A stretch of 57,792 nucleotides of DNA from a virus (taxonomy: Duplodnaviria; Caudoviricetes). Positions 1-57,792 of this stretch are shown here, one piece after another. Each line of letters starts with the position of its first letter. Positions within the stretch are counted from its first letter, which is position 1. The position numbers were made by a program, and so were the translations under genes. The notes below the pieces were generated by a model. The model made no database searches. It saw nothing but the letters and a program-made list of their open reading frames with translations, and was not told where the DNA came from. Location: the IMG/VR virus record IMGVR_UViG_3300043420_000463, positions 1 through 57,792 of that record, one strand, 5' to 3'.

Positions 1-221
1 GTTGGTACGTTGATTACTGGATATGGTATCCTAGTATTGGGAGCATCAATAACAGGAACTTCAAGACCACGAACTACAGGTGCCTCAACACCACGAACTA
101 CTGGTCTCTCTATGGTGGGGATGATAGAGGGACCAGCGATTCGATTGATGTTTGTATTTGGAACCTTGATCGGATTATTTCCGATGATTGGTATCAGATT
201 AGGATTATCAATTGGATCCAT
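1..221 (-). CDS. Pro/Val-rich hypothetical protein, runs off the window edge
   Basis: Manual translation from ATG 221: MDPIDNPNLIPIIGNNPIKVPNTNINRIAGPSIIPTIERPVVRGVEAPVVRGLEVPVIDAP...; open to base 1; overlaps the end of the upstream gene. Confidence 0.7.
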   Translation of the reverse strand, partial: MDPIDNPNLIPIIGNNPIKVPNTNINRIAGPSIIPTIERPVVRGVEAPVVRGLEVPVIDAPNTRIPYPVINVP

Positions 222-789
222 TTACAACGTCCTGTACTCTCGGATACTTGACAACGACATCGGCACAGATCTTATGGTAAGGACTATCAGGATGGAAACT
301 AACTCCATTCTTGTATGCCTCACCACACTTCAATAATCTAACTAACTCAAAGTCTAGACGTGCCTTGTCTGCTTCTGCCTTCTGTCTTTCGATCTCTACC
401 TTTGCTCTTGCTTTACAAAGTTCCATTAGACCACCATCTAAAGGAATATTCACACCAGCAGAGATACCAAAGTTACCATTACGGGACGTAAATGTTTCTG
501 GATCTTCACTACTGTTGTTACTTCCTAAGGCAAATGGTGATACGCTGAAGGTTGCTCCTTGGCAACTGACTCCTGCTCCATAGGTGTTGAGAGCATATGG
601 TCCCTGTAATACTTGTACAGCCTGATTAGTGACATTGCCTGTAGCGGAAGCACTAGGACCAGCAATGTTAGTATTAGAAGGAGCGGGAGCACTTTGAGCG
701 AGAACTGGTAGTGTTCCACAAGCAATTACTGTGTAAAGACAGAGATTGATGTAGTAGTTGATTGTGTTTCGGTTGTTCGATCTATCCAT
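208..789 (-). CDS. Putative exported protein (signal-like N-terminus, beta-hairpin, coiled coil, several Cys)
   Basis: Hydrophobic stretch ending VLA-QS; GNFGISAGVNIPL strand; helical C-terminus; start uncertain (64-nt overlap with upstream gene). Confidence 0.7.
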   Translation of the reverse strand: MDRSNNRNTINYYINLCLYTVIACGTLPVLAQSAPAPSNTNIAGPSASATGNVTNQAVQVLQGPYALNTYGAGVSCQGATFSVSPFALGSNNSSEDPETFTSRNGNFGISAGVNIPLDGGLMELCKARAKVEIERQKAEADKARLDFELVRLLKCGEAYKNGVSFHPDSPYHKICADVVVKYPRVQDVVNGSN

Positions 790-1085
790 GTTTCTTTAGC
801 CAATCCAGGTCCGAGGTATGTTTCGCTGAACTGGAAAGGAGCACCAGGAGTGATGATACTATAATTTGCCCCAGGAGCAGGAGTCCCAGGGATGTTGATG
901 TTTGTTCCAGTTACAGTATAAGATTCACCAGTTGTATATTCAACTTGACGAATAGTTTCTACAATTCTTGTAGTTGATTCTGTTGTAGCGTTGATTGTGC
1001 CTCTAGTAAAATTAGGCACAACACTCTCTGCTAGGGCAGGTGAAGACACCCCTAACAGGACTAACCCTGCTAGGAGATACTTCAT
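726..1085 (-). CDS. Exported Thr-rich beta protein
   Basis: Sec signal MKYLLAGLVLLGVSSPALA; ATGA overlap with upstream gene. Confidence 0.8.
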   Translation of the reverse strand: MKYLLAGLVLLGVSSPALAESVVPNFTRGTINATTESTTRIVETIRQVEYTTGESYTVTGTNINIPGTPAPGANYSIITPGAPFQFSETYLGPGLAKETWIDRTTETQSTTTSISVFTQ

Positions 1086-1543
1086 TTGAACACACTCAAT
1101 TCGATGGTTCTTTGACCCGTAGCAGTAGTACCAGCACCACCAGCGGTTACAGTAGGAACACCAGTTGTTGATAGAGTACCAGCAAGGGATCCTTTATCAC
1201 CACCAGTTTGAGTTACGCTGTCGCCATAAAGATTGGGCGAACCGATTACACCGCCAGTAACTGTCTGTGAAGTTACGGGTGTATCAGCAGCGTTGAAGCT
1301 CTCACTAAAGGAGAATGCCTGACCAGCAGTATTGATATCGTAGGTTCCAGCACCACCTACACCACCAAAGGATGAGGATTGGATGTTGGTTCCTGAAGCG
1401 GAGTAAGAAGCACCAATTCGTGTGGATTGAACAGCAGCACCATCAACTTTCAATTGAATAGAATCAGTAATTCTTGATGTAATTTCAGCAGCATTAGAAG
1501 GAATAGCAAAGAATAACGAAGAGATTAGAAGTAATCTTTTCAT
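1082..1543 (-). CDS. Exported Gly/Thr-rich beta protein, paralog of 726..1085
   Basis: Start reassigned to ATG 1543 (MKRLLLISSLFFAIPSNA signal); shared GTNI and F.FSE motifs. Confidence 0.8.
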   Translation of the reverse strand: MKRLLLISSLFFAIPSNAAEITSRITDSIQLKVDGAAVQSTRIGASYSASGTNIQSSSFGGVGGAGTYDINTAGQAFSFSESFNAADTPVTSQTVTGGVIGSPNLYGDSVTQTGGDKGSLAGTLSTTGVPTVTAGGAGTTATGQRTIELSVFK

Positions 1544-1570
1544 TTTTCTTGTATGGAATGAGACCAAAGT

Positions 1571-1577
1571 TATTTAT
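1571..1577 (-). promoter_or_regulatory. T4-type late promoter core
   Basis: ATAAATA on minus strand about 28 nt upstream of ATG 1543. Confidence 0.55.
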
Positions 1578-2035
1578 TCAATTAGGGTGCCGTTAGCTCT
1601 ACGAATTTCCTTGAGTTCCTCAAAATTCTTTTTCTTAGTGCCACCATCATATGCCCAGGCATATCCCTCGGCAATCATCTGTTCGTTGAGAGACACTTCT
1701 GCGTCCCCAACGTATAACCAACCCAGAAGGCGACCGTACTTCCCGAAACCACCAACAAGTTCAGTCCTAATGATAAGATCGTCAGCACCAGCAATAACCT
1801 TGGCAAGTTCTTCTTCGAGCCAGTGGGTAGCATCGTATCCGAGTGCTTTTTCTTCCTGATCTGTTGTGCGTTTCTCTGGAGTATCGACACCAGCGATACG
1901 AACTCTTTCCTTTTTATAGAGATCAAATCCCAGATCGATAATGACATCGATAGTATCTCCGTCTATAACTTTTTCTACTTCTTTTACTCTAAAGTTGTAA
2001 CAACTCTTTCTGCTTGGGGGTGTCAGGGCTCCCAT
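1574..2035 (-). CDS. Staphylococcal-nuclease-like (SNase) endonuclease
   Basis: VIDGDTIDV, RVRIAGVDTPE, GKYGRLLG, LNEQMIAEGYA motifs; start moved to ATG 2035. Confidence 0.9.
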   Translation of the reverse strand: MGALTPPSRKSCYNFRVKEVEKVIDGDTIDVIIDLGFDLYKKERVRIAGVDTPEKRTTDQEEKALGYDATHWLEEELAKVIAGADDLIIRTELVGGFGKYGRLLGWLYVGDAEVSLNEQMIAEGYAWAYDGGTKKKNFEELKEIRRANGTLIE

Positions 2036-2096
2036 AAATTCCTTAGCGTCTCTAATATTTAGAAAAATAAATACTAAAGCCCGAGCATTCGTACCA

Positions 2097-2801
2097 ATGG
2101 AAATTGATCTACACAATTTTTTCAGGTTCTACAAACACGAGAACCCCCAACACGCTGCCGCTGTACAGTGGCTAGAAGATAACCTACCAAAAGAATATCT
2201 TGACGACAATTCTGAGTGGGTTAAGATCTTCAGGAAACCAGCACCTGCCGCTGCTGGTGGTATCACAAACCCTCTCAAGGTTCCCTACTACCCACAGACA
2301 GATAACTACACTAACGCCGAGCGTACATGTAACTCATCTTCCTGTGCTATGTGCCTAGAGTATTTCAAACCAGGAACACTACCTGCTGGTCCTAAGGGAG
2401 ATGATGCTTATGTCAAGGAAGTATTTAAAATCGGTGACACTACAGACCATGCTGTTCAGACTAAAGTTCTAGAAAAGTTTGGTGTTAAATCACACTTCTC
2501 ATACAACCTATCATTTGCTGATCTCGATAAGCAACTTGCTGCTGGTAGACCAGTAGTAATCGGTATCCTCCACAGAGGTCCTCTTAGTGCTCCTAAGGGC
2601 GGTCACATGTGTGTAGTCATCGGCAAGAAGGGTGAAGACTACATCGTTAACGATCCTTATGGTGATCTAAACGATGGTTACTCATCGGATGTTATGAATG
2701 GTAAGGGTGCTGTGTACAAGAAGTCACACCTTGCTAAGCGTTGGAACCCAGCAGGTAACGATGGTTGGGGTCGTATCTTCGATCAACCACTCCCAAAGTA
2801 G
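2097..2801 (+). CDS. C39-like (papain-fold) cysteine peptidase, probable cell-wall enzyme
   Basis: Cys (RTCNSSSCAM), His (GGHMCVV), Asp (VNDPYG); ATAAATA late core at 2067-2073. Confidence 0.85.
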   Translation: MEIDLHNFFRFYKHENPQHAAAVQWLEDNLPKEYLDDNSEWVKIFRKPAPAAAGGITNPLKVPYYPQTDNYTNAERTCNSSSCAMCLEYFKPGTLPAGPKGDDAYVKEVFKIGDTTDHAVQTKVLEKFGVKSHFSYNLSFADLDKQLAAGRPVVIGILHRGPLSAPKGGHMCVVIGKKGEDYIVNDPYGDLNDGYSSDVMNGKGAVYKKSHLAKRWNPAGNDGWGRIFDQPLPK

Positions 2802-2830
2802 CAAGCGGCAGTGGCCCTGCTGCTGCCGCT
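2792..2830 (+). promoter_or_regulatory. Predicted -1 programmed ribosomal frameshift signal
   Basis: C CCA AAG heptamer immediately before TAG; 12-bp hairpin 2804-2830 begins 5 nt downstream. Confidence 0.8.
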
Positions 2831-3352
2831 GAACCTACCGCTCCTGCCCCTGCTTGGGGTGCTGGCGGCGGTGCTAAGACTCCACCCGACGAGGCACCCC
2901 CTGTTGGTTTGAAGTTAATCAAGGAATTTGAAGGTTGTCATTTGGAGGCTTACCCTGACCCTCTTTCAGGAGGACCCCCAATCACAATTGGATGGGGGTC
3001 CACAAGAGACAAAAACGGAAACCCCTTCAAATTGGGAGACAAAATTAGCCAAGATGAGGCAGATGCCTTACTCGTGGACCAATGCCGTAAGCAGTTTATA
3101 CCTTCGCTGCGTAAAATTCCATTTTGGGACGAAATGAGTGATGGACAAAGAGGCGCTTTGCTCAGCTTCGCTTATAATCTTGGGGCTGGTTTCTACGGTG
3201 GTTCTAACTTTAATACTATTACTAAACGCTTGAAGAATAAGGAGTGGGACTTAGTGCCCGAAGCATTATTCCTCTATCGTAATCCTGGTAGTCATGTTGA
3301 AGCAGGTCTTGCCCGCCGCCGTAAGGCAGAGGGCGAACTTTGGAAGTCTTGA
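2798..3352 (+). CDS. GH24 phage lysozyme with Ala/Pro linker; probably the frameshifted extension of the C39 gene
   Basis: EFEGCHLEAYPD...ITIGWG catalytic E/D/T, ALLSFAYNLG, GLARRRKAE; no ATG upstream of the catalytic domain. Confidence 0.9.
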   Translation, partial: VASGSGPAAAAEPTAPAPAWGAGGGAKTPPDEAPPVGLKLIKEFEGCHLEAYPDPLSGGPPITIGWGSTRDKNGNPFKLGDKISQDEADALLVDQCRKQFIPSLRKIPFWDEMSDGQRGALLSFAYNLGAGFYGGSNFNTITKRLKNKEWDLVPEALFLYRNPGSHVEAGLARRRKAEGELWKS

Positions 3353-3377
3353 CGCTAGCCTAAATATATGATATTAT
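3349..3377 (+). promoter_or_regulatory. Sigma70-type promoter
   Basis: TTGACG-N17-TATTAT with TG extension. Confidence 0.7.
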
Positions 3378-3378
3378 G

Positions 3379-3409
3379 AAAACCCACCCTTAAACAAGGT
3401 GGGTTTTTT
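3379..3409 (+). terminator. Intrinsic terminator
   Basis: AAACCCACC/GGTGGGTTT stem followed by T tract. Confidence 0.8.
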
Positions 3410-3430
3410 ATTATGAGAATTTGATGTGAC

Positions 3431-3500
3431 AATTAGAGCCGAGGAAGGTGCCCATCGAGAGGTGTGGTGTACCCCCCTTCTATTCGGATGTAGAGTTCAA
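3431..3500 (+). ncRNA. Candidate structured 5' leader RNA, family unassigned
   Basis: GC-rich nested stems CCGA/TCGG, GAAGG/CCTTC and CATC-GAGA-GGTG tetraloop just upstream of ATG 3510. Confidence 0.5.
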
Positions 3501-3509
3501 TACGTATTA

Positions 3510-4193
3510 ATGCCAAACACATTTACAATTGTAGCGGCTTCTCTAGTAGGAATCGCTGCACCGACTACGGCACTACTGCCGTTTCAGAATTATAAGATGG
3601 ATGGTCCACCGCCACCAGTAATTGTTGGAAAAGATCTTCTCCCCTCTTATAAACCATTCTCTATCATTAGAGAATTTGAATCTGGAAAGACAGCAACCAA
3701 AGAAGTTGCAGAACCTAAGCCTAAAGAGAAGAGGCTTATTTGTAAAGGGTGTAATGAAAATGAAAATACCGCCCTGGCATTTTTCCAGGATCAAGGTATT
3801 CGAGATAGAAACGCCCTAGCTACTATCCTAGGAAATATCAAGCAGGAAAGTAATTTCCATGCTAATATTTGTGAGGGTGGTAGTAGGATCAATTATCATT
3901 CCTGCCGTTGGGGAGGTTATGGTTTGATCCAATGGACATCTACTAATCGTTATTATGGATTGGGTGACTTTGCTAAGAAGTATGGTGGTAATCCATCAGC
4001 ACTTCATACACAACTTCGTTATCTAACAAATGAAGTTCAATGGCAACGTATCGAAGACCGTTTGAAAACTCCTGGCAAGTCTATCGATCGTTACATGAAC
4101 TATGCTTATAGTTGGATTGGTTGGGGCATTCATGGTGCTCGTACACATTATGCCTATGATTATGCTCGACGAATGATTACAGTAGAGGTTTAA
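3510..4193 (+). CDS. Cell-wall hydrolase, phage-tail-lysozyme (Phage_lysozyme2)-like, with N-terminal hydrophobic segment
   Basis: ALATILGNIKQESNF and GYGLIQWT motifs; start moved to ATG 3510. Confidence 0.8.
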   Translation: MPNTFTIVAASLVGIAAPTTALLPFQNYKMDGPPPPVIVGKDLLPSYKPFSIIREFESGKTATKEVAEPKPKEKRLICKGCNENENTALAFFQDQGIRDRNALATILGNIKQESNFHANICEGGSRINYHSCRWGGYGLIQWTSTNRYYGLGDFAKKYGGNPSALHTQLRYLTNEVQWQRIEDRLKTPGKSIDRYMNYAYSWIGWGIHGARTHYAYDYARRMITVEV

Positions 4194-4200
4194 CAATTGA

Positions 4201-4229
4201 ATAAATAAGGGGTGCTTTGACACCCCTTT
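4201..4229 (+). promoter_or_regulatory. Late promoter core abutting a hairpin that ends at the next start codon
   Basis: ATAAATA 4201-4207; AAGGGGTG/CACCCCTT stem 4207-4228; ATG at 4230. Confidence 0.55.
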
Positions 4230-4733
4230 ATGTTAAATTTTCATATTGGTAAGAAGAAAACTAGTTTAAAAGACATGATGATTGTGTCTGCTATACTAGC
4301 AATAGTTGTGGGTGGTATAGCATCGTTCACAAATTTACCAAAACAAAAGGTCTGGTGTGCTATAGATCAGTTGACCAGACGACTAAATAATGATACACTT
4401 GAAGACGTAAAATTAAAGATTAATGAGATCATTGCTTGTAGAGCACAAGAAGCAATAGATAAAGGTGAAAAAGATTTCAAAAAATATTATGAAATCATCA
4501 CTGGTAAACGCTGGAAACCTGTAGAGATTACACCACCGCTTTACTCGGAGCAACCGATTGACGAGAAGGTGTGCTATACTGGTCCATGTCAAGACCTCGG
4601 AGGACAGATGAGACTGTGCTCTCAGTGGGTCGAAGGGTGTGAGGGAACCCCTGTTGAGTATGAAGAACTGTCACTACCAGATCTGAAGCTTGACAAACCT
4701 ACCAAACCAATGGTAGAATTCTTCAAGTTCTGA
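4230..4733 (+). CDS. Membrane-anchored hypothetical protein (TM, helical region, Pro/Cys-rich tail)
   Basis: Basic N-terminus, TM IVSAILAIVVGGIASF, 6 Cys. Confidence 0.75.
   Translation: MLNFHIGKKKTSLKDMMIVSAILAIVVGGIASFTNLPKQKVWCAIDQLTRRLNNDTLEDVKLKINEIIACRAQEAIDKGEKDFKKYYEIITGKRWKPVEITPPLYSEQPIDEKVCYTGPCQDLGGQMRLCSQWVEGCEGTPVEYEELSLPDLKLDKPTKPMVEFFKF
4690..4719 (+). promoter_or_regulatory. Sigma70-type promoter for the tRNA cluster
   Basis: TTGACA-N18-TAGAAT with TG extension, 12 nt before tRNA-Arg. Confidence 0.7.
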
Positions 4734-4805
4734 CTCAGTAGCTCAGTTGGATAGAGCATCTGCCTTCTAAGCAGTTGGTCGGGGGTTCAAGTCCCTCCTG
4801 AGTCG
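4732..4805 (+). tRNA. tRNA-Arg(TCT)
   Basis: GACTCAG/CTGAGTC acceptor, loop CTTCTAA, GGTTCAAGTCC T arm. Confidence 0.95.
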
Positions 4806-4843
4806 CTTGGAGTATACTCCATACTATTCTTTTGGTTATTACT

Positions 4844-5011
4844 ATGTCTCTAATTTCTCAAAAAGATCGAGAAGTTGCTATTGCTGCTCTTGAAAACTAT
4901 CTAATGAAGTTGAGAACTGAAAATCAGTTTGATGATCCTCAAATTATGGAAGCAAATGCTCTATTAAATTGGGTAAAACTTGAATATCAAAAGAATCATA
5001 TTCCACAATAG
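4844..5011 (+). CDS. Small hypothetical protein (55 aa)
   Basis: Manual: MSLISQKDREVAIAALENYLMKLRTENQFDDPQIMEANALLNWVKLEYQKNHIPQ; stop lies inside tRNA-Asn. Confidence 0.7.
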   Translation: MSLISQKDREVAIAALENYLMKLRTENQFDDPQIMEANALLNWVKLEYQKNHIPQ

Positions 5012-5073
5012 CTCAGCGGTAGAGCCATCGACTGTTAATCGATTGGTCCCTGGTTCGAATCCAGGTTGTGGAG
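5002..5073 (+). tRNA. tRNA-Asn(GTT)
   Basis: TCCACAA/TTGTGGA acceptor, loop CTGTTAA. Confidence 0.95.
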
Positions 5074-5088
5074 TTGTTGTTAGATGTT

Positions 5089-5724
5089 ATGTCGGAAATC
5101 ATTCCTTTATTTGCCACTCCCCTATACAAAGCACATATAGAAATACCAATCGATGTTTCTGTAGCGTGTAAGAGTGAAAAATATTACAGAAATACTTCTA
5201 ACAACGGATGGATGACTACAAAAAACATTCATCACGAATCAGATTATTTTCCTTTAATGAAAATAATTGATTCACATGTACAAGAATATGCTTATAACTT
5301 TTTAGAAATATCTGAAGAGACTAAGTTTTCTTGTTGTGGCTCGTGGATTAATTTACATGCTAATGTAGAAAATAAAATTGATTGGGCACCAGAGCACTGG
5401 CATCCCAATTCAATGATTAGTGGTGTTGTTTACTTGGATGCTCCCCCAGGATCTGGTGGAATTAAATTTCATTGTAATCAACACCGAACCCATTTGTTTG
5501 GATCATTCTTTGATTTAAAATTTTCTAAAAAGAATAGATTTAATACCTATGATTTGACAATTCCAGTACAAACTGGTATGATTGTTTTGTTTCCATCCAC
5601 ACTAATTCACTCGGTCCCTCCTAACACAAGATCAATTAAACGATATAGTTTTGCTTTTGATTATATTCCTGTTGGAGTTATGGATACGAGTTTAAATCAA
5701 TTAACAATATCAACGGGCGATTAA
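5089..5724 (+). CDS. 2OG-Fe(II) oxygenase superfamily protein (TIGR02466-like)
   Basis: PLFATP start, HWHPNSMISGVVYL, LFPSTLIHSV, RYSFAF; start moved to ATG 5089. Confidence 0.85.
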   Translation: MSEIIPLFATPLYKAHIEIPIDVSVACKSEKYYRNTSNNGWMTTKNIHHESDYFPLMKIIDSHVQEYAYNFLEISEETKFSCCGSWINLHANVENKIDWAPEHWHPNSMISGVVYLDAPPGSGGIKFHCNQHRTHLFGSFFDLKFSKKNRFNTYDLTIPVQTGMIVLFPSTLIHSVPPNTRSIKRYSFAFDYIPVGVMDTSLNQLTISTGD

Positions 5725-5786
5725 CTCAGCGGTAGAGTGGCTGCCTTACAAGCAGTAAGTCATTGGTTCGAATCCGATATTGCCCA
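5715..5786 (+). tRNA. tRNA-Val(TAC)
   Basis: GGGCGAT/ATTGCCC acceptor, loop CTTACAA. Confidence 0.93.
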
Positions 5787-5805
5787 TAGTTATCAACTAA
5801 TATTA

Positions 5806-6339
5806 ATGTATAACGTTATCGATAACTTCCTAACTCCATCGGAAGCTCACAGAATCGAAAGCTTTCTTTTTTCATTAAATTTTCCTTGGTTCTATGGTGA
5901 TCGAGTTGTAAGTGATAGTGATATTTCTAATATAGAGTGTTCGGAAATTGATAATTATCAGTTATCTCATCTATTTTATAGAAATTATACTTTTACGGGT
6001 CAATTTCATAATATATTAGATCCAATAATTAAAAAACTGGAAGCAGAATCTTTGGTTAAGATTAAAGCAAACTTGAATCCAAGAACAGAAACAATAGTTA
6101 AACATGGGTATCATAGAGATCTTCCGATAGATTGTCTGACAGCAGTGTATTATGTAAATACAAATAATGGTTACACTGAGTTTAAGACTGGGGATAGAAT
6201 TGAAAGTATAAGTGGAAGACTTTTAGTTTTCAATTCATCTGAATATCATACAGGATCTACCTGTACTGATAAAAGTGCTAGGTCTGTAATTAATTTAAAT
6301 TTCTTTTCTAGTAAACTGGAAAAAGAATTAGTCAAATAA
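5806..6339 (+). CDS. 2OG-Fe(II) oxygenase superfamily protein
   Basis: VIDNFL, HRD...H triad, RSVINLNF; start moved to ATG 5806. Confidence 0.85.
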   Translation: MYNVIDNFLTPSEAHRIESFLFSLNFPWFYGDRVVSDSDISNIECSEIDNYQLSHLFYRNYTFTGQFHNILDPIIKKLEAESLVKIKANLNPRTETIVKHGYHRDLPIDCLTAVYYVNTNNGYTEFKTGDRIESISGRLLVFNSSEYHTGSTCTDKSARSVINLNFFSSKLEKELVK

Positions 6340-6359
6340 TTTTTAATTGATACATATAC

Positions 6360-6584
6360 ATGGAAGAATTCATTAAACAACTAGATAAGATTGAAGGAAT
6401 GTTAGAAAATGTTAGTCATCAGATGCAAGAATTGCGGGAAGCAATTAGAGGGGCACCCAACGAAAACAAGGAGTTGCCAGTGCGAGAATTTTACGAGCAT
6501 CCGTGGTACAAATATAAGCGGGAACAACTTATCGCTAGTGGAAATTATCAGCAACCCGAAGGAGAAGAAACTTCCGCTGCTTAG
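6360..6584 (+). CDS. Possible overlapping hypothetical protein
   Basis: ATG start, heptad-like N-terminus; 176-nt out-of-frame overlap with the next ORF. Confidence 0.45.
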   Translation: MEEFIKQLDKIEGMLENVSHQMQELREAIRGAPNENKELPVREFYEHPWYKYKREQLIASGNYQQPEGEETSAA

Positions 6585-6657
6585 TAGACAGGACATGGAG
6601 TTTCAGGAGCAGAGAAGACAAAGAAAAGTTAAGAAACTTGACTTTGAAATTAAATAA
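6409..6657 (+). CDS. Zn-ribbon-like cyanophage protein
   Basis: CKNC...CQC motif, basic C-terminus RKVKKLDFEIK. Confidence 0.75.
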   Translation: MLVIRCKNCGKQLEGHPTKTRSCQCENFTSIRGTNISGNNLSLVEIISNPKEKKLPLLSRQDMEFQEQRRQRKVKKLDFEIK

Positions 6658-6717
6658 TCTCTTAAGGTTTTAAATAGTACTAGCGTGTTAGAATACGCTC
6701 ATACATCGGGAGATCAA

Positions 6718-6930
6718 ATGGAACACGATCCTAAGCACCTCAAGCGTAAAGACGCTTTCAATCTATTTTATGAGAGTGTGCTGAAACCAGACCACGAACT
6801 TAGACAGGTGGCCCACGAAACATTATGCTATAATGAATTGATGGAGTGGCGAGACGAGATTCTTGGTTACCTAGATAAGAGAAGAGTTGAAGAGTTTTAT
6901 GGATGGGGTTCTACTGGCGGTTACGATTAA
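6718..6930 (+). CDS. Hypothetical protein
   Basis: GGGAG RBS before ATG 6718. Confidence 0.75.
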   Translation: MEHDPKHLKRKDAFNLFYESVLKPDHELRQVAHETLCYNELMEWRDEILGYLDKRRVEEFYGWGSTGGYD

Positions 6931-7057
6931 ACCGTTCTCACATTTCCTTGCCACTCATACGTGGATCATGATAGTAACTGGGGGGTTTATATGTGCTCCC
7001 CTATTCTTTTTCTGTTTGGATAGTCTAGAACATCCAGACAGATACAAACACAAATAA
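6899..7057 (+). CDS. Small membrane protein (52 aa)
   Basis: Manual: MDGVLLAVTIKPFSHFLATHTWIMIVTGGFICAPLFFFCLDSLEHPDRYKHK; stop abuts tRNA-Pro. Confidence 0.55.
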   Translation: MDGVLLAVTIKPFSHFLATHTWIMIVTGGFICAPLFFFCLDSLEHPDRYKHK

Positions 7058-7131
7058 CGGGGTGTAGCTCAGTTTGGTAGAGCACTCGCTTTGGGAGCGA
7101 GGGGCCGTAGGTTCGAATCCTATCACCCCGA
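7058..7131 (+). tRNA. tRNA-Pro(TGG)
   Basis: CGGGGTG/CACCCCG acceptor, loop TTTGGGA. Confidence 0.95.
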
Positions 7132-7177
7132 TTGGATACTTATCCAAAAAAATAAATATTATTTTACCGATTAAGAA

Positions 7178-7423
7178 ATGACATTCACTGTTTATTCAAA
7201 ACAAGGTTGTCCATATTGTGAGAGAATCAAGTTGTTATTTGAACTAAACGAATTCAAGTTTGTAGAATATCAATTAGATAGAGATTTCAGTAGAGATGAA
7301 TTCTATGCTGAATTTGGTGAGGGAACTACATTCCCACAGGTTATCATGGGAGACAGTCCTCTTGGTGGATGTACAGAAACAATTAAATATCTACAGGAAA
7401 AAGATATCTGCTGTAATGTATGA
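7178..7423 (+). CDS. nrdC: Glutaredoxin
   Basis: CPYC active site, TFPQV, LGG. Confidence 0.92.
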   Translation: MTFTVYSKQGCPYCERIKLLFELNEFKFVEYQLDRDFSRDEFYAEFGEGTTFPQVIMGDSPLGGCTETIKYLQEKDICCNV

Positions 7424-7611
7424 CTGAAGTAACAGAAAAAGAATTCGAAGATAACTTTGATCAGTACATGGATCGTATTGAGAAGGGTGAAGAGTTTCTT
7501 ATCAGACTTCCTGATGGTCGTGCTGTTGCTGCTGTGCCAGTTGACGAAGAGATCCAAAAGATACTTGACATCATGCCCAACATAGAGTATGATGACGAAG
7601 TTGATTTCTAA
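7420..7611 (+). CDS. Phd/YefM antitoxin-like small protein
   Basis: VTEKEFEDNFDQYMDRIEKGEEFLI...GRAVAAVP pattern with acidic tail. Confidence 0.55.
   Translation: MTEVTEKEFEDNFDQYMDRIEKGEEFLIRLPDGRAVAAVPVDEEIQKILDIMPNIEYDDEVDF
7565..7593 (+). promoter_or_regulatory. Sigma70-type promoter
   Basis: TTGACA-N17-TATGAT. Confidence 0.65.
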
Positions 7612-7616
7612 ACCTG

Positions 7617-7850
7617 ATGAAACCTGAAGTTTTACTTGAGCGTTTTCCCTATCGTTATGTTACTATCGGTATGCTAGAAAATGGCAAACCCGATTATCGA
7701 ATTCAAAAGTGGCACGACTGGACTAAACGCTATCGTGACATGTATCTTTGTGATAATCAACTCCAGTGTTCCATTGCTATGGAAGACTTTGAATACACTA
7801 AATGGTTAGACCCCGATCCTGAAGTAGGAGCATATCGTAAGTATGATTAG
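7617..7850 (+). CDS. Cyanophage hypothetical protein
   Basis: 77-aa ORF tightly packed with neighbours. Confidence 0.8.
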   Translation: MKPEVLLERFPYRYVTIGMLENGKPDYRIQKWHDWTKRYRDMYLCDNQLQCSIAMEDFEYTKWLDPDPEVGAYRKYD

Positions 7851-8127
7851 TTCTAAACTTGCTACAGCAGAAGATGCTGTCCGTGAAGCTTTGATCTATG
7901 CCTTAGAGAAAAAGCGTTATAAGAGTGTCCATGACTTGTTTCAACTCTTAGATACTATTGTTACACTAAAAAATAGCAATAATGACTATGTGTTTTCTTT
8001 AAACACTGATAATATTCCTGGTTATCCAGACATGGTTACCAGTCAAGAAACAGTTGATTACCTCAACAATCTAGGTAATATTAAGATTACCAGCACAAAC
8101 ACTGATGATGTAATTTCTTTTGGGTAA
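7843..8127 (+). CDS. Hypothetical protein
   Basis: 94-aa ORF overlapping both neighbours. Confidence 0.75.
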   Translation: MISSKLATAEDAVREALIYALEKKRYKSVHDLFQLLDTIVTLKNSNNDYVFSLNTDNIPGYPDMVTSQETVDYLNNLGNIKITSTNTDDVISFG

Positions 8128-8303
8128 TGAAAAACTTTCGTATCGTAGAAGAACTTGACAACGGCGAAGAAGTAATTACTTATTTCCAAGTCGAAGAATA
8201 TGAAGACGGTTACTACTATGTCTATAATGACACTGAAGTAGGTCCTTTCCCTACTCTAGATGACGCTGTAGAGGGTGCTCAAGCAGATTTAGTACCTGTA
8301 TAG
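8127..8303 (+). CDS. Small acidic hypothetical protein (58 aa)
   Basis: TAATG coupling; MKNFRIVEELDNGEEVITYFQVEEYEDGYYYVYNDTEVGPFPTLDDAVEGAQADLVPV. Confidence 0.7.
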   Translation: MKNFRIVEELDNGEEVITYFQVEEYEDGYYYVYNDTEVGPFPTLDDAVEGAQADLVPV

Positions 8304-8308
8304 TACAC

Positions 8309-8545
8309 GTCTCGGGATGACGCTAAAAGCGCCCTGGTCGGGATGGGTCATCGACCCCTCGGGTTTCCAGTTTTTCCATAAGAACTGGTGGTGCGGATGG
8401 GACTCTCTCCCGCCTGGTTTCCAAGTTCCAGTTAAAAATTTGGTGGTGGATCCAAAAGACCCCTTCCGTGTGGTTGTTTTCCTGTTTAGCATCTGAAATA
8501 ATAAAACAGGTGGCGAGCCTAGCAGGGAGGAGTGACGCCCTCCCA
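8309..8545 (+). ncRNA. Large structured RNA, manA/wcaG-motif-like
   Basis: About 240 nt GC-rich intergenic region with three GTTT-CC-stem-GG-TGGYG units and several hairpins, directly before tRNA-Gly; family from recollection. Confidence 0.65.
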
Positions 8546-8548
8546 CCC

Positions 8549-8619
8549 GCGGGTATGGTGTAGTGGTAACACGTCATCCTTCCAAGTTGAAATCAGGGGT
8601 TCGAATCCCCTTACCCGCT
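8549..8619 (+). tRNA. tRNA-Gly(TCC)
   Basis: GCGGGTA/TACCCGC acceptor, loop CTTCCAA. Confidence 0.93.
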
Positions 8620-8665
8620 TCCAGGAGTAATCCTGGTTTTTTCTTAATCATAACATTAAAAAATT

Positions 8666-9034
8666 ATGAAACAATTTATTGCTCTTGCTGCTCTCCCCCT
8701 GATGGCAGCACCTGCTATGGCAGGTCCTTATGTGAACATCGAATCTAACACTGGTCTTGTTGGTGGTGAGTATGGCGCTACCCTGATCGAGAACCATATT
8801 GGTTACGAAGGCAAACTGAGTGAGACCGTTACTGGTTACGTTCAGGCTGGTCCTGCTGTTGCTATCCCCAACGGTAGCGACACTGAACTGGAAGTGTCTG
8901 GTAAGTTCGGTATCAACGTTGCTGCTACTGACAACCTGGGCATCTACGGTGAAGTCTGGGGTGCTAGCACCAACGGTCTGGAATTTGATGACTTCCTGAC
9001 TAACTTGAAAGTTGGTGTGAAGTACACCTTCTGA
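8666..9034 (+). CDS. Small outer-membrane beta-barrel-like protein
   Basis: Signal peptide ending AMA, amphipathic strands, C-terminal VGVKYTF signature. Confidence 0.75.
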   Translation: MKQFIALAALPLMAAPAMAGPYVNIESNTGLVGGEYGATLIENHIGYEGKLSETVTGYVQAGPAVAIPNGSDTELEVSGKFGINVAATDNLGIYGEVWGASTNGLEFDDFLTNLKVGVKYTF

Positions 9035-9056
9035 TAACCAGTTAGGAAATCGTCAC

Positions 9057-9093
9057 AGAGGGGCTTGACGCCCCTCTTTTTTTGTTATATACT
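9057..9093 (+). terminator. Intrinsic terminator with embedded sigma70 promoter
   Basis: AGAGGGGC/GCCCCTCT plus T tract; TTGACG starting in the loop, N17, TATACT 9088-9093. Confidence 0.8.
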
Positions 9094-9120
9094 ATGTAAA
9101 GATTTACAACTGAAAGTGAC

Positions 9121-9324
9121 ATGACTGTAACTAGTAACGAGCTTGGACAACAAAATATGTGGGCAAAGGAACCGCCCATGGTGTATGAAGAATATAATCG
9201 TAAAGGTCTAATGACCCCCTATCAACGTATCGAGATGTACAATGGACGCTGGGCTATGGTCGGTATTATTGCTGGTGCTATTTCTTATGCTATCACTGGT
9301 AAACTTTTCTTCGGCATCTTCTGA
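9121..9324 (+). CDS. hli: High-light-inducible protein
   Basis: EMYNGRWAMVG chlorophyll-binding motif; TGKLFFGIF end. Confidence 0.92.
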   Translation: MTVTSNELGQQNMWAKEPPMVYEEYNRKGLMTPYQRIEMYNGRWAMVGIIAGAISYAITGKLFFGIF

Positions 9325-9338
9325 CAAAGACCTTGACA

Positions 9339-9425
9339 ATGACTGAGATTTTGTTTACAATGACATCCGTTGCCTTCTTCGTTCTGTTGGCAGCGTCTGT
9401 AGAAAAAATTTGTGAGACTTATTAA
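9339..9425 (+). CDS. 28-aa single-TM peptide
   Basis: [28 protein letters not shown]; TAATG coupling to petF. Confidence 0.6.
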
Positions 9426-9718
9426 TGACTACCTTCAACGTTACTCTCCAATCTCCTGACGGCACTGAAACTAGTTTCGAATGTCCCGATGATCAATACA
9501 TTCTTGATGCTGCTGAGGAGGCAGGTATTGATCTTCCATCTAGTTGCCGTGCTGGTGCTTGCTCTGCCTGTGCTGGTAAGATTCTTTCTGGCACAGTAGA
9601 TAACGAGGAGCAATCCTTCCTTGATGATGAACAAATCGAAGATGGTTGGGTCCTCACTTGTGTGGCGTATCCCACGAGCGATTGTGTCATCCTGACTGAG
9701 CAAGAAGAGAACCTGTGA
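9425..9718 (+). CDS. petF: Plant-type [2Fe-2S] ferredoxin
   Basis: [13 protein letters not shown]...VLTCVAYP. Confidence 0.97.
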
Positions 9719-9903
9719 GTGCTAATATGCTTGGGCAACTTGGAGTTGCCCTCCAAAGTCTAGATTGGAATGATCTAGAACTAGAAGTGAAAGTGGCAGG
9801 CACCCTTAAGAATGACAAGTTTATTGTCATCAAACCTGTCAAAGAAAAACTTATTTGTAATCCTAACCCTGAACTAAAACAGAAACATGACCCGAGTACC
9901 TGA
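9715..9903 (+). CDS. Hypothetical protein
   Basis: GTGA overlap with petF; 62 aa. Confidence 0.65.
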
Positions 9904-10396
9904 AGTAAATTTCGTATTTCGAAACGCTGCTACAAAATCTTTTGAAACTAAAACTACTAGCGATCTTTTTCGTGGTCGTCGAGTAGCGTTGTTCTCACTG
10001 CCTGGTGCCTTCACTCCTACGTGTAGCACTTTTCAACTTCCTGGTTATGATACCAAGTATAAAGAGTTTACCAAGTATGACATTCATGATGTCTATTGTC
10101 TGTCTATTAATGACGGATTTGTTATGAATGCTTGGGCAAAAGAACTGGGTATCATGAATGTAAAAATGATTCCAGATGGAAATGGAGACTTTACTCGTGC
10201 CATGGGAATGCAGGTAGAGAAAGCTAACCTTGGATTTGGTTATCGTTCTTGGCGATATTCTATGGTAGTAGATGATGGAGAAATTCAAGTTATGTTTGTT
10301 GAGGATGGTAAGATTGGAAACTGTCCTACTGATCCTTACGAAGTGAGTGATCCAGACACCATGCTTAACTGGCTAAAGACTAGCAAATATGCTTAA
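9887..10396 (+). CDS. Peroxiredoxin (Prx5/type II)
   Basis: LPGAFTPTCS, ND.FVMNAW, RSWRYSM. Confidence 0.93.
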   Translation: MTRVPEVNFVFRNAATKSFETKTTSDLFRGRRVALFSLPGAFTPTCSTFQLPGYDTKYKEFTKYDIHDVYCLSINDGFVMNAWAKELGIMNVKMIPDGNGDFTRAMGMQVEKANLGFGYRSWRYSMVVDDGEIQVMFVEDGKIGNCPTDPYEVSDPDTMLNWLKTSKYA

Positions 10397-10550
10397 GTAT
10401 ATCTTCGCTGAGATCCGCTGGGGTTCTCTATCCCCTCAACAAAAAGAAAAACTCTCTACACTATCTCTAGTAGAGACTTTACGTTCTCCCTACCTTGAGT
10501 ACAAGTACTCTTCTCCTAACCAAACACAAACACTACGGAGGTTCAAATGA
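10389..10550 (+). CDS. Small hypothetical protein (53 aa)
   Basis: Manual: MLKYIFAEIRWGSLSPQQKEKL...; overlaps both neighbours. Confidence 0.55.
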   Translation: MLKYIFAEIRWGSLSPQQKEKLSTLSLVETLRSPYLEYKYSSPNQTQTLRRFK

Positions 10551-10672
10551 AATCACCTTTCGGTTTTACCCCTGAGGCAGAGATCCTCAACGCTCGTCTG
10601 GCAATGCTCGGTTTCGTTGCTGGAGTTGGAGCGTATTTGATGACAGGTCAAATCATCCCTGGCATTCTGTGA
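10547..10672 (+). CDS. hli: High-light-inducible protein (41 aa, missed by the ORF track)
   Basis: GGAGG RBS; MKSPFGFTPEAEILNARLAMLGFVAGVGAYLMTGQIIPGIL. Confidence 0.93.
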   Translation: MKSPFGFTPEAEILNARLAMLGFVAGVGAYLMTGQIIPGIL

Positions 10673-10703
10673 TAAATAACAATTGAATATCGTCGGCGCA
10701 TGA

Positions 10704-10744
10704 TAAAGGGGTCTCTGGCAAAAACCAGAAGACCCCTCTTTTAT
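10704..10744. terminator. Probable bidirectional terminator
   Basis: AGGGGTCT-CTGG/CCAG-AGACCCCT stem between convergent genes. Confidence 0.75.
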
Positions 10745-10745
10745 A

Positions 10746-13700
10746 TCATGCTTGGGCTTCAGTCCAAGAGATACGAGCGTCAATCTTAGCAGAAGAGCTA
10801 CCGATGTTTGTAACTCTAATACCAATAACTTCTGGACCATCTGGATAAAGTCCAGTTGGATTTGGAGAAGTTGATGTAGCATAGTTATTTGTACCTCCAC
10901 CTAAAATAGAATTGGAGATTTCTTTAACAGTTGATAAACTATAACTTTGTGGTACAGCATTGCCATCAGAACCACCAGCATAGAATCCATAAATTACTTC
11001 GCCGCCAATGAAATCAACATCAGATCTTCCATCGAAGTTAGAATATTGTGCTAGTGATGTTCCGCCGACTGCTAACCAGTCTGTGCTAATTGTTGGGATT
11101 GGATTTAGTAGTAGTTCTACGAAGAACTGACCCTCAGATAGTACGTCCATGCTACGGAACACTAACTGCATTCTGTTTACAAGTTCTCTTGTACTAAAGT
11201 TTCCAATGATACCATTATCTACTGAAGGTGATAGTCTCAGAGCAAGGATAGAACGAGTCTTATTGTTACCAGTACCAATAGATCTTCTCAATTTAGTACC
11301 AACGGTATAAACATATGCTCTATCTTCGTCATATAAACCATCCATAATAACAGATGAACCCCAGTGTGAGATTTGTGGGACTGATGTCGCTTGAAGAAGT
11401 TCGGCAGAGATTGGTTGAGTAGCACTGTATGTGAATGTTTGAGCAGAACCATTGCTCATTGGTACGAATTTAACTCCAGTTGGATTGGCAGTTGTAACTG
11501 CTTTACTTAGTTTTACTTGAGTACCACTTGGAATACCGCTTACAAAAGTATCGCTATCAATACCAGCACCGATTACTCTTTGACCAATTTGTAGATTTGA
11601 GGAATCAGATACCGTTGCTGTTGATTCTCCTACAGCAACGGTTAAATTGATACCAGATAATTCTCCTGCCTTTTCTCTAACTAACCCAGAGAATTTACCA
11701 CCCTCTACGATTGCTAGAGGTGATAGAGCAGAACCAGTTTCATCGTTGATGAGTGTAATGCCAGTGCCACTATTAGCAATATCAGTAATTTGGAATGAGT
11801 TGGTCGTTTTGCTTGCTACCCAATATCTTTTTCCAGCAACAATGTTTGAAATTGGTCTATCAAAAGTGATTGGTTGGATACCACCTGCAACAATACCACT
11901 GGTATTTGCTACGAATATATTGTTATTTACAATAGAAATAACATCTTGTTTGAAAGTTGTCAACGAAGTGTAGTTGACATACTCATATGTTCCTAAGAAA
12001 TCTGGAGAAACCGCTGTAGTTTTTCTCAATCTTAGCGTTCCTGCTGGCGGGAATTTTAATGGTGCCTTGTCTGTATAGATATCAGTTGATCCAGGAGCAA
12101 TATCCTTGTAGATAGTAACTGCTGGTGGAATTGTATTGACTTCATAACGAGATGGTAGGTTACCAGATCTCATATATGCTTCAGTATTCTGGTTGTTGTT
12201 TGGAATTTTGTGTACATATTGTACGTTGCCGTCTAGAGATCTAAATCCCCAACGAATAAAACCAGCACCATACCAAGAGTAATCCATGTAGAACATTTGC
12301 ATCTTGGTGATGTCAAGTGTGTAACCAGATTTGCCACTACCATCCATACGGTCAATGTTCCACTCGGATTGTAACCATTCAGTTTCTACAGTTTTTGTGA
12401 TTGGAACATTAACAGCAGAAGGTCCACGATAATCTGGGAAGATAATGATTTGAGTGTCAGAAACAATACCATCTACACGGTATGATGAACCACGTAGTAC
12501 TATATAATCACCAGGCTTTAGCTGTTTGGAAAACTTGGTTGGTTCTTGGTTTGCTCCAGAATAACTAGAAACAATAGTGCTTCCTGCTGTGACAGTTGCT
12601 TTGCCAGATAACTGATAGGTGGAAGATCTACGAACAACGCTTAAATCTCCATTGCTATAACGGAAGAAGATACCGTTTTGCTGATCCATCATACCAATTT
12701 CTAGGTTCACTCCGTAAGAATTAATCGGAGTTACTGTATACTCTCCAGAAGCAGTGGATTCTGAAGGAGCAGATGGGACAGTGTATTTAAATTTATAAGC
12801 ATTGATAACTTCTGTTACCTGATGTTCTCCATTGTATAGGTTATCATTGCAGTTTCTAACGTCTACAATTGTGTCTGTTGTGAGATTGTGGGGAACTGCT
12901 GAGACAACGGTTACAGTTGTGCCAGAAGCTGTAATGCTATCAATATTTTCAATAGCAGGAGCAAGAATAGAACCAGTGGAGAATGCTACACCTTTACCAG
13001 ATTGGTAGCGGAAGTATCTTTTTGTTTGTCTAATTGCTTGTTGGTTCTTGGAGGTTGAATTGGTGGAGAACTTAACACCACCATCAAATGCTCTGTGAAC
13101 TGAAGAACCCTGTGGTCTTGGGAAGATTTTAATTGTTCCAGTATTAATAGATCCTGTGGGTTCTAATGTACCAGGAAAATAATAGAATGATGATGGACTT
13201 GTTACTCTAGCAACAGTCCATGATCCGTTTACATTTGTGCCAGAAGATCCTACGATAGCAAACTCGTTACCAACTTCTAGACCATGAGCTTGGTCACACT
13301 CTACTAAAATACTAAAGTCTGCTTGCTTAGTTAGAGTGAGACCACCAGTTCCTGCTCCAATATCAGAACCAGTGTAGTGAATTCCTGTGTAAATAGCAGT
13401 TCTCGAATCATCTTCGATAGATCCTGATCCAGCAGACCAAGAATATTTGGCGGTATAGATAAATTGATTATTAGTTAATCCAAAACCACCACCAGTTCCA
13501 GCGTGATCGATGATGAATACACCATTAGCGCCATCAAAAATTGTGTCTTGAACATAGATTGCCGAACCAGAAGCTGGTAGCGTTGATAAACCAATGTCGA
13601 TAGTGACTTTGATAGTTCTACTATTCGTTGTTGCTTCAACTTGAGTAACAGCAAGAGAATTACTAGACTTATAAGCAAATGGGTTGTTGTTGATCATTGC

Positions 13701-14102
13701 CAACGATTCCCACTTGGTATCCTGAGTACCATATTCAAAGTCAGTATCAATTTGTGACTGTGGTTGTGATACCTTTGACTTGTTTACAGCGTCATGATAT
13801 GTTTCTGCTGGAGTAATAGTCTCCTCAAAGTCATCATAGACAATCTGTAGTTTGTCTGTGTCAGACATTGATGTAGTATCATATGCCAAGACAACTCTAG
13901 TCGTGACAACATTACGAATATCAGTAGAAATTTGATAAGCAGTGGCAGTAAGTTCTGGATCCGAGAAATTGTAGATTACTTTGTTATCAGTAACATTAGT
14001 AATAAGAACTAATTGTTCTCTCTGGATACCACCAGGGATTACTACCTCTCTTTCCGAAGCGTCAAAGAGATAGTAATTACTTTTAATGGATTTTCTCGCC
14101 AT
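10746..14102 (-). CDS. Large virion structural protein (1118 aa)
   Basis: Beta-rich with repeated HGL/HNL fibre-type modules, DTDFEYGTQDTKWE; ATAAATA upstream. Confidence 0.75.
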   Translation of the reverse strand: MARKSIKSNYYLFDASEREVVIPGGIQREQLVLITNVTDNKVIYNFSDPELTATAYQISTDIRNVVTTRVVLAYDTTSMSDTDKLQIVYDDFEETITPAETYHDAVNKSKVSQPQSQIDTDFEYGTQDTKWESLAMINNNPFAYKSSNSLAVTQVEATTNSRTIKVTIDIGLSTLPASGSAIYVQDTIFDGANGVFIIDHAGTGGGFGLTNNQFIYTAKYSWSAGSGSIEDDSRTAIYTGIHYTGSDIGAGTGGLTLTKQADFSILVECDQAHGLEVGNEFAIVGSSGTNVNGSWTVARVTSPSSFYYFPGTLEPTGSINTGTIKIFPRPQGSSVHRAFDGGVKFSTNSTSKNQQAIRQTKRYFRYQSGKGVAFSTGSILAPAIENIDSITASGTTVTVVSAVPHNLTTDTIVDVRNCNDNLYNGEHQVTEVINAYKFKYTVPSAPSESTASGEYTVTPINSYGVNLEIGMMDQQNGIFFRYSNGDLSVVRRSSTYQLSGKATVTAGSTIVSSYSGANQEPTKFSKQLKPGDYIVLRGSSYRVDGIVSDTQIIIFPDYRGPSAVNVPITKTVETEWLQSEWNIDRMDGSGKSGYTLDITKMQMFYMDYSWYGAGFIRWGFRSLDGNVQYVHKIPNNNQNTEAYMRSGNLPSRYEVNTIPPAVTIYKDIAPGSTDIYTDKAPLKFPPAGTLRLRKTTAVSPDFLGTYEYVNYTSLTTFKQDVISIVNNNIFVANTSGIVAGGIQPITFDRPISNIVAGKRYWVASKTTNSFQITDIANSGTGITLINDETGSALSPLAIVEGGKFSGLVREKAGELSGINLTVAVGESTATVSDSSNLQIGQRVIGAGIDSDTFVSGIPSGTQVKLSKAVTTANPTGVKFVPMSNGSAQTFTYSATQPISAELLQATSVPQISHWGSSVIMDGLYDEDRAYVYTVGTKLRRSIGTGNNKTRSILALRLSPSVDNGIIGNFSTRELVNRMQLVFRSMDVLSEGQFFVELLLNPIPTISTDWLAVGGTSLAQYSNFDGRSDVDFIGGEVIYGFYAGGSDGNAVPQSYSLSTVKEISNSILGGGTNNYATSTSPNPTGLYPDGPEVIGIRVTNIGSSSAKIDARISWTEAQA

Positions 14103-14145
14103 TACTTAGTGCCTCTAAATAGATATTCTTTGCTCTATCTATTTA

Positions 14146-16353
14146 TCAGGCAGGGGTTCTTGTGCTTGTCAAACCAGGATCTGTGCTTGCTGGAACACCA
14201 GTATATTTTTCACGGGTGGCGTTGTAGTTTTGGAATACTTGTGCTGCTGTTAGTGCTCTTGGATAGATACGAACTTCTCCAATTCTACCGTCAAAATCAA
14301 CAGATGAACCAGTAAAACTATCTCCACCAAATTCTAAATTGCTATAACTATTACTTTGAGAGTAATCGCCCGAACCAAATGTGCCTGCTACAGCTCCAGT
14401 ATCAGATGAACCATTAGTTAGTTGAGAATTTAAATAAATTCCTAAAGATTTTGACGATGAATTGAAAACTAAACTGATATGATACCAAGTATTATTTGTT
14501 ATATTAGATGGAGAAGAATCCCAATAAAGATAATTGCCACCAACTCCTCTACTTATCTGAACACTTATTAGCGTTCCATCTGACGAACCCAGAGCTCCAG
14601 ATTCCATAACTCTTGAAGAAATTCCAACAACGCTACTATTTCCACCTGTAGAGAATATCGTTCTTCTATCACTCAATAGATCTACGTATATCCAGTATTC
14701 CATAGTCCAATCAGTAGATCCATTATGTAAGAAATTCCAATCTCCTATTGATCCTACTGTAATTTTATCTCCATTAGTTCCATCAAACTCCCAGTATCCA
14801 GCGGCGTTGTAGGTGGCACCATTCACTACACCGTCATTACCTTTACCAGATTGATCTAACCAATCACCACTACCAGAATAAACATCACCCAACAGGTTCA
14901 ACTCTTGGAAGTCAGCAGGTCTAATAGCAGGGCTACCGCTATACTCAAAGCTATCAGCACTATCCATCTGTCTCTTCTTGTTAGAGACCTGAGTAGCAAG
15001 GTCATCAAAGAGTAGTTTGTTAGCGTTGAATGGATAGGTGATGAGATCGCTGGTGTCGTTTCTTACAGAACCGTCAGATATTTTACCGATGACATCGGAT
15101 GCTATGAAACCAGTGCCTACGTATTGATAATCAATTAAGGTTGCCGTCCCATCATTATATTGAAAGTCTCCAAGACCATTACCAGTGGTACTTAGTTTGC
15201 CATAAGTGTATGTGGCATCAGTGTTAGATCCAGCATCGAATAGAAAATAAATAAATGCTCCCTCATTATCGAGAGAAGGATTTGATAATACAGAAGACCC
15301 TTGATCAATACTTCTTCTCCAAACAAGGTCTCCTTTTTTATTGTAGTTTGATAGGTATATTTCGTCTGCTCCTAAAGCAAAATAATATGAGGCTACCGTA
15401 ACAGATTCTGTCACACTGTTAACAGTTAATCCTACATGCTGTATGTCTGGTGCTGATGCTCCTACAGGAAGATTGGTTTCTTTTTGCCAGATCATATTAC
15501 CTTCGGCAGTGTATTTAATTACAAAAGAATTTCTAAGTACAGTACCGACAACATAAATCTGTCCCTTGTCATCTATCTTGACGTTGGTTGCTTTTACATT
15601 TAGTACTCCAAGAGGAAATGTAGTATCTTGAGATGAGAGTGTTCTATCCCATAGAACCTCACCTGTATTTGTATCAATCTTGATAATGTATCCTTTGTTG
15701 GCAGTGTCGTCTTCAAGATATCCAACAGCAACTACTTCTCCTCTGTCGTTGGCATCGATTTTTGTGAGAACAACATCTCTACCTAACATGAATGCTGACT
15801 TGCCCCAACCAGGATTGCCATTAGCATCAAACTTTTCTACAAATGCTTGTGCTTCCCCCGATGTGGGTGTATTTCCACAAGCATAGTATTGTCCGTTGCT
15901 GTCTGATGTGACGCCCGTATATTCTACATCACCACTATTGGTAGTAGATTGCCAATCAATTACACCACCATTAGAATACTTAGCAATCCAAGGTACATCA
16001 CCAGTCTTACCAACAACAATTAGATTGTCGTTGCTATCCAACTCCATAGCACGAAGAGTTGTATTGACACCTGCTGATGGTGCTTCTACTCTTACACCCC
16101 ACTCAGCAGTTCCAGCATTATCTCTCTTTTCAAACCAACCAAATCCTTTGTTAGGAACAAGATTGGTATCTAATGCTGTTCCTGATAGTAAATACCTATC
16201 ATCAGATTCGTTATATTTTATTTCTGCTGGTACGTAACTATTGTTTGTCGTTAAGGATTGATCAATCAACTTGAAGAAGTTAGTAACAAGTTGTGATCCA
16301 GATGAACCTAATAAGAATAGGTTTCTGGCAGGACTATTAATTCCAATTGGCAT
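14146..16353 (-). CDS. Beta-propeller plus LamG/ConA-like structural protein
   Basis: Repeated .KYS.NG...W blades; DWLDQSGKGNDG...FDGRIGEVRIYPRALTAAQVFQNYNA LamG signature. Confidence 0.8.
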   Translation of the reverse strand: MPIGINSPARNLFLLGSSGSQLVTNFFKLIDQSLTTNNSYVPAEIKYNESDDRYLLSGTALDTNLVPNKGFGWFEKRDNAGTAEWGVRVEAPSAGVNTTLRAMELDSNDNLIVVGKTGDVPWIAKYSNGGVIDWQSTTNSGDVEYTGVTSDSNGQYYACGNTPTSGEAQAFVEKFDANGNPGWGKSAFMLGRDVVLTKIDANDRGEVVAVGYLEDDTANKGYIIKIDTNTGEVLWDRTLSSQDTTFPLGVLNVKATNVKIDDKGQIYVVGTVLRNSFVIKYTAEGNMIWQKETNLPVGASAPDIQHVGLTVNSVTESVTVASYYFALGADEIYLSNYNKKGDLVWRRSIDQGSSVLSNPSLDNEGAFIYFLFDAGSNTDATYTYGKLSTTGNGLGDFQYNDGTATLIDYQYVGTGFIASDVIGKISDGSVRNDTSDLITYPFNANKLLFDDLATQVSNKKRQMDSADSFEYSGSPAIRPADFQELNLLGDVYSGSGDWLDQSGKGNDGVVNGATYNAAGYWEFDGTNGDKITVGSIGDWNFLHNGSTDWTMEYWIYVDLLSDRRTIFSTGGNSSVVGISSRVMESGALGSSDGTLISVQISRGVGGNYLYWDSSPSNITNNTWYHISLVFNSSSKSLGIYLNSQLTNGSSDTGAVAGTFGSGDYSQSNSYSNLEFGGDSFTGSSVDFDGRIGEVRIYPRALTAAQVFQNYNATREKYTGVPASTDPGLTSTRTPA

Positions 16354-16365
16354 CGATCGTTATCC

Positions 16366-19300
16366 TCAGCTGAAGTCTGTGTTACCTTGTCCAAATACCT
16401 GGATAGTTCCAGATCCGTCCTTGATGATAATGAATGTTAAGATGTCAGTGTTGTTTGTTGGCGTTGGTGGTGAACCTCCAGACCATTTTACACCGTTGGT
16501 GACATCGTTACCATCTACACTACAGGCATCTCCGTAGAGAGCAGATGTGTTGGAATCTAAAACTAGAGTTAGAGTTAAAGACTCACCATTATTTAGACCT
16601 ACGTTGGTGAATGCCCACTTGCTAATTGCTGCTGCTGTTGGTGTACCACAGATCGTGTTAGATGTAGCAGTATTAATTGTAAGAACACCAGAACCATCGG
16701 GTGCCAATGAAGTACCAAAGTTATTGTCGTTACTCTCTTTAATTCTTCCGCCAAATGCTGCCGCCCCAGAAACAGTTAATCCAGTTAGTGTGCCGACAGA
16801 TGTTAACGAAGAATTAACAACGGTTGTTCCTAGAGTAGTTCCACTTAGTAATACTGTACCTTGGATAGCGATGTGTCTATTTGTTTTAATCTCTAAGTTT
16901 TCTGAGAAGACCCAATACTTATCTGTTCTTGTGTTGTCATATAGAATTGTTTTGTTTGTGGTGGTTCCTTTGAGAATTAATCCACCTCCATTAGCTGCTT
17001 CATCAGTTGGACCTAGTGCTTCAAATACAGCAGTTCCACTAGCACCACTGACAGCATTGGAAAGCTCTACGATACCATTTTCAGTGTCTACACTGACAAC
17101 TCTTGTTGTTCCTACTGGCAAAGAAGTGCCATTGATTACATTCACTGTCATTCCAGGAACAACACCAGTCAAAACTTCTACATTGGTGACAAAAGTACTA
17201 CCACTAGTTACGTTGCCAGCAAACTCTGCTAGTTGAACTGCTGCTAACTCTAGAGCATTATCGTCAATTTGGATGTTTTGTACATTAATAGAAGTAGTTG
17301 TACCATTAACTGTGAGGTTTCCGTCAACTGTTAAAGCTCCTCCGACATTTAAATTATTTTCAATAGTTACATTGTAACCATTATCACCTCTAATCCATGT
17401 GCCTGCTACTCTACTTCCAGAAACTTCAGTGGCACTACCAATAACTAATTGATTGCTGCCTCCAGAACTTGGTGGAGCATACGTTGGACCATTGAGAGAA
17501 TTGATTGGTCTTCCACTACCAATTAAAACATTACCGTTGCCAGTCATATTATAACCAGCAAAGGCACCGATACAAACGTTATCATTTCCGTTGATAGCAC
17601 CATACATGGCACTATTACCAACAGAAACGTTGTTATCTCCACCTTCTGAGTTTAAGCTGGCATCTTTACCAATAGCAACATTATTATCTCCAACGTCAGA
17701 AAGTCTCAGTGCTCCATCACCGATAGCAACATTACCTAAACCAGATACGTTTGATGCTAAAGCTTGGTATCCAACACCTACGTTTTGAGAACCGCCTTGG
17801 TTTGCTGATAAAACTTCAACTCCAAAAGCAGTGTTGCTAGCAACGGCAGAGTTTCCTCTGCCAACTGTCATTGGATTGTTACTGGTTCCACGGATAGTGA
17901 TGTCAGCACTATCAAAATTAGTAACACCGTTTACTAATAAGGTATTACCATCGTTGGTATTTAAGATAACGTCTCCATCTACATCAAGATTGTGTTTGAT
18001 GGTTGTTGTGCCTGTAGCAGCACCCATGTTAATAGCAGTAGCAGCACCGAAAGCATTGATAGTAGTTGCTGTTCCGTTAAATACCCCAAATGATGTTGAT
18101 GTTGTATTGACACCAGTAATGAACACTGGAGTGGTGTTAAATACAACAGCACCGTTACCAGTAGGATCACTTAACACACCTCTAAGTTGGGTTGATGTTG
18201 TTGTTGAGAAATCACCTAAGTTGTTAGATGAATACCTAATGACAGCACCAGCTCCACCACCATTACCGAAGTTTACGGTTGCCCCATCAGTACCAGATAG
18301 TGTTACAGAATTATTTACTGTTAAAGTTTTTTGATCAGCAAAGTCTAGGGTAGAACCAATACAACTAGAAATAGTTAGACCATTAATTGTAGTGTTAGTT
18401 ACAGTACCAATGTTTGTTGTTCCTGTAAAAGATGCTCCTGATAGAGTCTTGTTTGTCAACGTCTGTGTTTCTGATTCTGTAACTAATCTTCTAGCAACTC
18501 CTCCATTATCTAATGTTCTGAAGTACCCACCACTTTCAAACCATTGGAGTTGAATCCATGTTTGTACTACTCCTTCCGAGTTTGAAGTTCTGTTGATTTG
18601 AATGCCACCATTGGCTCCAGTTAAACTAGCACCTTTTCTTAGTTCGATAATGGGATCTGCAACTTGTAGAATGGTACTTTCTAATGTTGTTGTAGAACCA
18701 GTTACATTTAAATTGCCGTCAATTGTTACTGATGTTCCATTGTCACTAATTAAACTATTAACTAATTGGGTATTAGCACCATCCCATTTTAATAGAGTTT
18801 GATCTACTAGAGAACTGGCATTCTTTAATTGGAATTCGTTATCTGATAAAATGATGCCGTTATTAGCGTCAAGCCCTGCTCCAGTATCTGTATTTGTTGC
18901 CGAGATATCAATAGTTACTACTCCAGTATCTGGATCAGTTGTTTGTGTTAACTGAGCAGCACTAGACGCTGTAAATCTAAAGTCTCCAGATGCTAAAGCA
19001 AACGTACCATTACTAGCAACAGATCCTATCTTAGTAATTGTATCTGTATTGAAGGCATCAATTTCAATTGTGTTGCCATTTTGGACAACAGAAACTGAAC
19101 TGTCTCTATGTGATCCTCCGATTAAAGTTACATCGGTATTAGAAGTTCCTGTGTTTGATGGGACAAAAGTTCCAGATGCTCCACCTTTAATTCTGGTTAC
19201 AGTGTCGGCAGAACTTATGGTAATTTCTGGATCTCCAGTGGTTTGATTTGGAGACTGAGAAATAGTTGTAGCTCCAGACTGAAGAAGAGTGATGTTAGTG

Positions 19301-20046
19301 TTTGTGTTATCATTTGGTATGTAACTAGCAGAAGTTCCAACACGTAGTTTTGTTCTTGTATCTGTATCTGTACCATCAATTGTGATAGTAGTACCAGACA
19401 TGCTCACACTGGCAGCATTAATGCCAACGATTTCAATATCACCAGAACTAGGAGATCCTCCAGAAGCATTCAAAGTTGTAATTGTATCAGCATCTTCTAC
19501 TGTTCCTGAAATTATAATGCTGTCTTCATCTCTGGTGATCTGTAAGTCTAATCCTTTGTATCCAGATGGTATGCTTGAAGGGGAAGAAACGGCAATCTTT
19601 ACATCATCAGTTCCGCTACCAGATCCTCCAGCAGTTAATCTGATAATTTTTTCGTTGGCATTGATAGCATCTACTGCCGAAACACTATATGTTGTGTTAT
19701 TATCTGGTGTAATTATTGTGCCACCCAAATTAACGGTGGTTCCATTAATATTAATACCTGGATTAATTAAAGCACTGTTTGGTATATTTGTTATTGTATT
19801 AGTTGATCCAGAAATAATACAAGTTTCGAAGATTTTATTGGTTACTGTTTGTGATGCAGTTAGATATACATCTCCAGGATCATCCCAGGTAACAACACCA
19901 CCATCACTCTTGAGGTATTGTCCACTGGTTCCAGTGTTTCCATTGACGGCAATGCCATTGCCAGTCAAATCTAAATTGTCTCCCGAAGACATCTCTTCAA
20001 TCTTTCGGGAAGTCTCGTTAACAATTAACGGAAAGCGGTCTGCCAT
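16366..20046 (-). CDS. Tail fibre-like protein (1226 aa)
   Basis: Thr/Gly-rich fibre repeats, NVAIG..AL (YadA-head-like) repeats, SSLTSVGTLTGL motif. Confidence 0.8.
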   Translation of the reverse strand: MADRFPLIVNETSRKIEEMSSGDNLDLTGNGIAVNGNTGTSGQYLKSDGGVVTWDDPGDVYLTASQTVTNKIFETCIISGSTNTITNIPNSALINPGININGTTVNLGGTIITPDNNTTYSVSAVDAINANEKIIRLTAGGSGSGTDDVKIAVSSPSSIPSGYKGLDLQITRDEDSIIISGTVEDADTITTLNASGGSPSSGDIEIVGINAASVSMSGTTITIDGTDTDTRTKLRVGTSASYIPNDNTNTNITLLQSGATTISQSPNQTTGDPEITISSADTVTRIKGGASGTFVPSNTGTSNTDVTLIGGSHRDSSVSVVQNGNTIEIDAFNTDTITKIGSVASNGTFALASGDFRFTASSAAQLTQTTDPDTGVVTIDISATNTDTGAGLDANNGIILSDNEFQLKNASSLVDQTLLKWDGANTQLVNSLISDNGTSVTIDGNLNVTGSTTTLESTILQVADPIIELRKGASLTGANGGIQINRTSNSEGVVQTWIQLQWFESGGYFRTLDNGGVARRLVTESETQTLTNKTLSGASFTGTTNIGTVTNTTINGLTISSCIGSTLDFADQKTLTVNNSVTLSGTDGATVNFGNGGGAGAVIRYSSNNLGDFSTTTSTQLRGVLSDPTGNGAVVFNTTPVFITGVNTTSTSFGVFNGTATTINAFGAATAINMGAATGTTTIKHNLDVDGDVILNTNDGNTLLVNGVTNFDSADITIRGTSNNPMTVGRGNSAVASNTAFGVEVLSANQGGSQNVGVGYQALASNVSGLGNVAIGDGALRLSDVGDNNVAIGKDASLNSEGGDNNVSVGNSAMYGAINGNDNVCIGAFAGYNMTGNGNVLIGSGRPINSLNGPTYAPPSSGGSNQLVIGSATEVSGSRVAGTWIRGDNGYNVTIENNLNVGGALTVDGNLTVNGTTTSINVQNIQIDDNALELAAVQLAEFAGNVTSGSTFVTNVEVLTGVVPGMTVNVINGTSLPVGTTRVVSVDTENGIVELSNAVSGASGTAVFEALGPTDEAANGGGLILKGTTTNKTILYDNTRTDKYWVFSENLEIKTNRHIAIQGTVLLSGTTLGTTVVNSSLTSVGTLTGLTVSGAAAFGGRIKESNDNNFGTSLAPDGSGVLTINTATSNTICGTPTAAAISKWAFTNVGLNNGESLTLTLVLDSNTSALYGDACSVDGNDVTNGVKWSGGSPPTPTNNTDILTFIIIKDGSGTIQVFGQGNTDFS

Positions 20047-20078
20047 TACACTAAGCTGCTGGTATTTCTTCGTTCAAC

Positions 20079-20101
20079 TATTTATAGGGGTCGTATTTAT
20101 A
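20079..20101 (-). promoter_or_regulatory. Tandem T4 late promoters
   Basis: Two perfect TATAAATA on the minus strand (20079-86, 20094-101). Confidence 0.8.
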
Positions 20102-20162
20102 AGGAAACATCGTGCCAGATTATGAAGTGGCACAATAGGTACAAATACTCCTTCTTTGGGGC

Positions 20163-20196
20163 TTGACGCTTCTCGGGCACCGTGCTACAATAAATA
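20163..20196 (+). promoter_or_regulatory. psbA promoter: sigma70 with overlapping late core
   Basis: TTGACG-N17-TACAAT, overlapping ATAAATA 20190-20196. Confidence 0.75.
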
Positions 20197-20244
20197 GGTA
20201 AACAAATGTTAAGGACCTTTAAGGATTCGTTACATTGTTAAACA

Positions 20245-20347
20245 CCCCTTAAACCGAGACCTATAGGGTGTATAAAACACGTCTCTCATATCCCGCCTGA
20301 GGGTGGCGGGAGCATAGTACCTCCACCATTTCCCTGATGGACTTACT
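20245..20347 (+). ncRNA. PhotoRC-II RNA motif in the psbA leader
   Basis: GAGAC/GTCTC, TCCCGCC/GGCGGGA and CCAT/ATGG stems; AGGG/CCCT loop complementarity; position before phage psbA. Confidence 0.75.
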
Positions 20348-20361
20348 ACTTGTTTGTAACA

Positions 20362-21441
20362 ATGACTGCTACACTTTCACAACAACGCTCTACTAACACC
20401 TGGGAACAGTTCTGTAACTGGGTGACCTCTACTGACAACCGTCTGTATGTCGGTTGGTTCGGTGTTCTGATGATCCCTTGTCTGCTTGCTGCTACGACAT
20501 GTTTCATCATCGCTTTCATCGGTGCTCCCCCAGTGGACATCGATGGTATCCGTGAACCCGTCGCTGGTTCACTCATGTACGGAAACAACATCATCTCTGG
20601 TGCTGTTATCCCTTCAAGCAACGCTATTGGTCTTCACTTTTATCCCATCTGGGAAGCAGCTTCTCTCGATGAGTGGCTCTACAACGGTGGTCCTTTCCAA
20701 CTTGTTGTCTTCCACTTCCTGATTGGCATCTATGCTTACATGGGTCGTGAGTGGGAACTCTCTTACCGTCTGGGGATGCGTCCTTGGATCTGTGTTGCTT
20801 ACTCGGCACCAGTTGCTGCTGCTTCTGCTGTCTTCCTGATCTACCCCTTCGGTCAGGGCTCCTTCTCCGATGCTATGCCCCTGGGTATCAGTGGCACCTT
20901 TAACTACATGCTTGTCTTCCAAGCAGAGCACAACATCCTGATGCACCCCTTCCACATGCTTGGTGTGGCTGGTGTGTTCGGTGGTTCTCTCTTCTCGGCA
21001 ATGCACGGTTCTCTGGTTACTTCCTCGCTGGTTCGTGAAACCACTGAGAACGAGTCACAGAACTATGGTTACAAGTTCGGTCAAGAAGAAGAGACCTACA
21101 ACATTGTTGCTGCTCATGGATACTTTGGTCGTTTGATCTTCCAGTATGCTTCCTTTAATAATTCTCGCTCTCTTCACTTCTTCCTTGCTGCTTGGCCAGT
21201 TGTAGGTATTTGGTTCACCGCTCTGGGTGTTTCGACCATGGCATTCAACCTCAACGGTTTCAACTTCAACCAGTCGATTGTTGATAGTCAAGGTCGTGTC
21301 CTGAACACTTGGGCAGACGTTCTTAACCGTGCTGGTCTGGGTATGGAAGTGATGCACGAGCGTAATGCTCACAACTTCCCTCTCGATCTTGCTACTGCTG
21401 AGAACACTCCTGTTGCTCTCACTGCTCCTAGCATTGGTTGA
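20362..21441 (+). CDS. psbA: Photosystem II D1 protein
   Basis: Full-length uninterrupted D1; start moved to ATG 20362; GREWELS (E130 type). Confidence 0.99.
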
Positions 21442-21460
21442 GTTAAATAAAATAAACTTC

Positions 21461-21488
21461 AGGGGGTCTTCGGACCCCTTTTCTTTTC
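21461..21488 (+). terminator. Intrinsic terminator with cUUCGg loop
   Basis: GGGGTC-TTCG-GACCCC followed by TTTTCTTTT. Confidence 0.85.
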
Positions 21489-21498
21489 AGGAGGTATA

Positions 21499-22560
21499 AT
21501 GGTTTCATCAACACTTTCACAACCAATTAAACAACGAGGATGGTTCGATGTCCTGGATGACTGGCTTAAGAGAGATCGCTTTGTATTTGTGGGTTGGTCT
21601 GGACTACTTCTTTTTCCCACTGCTTATCTCGCAATTGGTGGCTGGCTTACTGGTACAACGTTTGTTACGAGCTGGTATACCCACGGGCTTGCCTCTAGTT
21701 ATCTTGAAGGCGCTAATTTCCTTACGGCAGCTGTGTCAACTCCTGCTGACGCTATGGGTCATTCTCTTCTTCTACTTTGGGGTCCTGAGTCTCAGGGAGA
21801 TTTTGTCAGGTGGCTCCAACTTGGGGGACTCTGGCCTTTTGTGGCGCTCCACGGAGCCTTTGCTCTCATAGGTTTTATGCTTCGCCAGTTTGAGATTGCT
21901 CGCCTGGTAGGTATCAGACCCTATAACGCCATTGCTTTTTCGGGTCCTATCGCTGTGTTCGTCAGCGTGTTCCTGATGTATCCTCTGGGTCAATCCAGTT
22001 GGTTCTTTGCTCCATCGTTCGGTGTGGCAGCAATCTTCAGGTTCCTGCTGTTCCTTCAAGGGTTCCACAACTGGACTCTCAACCCCTTCCATATGATGGG
22101 AGTGGCAGGTATCCTAGGTGGCGCTCTTCTTTCTGCTATTCATGGAGTAACTGTAGAAAATACTTTGTATCAAGATGGTGAGCAAGCAAATACTTTTAAG
22201 GCATTTGATTCTACTCAGGAAGAAGAGACTTATTCAATGGTTACAGCAAACCGATTCTGGTCTCAGATTTTTGGTATTGCTTTCAGCAACAAACGTTGGC
22301 TTCATTTCTTTATGCTATTCGTTCCAGTTATGGGACTTTGGACATCCAGCATTGGCATCATTGGTCTGGCTCTTAATCTTCGTGCTTACGATTTCGTTTC
22401 TCAGGAGGTCCGAGCGGCTGAAGATCCAGAGTTTGAAACGTTCTATACTAAAAACATCCTTCTCAACGAAGGATTGAGAGCATGGTTGGCACCAGTCGAT
22501 CAACCACATGAAAACTTTGTTTTTCCTGAAGAAGTCTTGCCAAGAGGCAACGCTCTGTGA
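21499..22560 (+). CDS. psbD: Photosystem II D2 protein
   Basis: Full D2 ending [10 protein letters not shown]; AGGAGG RBS. Confidence 0.99.
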
Positions 22561-22566
22561 TATACT

Positions 22567-22592
22567 AGGGGGGTCAAACGACCCTCTTTTTT
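22567..22592 (+). terminator. Intrinsic terminator
   Basis: GGGTC-AAAC-GACCC stem plus T tract; TTGCCA...TATACT promoter just upstream. Confidence 0.7.
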
Positions 22593-22850
22593 ATGGACAT
22601 TGAACTGTATACTCTACGTGGTTGTGGTAACTGTACTAAGATGAAGGAACTTCTTAAACGAGCAGATGTTCCCTACACAGAGAAGATGATTCCGAATGAC
22701 ATTACCAAAGCAGATATCTATGAGAATTATCCTTCTATGATTAACAAAGGATTTCCTCAAATTGTTATTGATGGTGAAGTTATTGGTGGTCTTGTAGAAG
22801 CAGTCACGTATTTTGTAAAGAATAAATTGATTACACGTGCTTCAAGATGA
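22593..22850 (+). CDS. Glutaredoxin-like protein
   Basis: CGNC, FPQIVIDGEVIGG. Confidence 0.88.
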   Translation: MDIELYTLRGCGNCTKMKELLKRADVPYTEKMIPNDITKADIYENYPSMINKGFPQIVIDGEVIGGLVEAVTYFVKNKLITRASR

Positions 22851-23008
22851 GTCAGGAATTGAAGATAAATAGAGGTGTAGAGCTTATGCTCAGGAGGGAG
22901 AAGAAAGCACACGAGCCGAAAGGTTTAAAGTTCAATCACACAATCGCTCTCCTGGGTAAAAAATTCAATTTTAAATTTGAATTTTCTTGGGAGACAAATA
23001 GTAACTAA
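22847..23008 (+). CDS. Small hypothetical protein (53 aa)
   Basis: ATGA overlap; MSQELKINRGVELMLRREKK... Confidence 0.65.
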   Translation: MSQELKINRGVELMLRREKKAHEPKGLKFNHTIALLGKKFNFKFEFSWETNSN

Positions 23009-23019
23009 GGAGTATTACT

Positions 23020-23241
23020 ATGTCTACCCCCGTAATTTTGTTCTTTTCGACAATCATCACTGCTTTATTTTTCCTAGTAGGTGTTACAATAGGTTGGACA
23101 GCAAATGACTTCCTGTACAACATGTTATCGAAAGATGAACTTCATCCAGAAATGTATGGAGATGATGGTATGGTTATCAATGAAGAGCTCTTAGCAGTAA
23201 GATTCGTAGAGGACGACGAAGACGAGGATGATTATTATTGA
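23020..23241 (+). CDS. Membrane protein with acidic tail
   Basis: AGGAG RBS, N-terminal TM, LHPEMY motif. Confidence 0.8.
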   Translation: MSTPVILFFSTIITALFFLVGVTIGWTANDFLYNMLSKDELHPEMYGDDGMVINEELLAVRFVEDDEDEDDYY

Positions 23242-24088
23242 CATGAACCAGATTATGATTAGTAATCTGATGGTTCAACTGAAGAACGATTCGTTGAACG
23301 AAGACTTGGTAAGACACATGGTTCTTTCCTCCCTCTTTTCATATGAAAAACAATACACAGAAGAGTATGGCGAAATTGTTTTAGCATACGACTCTAAGCA
23401 TTATTGGAGGAAAGAAGTCTTTCCGTATTACAAACAAAACAGAAAGAAAGATCGTGAAAAATCTAATCACAACTGGACAAGTATCTTTGAAGTACTGAAT
23501 AAAATCAGGGATGAGATTAAAGAATATTTTCCATTCAAAGTGATTGAAGTTCATGGAGCAGAGGCAGATGATGTTATCTCTACTCTTTGTAAGAATAAAG
23601 GAACTCAAAAACTTTTGATTCTCTCTGGAGATAAAGACTTTATTCAGTTACAAAAATACCCAGGGGTTAAGCAGTTTAATCCTATTATGAAACGGGAAGT
23701 TACCCATGAAAATCCCCTTACATATGTGAAAGAACATATTATTAAGGGAGATAAGTCTGACGGCATTCCTAACTATCTTTCTTCTGATGATACATTTGTT
23801 TCTGGTGTTAGACAAAAACCTATTAGTAAAAAGAACTTAGATAAATGGGTAAAAGAATCTCCTCATCAGTTCTGTAAAACATCTGAAGACCTACAAAATT
23901 ATCATAGGAACCAAAGACTCATTGATTTTGATTGTATTCCTTTGGAAATAGAAGACAAAATTATGGATCTTTATCACTCTCTAAATAATAGTGAGAAGCA
24001 AGTGCCTTTAGAATATTTTCAACGTCATAAGTTGAATGATCTAATGGAGAAATATTTCTTTCGTAACCCTACACAATTTGCCAAATGA
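23228..24088 (+). CDS. rnh: T4-type RNase H (5'-3' exonuclease)
   Basis: IIDMNQI, YWRK..FPYYK, EADDVI, SGDKDFIQL, GDKSDGIPN. Confidence 0.93.
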   Translation: MIIIDMNQIMISNLMVQLKNDSLNEDLVRHMVLSSLFSYEKQYTEEYGEIVLAYDSKHYWRKEVFPYYKQNRKKDREKSNHNWTSIFEVLNKIRDEIKEYFPFKVIEVHGAEADDVISTLCKNKGTQKLLILSGDKDFIQLQKYPGVKQFNPIMKREVTHENPLTYVKEHIIKGDKSDGIPNYLSSDDTFVSGVRQKPISKKNLDKWVKESPHQFCKTSEDLQNYHRNQRLIDFDCIPLEIEDKIMDLYHSLNNSEKQVPLEYFQRHKLNDLMEKYFFRNPTQFAK

Positions 24089-24519
24089 AACTTTTAATTT
24101 CTGAAGTGCTCCAAAAAGTGAGCAACGCTAAGACAAAAGCAGAGAAGGTAAAAATTCTACAGGAACATAACACCCAAGCATTGAGAACTATTCTTATTAT
24201 TAATTATGATGAGAGTGTTGTTTCGATGCTACCTGAAGGAGATGTACCATTCACTCCCAATGATGCTCCTCCTGGAACGGAGCACACTAAACTGGAGCAT
24301 GAGTACCGTAAACTTTATCTCTTTTTCAAGGGAGGTTCTACATCGCTAAAGCAATCTAAGCGAGAAGATTTATTCATTCAGATGCTTGAAGGACTTCAAC
24401 AAACCGAAGCGAATGTTTTGGTTCTTGCCAAAGATAAAAACCTACAAAAGAAGTATAAAATTACTAAGGCATGTGTTGAAGAAGCCTTCCCTCAAATTCA
24501 GTGGGGTGGTCGTAGTTGA
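24085..24519 (+). CDS. Conserved T4-like hypothetical protein
   Basis: LPEGDVP, KREDLFIQMLEGL; ATGA coupling. Confidence 0.85.
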   Translation: MKLLISEVLQKVSNAKTKAEKVKILQEHNTQALRTILIINYDESVVSMLPEGDVPFTPNDAPPGTEHTKLEHEYRKLYLFFKGGSTSLKQSKREDLFIQMLEGLQQTEANVLVLAKDKNLQKKYKITKACVEEAFPQIQWGGRS

Positions 24520-24767
24520 GCGTAAAGGTAGTTTATCACAACTGTGATCCAGATCTAGCAAAAGATAGATCTTTACCATACACTGCTTACTTAGTTGAGT
24601 ATGATGACGGTGCTGGACTATGTTATGACATAGTTATTTGTAATAAAAAAACAGATATATTTGACCACTACTGGGATAAATATCGTGAGGGATTAAAATC
24701 TTTCAAGCAATCTGAAGGAAGAACAAACCCAAAACTATGGTCACCACCTAACACGAAGAAGAAATAA
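24516..24767 (+). CDS. Cyanophage hypothetical protein
   Basis: TTGA coupling; SLPYTAYLVEY, IFDHYWDKY. Confidence 0.8.
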   Translation: MSVKVVYHNCDPDLAKDRSLPYTAYLVEYDDGAGLCYDIVICNKKTDIFDHYWDKYREGLKSFKQSEGRTNPKLWSPPNTKKK

Positions 24768-24769
24768 CA

Positions 24770-25063
24770 ATGGACATAACTCCTCAAGAACAAAAAGCTA
24801 TTTTAGAAGTGATTCCTTCTTCTACTCAAACGTTTTGTATTCTTTATTGGAAGAAATCGGATGGGCCTGGAGCAGATAAGAAAGTTCTAAGAAGAATTAA
24901 TTCCAACGGGGTTCCAGTCTCAACTAAAAAATACTCAGAAGTATTCTTTTATAATGATGTTAGACATGCTTTAACACATGCTCAGTTTCTTCTTGCTCAT
25001 GGATACGATTTAAAAATTCACAAATGTAATAGAAAAAATAACGATAAATTTTGGTTAACTTGA
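24770..25063 (+). CDS. Hypothetical protein
   Basis: 97-aa ORF in operon. Confidence 0.7.
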   Translation: MDITPQEQKAILEVIPSSTQTFCILYWKKSDGPGADKKVLRRINSNGVPVSTKKYSEVFFYNDVRHALTHAQFLLAHGYDLKIHKCNRKNNDKFWLT

Positions 25064-25064
25064 T

Positions 25065-25397
25065 ATGGAATATGGATATCATTACCTTGCTAAATTAGTT
25101 TTCTGTGATCCAGAAAAACTAGATGACGAGGAGTATTTGAAAACTACTTTAGAATCTGCTGCTAATATGGTTGGGGCAACTGTATTACATACAGCATCTC
25201 ATAAGTTTGACCCCCAAGGTGTTACTGCTTTCTGTATGCTTTCTGAAAGTCACATTAGTATTCATACGTGGCCAGAGAAAGCGACTTGTACTCTAGATGT
25301 CTACACGTGTGGTGATGCTGATCCCCAAGCGGCGGGAGAATTTATTCAGCTAGCAGTAGATGGATCTATTGCTATGACACAAACAGTTGTTCGATAA
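25065..25397 (+). CDS. speD: S-adenosylmethionine decarboxylase proenzyme
   Basis: F.PQGVT, LSESHISIHTWPE cleavage motif, DVYTCG. Confidence 0.93.
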   Translation: MEYGYHYLAKLVFCDPEKLDDEEYLKTTLESAANMVGATVLHTASHKFDPQGVTAFCMLSESHISIHTWPEKATCTLDVYTCGDADPQAAGEFIQLAVDGSIAMTQTVVR

Positions 25398-25399
25398 AT

Positions 25400-25446
25400 T
25401 GTATCAAAAGATACAGGTTGACATCTCTATATAAAGATGGTAGAAT
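25400..25446 (+). promoter_or_regulatory. NtcA-like box adjacent to a sigma70 promoter
   Basis: TGTA-TCAAAAGA-TACA (GTA-N8-TAC) 25400-15; TTGACA 25418-23, N17, TAGAAT 25441-46. Confidence 0.7.
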
Positions 25447-25452
25447 ACTGCC

Positions 25453-25506
25453 ATCGTTCATTCGCTATTTCCGAATAGCGAACGCAAGTAAGCCGACTCG
25501 GAACGG
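25453..25506 (+). promoter_or_regulatory. Glutamine riboswitch aptamer 1 (glnA/Downstream-peptide family)
   Basis: ATCGTTCA, P2 TTCGCTATT/AATAGCGAA, CGCAAGTAAGCCGACTCGGAACGG. Confidence 0.8.
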
Positions 25507-25683
25507 ATCGTTCATCTATGGAAGCACTTTTCTTGACATGTTTACAGGCACATTTTATTATTGGGAGAGTGGTTACTCATCCAGAATTAAATGACCGCCA
25601 ACGTAATGAAATCATTTGGGAAGTTAAACAAGTCACAAAGAAAGGTTGTTTCGTAGACGCAAAAGCCGACTGAAGGAACGGGA
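25507..25683 (+). promoter_or_regulatory. Glutamine-II (Downstream-peptide) aptamer 2 with greatly expanded P2
   Basis: ATCGTTCA...CGCAAAAGCCGACTGAAGGAACGGG ends about 140 nt apart, joined by a long imperfect stem. Confidence 0.7.
25518..25673 (+). CDS. 51-aa ORF embedded in aptamer 2
   Basis: MEALFLTCLQAHFIIGRVVTHPELNDRQRNEIIWEVKQVTKKGCFVDAKAD. Confidence 0.55.
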   Translation: MEALFLTCLQAHFIIGRVVTHPELNDRQRNEIIWEVKQVTKKGCFVDAKAD

Positions 25684-25716
25684 TCTAATCCATCTCATTT
25701 CTTTAGGAGTAAACCC

Positions 25717-25854
25717 ATGGCTAAAGTAGTATATCGTGGCATCGAGTATGATACCCAGAAGCGTCTGGAGTATCAACAGCAAATGGCACAGCAACCCCAA
25801 CAGTATAACGAAAACTATCGTGGTGTTCGTTATGTAAAGGAGGGACATAAGTGA
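25717..25854 (+). CDS. DUF4278-like YRG peptide (45 aa)
   Basis: AGGAG RBS; VVYRGIEY...NYRGVRY. Confidence 0.8.
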   Translation: MAKVVYRGIEYDTQKRLEYQQQMAQQPQQYNENYRGVRYVKEGHK

Positions 25855-25952
25855 AACAAAAACTTAATGCTCTTCAACTGATCAAAGAGCAGAAGCAAAA
25901 AGAAGATCGTCGCCACCAAGCCCAACTAGCACAACTGGTTGGAGCGAAGTAG
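25851..25952 (+). CDS. 33-aa basic helical peptide
   Basis: AGGAGG RBS, GTGA overlap; MKQKLNALQLIKEQKQKEDRRHQAQLAQLVGAK. Confidence 0.65.
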   Translation: MKQKLNALQLIKEQKQKEDRRHQAQLAQLVGAK

Positions 25953-26122
25953 TGGAAGACTACACATATCACTACGATGATATGGATAAGGATAGCAGAC
26001 CACCTGCTTGCTACCAACTAACATATAGAGGGTGTAAGTATTGGTCTTGCTATCGAGTACATCTACGAGATTGGTTTGAAAGGATGATGACCTTTGAACC
26101 TATCTTTAACAGGAAGGGTTGA
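25952..26122 (+). CDS. 56-aa peptide with LTYRG motif
   Basis: GGAG RBS, TAGTG coupling; ...CYQLTYRGCKYWSCY... Confidence 0.6.
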   Translation: MEDYTYHYDDMDKDSRPPACYQLTYRGCKYWSCYRVHLRDWFERMMTFEPIFNRKG

Positions 26123-26147
26123 CGCCCTTCTTTTTTTATGCTAACAT
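26113..26147 (+). terminator. Terminator with embedded sigma70 promoter
   Basis: GAAGGG/CCCTTC plus T7; TTGACG in the loop, N17, TAACAT. Confidence 0.75.
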
Positions 26148-26167
26148 AGTTCAAACTGGACAAAACT

Positions 26168-26329
26168 ATGGACAGACAAAAACTAAAACTAATCATCAAG
26201 AACTTAGAGTTATTGGTAGAGAGTTTGAAGTCGGAAGTTTATTCAGATACTACATCTTATGTCGTTCGATCTAATGATGGAAAGGATATGAGTTATAGTG
26301 ATTATGATGACGATGGTTACACTGATTAA
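26168..26329 (+). CDS. Small hypothetical protein (53 aa)
   Basis: MDRQKLKLIIKNLELLVESLKSEVYSD...DDDGYTD. Confidence 0.75.
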   Translation: MDRQKLKLIIKNLELLVESLKSEVYSDTTSYVVRSNDGKDMSYSDYDDDGYTD

Positions 26330-26331
26330 AT

Positions 26332-26619
26332 ATGACACAGACACAACCCAAATCTCTTAAGCAATACATCAAGTGGCTTCAACAAGCAATTGATAACGGG
26401 CACTTGTATGATTCAGAAGAGTATGCTAAACTTAAAAAGGAGTTGTATGAAGCAAAGCGACTCCGCCAACTAGTACAAATACGTGAAAAAGCAGCCTATG
26501 GATTCGGATACCAATTTGAACCTCTCCCCAGTCCGTCTAGTGACAGTGACTCCAGAGGCGGAGAAGACGATGGGGTACGTGGCGAGGGTGAGCAACCCAC
26601 AGAACCAGGACAACCCTAA
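26332..26619 (+). CDS. Hypothetical protein, tail overlaps thyX
   Basis: 95-aa ORF; low-complexity tail in an alternate frame of thyX. Confidence 0.7.
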   Translation: MTQTQPKSLKQYIKWLQQAIDNGHLYDSEEYAKLKKELYEAKRLRQLVQIREKAAYGFGYQFEPLPSPSSDSDSRGGEDDGVRGEGEQPTEPGQP

Positions 26620-27160
26620 CGTCGCTGGTCTGCTCAAGTATTGTGTTAAGCATCAGCACTGGTCTGTATTCGAGCAGGCACACATGACCCTTGAGATTGA
26701 AACTACACGAGGTATCGCTGCCCAGATTCTTCGTCACCGTTCATTTACATTTCAAGAATTTTCACAACGCTATGCTGATGTAAATTGGTTGGAGTCTGGT
26801 ATTCCTGTGCCAGATCTTCGTAGTCAAGATACTAAGAACCGTCAGAATTCTATCGATGATATCTCTCCCGAAACAAAAAAAGATCTCCAAGCGTACATTG
26901 ATCGTCACTTCGCTGAAGCGATGGATCTCTACAATGAACTCCTTCGCCAAGGCATTGCTAAAGAATGCGCGAGATTCGTCCTACCACTAGCAACCCCAAC
27001 AAAAATCTACATGACTGGCTCTGTTCGGTCATGGATCCACTATATAGATCTACGGAGTGCTCATGGTACTCAAAAAGAACACATGGATATTGCTAACGCC
27101 TGTAAGCAAATCTTTGTCGAACAATTCCCTACTGTTTCTGAAGCTTTGGAGTGGAACTAA
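26498..27160 (+). CDS. thyX: FAD-dependent thymidylate synthase
   Basis: HWSVFE, QILRHRSFTFQEFSQRY motif, AKECARFVLP; start uncertain. Confidence 0.96.
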   Translation: MDSDTNLNLSPVRLVTVTPEAEKTMGYVARVSNPQNQDNPNVAGLLKYCVKHQHWSVFEQAHMTLEIETTRGIAAQILRHRSFTFQEFSQRYADVNWLESGIPVPDLRSQDTKNRQNSIDDISPETKKDLQAYIDRHFAEAMDLYNELLRQGIAKECARFVLPLATPTKIYMTGSVRSWIHYIDLRSAHGTQKEHMDIANACKQIFVEQFPTVSEALEWN

Positions 27161-27399
27161 TGCCTACTTATCCTGTTAAACATAAAGAGACTGGGGAAAC
27201 TCAAGAACTTTACATGACAATGAAAGAGTATGAGCAATGGAAGACTGAGAATCCTGAATGGGAAAAAGATTGGTCGGCTGGTGTTGCTGGTGTTGGTGAG
27301 GTAGGGGATTGGCGTAATAAAATGGGGAAGACACACCCAGGATGGTCTGATATTATGTCACGAGCATCTAAAGTTCCTGGTTCAACTATTCAGTGGTAA
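27160..27399 (+). CDS. Conserved hypothetical protein (MPTYPV family)
   Basis: TAATG coupling at 27160. Confidence 0.8.
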   Translation: MPTYPVKHKETGETQELYMTMKEYEQWKTENPEWEKDWSAGVAGVGEVGDWRNKMGKTHPGWSDIMSRASKVPGSTIQW

Positions 27400-27405
27400 T
27401 TAAAT

Positions 27406-28158
27406 ATGCCTAGAGCACGTAACAAAAAAGCTCCTGGAGCAGGCATGTCTGCTCGACAAATGAAGAGGAGAAAGCCTATCAATTCCGAGTATCTTCTTCC
27501 CATTGAACCTCTAACTGAAAACCAAGAAGTTATGTTCGAACGATATGGTCAAGGTAAAAACATTTTTGCTTATGGATGTGCTGGTACTGGTAAAACATTT
27601 GCCGCTTTGTATCTAGCACTAAAGGATGTTCTTGATGAGTACACTCCTTATCAAAAAGTTTACATTGTTAGATCGCTGGTTGCTACTAGAGAAATTGGAT
27701 TCCTACCTGGAACCCATGAAGATAAAGCAGACATCTATCAGATTCCATATAAAAATATGGTGAAGTATATGTTTGAGATGCCTGATGACAACAGTTTCGA
27801 CATGCTGTATGAGAATCTTAAGCATCAGGAAACCATTTCTTTTTGGTCAACTTCATTCCTTCGTGGAACCACTCTAGATAATTCTATTGTTCTTATCGAT
27901 GAATGTCAGAACTTAAACTTCCACGAACTTGATAGTATCATTACTCGTTGTGGTCAAGATACTAAGATCATTTTCTGTGGTGATGCTAGACAGTCTGACC
28001 TCCAAAAATCTAATGAACGTACAGGCATCATTGATTTCATGAAGATCATTCAAAGTATGGAAGAAGACTTTTCAATGATCGAATTTGGTATTGAAGATAT
28101 CGTTCGTTCTGGTCTCGTTAAGAATTATTTGATCGCTAAAATTAATATGGGATTCTGA
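27406..28158 (+). CDS. phoH: PhoH-like ATPase
   Basis: GCAGTGKT, IGFLPG, LRGTT, DECQN, GDARQSD, IVRSGLV. Confidence 0.96.
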   Translation: MPRARNKKAPGAGMSARQMKRRKPINSEYLLPIEPLTENQEVMFERYGQGKNIFAYGCAGTGKTFAALYLALKDVLDEYTPYQKVYIVRSLVATREIGFLPGTHEDKADIYQIPYKNMVKYMFEMPDDNSFDMLYENLKHQETISFWSTSFLRGTTLDNSIVLIDECQNLNFHELDSIITRCGQDTKIIFCGDARQSDLQKSNERTGIIDFMKIIQSMEEDFSMIEFGIEDIVRSGLVKNYLIAKINMGF

Positions 28159-28847
28159 TGAAAGTATTTGATCACGTGGGGATTGAACCCATTGAAATGA
28201 ACACTGTTACAATAGATGGGAAAAGATATTATGTTACTCCTAGCGGTAACAAGTATCCTTCAATCACCACAGTGATCAGTAATAACTCTAAGAAGCAAGC
28301 TGGTCTTGCTAAGTGGAGAGCAAGAGTAGGAAAAGATAAAGCACAAGCAGTATCTACTCGTGCCGCTGGTCGTGGTACTAGGTATCACAAACTAGTTGAA
28401 GACTACTTGAATAATGAATTAGATAAACAAAAGTATAGAGACATGCCACTTCCGTGGTTTATGTTCAATACATCACAGAAAGTCTTGGACCGTATAAATA
28501 ATATATACCTCCAAGAAGCAGCGTTGTATTCTGACACTCTTGAAATAGCTGGCAGAGTAGACTGTATCGCTGAGTTCGATGGGGAACTGAGCATTATTGA
28601 TTTCAAAACGTCTGCTAAACAGAAGAAAGAGCAACACTTATTCGACTACTATGTACAAGAATGTGGGTATGCTTGTATGCTTCAAGAGGTGTATGGTCTT
28701 ACTGTTAAACAGTTAGTCACAATTGTAGCCACAGAAGAGGGAGAAGCACAAGTTAGTGTTGTGCCACCTAAAAAAGAATATTTAATTACGCTACAGCAAT
28801 ACATTCAAGAATACAAAGAAAAACATGTCGAAAGATCTGGAGGATAA
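28158..28847 (+). CDS. PD-(D/E)XK exonuclease
   Basis: YPSITTV, RGTRYH, AGRVDC, IIDFKTS, YYVQ. Confidence 0.9.
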   Translation: MKVFDHVGIEPIEMNTVTIDGKRYYVTPSGNKYPSITTVISNNSKKQAGLAKWRARVGKDKAQAVSTRAAGRGTRYHKLVEDYLNNELDKQKYRDMPLPWFMFNTSQKVLDRINNIYLQEAALYSDTLEIAGRVDCIAEFDGELSIIDFKTSAKQKKEQHLFDYYVQECGYACMLQEVYGLTVKQLVTIVATEEGEAQVSVVPPKKEYLITLQQYIQEYKEKHVERSGG

Positions 28848-29070
28848 ATTTATGACAACTGCGAAATTTTCGCAGGACGTTGAGAAAGTGGCATTTGAAA
28901 ATCAAATGAACTATATTGATGCCATTATTTTTTACTGTGAAAAAAATGAAATTGAAATCGAATCAGTTGCTAAACTGATTAGCAAACCACTTAAGGAAAA
29001 ACTTAAGTACGATGCTCAGAAACTAAATTATATGAAGAAAACAAGTCGAGCTAAGTTGATGCTGGTATGA
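28825..29070 (+). CDS. gp33: Late-promoter coactivator gp33
   Basis: NYIDAIIFYCEKNEIEIESVAKLISKPLKEKL. Confidence 0.9.
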   Translation: MSKDLEDKFMTTAKFSQDVEKVAFENQMNYIDAIIFYCEKNEIEIESVAKLISKPLKEKLKYDAQKLNYMKKTSRAKLMLV

Positions 29071-29411
29071 GTAATTTCTTTCAGTCAGAAATGGTAAAAG
29101 GAGATCTCCAAGAAATGATGGAGCTCCAGAGGTATTGCTTCCAAGCAGCCCATGCTTTCCCTGTTCTTTCTCCTGAAAAGAAGATGGAATACTTTAATAT
29201 CTTGGAAGAACTTCTAGAGAAACAGAAGATCTTTAATGCCAGACTTCAACTTAGTGACGACCCAGAAGCTAAAGACATGGCAGAAAGTATGAAGACTGCT
29301 GCTGTTATGCTTGGTGGTGACGCCAATAAAACAATCAATGAGATCTTTGATGATCTCCTTGGTAAAGTTAAACTAATGAAGGACACCCTTCAAAGTGGCA
29401 CAGGGGATTGA
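29067..29411 (+). CDS. DUF1825-like protein
   Basis: FFQSEMV...RLQLSDDPEAK motif. Confidence 0.75.
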   Translation: MSNFFQSEMVKGDLQEMMELQRYCFQAAHAFPVLSPEKKMEYFNILEELLEKQKIFNARLQLSDDPEAKDMAESMKTAAVMLGGDANKTINEIFDDLLGKVKLMKDTLQSGTGD

Positions 29412-29437
29412 CACCCGCCCCTGTGCCCTGTTATTAT
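29397..29437 (+). promoter_or_regulatory. Hairpin with embedded sigma70 promoter upstream of gene 32
   Basis: GGCACAGGGG/CCCCTGTGCC; TTGACA in the loop, N18, TATTAT. Confidence 0.65.
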
Positions 29438-29466
29438 GTGTAGGTGGTTGAGGGGTCACACAACCA

Positions 29467-29496
29467 CAATCCGAAACAATCCGAGGTAATCCGAAT
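29467..29496 (+). repeat. Three 10-nt-period AATCCGA repeats across the gene 32 RBS
   Basis: CAATCCGAAA CAATCCGAGG TAATCCGAAT(G). Confidence 0.85.
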
Positions 29497-30382
29497 GTCA
29501 TTTGCAGATCTTAAGCGTAAGTCCCAGAATAGTTTTGAGTTCCTCCAGAAGGAACTTGAAAAGTCCAGCACCGATAAGACTGGTGCCGACGATCGTCTCT
29601 GGAAGCCCGAACTTGACGCTTCTGGTAACGGTTATGCCGTTATCCGTTTCCTCCCTGCCCCCGAGGGAGAAACTGTACCCTGGGCAAAAGTCTACTCCCA
29701 TGCTTTCCAAGGTCCTGGTGGTTGGTTCATCGAGAACTGCCTGACTACGAAAGGTGATAAGTGTCCTGTCTGCCTTCACAACAGCAGTCTGTGGAACAGT
29801 GGTATTGAGAGTGACAAAGAGGTTGCTCGTAAGCAGAAACGTAAACTGTCTTACTACAGCAACATCTATGTTGTGAAAGATCCTAAGAATCCCGAGAACG
29901 AAGGTAAGGTCTTCCTGTATCGTTATGGTAAGAAGATCTTTGATAAGGTCATGGCAGCGATGCAACCTGAGTTCCAAGATGAAACTCCCGTGAATCCTTT
30001 CGACCTGTGGGAAGGTGCTAACTTCAAACTGAAGATTAAAACTGTTGCTGGTTACTGGAACTACGATAGTTCTGAGTTCGATCGTGTTGCTGCTCTGTCA
30101 GCTGACGATGATGAACTGGAGAATATCTGGAAGCAAGGTTATTCTCTGGAATCATATACTGCTGACGGTGAGTTCAAGACCTATGATGATCTTGATACTC
30201 GTCTGAATGCTGTACTGAACACTGCTCCTCGTACCACCATTCGAGAGCAGGAAGAGGAAGAGTTTGAACCTGTTGCTGTTAGCACTCCTCCTGTTGCCTC
30301 TGGTTTCCGTGAGAGAATGACGGCATCTACTGACGATGACGATGCTCTCAGTTACTTCGCTCGTCTTGCTGAAGAAGACTGA
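29495..30382 (+). CDS. gp32: ssDNA-binding protein gp32
   Basis: MSFADLKRK, GNGYAVIRFLP, CPVC, acidic tail; start moved to ATG 29495. Confidence 0.96.
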   Translation: MSFADLKRKSQNSFEFLQKELEKSSTDKTGADDRLWKPELDASGNGYAVIRFLPAPEGETVPWAKVYSHAFQGPGGWFIENCLTTKGDKCPVCLHNSSLWNSGIESDKEVARKQKRKLSYYSNIYVVKDPKNPENEGKVFLYRYGKKIFDKVMAAMQPEFQDETPVNPFDLWEGANFKLKIKTVAGYWNYDSSEFDRVAALSADDDELENIWKQGYSLESYTADGEFKTYDDLDTRLNAVLNTAPRTTIREQEEEEFEPVAVSTPPVASGFRERMTASTDDDDALSYFARLAEED

Positions 30383-30406
30383 TACCAAAATCACATACTG
30401 AATTCT

Positions 30407-30441
30407 ATTGGCGGGAGAAAAATTTTCCCGCCAATTTTTTT
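30407..30441. terminator. Terminator between convergent gp32 and gp53
   Basis: ATTGGCGGGA/TCCCGCCAAT stem plus T tract. Confidence 0.8.
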
Positions 30442-30454
30442 ATGAAAAGGTCGA

Positions 30455-32215
30455 TCAGACTCCAGTCTTCTTTAACTTAGCATTAATATAATCAGAAGAC
30501 TTTTTATACTTGGATGCTTTCCTAAATTCGTCAACGAACTTGTCTATGTATTGTGGTTTGAGAAGAAATATTTCTCTATTCTTTTCATTTTCATTACTCT
30601 CGTATTCGAATTGAGTGACAGGTCTAGCAAGTTGACTACCACTAATTTCTTTTACTGTACCATTGTCTAAGTATTGAAATCCAGTTTCAATTTTCCTCTT
30701 CCAAGTTCCTTCGACATTCACCCAAGTAACATTGTCGATAATATAATAATCTGATTCTACTTGTACGACTTCATAATCAAGTGGACGTTCTACGCTAGTT
30801 GTCCCAGAGAATGTGATCGATTGGAATCCATAATTATCTGGACCAGTGTTTGAAGGTTGGTAGATTAACCATTCTGTAGTTGCTGTTCTTGCCTGTTCTG
30901 GGATGGCTAGCGAGAATGTAAATGGTTCTGAATCAAATCTGCCTCGTTGAATTCTATTCTCATCCCAACGGAAGTCTGCTGTTAATTCTAAATCTGGGAT
31001 GGGTGTTCTAACATCATTCTGAGCAAATGCTTCTGAAGCGTATACATATCCATTTCCAATGTCTTCATTCTTAACATACACCGACAATTCATAAGTAGCA
31101 ACACCAGCAGAGACAGACTCTCCTCTGTCAACAATATCTAGGTAGTAAATCTCTCCTTGATAATCAACAATGATATCTACTCTGGCACCAGTATCAATTT
31201 CGGCACCTCTATACACAGGAACATCTAGATAAATTCCTGCTCGTCTACCAGGATAGAATATGCCACCGATAACACCAGGACTGACAGGATCCGATTCAAC
31301 CGTGAGACCTTGAATCATTTTCACTGGGATGATGCTTCCTAGACTGAAGAAAGAATTACTATCTGGATCAGTTTTAAATCCTATGAACAAACCTTCGCCG
31401 TTGTTGCCAATGACATCTGGAAACTCTCCTCCATTTTGATCATTGCCAAACTGAGCGTAGATTGAAAGCATATTATATTCTCTACAGTCCATAGGCACTG
31501 TTTTAAAATACCTAGCATCCCCTGATCCTCCACCTTCAGATCCGCTTCTAAAATGTAAGTATCCAGAACTTCTGACCCCAGAAGTTAATGCTGGGTAGAA
31601 TACAAATCCGTCAGCACCAGTTCCAGATCCATATGAATCAAAATAAACACCCACTGGTCCGTAGTTGAAATCTATTAGATTGTTATCTGGACTACTAGCA
31701 GAGAAAATGTAACTGTTAACAATTGGAATGTAATCTACAGTTGGTGTGAGTTGGGGCAGTGTATCTGGAATATATCTTTCTTGTCCTTCATAAAAAGATT
31801 GATCTACCCACGTTCCAGCTGGCATTAATACTTTACCAAACTTGGAGATCTGTTCTTCTTCACTAATGATCTCGTAGTGGTGAATATCATAGTATGGATT
31901 GTCATACTGCTCTTCGACATGCTTTCTCAATTCAGATTCTGACATTGGTAGTCCGAATGATGGATTGATTAGGTTGTTTGTTAGTACAATTACCCAATCA
32001 TAGTATGGACTTCCATATAATTTTTCGGCAATCTGATCCAGTCTCTCTCCATCAGGTACGGCAGACTTGGTGTAGTATGTTGAGTAAGAGAAACCAGTAT
32101 CTGATACTTTAAATCTCTTGAAGAAGTTTTTCGCTACGACAAAATCAGATTCCGAGAATGGATAACTGATTGGTTTTGTGTCGTATTGAATAGATGGTAA
32201 GATGTCGAAATACAT
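30455..32215 (-). CDS. gp53: Baseplate wedge gp53 with large internal insertion
   Basis: GERLDQIAEKLYGSPYYDWVIVLTNN, IHHYE; C-terminal FEYE...NEKNREIFLLKPQY. Confidence 0.85.
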   Translation of the reverse strand: MYFDILPSIQYDTKPISYPFSESDFVVAKNFFKRFKVSDTGFSYSTYYTKSAVPDGERLDQIAEKLYGSPYYDWVIVLTNNLINPSFGLPMSESELRKHVEEQYDNPYYDIHHYEIISEEEQISKFGKVLMPAGTWVDQSFYEGQERYIPDTLPQLTPTVDYIPIVNSYIFSASSPDNNLIDFNYGPVGVYFDSYGSGTGADGFVFYPALTSGVRSSGYLHFRSGSEGGGSGDARYFKTVPMDCREYNMLSIYAQFGNDQNGGEFPDVIGNNGEGLFIGFKTDPDSNSFFSLGSIIPVKMIQGLTVESDPVSPGVIGGIFYPGRRAGIYLDVPVYRGAEIDTGARVDIIVDYQGEIYYLDIVDRGESVSAGVATYELSVYVKNEDIGNGYVYASEAFAQNDVRTPIPDLELTADFRWDENRIQRGRFDSEPFTFSLAIPEQARTATTEWLIYQPSNTGPDNYGFQSITFSGTTSVERPLDYEVVQVESDYYIIDNVTWVNVEGTWKRKIETGFQYLDNGTVKEISGSQLARPVTQFEYESNENEKNREIFLLKPQYIDKFVDEFRKASKYKKSSDYINAKLKKTGV

Positions 32216-33234
32216 TAGTAGGAAGTTCCTCCAACAACGATATCGTTTGAGTATACAAGTTTGGTTTCTTGGAATGATATTGATAATTCTGTTGCCACGG
32301 GGGATCCAGGCTCGGCACCACCATATGTAGCATACGATCCATCAGGTGTGTAACTCACACTGACATCAGTGATAGCACATACTTTGTATTGTGGAAGGAA
32401 AGGATGTAGTTCTCCGCCCTTCATAAATTGAACCCACACGAGACCAGGGACACCAATATAGTTAGCATTTTGATCTGGACTTGATTCATTGTCAGAACCT
32501 TGGGCATCTGGTGGTAAAAATGTTTTTAGTTTGTCAATGAAACCACCAATCCCAGCAGCAACAGCAGCAGAACCAGCAGAAGGTTGTTGACCTAAAGTTG
32601 GTAGAGCACACTTTTTAAAGGTGCCAACAATTGATCTAATTATCTTAGTTTCTTCAGCATTTCTGGGAGCCATTTTAAAGGATAAACTAAAGTTTCTTAG
32701 ACCAAATCCTTCGAACATAAGTTCTACGTTTGGGTTGAGAATGACTCCACCTACACCACCTAGAACGTCTTCAATACCAACCTGACCACCGATACCACCA
32801 GGAGCATTACTGATGGCACCAGCAAGAGCTTGTGCTTCTAAACTTGAGAATCGCTGCCCTGCTTGTGTGATAGCAGTGGTAACAGAGTTAACGAATCCAC
32901 CACCGTTTCCAGATCCAGCGGTGCCAGCAGTTTGTAAAGCATTCGCTGCTACGTTTGTGAATCCTTTACCACCCCAATCAGCAGTGTACTGTGCTGTAAT
33001 ATCTTCAGGCATATACAGCAGTACTGTTTGTAGTCCTGGATATTTTTCATAACTAGCACCATTGTATCTGTTTGATGTACTGCCACCAGGATTCTGAGCA
33101 AACGGTGGAGAATACTTATAGAAATCAAATTTCACATAGTCAGTATAATCACTGAATATTTTTTGTGGGTATGATAATCTACTTGAAGGTGGTGTGCTGC
33201 TAGTAGATCCTAAAATGTTGAGAACGTCTGCCAT
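32215..33234 (-). CDS. gp48: Baseplate tail-tube cap gp48
   Basis: LYMPEDI, ILNPNVELMFEG..LRNFSLSFKMAPRN, VSYTPDG, SFQET. Confidence 0.88.
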   Translation of the reverse strand: MADVLNILGSTSSTPPSSRLSYPQKIFSDYTDYVKFDFYKYSPPFAQNPGGSTSNRYNGASYEKYPGLQTVLLYMPEDITAQYTADWGGKGFTNVAANALQTAGTAGSGNGGGFVNSVTTAITQAGQRFSSLEAQALAGAISNAPGGIGGQVGIEDVLGGVGGVILNPNVELMFEGFGLRNFSLSFKMAPRNAEETKIIRSIVGTFKKCALPTLGQQPSAGSAAVAAGIGGFIDKLKTFLPPDAQGSDNESSPDQNANYIGVPGLVWVQFMKGGELHPFLPQYKVCAITDVSVSYTPDGSYATYGGAEPGSPVATELSISFQETKLVYSNDIVVGGTSY

Positions 33235-33921
33235 TTAGATTACCATCTCCCTATCTGATGCTTTGCCATATCCTTCGATGACTCTTTGTGCTTTAATGTT
33301 ATCATAAAGTGCTTCATTAGTTTCTTCCCAAACATCTTCTTTTTTGTATGGGAAGAGGTGACCGTTAACATTTTTCACAAAGTCCTCAGTTGGTAGTAGA
33401 ATGGCAGTGTCCCATTCAACAGCAGCGAGATCAAGGTACAGTCCCTCTACATGATCGTTAATGTATTTATGGAAGCACTTCTTGGGTATGTCTATACGAC
33501 CACCCATCAATTTCTGTACCGTAATTATTCTTTTCTTGGGAGACATATAATGTAAGTTGGCTCCCCAGAATTCATTCTGCTTTGCTTTGATTACATATAC
33601 TAAAGGAAATCTGTCATAGTATGGAAGCCATCTCATCTTCGCTTTGTACTCAAACATATAAAGATGTCCAGCAACAGGATATGATCTCAACACATTCAAG
33701 TCCTGTTCATTTTTACTTCCTGTTCTATCTCTACGTTCTGCCGCTACAAATTTAGAAAGATCTTTTTTGTACGATGAAGCTTCATCTTTAACAGCAGCAC
33801 GATACCATGACAGAGACTTCTTTTCTCCTTTTGTTTTTTCTGTTATTCTCTCAAAGAGAGTTTTGTAACCTGGAGTTTTATTTACTTGGTTACGTTGTAC
33901 TGATTTAAATCCAGTTGCCAT
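33235..33921 (-). CDS. gp2: DNA end protector gp2
   Basis: LPYYDRFPLV, FWGANLHY. Confidence 0.88.
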   Translation of the reverse strand: MATGFKSVQRNQVNKTPGYKTLFERITEKTKGEKKSLSWYRAAVKDEASSYKKDLSKFVAAERRDRTGSKNEQDLNVLRSYPVAGHLYMFEYKAKMRWLPYYDRFPLVYVIKAKQNEFWGANLHYMSPKKRIITVQKLMGGRIDIPKKCFHKYINDHVEGLYLDLAAVEWDTAILLPTEDFVKNVNGHLFPYKKEDVWEETNEALYDNIKAQRVIEGYGKASDREMVI

Positions 33922-33925
33922 TGGA

Positions 33926-34363
33926 CTATACTCCTAAGTGATCTTCGGTGAGGATTAAAAATTTCATCTGCCTATCCTCACAGAAGTCCTGAGCAGCATC
34001 CCACTTAGCGCGGTTCTTAACGTAGGTTAGGACTTCTTTTTTCCAAGCGGCAGTCTTACGTTTAGGTTTCTCATTCGGTGGTTGTGTTTGCTTCTTTGGT
34101 TTTACCTCGATAAGATACTTGCTAATCAGTCCAGACCGTGACTTTACTTTGATGTAGAAGTCTGGATAATACCGATGTATCCTACCATCAGTGGGACAAC
34201 GGTAAGGAATAATTACTTCCTCACTGCCCCACTCAACTATGCTATCATTATGATCACAGAAGAACATAAATTTTCTTTCCCACATACTTCTGTAGATGAT
34301 TCGTGTAGGGTTGCCCCTATATTTCTGTGGGTTTGTTGGTTTATAAATTCCAGAGTATGCCAT
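33926..34363 (-). CDS. gp4: Head completion nuclease gp4
   Basis: YRSMWER, WGSEE, HRYYPDF, IEVKPKKQ. Confidence 0.93.
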   Translation of the reverse strand: MAYSGIYKPTNPQKYRGNPTRIIYRSMWERKFMFFCDHNDSIVEWGSEEVIIPYRCPTDGRIHRYYPDFYIKVKSRSGLISKYLIEVKPKKQTQPPNEKPKRKTAAWKKEVLTYVKNRAKWDAAQDFCEDRQMKFLILTEDHLGV

Positions 34364-34398
34364 AATAAATATAGTTGGACCAACTATCTCTATTTAGT

Positions 34399-35169
34399 GT
34401 GGCAAAAGGCATAGCAAAATTTATTGACGTGATGGCCAAGCAAGGCGGCATGTCATATAGCAACAACTTTGATGTTGAATTTATGTTCAACAAGTCCCAG
34501 CATACTGACTTAAGATCTAGATTCAAAACCTTTGGTATTGACTTTGGAAATCTAGGTACTAATGCTACAGATGCTGATGAAAATGCTAAGGGAACACCAA
34601 CAGATGTGTTGAAAATGTTTTGTGAAGAAGCACAGATTCCTAATGTTCAAGCAGCAACAGGACAACTCAATGGAAGATTGATGGGAGAGGGTCAGGTAAA
34701 TTATGCTCACACAAAATTGTATACAGACTTCCAATTAGGATGGATGTGTGATGCTAACATGACTCCCCTTAAATTTCTTAACGCTTGGTACTCTTTTATT
34801 TTTGAGGAGTATGATGAAAAGGGAGTTGCTATTCTCGGATCTGCTGGTGGCGGAAACTATGCTAAAAAAGATGCTAGACTTCGTGATTTGAAGAAAGAAA
34901 CTGGTCTCATTGGTAGTAGAGAAAAGTCTGTACGCCTAAGATTTCCCGATGAATATCAATGTAATGTTGCCATTACTAAGACAGAGAAAGGAAGTAGTGC
35001 TGCTAATAGTAGAGGATCAATGATGTATACTTTGATCGATTGTTTTCCTTATGCTATTGATGCTGTACCATTATCATATGGGGCATCACAAGTTACTAAA
35101 GTTACTGCTAACTTCTACTACTCTAAGTACAGTGTTGTGTATAACGACATCACTAAGTTCAGGGGATAA
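34399..35169 (+). CDS. Tail-tube-related protein (gp54/gp19 fold)
   Basis: MFCEEAQIP, YTLIDCFPYAIDAVPLSYG...KVTANFYY; likely GTG start 34399; ATAAATA at 34365. Confidence 0.75.
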   Translation: MAKGIAKFIDVMAKQGGMSYSNNFDVEFMFNKSQHTDLRSRFKTFGIDFGNLGTNATDADENAKGTPTDVLKMFCEEAQIPNVQAATGQLNGRLMGEGQVNYAHTKLYTDFQLGWMCDANMTPLKFLNAWYSFIFEEYDEKGVAILGSAGGGNYAKKDARLRDLKKETGLIGSREKSVRLRFPDEYQCNVAITKTEKGSSAANSRGSMMYTLIDCFPYAIDAVPLSYGASQVTKVTANFYYSKYSVVYNDITKFRG

Positions 35170-35193
35170 ATATAAAATATAGAATAAATTGTT

Positions 35194-35919
35194 ATGTCTA
35201 CACCATTACCTACTTTGTCTGTGCCAACTTTCGAGTTGACACTACCATCGACGGGAAAGACAATTAAATACAGACCATTCCTAGTCAAAGAAGAAAAGAT
35301 TTTGCTTCTTGCTATGGAATCTGAAGACGAAAAGATGATTGAGAATGCTGTTAGAGATATTCTCAAGTCATGTATTCAAACCAGAGGGATTAAGATCGAT
35401 AGTTTGGCATCGTTTGATCTCGAATATCTATTTCTTAAGATTAGAGCAGTATCTGCTGGTGAAACTGTACAGATGAAAGTTACTTGCTTGGATGATAACC
35501 AAACACAAGTATCTGTCACTGTAAATTTAGATGATGTTAGTGTACAGAAGCCAGAAGGTCATACTAATAAGATTATGCTTCAGGATAACATTGGCATGAT
35601 CATGAAGTATCCTGGTGTAGATCAATTTATTAACATCACCTTATTAAATAAAGACTTAACCACCACAGAAGAATTGTTTAAAGTTATTGCTGGATGTGTG
35701 GATCAAATCTTTCAAGATGAGGAAGTCTGGGACTCTGCTGATATGAAACAGGAGCAGATCATTGAGTTTTTAGAAGGCATGACTCCACAACAGTTCGAAA
35801 CTGTACAAACATTCTTCGAAACTATGCCTGTTCTTAAGCACCAGTTTAAAGTTACCAATCCAAATACTGGTGTCGAATCTACATACACGTTGGAGGGTCT
35901 ACAATCTTTTTTCGGATAA
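35194..35919 (+). CDS. gp26: Baseplate hub assembly protein gp26-like
   Basis: LPSTGKTIKYRPFLVKEEKILL, FDLEYLFLKIRAVS, LEGLQSFF. Confidence 0.9.
   Translation: MSTPLPTLSVPTFELTLPSTGKTIKYRPFLVKEEKILLLAMESEDEKMIENAVRDILKSCIQTRGIKIDSLASFDLEYLFLKIRAVSAGETVQMKVTCLDDNQTQVSVTVNLDDVSVQKPEGHTNKIMLQDNIGMIMKYPGVDQFINITLLNKDLTTTEELFKVIAGCVDQIFQDEEVWDSADMKQEQIIEFLEGMTPQQFETVQTFFETMPVLKHQFKVTNPNTGVESTYTLEGLQSFFG
35892..35913 (+). promoter_or_regulatory. Predicted -1 frameshift signal gp26 to gp51
   Basis: GGAGG, 10 nt, T TTT TTC; the -1 frame is open into gp51. Confidence 0.6.
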
Positions 35920-35921
35920 GC

Positions 35922-36098
35922 ATGTTCTATAATACTCTAGAGAATTATTATAGAACAAACTTCTCTCTCATGCAGCACCATAAATATAGCTTGACAGAGA
36001 TTGAAAATATGATGCCTTGGGAGAGAACTGTGTATGTTTCCCTATTGAATAATTGGATTAAAGAACAAGAAGAAGCTAGGAAAGCAGCACAAAAATGA
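35922..36098 (+). CDS. gp51: Baseplate hub assembly catalyst gp51-like (58 aa, missed by the ORF track)
   Basis: MFYNTLENYYRTNFSLMQHHKYSLTEIENMMPWERTVYVSLL... Confidence 0.85.
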   Translation: MFYNTLENYYRTNFSLMQHHKYSLTEIENMMPWERTVYVSLLNNWIKEQEEARKAAQK

Positions 36099-39000
36099 TT
36101 CCACCAAAGGCAATCAAGAAGATTAAGAATGATGCCCACAGGGAGATAGTTGTTGGGCACTTGATTGCCTATGGTTTCTTCCCAAGTACTAGTGAAGGTA
36201 TAGATCAAGCAAAGAAATTTGTTGCTGGATTAGATCAGTGGATTGCTCCATCTGATCTGCCAAATTATTATGATGATCTAGAAAGTGATCTAATGACTGG
36301 CAGAGAGACTGCTGGTATCGTGAACATCAGAATGATCTTGGAAGATTTTTACTTTGGTGGTGGTAGTGGACTCTCGGCACAAGAATCCGAACCAGAAAGC
36401 ATACCTGTCGAGGTAGAAATTGTTGAGGTCGAGCAAAAAGAACCAGACGAACCTATTGTAATTCAAGTTGAAGCTCCATTTGAAAATCCTACTAACCCAA
36501 ACAAGCGCCGTAGAATCAGAGCAAAGAGAATTAAAAATACTATCAAGGTAAATCGTCAGAAGAAAAAAGATCTTGCCACTAGAATGGCAGATGCTTTTGA
36601 TAGAAATCTTGAAGACTTAATTGATAATATCAGAAACCCAAAGGCACCAGCGCCACCAAAAACTAGAAGAAAAAAGAAGCAAGTTCTAGTACAGAAGCGT
36701 GCCAAGAAAGTAGCAGCAAAATTTGACACAAAAGATCCAAATAAAGCGGCAACATTTAATGAGTTCTTAGGAATCAAACTCAAGAATGCTTTTGGACGTG
36801 CTGCTGAAGCCAGAAGATTAGCAAAAGAATCTGGTGCGGAACCCCAGGGTAGAGGATATTTTTTAAAGAAAGCACTTGGGTTTGAATTTGGTGGCGATAA
36901 GATTGCTAGATTAAAAGGTACATTCTCTAAGAATCCTGCTGCTGTAAATGATCCAGCACTTTCTAGAGATCAAAGATTCTTAGCTGGCATTGGTAGTGAC
37001 ATCACTCCACCACCAGTAAGACAACCAGAACTATTTGACACTAGTAAGTATGCCAGAACTGGTGTCAGTAAAGTATTCAGTGATAATTTAGATCGATTAA
37101 AAGAATCTTTCAACAAGGTAGAGAAGAGATTTAACGATGTAATCTCTATCAAAAAGAACAAAGCAGATAATAACGATGCCTTAAGTGGCATGGCTAAAAC
37201 TGTAGAATCTTTAAAGAATATTCTTAAGAAGAATAATAAAGTTCAATCTGATATTAACAAGACTAAAGACAAGCAGTTAGATTTCTTACAAGAGTTAGCA
37301 GAAGAAACTCAGGCTGGTTTAGAAGAAGCAAGTATTGAAGAGACTGTAGATAATTCTGATGTAATTAAACCTAGCAAACCAGAGTTCTTGAAAGACAAAG
37401 GTGGTGCTGGTGATGATGAAGATGATGATGGGGGTGGCGGCGATGATGATGGGGGTGGTGGCGGACTCTTTGATTTCGTTGACTTCTTTGATAGAAAGAA
37501 AAGAAAGAGACGTAGGAGAAGGAGACGTGGACCTAGAGGAAGAGGTCCACGTGGACCTAAAGGTGGTGGTCCAAAAAAACCTGGACCGTTAAGAAGATTT
37601 AAAGACTTCATGGGTAGAGGTGCTGATAAAGCAAAGGACGTACTATCAAAAGGAAAGAATGCTGGTGGAAAACTGTTATCTAAAGGTAAAGGTCTAGCCG
37701 CTGGTACGCTAGCAGCAGGAACTGGGTTACTTGCAACTGCTAACAGAGGTGTTAAAAGTTTTGGAGACAACGCTCTCAATATAGGAAAGGGAGCGATGAA
37801 TTGGTTTACCGATAGCCCTGTTGCCAAGAGAATTGGTTTGGCATCAGGTAAGTTCGGCGGTAGAATGGTTCCTGGTGTTGGTACGGCATTCAGTGCTGCT
37901 GATGCGGCAGACAGGGCTTCTCGTGGCGATAAGATCGGGGCATGGTTGGCAGGCACTGGAGCGGTTTCTGGTGCCGCTACAGTTGCCACTAGTGGAGCTG
38001 CTCTTACTGGTTGGGGAGCACTGGTGCCAGCGGCAACCGAACTCACATCAGCAGTAGCAGACGTTGCTTTGTTTGGATATGATATTTTCAATGCTATTAC
38101 TGGAAGAGACCCAGGAGGACAACAGAGAGAAAAATTAAACGCTGGTGGGGTAGTTCCTGCTCAGATTGGTGAAGCTGGTCCTGAGATGTTGATTAGGAAT
38201 GGAGGAGCAACTGGAGGAGGAATGAATCCACTACAGTCACTAGCACCAATGATTGTTGCTCTACGTGAGGTCACAAAACGTGCTGGAACTTGGGCAGATC
38301 CTATTGAGAACATGGTGAGACAGGTTACAGATCCCATCGCTAAACAATTAAACTTACCAGTGCTTCCTGTTGACAGCAAACTAGGAGAGGTTAAAGCGGG
38401 AGCAATTAAACCAGAAGATGAGTTTGGTTTCTTTGGTAAGTTATTTGGTTTTGGTAGACGTGGTGAAGACGGGGAAGGTGATGGTAGTACCACAGGATCT
38501 GACAACAGTACTGTTCCTATTACTGGCATACCTTTGGGAGAAAGTCAGACAGCTCAAGCAGGACAATTAGTTTCTGGTTTAGTATCAAGAGGATTTACTA
38601 AAGAAGAAGCAGCTGCTATCGTAGGCAACTTGTGGGCAGAATCTGGGTTCAGAACTGGTGCCGTCAATCCATCTTCGGGTGCTTATGGTTTGATGCAATG
38701 GTTGGGTGGTAGAAAGAATCGTTTAGTACAGTTTGCTCAGGAGAAAGGTAAATCTCCTGCTGATCTAGATCTACAGTTAGATTACATTGCTTGGGAATTA
38801 AAAGGTGGAAACCCATACGAAACCAAACAATTTGAAAAGGCAATGGCATATGGTACATCCATTGCCGACAAGACTAGAGGATTTGCCCAGGAGGTTGAGA
38901 GAGCTGGGGCACATGAACTAGCATCTTCCATGGCAAAAAGAGTTGGCGCTGGAGAATCTGCTTTTAATGCTGTAGCAGTCGCTCCACCACCAGGAGCAGC

Positions 39001-39226
39001 ACCACCACAGCAACCAAATAATTTGTTCCTCAACCCATCTCCACAGCAACAAACTCCATCGCCACTACTTCCACCAGCAGCTCCCGCTAATCCATCACTG
39101 GCGATATTAAATATGCCAGCTGTATCACAACCAAGCGGCACATCCAAACCAGCACCGAGACCAGCAACTCCTGCTTTGTTTGACTGGTCTAAAGCTGTTA
39201 AAGATGCTCGTCTGAGCAACAACTAA
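36095..39226 (+). CDS. Hub/tape-measure-like protein with C-terminal tail-lysozyme domain
   Basis: Coiled-coil and Gly/Ala-rich hydrophobic segments, IGEAGPE, AAAIVGNLWAESG...GLMQW. Confidence 0.75.
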   Translation: MIPPKAIKKIKNDAHREIVVGHLIAYGFFPSTSEGIDQAKKFVAGLDQWIAPSDLPNYYDDLESDLMTGRETAGIVNIRMILEDFYFGGGSGLSAQESEPESIPVEVEIVEVEQKEPDEPIVIQVEAPFENPTNPNKRRRIRAKRIKNTIKVNRQKKKDLATRMADAFDRNLEDLIDNIRNPKAPAPPKTRRKKKQVLVQKRAKKVAAKFDTKDPNKAATFNEFLGIKLKNAFGRAAEARRLAKESGAEPQGRGYFLKKALGFEFGGDKIARLKGTFSKNPAAVNDPALSRDQRFLAGIGSDITPPPVRQPELFDTSKYARTGVSKVFSDNLDRLKESFNKVEKRFNDVISIKKNKADNNDALSGMAKTVESLKNILKKNNKVQSDINKTKDKQLDFLQELAEETQAGLEEASIEETVDNSDVIKPSKPEFLKDKGGAGDDEDDDGGGGDDDGGGGGLFDFVDFFDRKKRKRRRRRRRGPRGRGPRGPKGGGPKKPGPLRRFKDFMGRGADKAKDVLSKGKNAGGKLLSKGKGLAAGTLAAGTGLLATANRGVKSFGDNALNIGKGAMNWFTDSPVAKRIGLASGKFGGRMVPGVGTAFSAADAADRASRGDKIGAWLAGTGAVSGAATVATSGAALTGWGALVPAATELTSAVADVALFGYDIFNAITGRDPGGQQREKLNAGGVVPAQIGEAGPEMLIRNGGATGGGMNPLQSLAPMIVALREVTKRAGTWADPIENMVRQVTDPIAKQLNLPVLPVDSKLGEVKAGAIKPEDEFGFFGKLFGFGRRGEDGEGDGSTTGSDNSTVPITGIPLGESQTAQAGQLVSGLVSRGFTKEEAAAIVGNLWAESGFRTGAVNPSSGAYGLMQWLGGRKNRLVQFAQEKGKSPADLDLQLDYIAWELKGGNPYETKQFEKAMAYGTSIADKTRGFAQEVERAGAHELASSMAKRVGAGESAFNAVAVAPPPGAAPPQQPNNLFLNPSPQQQTPSPLLPPAAPANPSLAILNMPAVSQPSGTSKPAPRPATPALFDWSKAVKDARLSNN

Positions 39227-39249
39227 ATACTTGGGGTATAGTATAACAA

Positions 39250-41493
39250 ATGGCTAGTTCCACCGTTAGTTATAAAAAAGCAGACACAGGAGATCTGGCA
39301 GGATATCTTGCTGGTAAAGTTAAGTCTGCTGCGGGGATGGCAGCAGAGGAAAGAAAGAGTAGAGACGAAGAAGTAAAAGCATTAGAAAAAGAAATTTCAC
39401 ATCTCGAATCGAAAGAACTTCTTTCTGATGATCAGCGACAAAGATTAGATGATGCTAAATCCAGATTTAATTTTTTAACAGAGCAACAATCTGGCAGGAA
39501 GGGATCTTTTTTTGGTAAAGCATTAGCATCTGAATTTGGTGGAGATAGATTCAGGAGAATGAAAGGTACTTTCTCCAAAGATCCTGCTGCTGAGAACGAT
39601 CCAGCATTATCGAAAGGAGAAAGGTTTACTGCTCTATTAAACAAAGCAGAAGAACCAGTTAAACCAGAGTCTCCCTACACTCAATTGTCTCTGCCAGGAA
39701 TGGAAAGTGAGGGAGGTAATGGTTTACAAACGTTTTTAGATAGAACATTCAAGACTGTTGCCGCTTCTTATGATAGAATTGCTGATAAAGTTTCCGCTTT
39801 AGGAGCAGCAGAGAAAGAATCTGTACAGCAAGATGCCAACAACAATAAGTTTCTTAATAGTATATCGTCGGGTTTAAAATCGTTCAAAGAATATTTTTCT
39901 AAAGACAATAAACTCAAGCAACAAGAAAATAATATTGAAATTGAACAGCTAGAGTTAAACATCGAGCAGAAAGAAGAAGCAGACATGGCCTCTGCTGAAG
40001 CAAGATTAGAAGCAGAGAAAGATACTAGTACAGTCAAGCAAGTTCGTACACCTTATGGTGGTGGAGGAGAAGACCCCATGGGAGGGGGAATCTTCGATAG
40101 GTTATCAGGATTCATGAATTTCCTGAGTGATATGGGTGGGGGAATGCTAGACTACGTTGATGAGAAACGTAGTACTCGTCGTAAACCACCAAGAAAATCA
40201 CCAGCAACGCCAAGAAAAACTCCCCAAAAGAAACCTAGATTTAGACTACCATTTAGAAGAAAATTTGCTGAAGGTGGTGTCTATGATAATCCAACTAACG
40301 TTGGATTGAACCCAGGAGATTCAGTTATCCCACTGAACAGAAATAACGCTCTGTCTAAAGTATTTAAAGGTGCTGGTAGCAAAGCAGATACCAGCATGGT
40401 AACTCCAATGTCACAAGTTATGCAACTACCAGCTCAAGTTGGTGGTGGTCTGCTGCTTGGATTGCTGTCACAAACTATCAATAAACTTGGCGGAGTTTCT
40501 ACAATATTAAAACCTATCATTGGTAAGATTGCTCAACCTTTAGCATTAGCATTTGGACTGCCTGCTACTATTGTTGGGTCGATGTTTGGAGGATCTGCTC
40601 AAGCAGCAACATTCGATCCCAGTTCTTATTTGAGTGGTGCTGCTACTGGTGGTGGGGGTGGTAGAGGTCGTGGTCGTGGAGCAGGAGCAAACCCACCAGG
40701 AGCTGGACCTGTTACACCAACAGGAACAATTTCTGCTGCTCCAACTGGAAACGAAACAGGTCTTCAATCATTAAGTGGTGGCACCCCAACTACAATAGCA
40801 GCTGGTTCTACGGTATCAAATACCCAACTACATCATGGAAAAGAAGACATGAGACGTGGGTTTAGGGTACGTGATTATTTTATTGGCGGCAAGAGTGGTC
40901 CTAGTGATGGTAGCGATGGACTTGGCGCTAAATTATACACACCACTGGGATTTGGTCCTGTAAAATATAAGAAATTAGACGCTCATGGTATAACATTCCA
41001 CGATCCACAGACAGATCAGAAAGTTGGTATGTATTATCACGTTAATGATCCACAACATCATCTAGATGGTCAAGTACTACAACCAGGAACACTAGTTGGT
41101 ACACAGGGAGGATTGCCTGGAACTCCTTCCGCTAATCCAGGAAGTAGTTCTGTTCACTTACACGTAGAGGGTACAGATCAATTCCACAATGCTGTTATTG
41201 CTACATATGCTGGCGGAAATGTATTGAAAGCACCTGGAGTTCATAGTCAGGTAGCAGCAGCAAACCCAGCAGCTACTGGTACTAGAAATGGTTTGGGATT
41301 GACTGCTCAACCCACTGCTGGGACCCCACAAATGCCACCACCTGCTGCTAATGGTCAGCAAGCATTGGCAAATATTATTGCTATGAATACGCAGAGAGAA
41401 GCACAACAGAAACAAGGTTTAGGTTTAACCAATCAATTTCCTGTGTCTAATGCTCTAACAACACCAAACTATTATGGAGGCACTGGTTGGTAA
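39250..41493 (+). CDS. Paralogous hub/tape-measure-like protein with M23-peptidase-like C-terminus
   Basis: Shared EFGGD..GTFSK.PA..NDPALS block; YYH...GTLVGTQG...SSSVHLHVE. Confidence 0.65.
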   Translation: MASSTVSYKKADTGDLAGYLAGKVKSAAGMAAEERKSRDEEVKALEKEISHLESKELLSDDQRQRLDDAKSRFNFLTEQQSGRKGSFFGKALASEFGGDRFRRMKGTFSKDPAAENDPALSKGERFTALLNKAEEPVKPESPYTQLSLPGMESEGGNGLQTFLDRTFKTVAASYDRIADKVSALGAAEKESVQQDANNNKFLNSISSGLKSFKEYFSKDNKLKQQENNIEIEQLELNIEQKEEADMASAEARLEAEKDTSTVKQVRTPYGGGGEDPMGGGIFDRLSGFMNFLSDMGGGMLDYVDEKRSTRRKPPRKSPATPRKTPQKKPRFRLPFRRKFAEGGVYDNPTNVGLNPGDSVIPLNRNNALSKVFKGAGSKADTSMVTPMSQVMQLPAQVGGGLLLGLLSQTINKLGGVSTILKPIIGKIAQPLALAFGLPATIVGSMFGGSAQAATFDPSSYLSGAATGGGGGRGRGRGAGANPPGAGPVTPTGTISAAPTGNETGLQSLSGGTPTTIAAGSTVSNTQLHHGKEDMRRGFRVRDYFIGGKSGPSDGSDGLGAKLYTPLGFGPVKYKKLDAHGITFHDPQTDQKVGMYYHVNDPQHHLDGQVLQPGTLVGTQGGLPGTPSANPGSSSVHLHVEGTDQFHNAVIATYAGGNVLKAPGVHSQVAAANPAATGTRNGLGLTAQPTAGTPQMPPPAANGQQALANIIAMNTQREAQQKQGLGLTNQFPVSNALTTPNYYGGTGW

Positions 41494-42884
41494 TGGCAAA
41501 TAAGAATACAAAATCTATTGAGATTAGAGAAGCGGCTTTATTCAGTGTCAATGATGAACGTTTTGATATCACAGCATCAGTTGCTGCTTTTTTCTATTAT
41601 GAAAATATCTTCACACCTTTTGTCAGTGCTGCTATGAACATGGTTGACTCTGGAAGTAACTTGATTGGTACGTTACCGATTCAAGGTGGGGAGAGAGTTA
41701 CTATTAGAATCAAGGACAGTAGTGATGAAGAATTTGAGTATGAATTGTACGTGTGGAAGGTATACAATAGACAGTTCAGTAAGAGTGCTCAAACATATAA
41801 CCTAGCATTGATTTCTAAAGAAGCATTGTACAATGAAGGAGTAAGAATAACTGAGATTTTAAAAGGAACACCAGACTCGGTAGTTGAAAAAATTCTTACC
41901 GAATATCTTCAAACAGAAAAAGAAATTAACAAGAAGAATTGTAAGTATCAGGTTAACTTCTTCCCTAACGGAAAAAAAGCACATTCAATTATACAATCAT
42001 TACAACACAAGTCCGTTCCACAATCATCTAGTTCACCAAAAGGTTCTACTAACAAAACAACTGCTGGCGGAAAGAGCGGTCTCTCTGGAGACACTCAGAA
42101 AACATCTGGCACTGCTGGATATCTTTTCTTTGAGAATAAAGATGGATTTCATTTCAATCCAATTGATTATTACTACAGCACAGGCGATGATGCTTTTGGT
42201 GGAGAGGCAGAAGTTGCTACCTATGAGGTCAAGCCCTCAAAAGATGGAGATAGATTTATCATCGAAGAATATAATTTTGATAATGAAATTGACTTGATAG
42301 AACAGATGAGAAGTGGTACATTCTCTAGTCATATAGTGTTTTACAATTTTTCAACTGGACAGTATGAAGAATATCGTCACAGCTTAAAAGAATCTTTTGA
42401 TGGCATGGCACATCTTGGTAGTCAATCTAAACTAGGTTTAATACAAGAAACATTATCAACTAATCCAGCTAGAGTTATGTCTATGATTGTCGATCACGAA
42501 ACGTGGTTCTCTGGTGATGGTCCTGGTTCTAATGAAGACAGAGACAACACTGGTGGGCAAGGATCTCCATTCCCAGACTATCAAAAGCATTACATTGCTC
42601 AGGGTATTGCCAGAAGAAACTATATGATTAATCAAAAGCTAGAGATTCAAATTCCAGGTAACATGAATCTCAAAGTAGGAGATAAAATTAAGGTTATGCT
42701 ACCCAACATGGTAGCACAGAAAGCTAGAGAGACTGAGAAATATGATAGAGAAAACAGCGGAACTTATTTGATCTCTGCTCTTTCTCATAACAATGCCTTT
42801 CTAAATAGTAACACATGTACTACAAAGTTGGAATTGATTAGAGATACTAGCGGCATGAAAGAGTACACCAGTAATGTAAAGTGA
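41493..42884 (+). CDS. Baseplate hub protein (gp27-like)
   Basis: YYENIFTPFV, LPIQGGE, YLFFEN.DGFHF, IPGNMNLKVGD, SGTYLI; precedes gp5. Confidence 0.7.
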   Translation: MANKNTKSIEIREAALFSVNDERFDITASVAAFFYYENIFTPFVSAAMNMVDSGSNLIGTLPIQGGERVTIRIKDSSDEEFEYELYVWKVYNRQFSKSAQTYNLALISKEALYNEGVRITEILKGTPDSVVEKILTEYLQTEKEINKKNCKYQVNFFPNGKKAHSIIQSLQHKSVPQSSSSPKGSTNKTTAGGKSGLSGDTQKTSGTAGYLFFENKDGFHFNPIDYYYSTGDDAFGGEAEVATYEVKPSKDGDRFIIEEYNFDNEIDLIEQMRSGTFSSHIVFYNFSTGQYEEYRHSLKESFDGMAHLGSQSKLGLIQETLSTNPARVMSMIVDHETWFSGDGPGSNEDRDNTGGQGSPFPDYQKHYIAQGIARRNYMINQKLEIQIPGNMNLKVGDKIKVMLPNMVAQKARETEKYDRENSGTYLISALSHNNAFLNSNTCTTKLELIRDTSGMKEYTSNVK

Positions 42885-42885
42885 T

Positions 42886-45800
42886 ATGGATCCAGCATTA
42901 TCTTCCTTATTCCCAATACATCAGATAGGTTCGGACGGATTCGCTTGGTGGATTGGTCAAGTAGAATCTAACAAAGGGGAAGACCCAAAAAATTCTGGTA
43001 GATATCGTGTACGTATTGTCGGTCAACATTTAAAAGATTGTGACGCTACACCAACAGATCAGTTGCCTTGGGCAAATGTGATGATGCCTGTCACTACTCC
43101 ATGGTCTGATGGTGGTGTTACTGGTGCCACAATAGATCTGAGACAAGGCAATTGGGTCATGGGTTGTTATCTCGATAACGACAGACAAAAACCATTAATC
43201 ATGGGATCTATTGGTCACACCGCTGGTGCTACCAAGAAAGAAAATGTAGAGAAAGATCCATCACCAGGAGAGACTTGTAAATCTTTTACTACATTTTTAA
43301 GTCCAAATATTAATCCTCAGCTACACAAGGCAATGCCCTCTAGTGAAAAGAGGAATGGAGATTCACCAGCACAATCTACAACAGCAGAAAATACTGGCAC
43401 TACTGATGTAGGAGAAGCGGGACAGATTGCTGCCGCTGTTAAAGATAGAATGCCCCCAGCATTTTATGGTTTGTTTGCTGAAGCATCGACAACAAATCCA
43501 ACAGGTAATAAAGTATGTGTAGAGATTGCCAATCCAAATTGTGGATCTGAAAATGATTTAAAAGGTGGACTGACAAATATTATTGGAGAAATGCTGAAAG
43601 CAACTCAGCAATCTGGTGGTAACTTAGGAACGTTTTATGTTAGTAAAATCAATGGAGAATTAAACAACTACATTGATCATGGTATGCAATATGTTAACAA
43701 AGCAGTACGTCTTGTTAAGAGTTTTGTTGCTCGTGTTAAAGGAGAGATTGTAAAACTAATTCGTGAGGGTGTTGATAAGTTAGTCGAGTTAGTTCTTTAT
43801 ACTAAAGTAGCAGAGGAAGCGGTAGAAGAAGGAGAAGAAGCAGCAGAACCATCACAGATTGATCAGGTAGAAGAAGCAGAAGAACCAGCAACTAAGAAGG
43901 AGAGTAGATTAAAACCAATTCTTGATGTTATCAATGATGTTCTTGATGATCTTGGTTGCTCGATGGCAGATTTAACAGAGCAACTAGCTCAATGGTTGAC
44001 TGATCTTCTGCTAGGTTATTTGATGGATGCTTTCTCCAATGCTGCTTGCTTGGTCGATAACGTGGTCAATGGAATCATTAATCAAATCCTCGCTTTCATT
44101 GACAATCTATTACAAAATGTTCTCGGACCTCTACAGGAAATCCTCGCTCTACTGGCAGCACCTTTAGATATTATTGGTAATGCTATCAATAAAGTCTTAT
44201 CTCTCTTAGGAATTTCTTGTGACGGACCAGGAACTCAGTGTGAAAAAGTAACAAAAGAATGTACCGATTGTTCCACTGGAGAAAATGAAGATTGGTTAGA
44301 TAAATTAATCGATGCCATTGAAGGGGGAGCAACTGATAATTCAACCTATGTTTGTGACGAAGCAAAGAACACTTCTGTTTTAGATAATCTTCCTGATACT
44401 TCTATTGATTTTGTTGGTGGAACACGTCCCAATCCATCAACCACAGATCCTGACTCTGGTAGTGGTGTTCCTGGAGAAACATTAATCAGATATAGTTCTG
44501 CTGATATTGAAGTAACGGAAGGGGAGCAGGCTATCTTTGTCATCACTAGATCTGGAAATGTAACCACGGCTTCTAGTGTTACTGTCAGTGTATATCCTGG
44601 TACTGCTACAGAAGGCACCGACTTTGCCAGAATTTCTTCTGGTAGTTCAATTGGTTTTGCTCCTGGAGAAACTACTAAGCAAATTGTATTCGAAACTTAT
44701 AGAGATTCACAGACAGAAGGCCCAGAAGAATTTCAAATTAGACTGGCAGAGAATGTGACGCCAGAGGGATACGTAACATCGTTTGGTGGATCATCAGCAT
44801 ACTCTACAGCATACACCTGTACAATCTTAGATTACACTACCGAGTCTCTATCACCACCATCTGGATCTGGACCATCAGCACCATACTCTCCACCTTCTAG
44901 AACAACTGTTAATCCAATACAAGTTAGACCAGTAACAGGATCTATCACACCACCAAGACCTGTATTCTCAGTCACTACAGATCAAATCTATTATTCCGAG
45001 GGTGATACTATTAGATATCGTATCACTACACAGAACGTCACTAACCCTGGACCATATACTTACACTTTAGATGGTGACATTGATGCTAATGATATTGCTA
45101 GCGGAAACTTGACGGGCAACTTTACATTAGATACTAATGGCAATGCTACTATTGATATACAATTAGCAGTCAATGATGATGTTGAAGAAGTATTAGATGA
45201 TGAAGGTAACGTAGTAAATAATGGAGTTGATCCTATTGAAAATATTACATTCTATATTGATAACACTCCAGCTTATGCTAGTGCTTTCATTTTAGCAGAT
45301 AACGATCCACTTGTCACTGATGCCGCTTGGTTCGTTACGAGTGATGTAAACTACGTTAGGGAAGGAGAGACAGTTACTTTCACTGTAACCACAAGAAATA
45401 TTCCAGACGGAACAAACTTTACCTATGCTCTGGTTGGTAACGTAGATCGTACTGATATTGTTGGGTATAGATTAGAGTCTTCAGTTGATTTTAATGCCGT
45501 GCCTCTACAAATTGTCAACGGTCAGTGTGTAATTCCAATTACAATTGCTGGAGATCGTATTATTGAAACAACTCCAGAATATTTCGACTTTACTATCAGA
45601 TCCTACATTGATGCTGAAGGAAACACACAGACAGTTGAGAATGTAAGTAGTCAGGTTATCATTCTTCCTGATACTGATGGTGATGTCGATGGAGATGGAA
45701 CCACACCATCGTTCGTTGTATCTACAGACAAATTAACATACGACGAAGGAGAAACGATTGTATATACAATCAGAACAAGCAACGTTCCTAATGGTACTGT

Positions 45801-46587
45801 CTTACAGTACACTCTTTATGGTGATGGTATTAATAGATCTGATTTCATTAACGATTCTTTGTTTGGAAGTTTTACAATCATCAATGACAGAGCAACAGTT
45901 TACATTGGAATATCAGAAGACTTAGAGATTGAAGTTCCAGAAACAGTTACATTTATTATCAACGGTACAGGAGCATCAGCTGATGTTATTATTAATGATA
46001 CTACTGCTGATAGATTAAGAGATCAAGAACTAATAGGACTAAGACCTTGCTATGATAGACCAATTGCTGGTGCTCCAATTACAGATGAGAGTGGTGCCAT
46101 CATAAGCATTCCTATTATCAGCAGAGGATGTCCATATGCTCTTCCACCTAGGGTAATTATTAGTGGTGCTGGATACGGTGCTTCTGCTATACCTCTCTTG
46201 GATTCTAATGGTAACGTCACTGAAATTCGAGTTACTAGAAGTGGAAGAGGATACAGAAGAAAACTAGCATCAGACTTTGATTTAAGATGTGTTATTGATT
46301 CTTACACTATTATTAATCCTGGTGTTGGATACACAACGGCACCAGAAGTTTATGTTGATGGTGAAGCTGGACGTGCCGAAGCAATTATTGATGAGCGAGG
46401 ATATGTAATTAGTGTACAACCAACAGACAGAACATCTACATGGAATGAAATACCTGCCATCCAAATTATTGGAGGTGGTGGATCTGGTGCCAGAGTATTG
46501 CCATCTGTTACTTGCCTAGATACTAATGAATATGAAGAGCAAGGTTATGCCAAGATTGGTACAGGTCGTTACATTGATTGTCCATAA
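42886..46587 (+). CDS. gp5: gp5-like baseplate spike protein with Calx-beta/Ig-like repeats
   Basis: WWIGQVE, RYRVRIVG, LPWANVMMP, PLIMGSI OB-fold; no T4-lysozyme motif seen. Confidence 0.85.
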   Translation: MDPALSSLFPIHQIGSDGFAWWIGQVESNKGEDPKNSGRYRVRIVGQHLKDCDATPTDQLPWANVMMPVTTPWSDGGVTGATIDLRQGNWVMGCYLDNDRQKPLIMGSIGHTAGATKKENVEKDPSPGETCKSFTTFLSPNINPQLHKAMPSSEKRNGDSPAQSTTAENTGTTDVGEAGQIAAAVKDRMPPAFYGLFAEASTTNPTGNKVCVEIANPNCGSENDLKGGLTNIIGEMLKATQQSGGNLGTFYVSKINGELNNYIDHGMQYVNKAVRLVKSFVARVKGEIVKLIREGVDKLVELVLYTKVAEEAVEEGEEAAEPSQIDQVEEAEEPATKKESRLKPILDVINDVLDDLGCSMADLTEQLAQWLTDLLLGYLMDAFSNAACLVDNVVNGIINQILAFIDNLLQNVLGPLQEILALLAAPLDIIGNAINKVLSLLGISCDGPGTQCEKVTKECTDCSTGENEDWLDKLIDAIEGGATDNSTYVCDEAKNTSVLDNLPDTSIDFVGGTRPNPSTTDPDSGSGVPGETLIRYSSADIEVTEGEQAIFVITRSGNVTTASSVTVSVYPGTATEGTDFARISSGSSIGFAPGETTKQIVFETYRDSQTEGPEEFQIRLAENVTPEGYVTSFGGSSAYSTAYTCTILDYTTESLSPPSGSGPSAPYSPPSRTTVNPIQVRPVTGSITPPRPVFSVTTDQIYYSEGDTIRYRITTQNVTNPGPYTYTLDGDIDANDIASGNLTGNFTLDTNGNATIDIQLAVNDDVEEVLDDEGNVVNNGVDPIENITFYIDNTPAYASAFILADNDPLVTDAAWFVTSDVNYVREGETVTFTVTTRNIPDGTNFTYALVGNVDRTDIVGYRLESSVDFNAVPLQIVNGQCVIPITIAGDRIIETTPEYFDFTIRSYIDAEGNTQTVENVSSQVIILPDTDGDVDGDGTTPSFVVSTDKLTYDEGETIVYTIRTSNVPNGTVLQYTLYGDGINRSDFINDSLFGSFTIINDRATVYIGISEDLEIEVPETVTFIINGTGASADVIINDTTADRLRDQELIGLRPCYDRPIAGAPITDESGAIISIPIISRGCPYALPPRVIISGAGYGASAIPLLDSNGNVTEIRVTRSGRGYRRKLASDFDLRCVIDSYTIINPGVGYTTAPEVYVDGEAGRAEAIIDERGYVISVQPTDRTSTWNEIPAIQIIGGGGSGARVLPSVTCLDTNEYEEQGYAKIGTGRYIDCP

Positions 46588-46599
46588 AGAGTGTAGATA

Positions 46600-47853
46600 A
46601 TGGCAGACTCAACTAATCAAACCCCTTCATCAGCAACACAGGAAAAACTTAACGGAGGGTTCAGTTACGATCCAGAATTAGGAAAGAATGCTTTTGCTGA
46701 AGGTCCTTTCCCAGATTATTCACAAGTAATCGGTGGATTTAATATCACATCATATAGATTTCCTGATGGCAGTAATGGTCTCGCTATTTACAATGGCAAG
46801 GTCGCTTTACATTTTGACAACAACAATAATATTACACTCGCTGCTGGTCCTCCTGGTCAATCTGGATGTGGTGGCAAGTTAATTGAGAATGTCCAGTCTA
46901 AATTGGAGAAAGCAGGTTCTATTGCCATTGAAGTAACTGGAAGGCCAGAGGGTGGCACTCTCAACAAAGAACAAAATGCTGATGGTAACACAGAGGAAAC
47001 TAATCTTCCAGCATATTCTTTGAAAGTATATGGTCCAGTATACATTGAAGCAATAGGTGGTGATTGTGCTATCAAAGGAGATAATATCACACTTAACGCT
47101 TCTAGTACACTAAATCTCAAGTCAAATAAGGATATCAACATACAAGCTGGAGAAAATGGTGGAAAAATTAACATGTATGGTGGATCTTTTGATCTTAACA
47201 CGGCATTCTTTAACAAGAAATTATCTGGTGGAGAATTTAGTGATGGATCTGGAGAGTTTGTTGTTTCTCAAAACAAACCAGGAGCATCAGTAAACATTGA
47301 AACACCTGGGGCAGTTAACTACACAGTTAATGGTTATTATAACTTAGGTATCAAAGGTGAGTACAAAATTGATGTTGCTGGTGATTATGTTCTTAATATC
47401 GACAAAGATTATGGAGCAAAAATTCTAGGAGACTATGCCAATGTTATTGAAGGTAAAGGTTTAACAAAAGTAAATGGTGTTAAGTCTAAGTCAACTCAAG
47501 AAGAAAACTATTTACTAGATGTCCTTGCTACCGAGAAGAAAGGTGTTGCTGGTATGAAGATTAGTTCAGGCAGCAAGGTAGAAATGTCAAACACAGAAGG
47601 TGGTTTTGAATTCAAGGTAGGAGAACAAGCTGCCTCAATGGAACTTGATGCCAAGAAGTTTAACGTAACTACTGGTGCCAAAATGGGTGCTATTAGTATC
47701 GATGAGAAGCAAGCATCGATGGAGTTCGGTAAGAAGCAAGGTAAAGTATCTGTAGGACCAGAGCAATCTGTTCTTGAATGGGGAACTAATTCTAAGGTTA
47801 CCGTCAAGGCAAGTGATGTATCGATCGAAGGTCCTATGATTTACCTAAATTGA
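46600..47853 (+). CDS. gp5 C-terminal beta-helix-like spike protein
   Basis: 8-residue V.G.Y repeats; ends IEGPMIYLN. Confidence 0.65.
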   Translation: MADSTNQTPSSATQEKLNGGFSYDPELGKNAFAEGPFPDYSQVIGGFNITSYRFPDGSNGLAIYNGKVALHFDNNNNITLAAGPPGQSGCGGKLIENVQSKLEKAGSIAIEVTGRPEGGTLNKEQNADGNTEETNLPAYSLKVYGPVYIEAIGGDCAIKGDNITLNASSTLNLKSNKDINIQAGENGGKINMYGGSFDLNTAFFNKKLSGGEFSDGSGEFVVSQNKPGASVNIETPGAVNYTVNGYYNLGIKGEYKIDVAGDYVLNIDKDYGAKILGDYANVIEGKGLTKVNGVKSKSTQEENYLLDVLATEKKGVAGMKISSGSKVEMSNTEGGFEFKVGEQAASMELDAKKFNVTTGAKMGAISIDEKQASMEFGKKQGKVSVGPEQSVLEWGTNSKVTVKASDVSIEGPMIYLN

Positions 47854-47942
47854 ATTTTGGTTACAAGAATTCCGAAAAAAATTTCCCGCCAAAAAAATGC
47901 CAAAAAGGTTGACCTAAATAATCAAGTGTGAACAGGGGTTTT

Positions 47943-48260
47943 ATGCTGTCTACCCAGTATCGTCTTAGATTAGAATTCATTTGTGAACGTATTGTAAAAG
48001 GTGAGGAAGTAAAACTTGAAGATATGATTTGGGCAGAAAAATTGTCAAAGGCGAACAGATCAGCAGCAACGATTCTTAGACAGGCGAGGAGACGTGCCAG
48101 CAATCCTGACATGGAAGAGGGTGGCATGGATGACTTTATGAACGCTCTGGACCTTGGAGACCCCGATCCAAGCAACCACAAGACACGATTCGAGAGTGCC
48201 GATGACATTGTGGACTGGTTTACTCAGGATAAGTCTGACGACTGGCGCCAGAGGGATTGA
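47943..48260 (+). CDS. Cyanophage hypothetical protein
   Basis: ATG 47943, MLSTQYRLRLEFIC...DDWRQRD. Confidence 0.8.
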   Translation: MLSTQYRLRLEFICERIVKGEEVKLEDMIWAEKLSKANRSAATILRQARRRASNPDMEEGGMDDFMNALDLGDPDPSNHKTRFESADDIVDWFTQDKSDDWRQRD

Positions 48261-48285
48261 CAGATCCTCAGAAACCGAGTAGGAT
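48257..48285 (+). promoter_or_regulatory. Sigma70-type promoter
   Basis: TTGACA-N17-TAGGAT before the tRNA pair. Confidence 0.6.
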
Positions 48286-48313
48286 GACTCTGTGGCAGGT
48301 TAAGGGTCACTTT

Positions 48314-48386
48314 GCTCCTTTAGCTATCTGGTGAAAGCAGCGAACTCATAATTCGCCTCAGGTGGGTTCGATCCCCTCAAGGAGCA
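48314..48386 (+). tRNA. tRNA with CAT anticodon (elongator Met or Ile2)
   Basis: GCTCCTT/AAGGAGC acceptor, GCGAA-CTCATAA-TTCGC; paired 1-72 so not initiator. Confidence 0.85.
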
Positions 48387-48390
48387 CCTC

Positions 48391-48462
48391 GGGAGATTAG
48401 CTTAGCGGTAGAGCATTCGACTGATAATCGAAAGGTCGCTGGTTCGATTCCAGCATTTCCCA
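48391..48462 (+). tRNA. tRNA-Ile(GAT)
   Basis: GGGAGAT/ATTTCCC acceptor, loop CTGATAA. Confidence 0.93.
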
Positions 48463-48463
48463 C

Positions 48464-48492
48464 TTGACAGTCTTGGCAGCAAATGCTATGAT
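48464..48492 (+). promoter_or_regulatory. Sigma70-type promoter
   Basis: TTGACA-N17-TATGAT with TG extension. Confidence 0.7.
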
Positions 48493-48505
48493 TGTCTCAT
48501 CACCT

Positions 48506-48589
48506 GGGGAGGTGGTGGAATCGGTAGACACACCAGACTTAAAATCTGTTGGGCATATGCCCGTGGGGGTTCAAGTCCCCCTCTCCCTA
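48506..48589 (+). tRNA. tRNA-Leu(TAA)
   Basis: Loop CTTAAAA, long variable arm GGGCATATGCCC. Confidence 0.95.
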
Positions 48590-48621
48590 TTCCACATAAA
48601 TAATAATGTGTGGAAAACAAC

Positions 48622-48888
48622 ATGAAATATACTCTTTCCCAAGCATATAGATTCTACATGGGTCAAGTTGTAAGAATGTATTTCATTCAAGGCATACCAT
48701 ACACCTTTGATGAACTTCCACAACTTGTACAAGATCATCCATCTGTACAAACTCAAGCATTAGAAGGTCATGATTATGATGATGATGAGCTCTATCAAGC
48801 ATCAAATTATTTGGTGGCAGAAGAGTGTCATCCTTTAATGTTTGAAATTGAAGTAGATAATCCCACCCTATTACCTCAAGATGATTGA
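48622..48888 (+). CDS. Cyanophage hypothetical protein upstream of cpcT/cpeT
   Basis: ATG 48622; VVRMYFIQGIPYTFDELP. Confidence 0.8.
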   Translation: MKYTLSQAYRFYMGQVVRMYFIQGIPYTFDELPQLVQDHPSVQTQALEGHDYDDDELYQASNYLVAEECHPLMFEIEVDNPTLLPQDD

Positions 48889-49405
48889 AATTTTTCGTGA
48901 ATGGTTAACTGGATCTTTTGAAAACAAAACCCAAGCATTCTCGTATCCTTCTAGATATGCTATGATTAGGGTAACACATATTCCTTTATGGGGTGAGTTT
49001 TTTTATGGTGAGCAAGCATATAGTTATCAATCGAAGAAACCATATCGTCAGTTTGTCTTGTGGCCCACTGTAAATGATAATGGTATCAAAATTTTAAATT
49101 ATGAAATTGAAGCAAAAGAACAGTTTGCTGGTTGTAAAAACCTTGACAAATTGACCAAAGAAATGCTAAGATTGAAAAATGGTTGTGATGTCAACCTTAC
49201 ATTTGATGGAACTTCTTTTAAAGGGGGGTTGACAGGATGTGATTGTTATGTAAAATGGAATGGTAGAGATACATACCTCCAGAATGAGATTGAACTTACT
49301 TCAACTCATTATTATGTGAAAGATCTCGGATTTTGCCAGAAAAATCACCATCAAATTTGGGGATCTAAGTATGGCAGATTCGAATTTAAAAAAATGCCTG
49401 AGTAG
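48881..49405 (+). CDS. cpeT: T-type phycobiliprotein lyase (CpcT/CpeT family)
   Basis: GSFENKTQA...P, FYGEQAY, PYRQ, GCD, DLGF, QIWGS..G.FEFKK. Confidence 0.9.
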   Translation: MIEIFREWLTGSFENKTQAFSYPSRYAMIRVTHIPLWGEFFYGEQAYSYQSKKPYRQFVLWPTVNDNGIKILNYEIEAKEQFAGCKNLDKLTKEMLRLKNGCDVNLTFDGTSFKGGLTGCDCYVKWNGRDTYLQNEIELTSTHYYVKDLGFCQKNHHQIWGSKYGRFEFKKMPE

Positions 49406-49469
49406 CTCAGCTGGATAGAGCAACGGTTTTGTAAACCGTAGGTCGTCGGTTCAAGTCCGACCTTAGGCT
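49396..49469 (+). tRNA. tRNA-Thr(TGT)
   Basis: GCCTGAG/CTTAGGC acceptor, loop TTTGTAA. Confidence 0.95.
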
Positions 49470-49552
49470 TTGGCAGTAATGCCAACTTCTACTACGGGTA
49501 TCTTCCGTAGCGTCGTATGGGAGTGGTTGGAAATGTCCGAATGCTCCCACCT

Positions 49553-49624
49553 CCTCTGGTAGTCTATTGGTAAGGACAGGTGGACAACACACATGGATAC
49601 TGGGTTCGATTCCCAGACAGAGGA
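49553..49624 (+). ncRNA. tRNA-like element with non-canonical anticodon arm
   Basis: CCTCTG/CAGAGG acceptor, D arm with GG, CTGGG-TTCGATT-CCCAG T arm; no standard anticodon stem-loop. Confidence 0.7.
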
Positions 49625-49674
49625 AAAGAACACCCCTCAAGCCTATCAACGATGCTCAAACAGAGGGGTCACTA

Positions 49675-49757
49675 GTCGGTATGGCGGAATTGGTAGACGC
49701 GCTGGGTTTAGGTTCCAGTGTCCTTGCGACGTGGAGGTTCAAGTCCTCTTACCGACA
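49675..49757 (+). tRNA. tRNA-Leu(TAG)
   Basis: GTCGGTA/TACCGAC acceptor, loop TTTAGGT, variable arm. Confidence 0.95.
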
Positions 49758-49836
49758 TATACAGGTAAAATTTACTTTTCAAATACCTAAAACTGGGAAA
49801 AAATTTTCCGCTAAAAATTTGGCAAAAAAGTTGAGT

Positions 49837-50436
49837 ATGATCAGAACATTTAATAATTTTGCTCCTGCTGCTTTAACTGATCTTGTTGAGCAAATATGTA
49901 AAGATACCAATTTTCCTTACACTATAGGAACAGAAAGTTTTGGTACGGTAACCTATGACCCCAGTAGTCTTATGGAAAAAGACTATAGGGTAGTAGATTG
50001 TCAGCAATTTGTTCATATTCTTGCTCATAATGGAATTCCGTATTCTCCATATTTTCACTTATTTTCTAATCTAATAGAATGTGTAATTGAAAAATATTTT
50101 CCAGAAGAAACAGACCTTGGAATTATTAGATCCAAGGTTAATATTCAACCACAGCAAAAAATAGTTGATAAAGATGTATTCTTCAATCCTCCTCATATTG
50201 ATCCTGGCGGCATTGGAACCATTGTTGCTTTATATTATGTTGAAGATAGTGATGGTGATACGTTCTTCTTTAAGAAAAATGGAGAAATCTCAAGACGAAT
50301 TTCTCCTCAAAAAGGAAAATTAGTGTTATTTGATGGAAGCATATATCATGCTTCAAGTCCACCTCAAGACCATAAATCTAGGATTGTTATCAATACAAAT
50401 ATCGATAAATCACCAGATATCTTAAAAATACGATGA
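49837..50436 (+). CDS. 2OG-Fe(II) oxygenase superfamily protein
   Basis: PPHID...YHASSPP..RIVIN; start moved to ATG 49837. Confidence 0.85.
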   Translation: MIRTFNNFAPAALTDLVEQICKDTNFPYTIGTESFGTVTYDPSSLMEKDYRVVDCQQFVHILAHNGIPYSPYFHLFSNLIECVIEKYFPEETDLGIIRSKVNIQPQQKIVDKDVFFNPPHIDPGGIGTIVALYYVEDSDGDTFFFKKNGEISRRISPQKGKLVLFDGSIYHASSPPQDHKSRIVINTNIDKSPDILKIR

Positions 50437-51023
50437 TTAAAGTATATGACGATCTGATACCAGAAGCATTAGTTGACGTTTTGGAAAAAATGCTTCTATG
50501 TAACACATTTCCTTGGTATATTTCTACCGCTGGTCTTTCGTCAGTAAATTATATTGAGAGTGGGTATAATAATACCGTAGATTCGCCACAATTAGTCCAT
50601 CCTATAATTATTAACGGCACTCCCGAATCTGCTATGTATTCGATATGTGCTAGTATGCTTTCTAATTTTTTTGGAACAGTTATCCCTTACAATTATAGTA
50701 AAAATATTATTCTTTCGAGGATGAAAGCAAATTGTCAGATAAAACAATATTGTGATGAATCAAAACACAATCCTCCTCATTTAGACTATAGTGATAGGCA
50801 GCATGATATGAAAGTATGCTTATACTACGTTTCTGATTTTGATGGAGACACATATTTTTTTGAAAATTATAAAATAGTTGATAAAGTTTCTCCGAAACGT
50901 GGTAGAATGGTGGTATTCGATGGAAATATCGTACATGCTTCTAGTCCTCCTAGAAATTCTTCGGTTAGAGTTGTCATAAACACTAACTTATTCATGCCTT
51001 GTCGGGTTGAAGACCTTGTATAA
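50433..51023 (+). CDS. 2OG-Fe(II) oxygenase, tandem paralog
   Basis: PPHLD...VHASSPP..RVVIN. Confidence 0.85.
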   Translation: MIKVYDDLIPEALVDVLEKMLLCNTFPWYISTAGLSSVNYIESGYNNTVDSPQLVHPIIINGTPESAMYSICASMLSNFFGTVIPYNYSKNIILSRMKANCQIKQYCDESKHNPPHLDYSDRQHDMKVCLYYVSDFDGDTYFFENYKIVDKVSPKRGRMVVFDGNIVHASSPPRNSSVRVVINTNLFMPCRVEDLV

Positions 51024-51026
51024 ATA
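51019..51026 (+). promoter_or_regulatory. T4 late promoter
   Basis: Perfect TATAAATA 39 nt before ATG 51066. Confidence 0.8.
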
Positions 51027-51065
51027 CATTGAAGAAAGAAGCAAATACCCAGGGTTCGGCTAATT

Positions 51066-54000
51066 ATGGCTCTTACAAGACTTGATAATCTGTACTCAAG
51101 CAAGACTGGCAAATACTTATACGTATCTCCAGACGATTTTAACGCTACTGATGAACTTGATAACAGAGGTAATTCTCCTCTACGTCCATTCAAGACAATC
51201 CAGCGTGCTTTTATTGAAGTAGCAAGATATTCATATCTTCCTGGACAAGACAACGATCGTTTCGACCAGTTCAGCATCATGCTGATGCCTGGTGATCACT
51301 ATATTGATAATAGACCTGGACTAGTAGATATTGAGTCTGGTGATAGACAGCGTTATTATGATGCTAAGAACCTAATTGATGCCAACCGTCAAGAGATTAT
51401 TGACAGAGCATATGCCGAAATTACTGTAAGATATGACGAGAGTCTTTGGGGAACTGATTGGGTGGTTCCTGGTGATCCAGTAGATCAAGATAAAAATAGA
51501 TATTATGATGCCTATCGTTTGATTCAGTGGAATAGAGAGTATATTCAGGCGAGATCTACTGCTCAAGTAGCAATTGATTATCCAGATTTTTATTTTCCAG
51601 ATGAACCACAACTTGATTCTGCTAGCAGATTTGCCGATGCTTATCGCTTAATCCTTCAGAACAAACAAAATATTGTAGATAGAGCATGGGACAATACTGC
51701 TCTTGCTTATCCTTCCATTGTTACTACACAATCAAAGTGTAAGAGAGATTTAGGTTATTACGTAGAGCACCTAGCACTTGATTTGTTCTTTGGTGGAAAT
51801 AAGTGGACTAGAGAATTTATTCTTCAGTATTTTGATGCTCAAGGAAATCAAATTAGTAATGGTTTGGATGGAGAAGAGACCGAATCTAACTATGCTTTTG
51901 AAGCAGCTACAGAATTTATGAAAGCTGCTTTGACAAATCAAAGCAGCGTAACTGTTAATGGCACTGTATATGATATTACATCATGGACTAAAGATTTAAC
52001 AGTAACTGCTGATTCTGCTACTGGATCTAATGTAAGTCCTGCTTCTTGCTCTAATGTTCAGACTACACTCGATAACTTAACAACAATTGTTACCGATGTA
52101 TTTCTTGCTGGAAACCTGAGTGGTCTTCCTGATGAAGATGCTGGTCAACCATCAACTGGAAAGTCTAAGTGCTTTAGAGATATTGGATACTATATCGATG
52201 CTATTTCACTTGATATTTCTCTTGGTGGTGGTAACGTATACACTAGAAAGTATATTCAAAACTACTTCAATGCTTCTGGAACTGCTTGGATTGATGATGG
52301 TCTTCAAGGTGAAGAGCAACAGTCTATTGCTGCTTTCAATGTAGCAAGAGATTTGATGAAGTCGGCAGTTGCTAATCAACTTGGTTATAAAGATCTAACC
52401 TTGACTGACAGTGGTGATGACAATCAGGCTGAATATACTAGTGGCGATTGTGCTAATGTACAAACAACAATTAACAATCTAGCATTAATTATACAAACAT
52501 ATTTCCTTCAAGGAACCCTAGAAAATTTCGTACCAGAAGTTGTTGCTGATACACAACCTGGAGAAAGCAAGTGTAAGCGTGATATTGGTTATATTGTTGA
52601 TGCTGTTGCTGCTGACTTGAATAACGGTGGTAACGCTAATATCGTTGCTGCTGCTAAGTCTTACTTTGATAAAAATGGACTTCCCATCAGCAACGGATTG
52701 CTCGGTGAAGAGTCTCAATCTGTTATTGCTTTCAGTTATGCTGGAGTAATGATGAAGAAAGCTGTAACCAACCAGCTTTATAGAAAGGACTTAACTATTC
52801 TCTCTGGTCCTGCTGAGTATGCTGGATATGAGACTGATGAATCTTTTGTACCAAATCTTCCATCTGGCAATTCTGCCACTTGTATTGATGTACAAGCATC
52901 AATTGACAACCTAATTGGTATTATTACAACTGTAATTGAAGAAGGTGATCTAACAAGTCTTTCTTCTGTTGCTATCACTGGTGATATTCCAGTATTTAAT
53001 TATAATAGAGCATTACAGGAATGGCAAGATAACTCTATTCTAGATCTTTCCAACCCAGATAACGTTTTATACAAATTTAATGCTTCTAGTGGTGGTGCTA
53101 TCGTACCTAGAGGTTGTTCTCTAATTGGTTATGACCTTCGTCGTACTATTGTTCGTCCTCTGTATGTTCCAGATCCTGCTGATGGAACTCAGGCAAGAAC
53201 TTCTATCTTTAATCTAACTGGTGGTTGCTATTTGTGGCAATTTACTATTAAGGATGGTGATCTATCCTCAAACTCTCCACTATTTGATCCAGTTGCTAAT
53301 GTAGGTAAAGTTTACTTCCAGGCTGGCAATAACAGCACTCTTGCTATTCCAGAGTATTCTCACCACAAGATCACGATCATGACCTATGCTGATAGGGATG
53401 ATCTAGAACTGTACTATGATAAAGTTGGAAGAGCATTTGCTTTATTCCAACCATCTATTGATGATGGTGATCTGGAAGCACTTCCACAGGAAAATAGAAT
53501 CGTTGGTCCTCTATCTGATACTAGAAGTATTGTAAAACTCAGACTTGCTGGACAAACTGCTTCTGGCAAAACAATTATTGAAGCCACAACTAAAGTTGCT
53601 CATGGATACTTTAGAGAGCAGTATGTTGCCATTATCGACAATGGTCTTGATGAAGGACTAAATGGTACATTTAAGATTACTTCTATCTCAGATACAGATC
53701 CAAAAGTATTCAGTTATGAAGTTGATCTAACCCCACAGCAGTTAGGTTTAGACATTAATGAAACTGGTTATAGTGTACCAGATTTGAGTCTATCTGCTAG
53801 AGCACAGGCAGAAATTGACTCTGTTGAGTCTGCTTCTCCATACGTCTTTAACTGCTCAATTCGTTCCACCTGGGGTCAGTGTGGTATGTGGGCAGATGGA
53901 TCGAAGGCGACTGGATTTAAGTCGATGGTTGTTGCCCAGTACACGGGTGTTTCCCTACAAAAAGACGACCGTGCCTTCATCCGTTATGATGAGTTTAGCA

Positions 54001-57000
54001 ACACTTGGAACCAGGCATCACTAACTGACGCTTTTGCTACTGTTGCTTATCACACCAAGGGCGATGCTTATTGGAAGGATGACTGGAGAAACTTCCACAT
54101 TCGTGCTTCTGATGACTCGTTTATTCAGTGTGTTTCGGTCTTCGCTGTTGGATTCTTCGATCACTTCTTGATGGAGTCTGGTGGTGACATGTCGATCACC
54201 AACTCTAACTCGAACTTTGGTAATACTTCCCTACATGCTATTGGTTTCAAAGGATTCTCTTTTAACCAGGATAAGGGTGGTTACATTACTGATATTGTTC
54301 CTGTTAAAAAAATTGATACTAGTGAATTTAATCTAAAGGATCTTAAGTACTATCCTCTTTCTAACCAGGCAACCAAAGCAGATGGTAATAGAACCAGACT
54401 ATATTATAGTGGAGATAATGTATATACTCCATTCTCAAAACCAGCAACTTCTATTGATGGATATAGACTTGGCGCTAGAACTAATGATAAACTGTTCTTA
54501 AAACTACCAAAACTTGGTGGTGGAACTGATTTCTATGAAGCAACTGTTTCTCCTTCTGGATTTAAAAAGTATACAGCTTCTTTAGAAACTTTAACTCCTG
54601 CTGGAATTGCTATTGATAACTATGCTCAAGATGCTGCTAATTTGATTGAATCCAACAAAGCATTCATTCAAAATGAGGCGTATCTTTATATTATTACTAA
54701 ATACCCAGAACTTCAAACAAATACCAATATTACTATTGCTAAGTGTGAAAGGGACATCGGTTATTTTGTAGATGCTGTTGTTCAAGATTTGAGACTTGGT
54801 GGTAATATTAACACTATTCAAGCAGCAGAAGGATATTATGTTGGTGGTCAACTAGCATACATTGAGCAAGAACTTAACGAGTCTATTGAGGCATACGATT
54901 ACGTTAAGAATCTCTGTATTGCTGCTATGAGGAACTTTGATTACCTCATCAGAAACTGTGAAACTGTACAGGGATCTTCAATAATTAATGTTGGCAATAC
55001 TCAAGGATTGCTCATTGGTATGAAAGTCACCCAGTATGATTACAATACAACTAATTTCACCAATGGTAGACTTAATAGAGATGCTGCTGTACCAACACAA
55101 TTAAACCCCGCTATTCCAGCTGGTGCTTATATTAAGAGAATTATTAATACTGAAGAAATTGAAATTGGTAATAGTCGCCCATCTTTGACAGTTGATGAAA
55201 ACGGTAGAGTATCTGCTGCTTTCGGTACATCTGTAAATGCTTTAATTACAACAAATACTGGAACATATTTACATTTTGAATTACCACAAACAGATTCTTT
55301 AACAGATAGTGAGGATGTACTTTCTGGTTCTTTCTCAAGCACCAATGCTGTAAGAGATAGTGAAGTTCTTCAAGATCTTGCAGTTTGGGAACCTGCTGGT
55401 GATGATGGATATCCAGAGTGTGTTAATGTTGCTGCCACGATTCAGGATTATTTTGTCAACATCTTTTTAATTCTCAACAACGGATTAACATCTCTTGGTA
55501 TCACTGAAACGGAGTCTACCAATCAGATTCTTCTTAACAAAGAGTTTATTGCTAATGAAGCAGTAGCAAGAATGCTTTTAAATCCAGCAAATTCTGAATT
55601 TACGATCCCTGGCGGAACACAAGCATATGTTGATGATGTAATTGAAGCTCTAGAAGCATATGCTTTTAATATCAAATTTGGCGGTAATGATAGAGTTTAC
55701 GATATTGCTAGAGTTTATGTAACACAACCTGGAGCAATCCAAGGTCAAAGATCTGAGTTGGTTGAAGTTTATACTAACATGAGAACTATTGCTACAGAAG
55801 TAGTTAGAAACGAAACGGTAGGAATTGCTGGATCTCATGGTTTAACTCAAATTCTAGATCCAACTCCAGTTCTAGACGAAGAAGGTTTGGATGAAATTGC
55901 TTTAACTATTACTAATCTTACAGCGATTATCAGTCAAGGTATTGGTACTGAGCAGAATCCAGGAAATCTACAGGGTATTACTAGAACTGAGCCATCTTTC
56001 AATGTTGTTGATCGTGTAGAACCAATTGTAGACACTGCTAATCTTGCTGCTAGAGCTACTCTGTTCACTATCAATACTGGATCATCCACATCAGATCCTC
56101 ATTACTTTGAAACTGGAACTCCTGTGAGACTAGTTCCCAAAGTTCGTGATGGTGTAGATCCAACCACTGTTGATAAGCGTGTAATTAGACTTCCAAAAGG
56201 ATTCTCTACTAACACAATCTACTATGTAATCGCTCCTGGTAGAACTACTAGACCAGAAGATTATTCGAATGGTGCTGATTATCCAAACACATTTACTAAT
56301 CAGTCCGCCACTAAGTTGATGTTGGCGACTACCAAAGAAAATGCCGCTGCTGGCATCTACATGTATTCGCCTGAAACAGAGTCTGTAGATGAAAATATTG
56401 AAATTGAACTTCAGCAGTATGTTCTTGATGAAACATTCGGATTACATCAATATCTCTGTAATTTTGGTTCTGGTCTAACCGATGTTGTGGAAACTGATGT
56501 ACCACATATTTTTGATGTTCCTCTTGATCTAACTGGTTACGATCCAGTTGTACAAAAAGTTTTCTTTAGAACTTTTGGCGATCCTTCTGAGTCATCATTG
56601 CCACAAATTACGGTAAACAATGTAACCACGGAAGTAAATCCAAATCAATATTATTATGTTAGATTTGTAACTCCTAAGACATTTGCTGTATTTAATACTG
56701 AATCTGAAGCTGTTGCTGGAACTCCTAGAATTACATTTGCTCCTGGATTTGGACAAAACTTCTACGTCTTTGCCGATAAGCGTGTCTCTCCTGTGAGATT
56801 TGATGCTACTAGAGATGATAGTGCTTTACTTCCAGACAACAGAGAGACAACTACTGGTCAATGGTACATTCAAACTACTGATGCTTATGATCCTGCTGTA
56901 AATATTCAGGCAAGGATGAATGAGATTGGTGAAGATCTCAAAGATGCTAGATCTAAGAACACCTTCTACCAGAGACTTGAAGATGAAAGGGGTGCCGAAG

Positions 57001-57792
57001 ATAGAATCTATCGTCTACGTTACGTTATTCCTGAGTATTCGGAAGGTGTACGTGATCCTCTAAATGGTTTTGTTCTCAAAGCGAGAACTGACGAGACTAG
57101 AAAACTACTACCACAGCGTATTGTTTTAAAACCAGTTGCTGCTGGATCTGCTTCTGTTGCTAGATTTGAGATTCAAACTCAATTAGCTGGTGGTGGTACA
57201 ATTTCACAACAATTAGGATTGCCAGATTCTGAACTAAACTCTCAGTTCTCATATGATCCTTACAATGTAAATCAAGTTAAGATTGTTGGTAGTGAGAGAA
57301 CAGATTCTAAGACATCATTTAGTATTCAATCTGCTAGAAAAACTGAAATTGCTGGTACTGAGTATCTAGAACTTACAGTATTCGACCTTGGAATTACTGA
57401 TGATGCTGTTAGAAATGAGCAGTTTGTAACTGTTAAGATTAATTCTCCTCAGGGCGGCGCTTTTAGAATTAATACTTCTACGAGCATTGAGAATAACAGA
57501 ATTACCTGGAATGGATTCTCTTCTGGATTTGGTTATCTTCAGGGATACTTTAATCCAGATGGAACCGACGAGCATTACTTAGTTATCAAAGGTCTGGATG
57601 AAGATGTGATTGAATACAACAGCAATGTTGCTACTGTATTCTCACAACCTGTTCTAGATGCTGATAATGATCCTGTTCTCGACGGCGAAGGTAATCAAGT
57701 TTTAATCTATGCTACTTTGCTAGCAAAACCAAATAGCGTAGGATCTCCAAATAATTCTCTCAGTAAGTCTGATAGAAGAGATTATCTGTACA
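51066..57792 (+). CDS. Giant late (probably virion) protein, at least 2242 aa, truncated by the window; beta-helix-type scaffold with phycobiliprotein-like helical inserts
   Basis: Manual translation MALTRLDNLYSSKTGKYLYVSPDD...PFKTIQRA...; no stop in the parts translated, and absence from the ORF track fits an unclosed frame. Confidence 0.9.
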   Translation, partial: MALTRLDNLYSSKTGKYLYVSPDDFNATDELDNRGNSPLRPFKTIQRAFIEVARYSYLPGQDNDRFDQFSIMLMPGDHYIDNRPGLVDIESGDRQRYYDAKNLIDANRQEIIDRAYAEITVRYDESLWGTDWVVPGDPVDQDKNRYYDAYRLIQWNREYIQARSTAQVAIDYPDFYFPDEPQLDSASRFADAYRLILQNKQNIVDRAWDNTALAYPSIVTTQSKCKRDLGYYVEHLALDLFFGGNKWTREFILQYFDAQGNQISNGLDGEETESNYAFEAATEFMKAALTNQSSVTVNGTVYDITSWTKDLTVTADSATGSNVSPASCSNVQTTLDNLTTIVTDVFLAGNLSGLPDEDAGQPSTGKSKCFRDIGYYIDAISLDISLGGGNVYTRKYIQNYFNASGTAWIDDGLQGEEQQSIAAFNVARDLMKSAVANQLGYKDLTLTDSGDDNQAEYTSGDCANVQTTINNLALIIQTYFLQGTLENFVPEVVADTQPGESKCKRDIGYIVDAVAADLNNGGNANIVAAAKSYFDKNGLPISNGLLGEESQSVIAFSYAGVMMKKAVTNQLYRKDLTILSGPAEYAGYETDESFVPNLPSGNSATCIDVQASIDNLIGIITTVIEEGDLTSLSSVAITGDIPVFNYNRALQEWQDNSILDLSNPDNVLYKFNASSGGAIVPRGCSLIGYDLRRTIVRPLYVPDPADGTQARTSIFNLTGGCYLWQFTIKDGDLSSNSPLFDPVANVGKVYFQAGNNSTLAIPEYSHHKITIMTYADRDDLELYYDKVGRAFALFQPSIDDGDLEALPQENRIVGPLSDTRSIVKLRLAGQTASGKTIIEATTKVAHGYFREQYVAIIDNGLDEGLNGTFKITSISDTDPKVFSYEVDLTPQQLGLDINETGYSVPDLSLSARAQAEIDSVESASPYVFNCSIRSTWGQCGMWADGSKATGFKSMVVAQYTGVSLQKDDRAFIRYDEFSNTWNQASLTDAFATVAYHTKGDAYWKDDWRNFHIRASDDSFIQCVSVFAVGFFDHFLMESGGDMSITNSNSNFGNTSLHAIGFKGFSFNQDKGGYITDIVPVKKIDTSEFNLKDLKYYPLSNQATKADGNRTRLYYSGDNVYTPFSKPATSIDGYRLGARTNDKLFLKLPKLGGGTDFYEATVSPSGFKKYTASLETLTPAGIAIDNYAQDAANLIESNKAFIQNEAYLYIITKYPELQTNTNITIAKCERDIGYFVDAVVQDLRLGGNINTIQAAEGYYVGGQLAYIEQELNESIEAYDYVKNLCIAAMRNFDYLIRNCETVQGSSIINVGNTQGLLIGMKVTQYDYNTTNFTNGRLNRDAAVPTQLNPAIPAGAYIKRIINTEEIEIGNSRPSLTVDENGRVSAAFGTSVNALITTNTGTYLHFELPQTDSLTDSEDVLSGSFSSTNAVRDSEVLQDLAVWEPAGDDGYPECVNVAATIQDYFVNIFLILNNGLTSLGITETESTNQILLNKEFIANEAVARMLLNPANSEFTIPGGTQAYVDDVIEALEAYAFNIKFGGNDRVYDIARVYVTQPGAIQGQRSELVEVYTNMRTIATEVVRNETVGIAGSHGLTQILDPTPVLDEEGLDEIALTITNLTAIISQGIGTEQNPGNLQGITRTEPSFNVVDRVEPIVDTANLAARATLFTINTGSSTSDPHYFETGTPVRLVPKVRDGVDPTTVDKRVIRLPKGFSTNTIYYVIAPGRTTRPEDYSNGADYPNTFTNQSATKLMLATTKENAAAGIYMYSPETESVDENIEIELQQYVLDETFGLHQYLCNFGSGLTDVVETDVPHIFDVPLDLTGYDPVVQKVFFRTFGDPSESSLPQITVNNVTTEVNPNQYYYVRFVTPKTFAVFNTESEAVAGTPRITFAPGFGQNFYVFADKRVSPVRFDATRDDSALLPDNRETTTGQWYIQTTDAYDPAVNIQARMNEIGEDLKDARSKNTFYQRLEDERGAEDRIYRLRYVIPEYSEGVRDPLNGFVLKARTDETRKLLPQRIVLKPVAAGSASVARFEIQTQLAGGGTISQQLGLPDSELNSQFSYDPYNVNQVKIVGSERTDSKTSFSIQSARKTEIAGTEYLELTVFDLGITDDAVRNEQFVTVKINSPQGGAFRINTSTSIENNRITWNGFSSGFGYLQGYFNPDGTDEHYLVIKGLDEDVIEYNSNVATVFSQPVLDADNDPVLDGEGNQVLIYATLLAKPNSVGSPNNSLSKSDRRDYLY

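Follow-up and report, generated by a model that had tools for sequence, protein, structure and literature searches.

Phycobiliprotein-type domains with bilin-site-like cysteines in a giant predicted fibre protein of a cyanophage, encoded downstream of a cpeT-family gene

A giant late structural gene in the window (the whole stretch of 57,792 nt of viral DNA that was analysed) encodes five globin-type domains that are descended from phycobiliproteins (PBPs), being homologues rather than look-alikes of these proteins. Four of the domains keep what, as far as sequence tells, is a K-C-x-R-D bilin-type site at the Cys82/84 position, and three probably retain a further Cys equivalent to Cys153 of beta subunits, along with an Asp aligned with Asp39. 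Attachment of bilin to the phage domains is suggested by these sites, and is given slightly short of an even chance. The fuller reading, in which the fibre cysteines carry covalent bilin, phage CpeT acts at the Cys153-type site, and the fibre responds to light, is held tentatively, at close to but below even.

The gene and the promoter-like word ahead of it were located as follows.

51019..51026, + strand: T4-type late-promoter word TATAAATA (sequence read; 40 nt 5' of the giant-gene ATG)
51066..57791, + strand: giant late structural gene (ORF list and translation; 2242 aa within the window, frame still open where it ends)

The product was assigned to PHROG 4527 ('short tail fiber protein', 2877 bits), and the gene matched S-PM2 at 82% DNA identity across 22% of the query; judged by sequence, it is the orthologue of S-PM2p218 (name from the S-PM2 annotation). 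The short tail fiber designation is that of PHROG 4527; in S-PM2 a separate gene annotated gp12 directly follows S-PM2p218. A Pfam search of the giant 2242-aa protein found no fibre domain. We read the product as probably a protein of the fibre, or one associated with the baseplate, in the virion of a T4-like cyanomyovirus. An initial annotation of this DNA had credited it with a perfect late promoter; the word does stand ahead of the ATG, but it occurs four times in the window against 3.75 expected, and since this count is near chance, position is the sole argument for its being a late promoter.

The motif C.RD.GY occurs in four copies in the giant protein, at aa 225, 369, 503, and 1227. Its codons, placed by the initial annotation at nt 51738, 52170, 52572, and 54744, lie exactly there, and the flanking strings quoted with them were all found. 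Five domains and two hairpins were delimited.

51339..51458, + strand: outer helix hairpin (aa 92-131, profile positions 3-35; hmmsearch E 2.8e-4)
51486..51611, + strand: inner helix hairpin (aa 141-182, profile positions 2-38; hmmsearch E 1.7e-4)
51615..52145, + strand: PBP-like domain 1, complete (aa 184-360; PF00502 25.4 bits alone)
52125..52547, + strand: PBP-like domain 2, helix E to H part (aa 354-494; hmmsearch E 4.3e-45)
52530..52979, + strand: PBP-like domain 3, helix E to H part (aa 489-638; hmmsearch E 7.4e-50)
54609..55091, + strand: PBP-like domain 4, complete (aa 1182-1342; hmmsearch E 5.1e-50)
55491..55988, + strand: PBP-like domain 5 (aa 1476-1641; profile search, E 7.9e-28 to 4.8e-27)

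The motif Cys (Cys1) and the later Cys (Cys2) lie at aa 225 (nt 51738-51740) and aa 328 (nt 52047-52049) in domain 1, at aa 369 (nt 52170) and aa 462 (nt 52449) in domain 2 (profile positions 33-165), and at aa 503 (nt 52572) and aa 606 (nt 52881) in domain 3 (profile positions 36-165). The Cys2 residues of these three copies (aa 328, 462, and 606) share one alignment column, in the context S/T/D-C-x-[ND]-V-Q. A later second Cys had been attributed to all four motif-bearing copies; in domain 4 (Cys1 at aa 1227, nt 54744) Ile occupies that column and the later cysteines, 1284 and 1298, fall in other columns. A fifth copy devoid of both cysteines, previously noted at about 55510-55930, was recovered by the profile as domain 5 at nt 55491-55988, with Tyr at the Cys1 position and Asp at +3 retained. 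Within the giant protein, 9 of 16 cysteines fall inside the 864 domain residues, and 7 of those 9 are at the two sites.

Four DA..LI..N segments are present, at about aa 100, 149, 192, and 1192. The initial annotation had set one beside each Cys copy; the number holds, but two of the segments are the lone hairpins ahead of copy 1 and do not adjoin copies 2 and 3. Because hairpins and remainders balance in number, the outer hairpin (aa 92-131) is probably the N-terminal part of domain 3, and the inner hairpin (aa 141-182) that of domain 2. The first three domains would form a nested array of two hairpins, one complete domain, and two helix E-to-H remainders, an arrangement that is established in part; the second domain apparently encloses the complete one within its B-E loop and in turn sits in the loop of the third.

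PF00502 matched the whole giant protein at 36 bits (E 8.5e-9; cut-off 22.2), while among single copies only copy 1 cleared the cut-off (25.4 bits), domain 4 scored 17.2 bits, under the cut-off, and copies 2, 3, and 5 were not reported. When single copies were searched against the PDB with phmmer, PBPs made up 27 of 28 matches and, for domain 2, 34 of 36. A 54-sequence domain profile matched essentially PBPs only in the PDB, and profile A1 produced 87 matches at E ≤ 1, the best 60 of which were PBPs save one 'bacterial fluorescent protein'. Beta subunits ranked first with profile A1 (best E 7.2e-4), its positions 2-63 aligning with beta 33-101. Taken over its full length, the profile is closer to beta subunits. 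Residue by residue, phage Cys1 aligned with alpha Cys84 in 'KC.RDIGYY' and with beta Cys82 of solved PBPs, so that the alpha-84 alignment of the initial annotation agrees with solved phycocyanins, and the hairpin Asp aligned with the Asp of beta 'DAVNRI' (Asp39). No significant alignment joins Cys2 to beta Cys153: the stretches that pair them score -1.9 to -0.3 bits. The phage profile is about 7 residues shorter than PBPs in the B-E loop, between helix B and the Cys, a stretch that lines the bilin pocket in PBPs, and this shortening counts against bilin binding.

The AlphaFold model of aa 184-360 (pLDDT 96.9, pTM 0.92) was superposed on phycoerythrin beta (5aqd_M, residues 30-184) with Z 16.1 and rmsd 2.2 Å over 145 aa, and structural matches to PBPs overall had Z 16-17.6 and rmsd 2.0-2.6 Å. 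In a wide structural search the top 8 rows were all PBP or ApcE, with other globins at Z ≤ 10.5, and the best listed Foldseek rows were PBPs except one 'bacterial fluorescent protein'. By structural search the fold is PBP-like, as had been proposed. The domain model places Cys2 one residue ahead of the last helix. In the X/Y hairpin region, a single domain aligns only from PBP chain residue ~30 onward, and with a 561-aa model some alignments reach PBP chain residues 3-16 via the preceding hairpin helix. Given the virion-protein context, assembly into phycobilisome alpha-beta trimers or hexamers is unlikely.

Site conservation was counted in 261 distinct domain copies, with the hairpin Asp counted in 179. 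Cys1 is kept in 246/261 and Asp at +3 in 257/261, both being among the six most conserved of 168 columns; Arg at +2 is kept in 195/261, Cys2 in 176/261, and the hairpin Asp in 173/179. Arg at +2 is replaced by Asp in 52/261 copies, and by Thr or His in some isolates, and these replacements count against a bound bilin. At position x of the motif x.RD.G[YF], Cys was found in 182/182 cases (84 long ORFs, 80 related loci), and the sites are also retained in Syn9, S-RIM2, P-TIM40, and other distant genomes. As 77 copies have Cys1 without Cys2, the two cannot form an obligate disulfide. With both cysteines conserved to this extent and an obligate pair excluded, the pigment-binding idea put forward initially still stands, and it likewise withstood a check of host range, in which homologues were found only in cyanophages: all records matched by tblastn for the domain were cyanophages (398/398 and 331/331 matching records; 50,697 searched), and all named BFVD matches were Synechococcus phages. 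The domain-bearing proteins are annotated 'structural protein, putative fiber' in Syn9, 'gp7 baseplate wedge subunit' in P-HM2, and 'virion structural protein' in P-TIM40, and up to 36 PBP-like stretches per protein were found among related genomes.

The giant gene is preceded at 1.7 kb, on its own strand, by a candidate lyase gene.

48881..49405, + strand: cpeT, CpeT/CpcT-family (T-type bilin lyase), 174 aa (PF06206 E 2.6e-39, 135 bits, cut-off 21)

The gene was found upstream on the same strand in 32/32 related loci whose upstream sequence reached 2.3 kb or more, and upstream in 18/21 with 1.2-2.3 kb (50/53 informative IMG/VR loci in total). Starting from cpeT, the domains were downstream in 58/59 IMG/VR loci with at least 4 kb of downstream sequence, and none were found elsewhere within 10 kb of cpeT in these 59 loci. 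The pairing is maintained across loci in which CpeT identity drops to 33% and the intervening genes are gained or lost. Among 26 whole genomes, domain and CpeT were both present in 19 and both missing in 6, with 1 borderline. In a gp23 tree, all five myoviruses without both traits fall in one clade of 8, so the co-occurrence represents only 2-3 evolutionary events; on this tree it needs only 2 changes, and well-supported branches force just 1. Outside the S-PM2-like group, 40-60 kb of the genome separates the CpeT-like gene from the domain gene, which counts against a lyase link. The neighbouring gene belongs to the same family as cyanophage CpeT, of which the P-HM1 homologue, studied by Gasper et al. 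(2017), reportedly binds phycoerythrobilin; the P-HM1 protein is not known to have a demonstrated host target. T-type lyases act at the beta Cys153-type site (PMC10452541), and the role of phage cpeT 'remains unresolved' (PMC3037559). P-SSM2 carries pebS and ho1 (PMC3037559, Table 3) although it has neither cpeT nor the domain; the presence of bilin-synthesis genes thus does not follow that of the domain.

If the domains carry pigment, their cysteines would receive host- or phage-made bilin late in infection, the phage CpeT-family lyase would serve the Cys153-type site, and the Cys82-type site might acquire its bilin autocatalytically or from host lyases. Fibres would then be assembled with covalently bound chromophores, and the pigment could make them light-responsive, which would explain at the molecular level why adsorption of S-PM2, P-HM1, and P-HM2 is reported to depend on light. 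P-HM1 and P-HM2 fail to adsorb in the dark while P-SSM2 and P-SSP7 adsorb, adsorption of P-SSM2 is also enhanced by light, and light-sensitive tail fibres are one possibility named by the authors of that study (PMC6628666). S-PM2, P-HM1, and P-HM2 have domain and CpeT, and P-SSM2 and P-SSP7 have neither, a correlation over five phages of which two are near-identical. That most T4-like cyanophage particles carry CpeT-attached bilins on their fibre and baseplate proteins as an adsorption-gating photoreceptor is rather unlikely. The literature searched yielded no report of coloured, fluorescent, or pigmented cyanophage particles, and no paper describing PBP-like domains in a phage fibre. If such a photoreceptor exists, it would be the first known virion-borne light sensor, and the long-unexplained cyanophage cpeT would gain a substrate.

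Reuse of the fold without pigment is a serious alternative, with a probability somewhat below even. A captured host PBP gene would have become a rigid helical building block of long fibres, the Cys, Asp, and GGN positions serving folding, inter-domain or inter-chain contacts (such as disulfides arising in oxidising sea water once the cell has lysed), or metal binding, and cpeT would be nearby by inherited gene order. Cofactor-free globin folds match the model (RsbR/stressosome N-domain, Z 10.5 and 8.9), copies without Cys1 are maintained (15/261 overall, one of them in the giant protein), and nesting, with up to 36 stretches per protein, resembles a construction module; yet conservation is highest at positions with a bilin-binding role in PBPs (Cys1 and Asp +3), and Cys1 persists alone, without Cys2, in 77 copies. 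The shortened B-E loop, the R-to-D change at +2 in 52/261 copies, and the lack of any pigmented virion on record in the literature searched also favour a structural role, while the finding of the family only in phages of bilin-making hosts argues against one. The cpeT association bears on both sides, boiling down to 2-3 events of co-occurrence but outlasting both the divergence of CpeT to 33% identity and the turnover of intervening genes.

Much less probable is that the domains work inside the infected cell, before assembly or as a soluble pool, and alter host light harvesting by decoying or sequestering bilins, lyases, or phycobilisome partners of the host, with no role on the particle. They do seem to resemble beta subunits at both attachment sites, and infection is reported to change host phycoerythrin, with cpeT linked to the change (PMC2984593), but the proteins that bear them carry virion structural or fibre annotations (Syn9, P-HM2, P-TIM40), the giant gene is preceded by the late-promoter word and surrounded by tail and baseplate genes, and the domains appear to be without the X/Y hairpin used for alpha-beta pairing. 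Least probable of all, and barely credible, is chance convergence of a helical repeat on C-x-R-D-x-G-Y without common descent: the E-values against single PBPs are modest (best 7.2e-4, with the profile), Foldseek against the PDB gave no match at E ≤ 0.001 for the domain model, and sequence identity of the phage domains to PBPs is 11-19%, but the curated cut-off of PF00502 is passed, the matches are specific to one family, the whole domain is matched structurally (Z 16-17.6, rmsd 2.0-2.6 Å) well above other globins, and helix order and both site positions agree with those of PBPs.

As descendants of PBPs, the phage domains share the fold of beta subunits (CpcB, CpeB, cryptophyte beta) over all that lies C-terminal to about residue 30 (Z 16.1-17.6), as well as a Cys-x-Arg-Asp in the helix-E-aligned helix, an Asp in the preceding helix corresponding to Asp39, and probably a Cys before the last helix. 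They differ in apparently having no X/Y hairpin of their own and in a B-E loop about 7 residues shorter, and in being virus-encoded, multiple, and nested within a single protein that exceeds 2242 aa and bears a PHROG label of tail-fibre type. ApcE, which attaches its bilin without a lyase, is similar in carrying a PBP-type domain with an insertion inside a very large multi-domain protein (Z 13.9 to 4xxi_A; 12.2-12.3 to full-length ApcE chains); it has one PBP domain and linker repeats and belongs to the phycobilisome core, whereas the phage protein has five or more and belongs to the virion. The RsbR/stressosome N-domain and globin-coupled sensors have the general fold in common (Z 7.5-10.5) and are precedents for a pigment-free globin fold, with clearly lower scores than PBPs and without the C-x-R-D site. 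The bilin biosynthesis-associated globins (BBAGs) of heterotrophic bacteria, 'self-assembling biliproteins' (Rockwell, Martin, Lagarias 2023, PMC10151467), are by description likewise PBP relatives outside the phycobilisome, linked to bilin-metabolism genes, but are stand-alone cellular proteins; where PMC10151467 speaks of phages, it deals with PcyA and PcyX only. The beta chain of PDB 8u0f, known by its entry title as 'Bacterial fluorescent protein', ranked among the best structural matches, with Z 16.8 and rmsd 2.5 Å over 138 aa at 17% identity, and was matched by the sequence profile too (E 0.026).

The window is an IMG/VR virus record of 57,792 nt, estimated to be about 30% complete and derived from a T4-like cyanomyovirus. 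Its genes include psbA, psbD, and gp32 together with those for baseplate proteins, tail proteins, and a gp5-like protein, and its closest isolate is S-PM2 (82% DNA identity across 22% of the query). The giant gene, the orthologue of S-PM2p218 (ORF 51066..57791, + strand), encodes 2242 aa before leaving the window. For domain detection, an HMM was made from the phycobiliprotein (PBP)-like copies and iterated across 80 related loci, producing seven matches in the giant gene and zero matches in the rest of the window. The matches are as follows.

aa 92-131, + strand: short helix hairpin, HMM match
aa 141-182, + strand: short helix hairpin, HMM match
aa 184-360, + strand: complete PBP-like domain (copy 1), HMM match
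aa 354-494, + strand: partial domain beginning at profile position ~33 (copy 2), HMM match
aa 489-638, + strand: partial domain beginning at profile position ~33 (copy 3), HMM match
aa 1182-1342, + strand: complete PBP-like domain (copy 4), HMM match
aa 1476-1641, + strand: complete domain, cysteine-free (copy 5), HMM match, E 7.9e-28

The four C-x-R-D-x-G-Y motifs read by hand in the initial annotation were recovered at aa 225, 369, 503, and 1227, corresponding to the same nucleotides (51738, 52170, 52572, and 54744), and its cysteine-free fifth copy proved to be a complete domain. The second cysteine it had assigned to every motif was found for copies 1-3 (aa 328, 462, and 606, in a single alignment column) and not for copy 4, which has Ile in that column. 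The late-promoter word TATAAATA lies 40 nt upstream of the giant-gene ATG, and occurs in the window 4 times against 3.75 expected, with no excess over chance. Two further such words, 15 nt apart at 20079-20101 (- strand), lie directly upstream of ORF 16366-20046 (- strand), another giant gene (1226 aa) with no Pfam match.

The order of the array is two hairpins, one complete domain, and two remainders. Balanced 2+1+2 arrays (hairpins+complete+remainders) are also present in S-CAM3 and S-RIM32, S-PM2p218 has 1+1+1, and the S-PM2 gene at 55 kb has 3+1+3, so that hairpin and remainder counts balance in 5/5 arrays inspected. A 561-aa model (aa 85-645; pLDDT 83.7, pTM 0.85) fits compact packing. 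From the balanced counts and the high pTM we infer that the domains may be inserted one inside another as a nested array; in the structural search with this model, every listed chain aligned to the central complete domain only, which keeps the nesting at the level of inference.

Pfam PF00502 matched the giant protein at 36 bits (E 8.5e-9, cut-off 22.2), the best stretch pairing aa 184-257 with profile positions 26-108 of 155. When copies were searched singly, copy 1 scored 25.4 bits, above the cut-off, and copy 4 scored 17.2, below it, with no match reported for copies 2, 3, and 5. Searches with phmmer against all PDB sequences (E<=10) gave 28 matches for copy 1, comprising 27 phycocyanin alpha chains and one acyl carrier protein, and 36 matches for copy 2, comprising 34 PBPs and two chitodextrinases, with 'GKSKCFRDIGYY' of copy 2 pairing with 'GKSKCARDIGYY' of a solved phycocyanin. 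A1, a 54-sequence profile of window and IMG/VR copies, gave 87 PDB matches at E<=1, among which the 60 listed were all PBPs except one 'bacterial fluorescent protein', with beta subunits top-ranked (best E 7.2e-4), and no solved phage structure with the domain was found in this search. A1 positions 2-63 pair with beta residues 33-101, so that Cys1 (the cysteine of C-x-R-D-x-G-Y) coincides with the beta cysteine in 'AACLRD', and the hairpin Asp with that in 'DAVNRI'; ahead of the cysteine, PBPs have ~7 residues more than the phage profile.

AlphaFold2 run on A1 for aa 184-360 produced a model with pLDDT 96.9 and pTM 0.92. Foldseek against the PDB returned nothing at E<=0.001, and its top rows listed were PBPs but for one (TM 0.52-0.66). 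An independent structural search of 48,161 chains placed phycoerythrin beta at the top (Z 16.1, rmsd 2.2 Å over 145 aa, chain residues 30-184), followed at Z 12.2-13.9 by allophycocyanin, the ApcE bilin domain, and others, with non-PBP globins beginning at Z 10.5. An ESM Atlas search with copy 1 as query gave no usable match. The PBP fold proposed in the initial annotation is borne out by a PF00502 score above cut-off, by the AlphaFold model and its top structural match, and by the Foldseek ranking; we take homology to PBPs and the PBP fold as established.

Conservation was assessed on 261 distinct domain copies from 80 loci. Cys1 is present in 246/261 copies, followed by Arg at +2 in 195 (Asp instead in 52) and Asp at +3 in 257, and the G-G-N positions are kept in 224, 242, and 258 copies, respectively. 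Cys2, the second cysteine before the last helix, is present in 176/261 (Ile instead in 53), and the hairpin Asp in 173 of the 179 hairpin-bearing copies. Residues with a bilin-binding role in PBPs are strongly conserved in the phage domains. Jointly, 169 copies have both cysteines, 77 Cys1 alone, 7 Cys2 alone, and 8 neither; an obligate Cys1-Cys2 intradomain disulfide as the cause of conservation is ruled out by the 77 copies with Cys1 only. Both sites also occur in the distant genomes of Syn9, S-RIM2, ACG-2014a, P-RSM4, and P-TIM40, in which the domains sit in structural proteins of 6000-7350 aa, with Asp or Thr frequent at +2.

To describe the distribution of the family, copy 4 was compared by tblastn (E<=1e-3) with 50,697 phage records, giving 398 records, all of them phages of Synechococcus or Prochlorococcus or entries titled 'Cyanophage', apart from one marine single-cell virus; copy 1 (E<=1) gave 331 records, again exclusively of cyanophage type. 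Foldseek against BFVD gave 21 matches at E<=0.001, the named ones being Synechococcus phages and the others 'uncultured Caudovirales phage' or unnamed. The initial annotation had raised homologues in phages of non-phototrophs as a reason for doubt; in the tblastn records and the named BFVD matches, hits were confined to cyanophages. Within the searches performed, family matches occur only in phages of bilin-making hosts. Against 1.84 billion representative proteins, A1 gave 1462 matches at E<=0.001, and the best 150 of these, listed without taxonomy, are 479-7903 aa long with 3-36 matched stretches each. As these results show, giant proteins of T4-like cyanophages, called 'structural' by database annotation and PHROG label, contain a family of beta-like globin domains derived from PBPs. 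Ten clusters of distant family members were looked up, and none had an informative name. Among the representatives, P0009, P0007, and P0006 have 30-36 matched stretches in 4800-6400 aa, far above the giant gene in the window. Three others (P0057, P0163, and P0139) are PBP-like giant-protein fragments on contigs of 1.4-5.5 kb labelled as Nanopelagicaceae or Minisyncoccia MAGs; they are probably phage DNA mis-binned with bacteria, and hint that the family is also present in fresh water.

A CpeT-family gene lies at 48881-49405 (Pfam, E 2.6e-39) inside a tRNA cluster; between this gene and the giant gene stand two 2OG-Fe(II) oxygenase genes. Among the 80 loci obtained with copy 4, 66 include the N-terminus of the giant gene, and cpeT was found upstream on the same strand in 32/32 loci whose upstream sequence is 2300 bp or longer, in 18/21 with 1200-2299 bp, and in 0/13 with less, at gaps of 251-2352 bp and with CpeT identities of 33-81%. 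In the reverse direction, taking the best 80 of 302 cpeT-matching stretches in IMG/VR, PBP-like domains were found downstream on the same strand in 58/59 loci that reach 4 kb or more past cpeT, and nowhere else within 10 kb of cpeT in those loci. The sole exception, L155 (4596 bp downstream), has neither PBP-like domains nor a giant-gene N-terminus. By gene order, the domain gene is shown to be tightly linked to a T-type lyase homologue.

BLAST with the window's CpeT found cpeT in only 78 phage records, and the Pfam model detected short divergent CpeT-like ORFs in genomes first taken as cpeT-free. Such ORFs, of 145-160 aa (in Syn9, an open frame of 224 aa), score above the Pfam cut-off in whole phage records W01-W05, W07, W08, W10, W11, and W13, for which BLAST was blank, so cpeT-like genes are more widespread than BLAST indicates. 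Whole-genome searches of 26 genomes with the domain profile and the CpeT model found both in 19 and neither in six (P-SSM2, S-SM2, S-SSM7, S-CRM01, P-TIM68, and the podovirus P-SSP7), with ACG-2014f borderline (partial domains; CpeT match of 11 bits, below cut-off); the ten myoviruses among them that were chosen by accession only gave five with both and five with neither. This agreement is tempered in three respects. A quick gp23 tree puts all five myoviruses that have neither trait in one clade of eight (SH-aLRT 85), along with S-SCSM2R, S-CAM7, and ACG-2014f, so that two changes suffice for the pattern and well-supported branches force only one. Outside the S-PM2-like group, the domain gene and the CpeT-like gene lie tens of kb apart. 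P-SSM2 is listed with pebS and ho1 (PMC3037559, Table 3), yet has neither the domain nor cpeT here.

T-type lyases are reported to serve the beta Cys153-type site, with cpeT only in myocyanophages (PMC10452541), and Sullivan et al. 2010 (PMC3037559) reported cpeT in 12/16 cyanomyoviruses and called its role unresolved; the accessible text of the P-HM2 transcriptome paper makes no mention of cpeT. Covalent attachment of a bilin at the domain cysteines, with CpeT as putative lyase for the second site, would accord with the conserved sites and the linked gene, and we put it only just short of an even chance. Pigment-free reuse of the PBP fold, to which copies such as the cysteine-free copy 5 would conform and against which the same conserved bilin-binding residues may be set, is the main rival, and we give it a chance only slightly lower. 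Chromophorylated domains would mean a virus particle that carries pigment, and would add a new, extracellular branch to the PBP family. Domains free of pigment would still offer a clear example of the capture of a host antenna protein and of its rebuilding, through nesting, as a module for virion construction.

The attachment reading bears on two questions, the carriage of cpeT without the rest of the lyase operon and the light dependence, independent of host photosynthesis, of adsorption in S-PM2, P-HM1, and P-HM2. Liu et al. 2019 (PMC6628666) reported no dark adsorption for P-HM1 and P-HM2, dark adsorption weaker than in light for P-SSM2, and dark adsorption also for P-SSP7, proposed light-sensitive receptors or tail fibres, and cited S-PM2 work in which light dependence was independent of photosynthesis (see also PMC2984593). 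The adsorption phenotype tracks domain presence or absence in all five phages with both data types, of which two are near-identical; in P-SSM2, adsorption is itself enhanced by light. A role of pigmented domains in light-dependent adsorption, suggested by this comparison, is putative and on balance unlikely. BBAGs, bilin-binding PBP relatives in heterotrophs, were described by Rockwell et al. 2023 (PMC10151467), whose accessible text mentions phages for PcyA and PcyX only, and a literature search, with thin coverage of subscription journals, found no earlier account of phage virion proteins with PBP-like domains.

The tRNA cluster of the window (48314-49757) comprises tRNA-Met, Ile, and Leu (48314-48590), tRNA-Thr (49396-49469), and tRNA-Leu (49552-49625 and 49675-49757). 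The TTG start of the 2OG-Fe(II) oxygenase ORF 49567-50436 overlaps two of these genes, and its true start is therefore probably later; two oxygenase genes are present here (49567-51023), related loci have two, one, or none, and S-PM2 has one. In the GenBank S-PM2 record (L223; AJ630128 163800-177600), 16 tRNA features are placed inside CDS S-PM2p218; ARAGORN found no tRNA inside the window's orthologue. The S-PM2 tRNA coordinates are probably a slip in the record.
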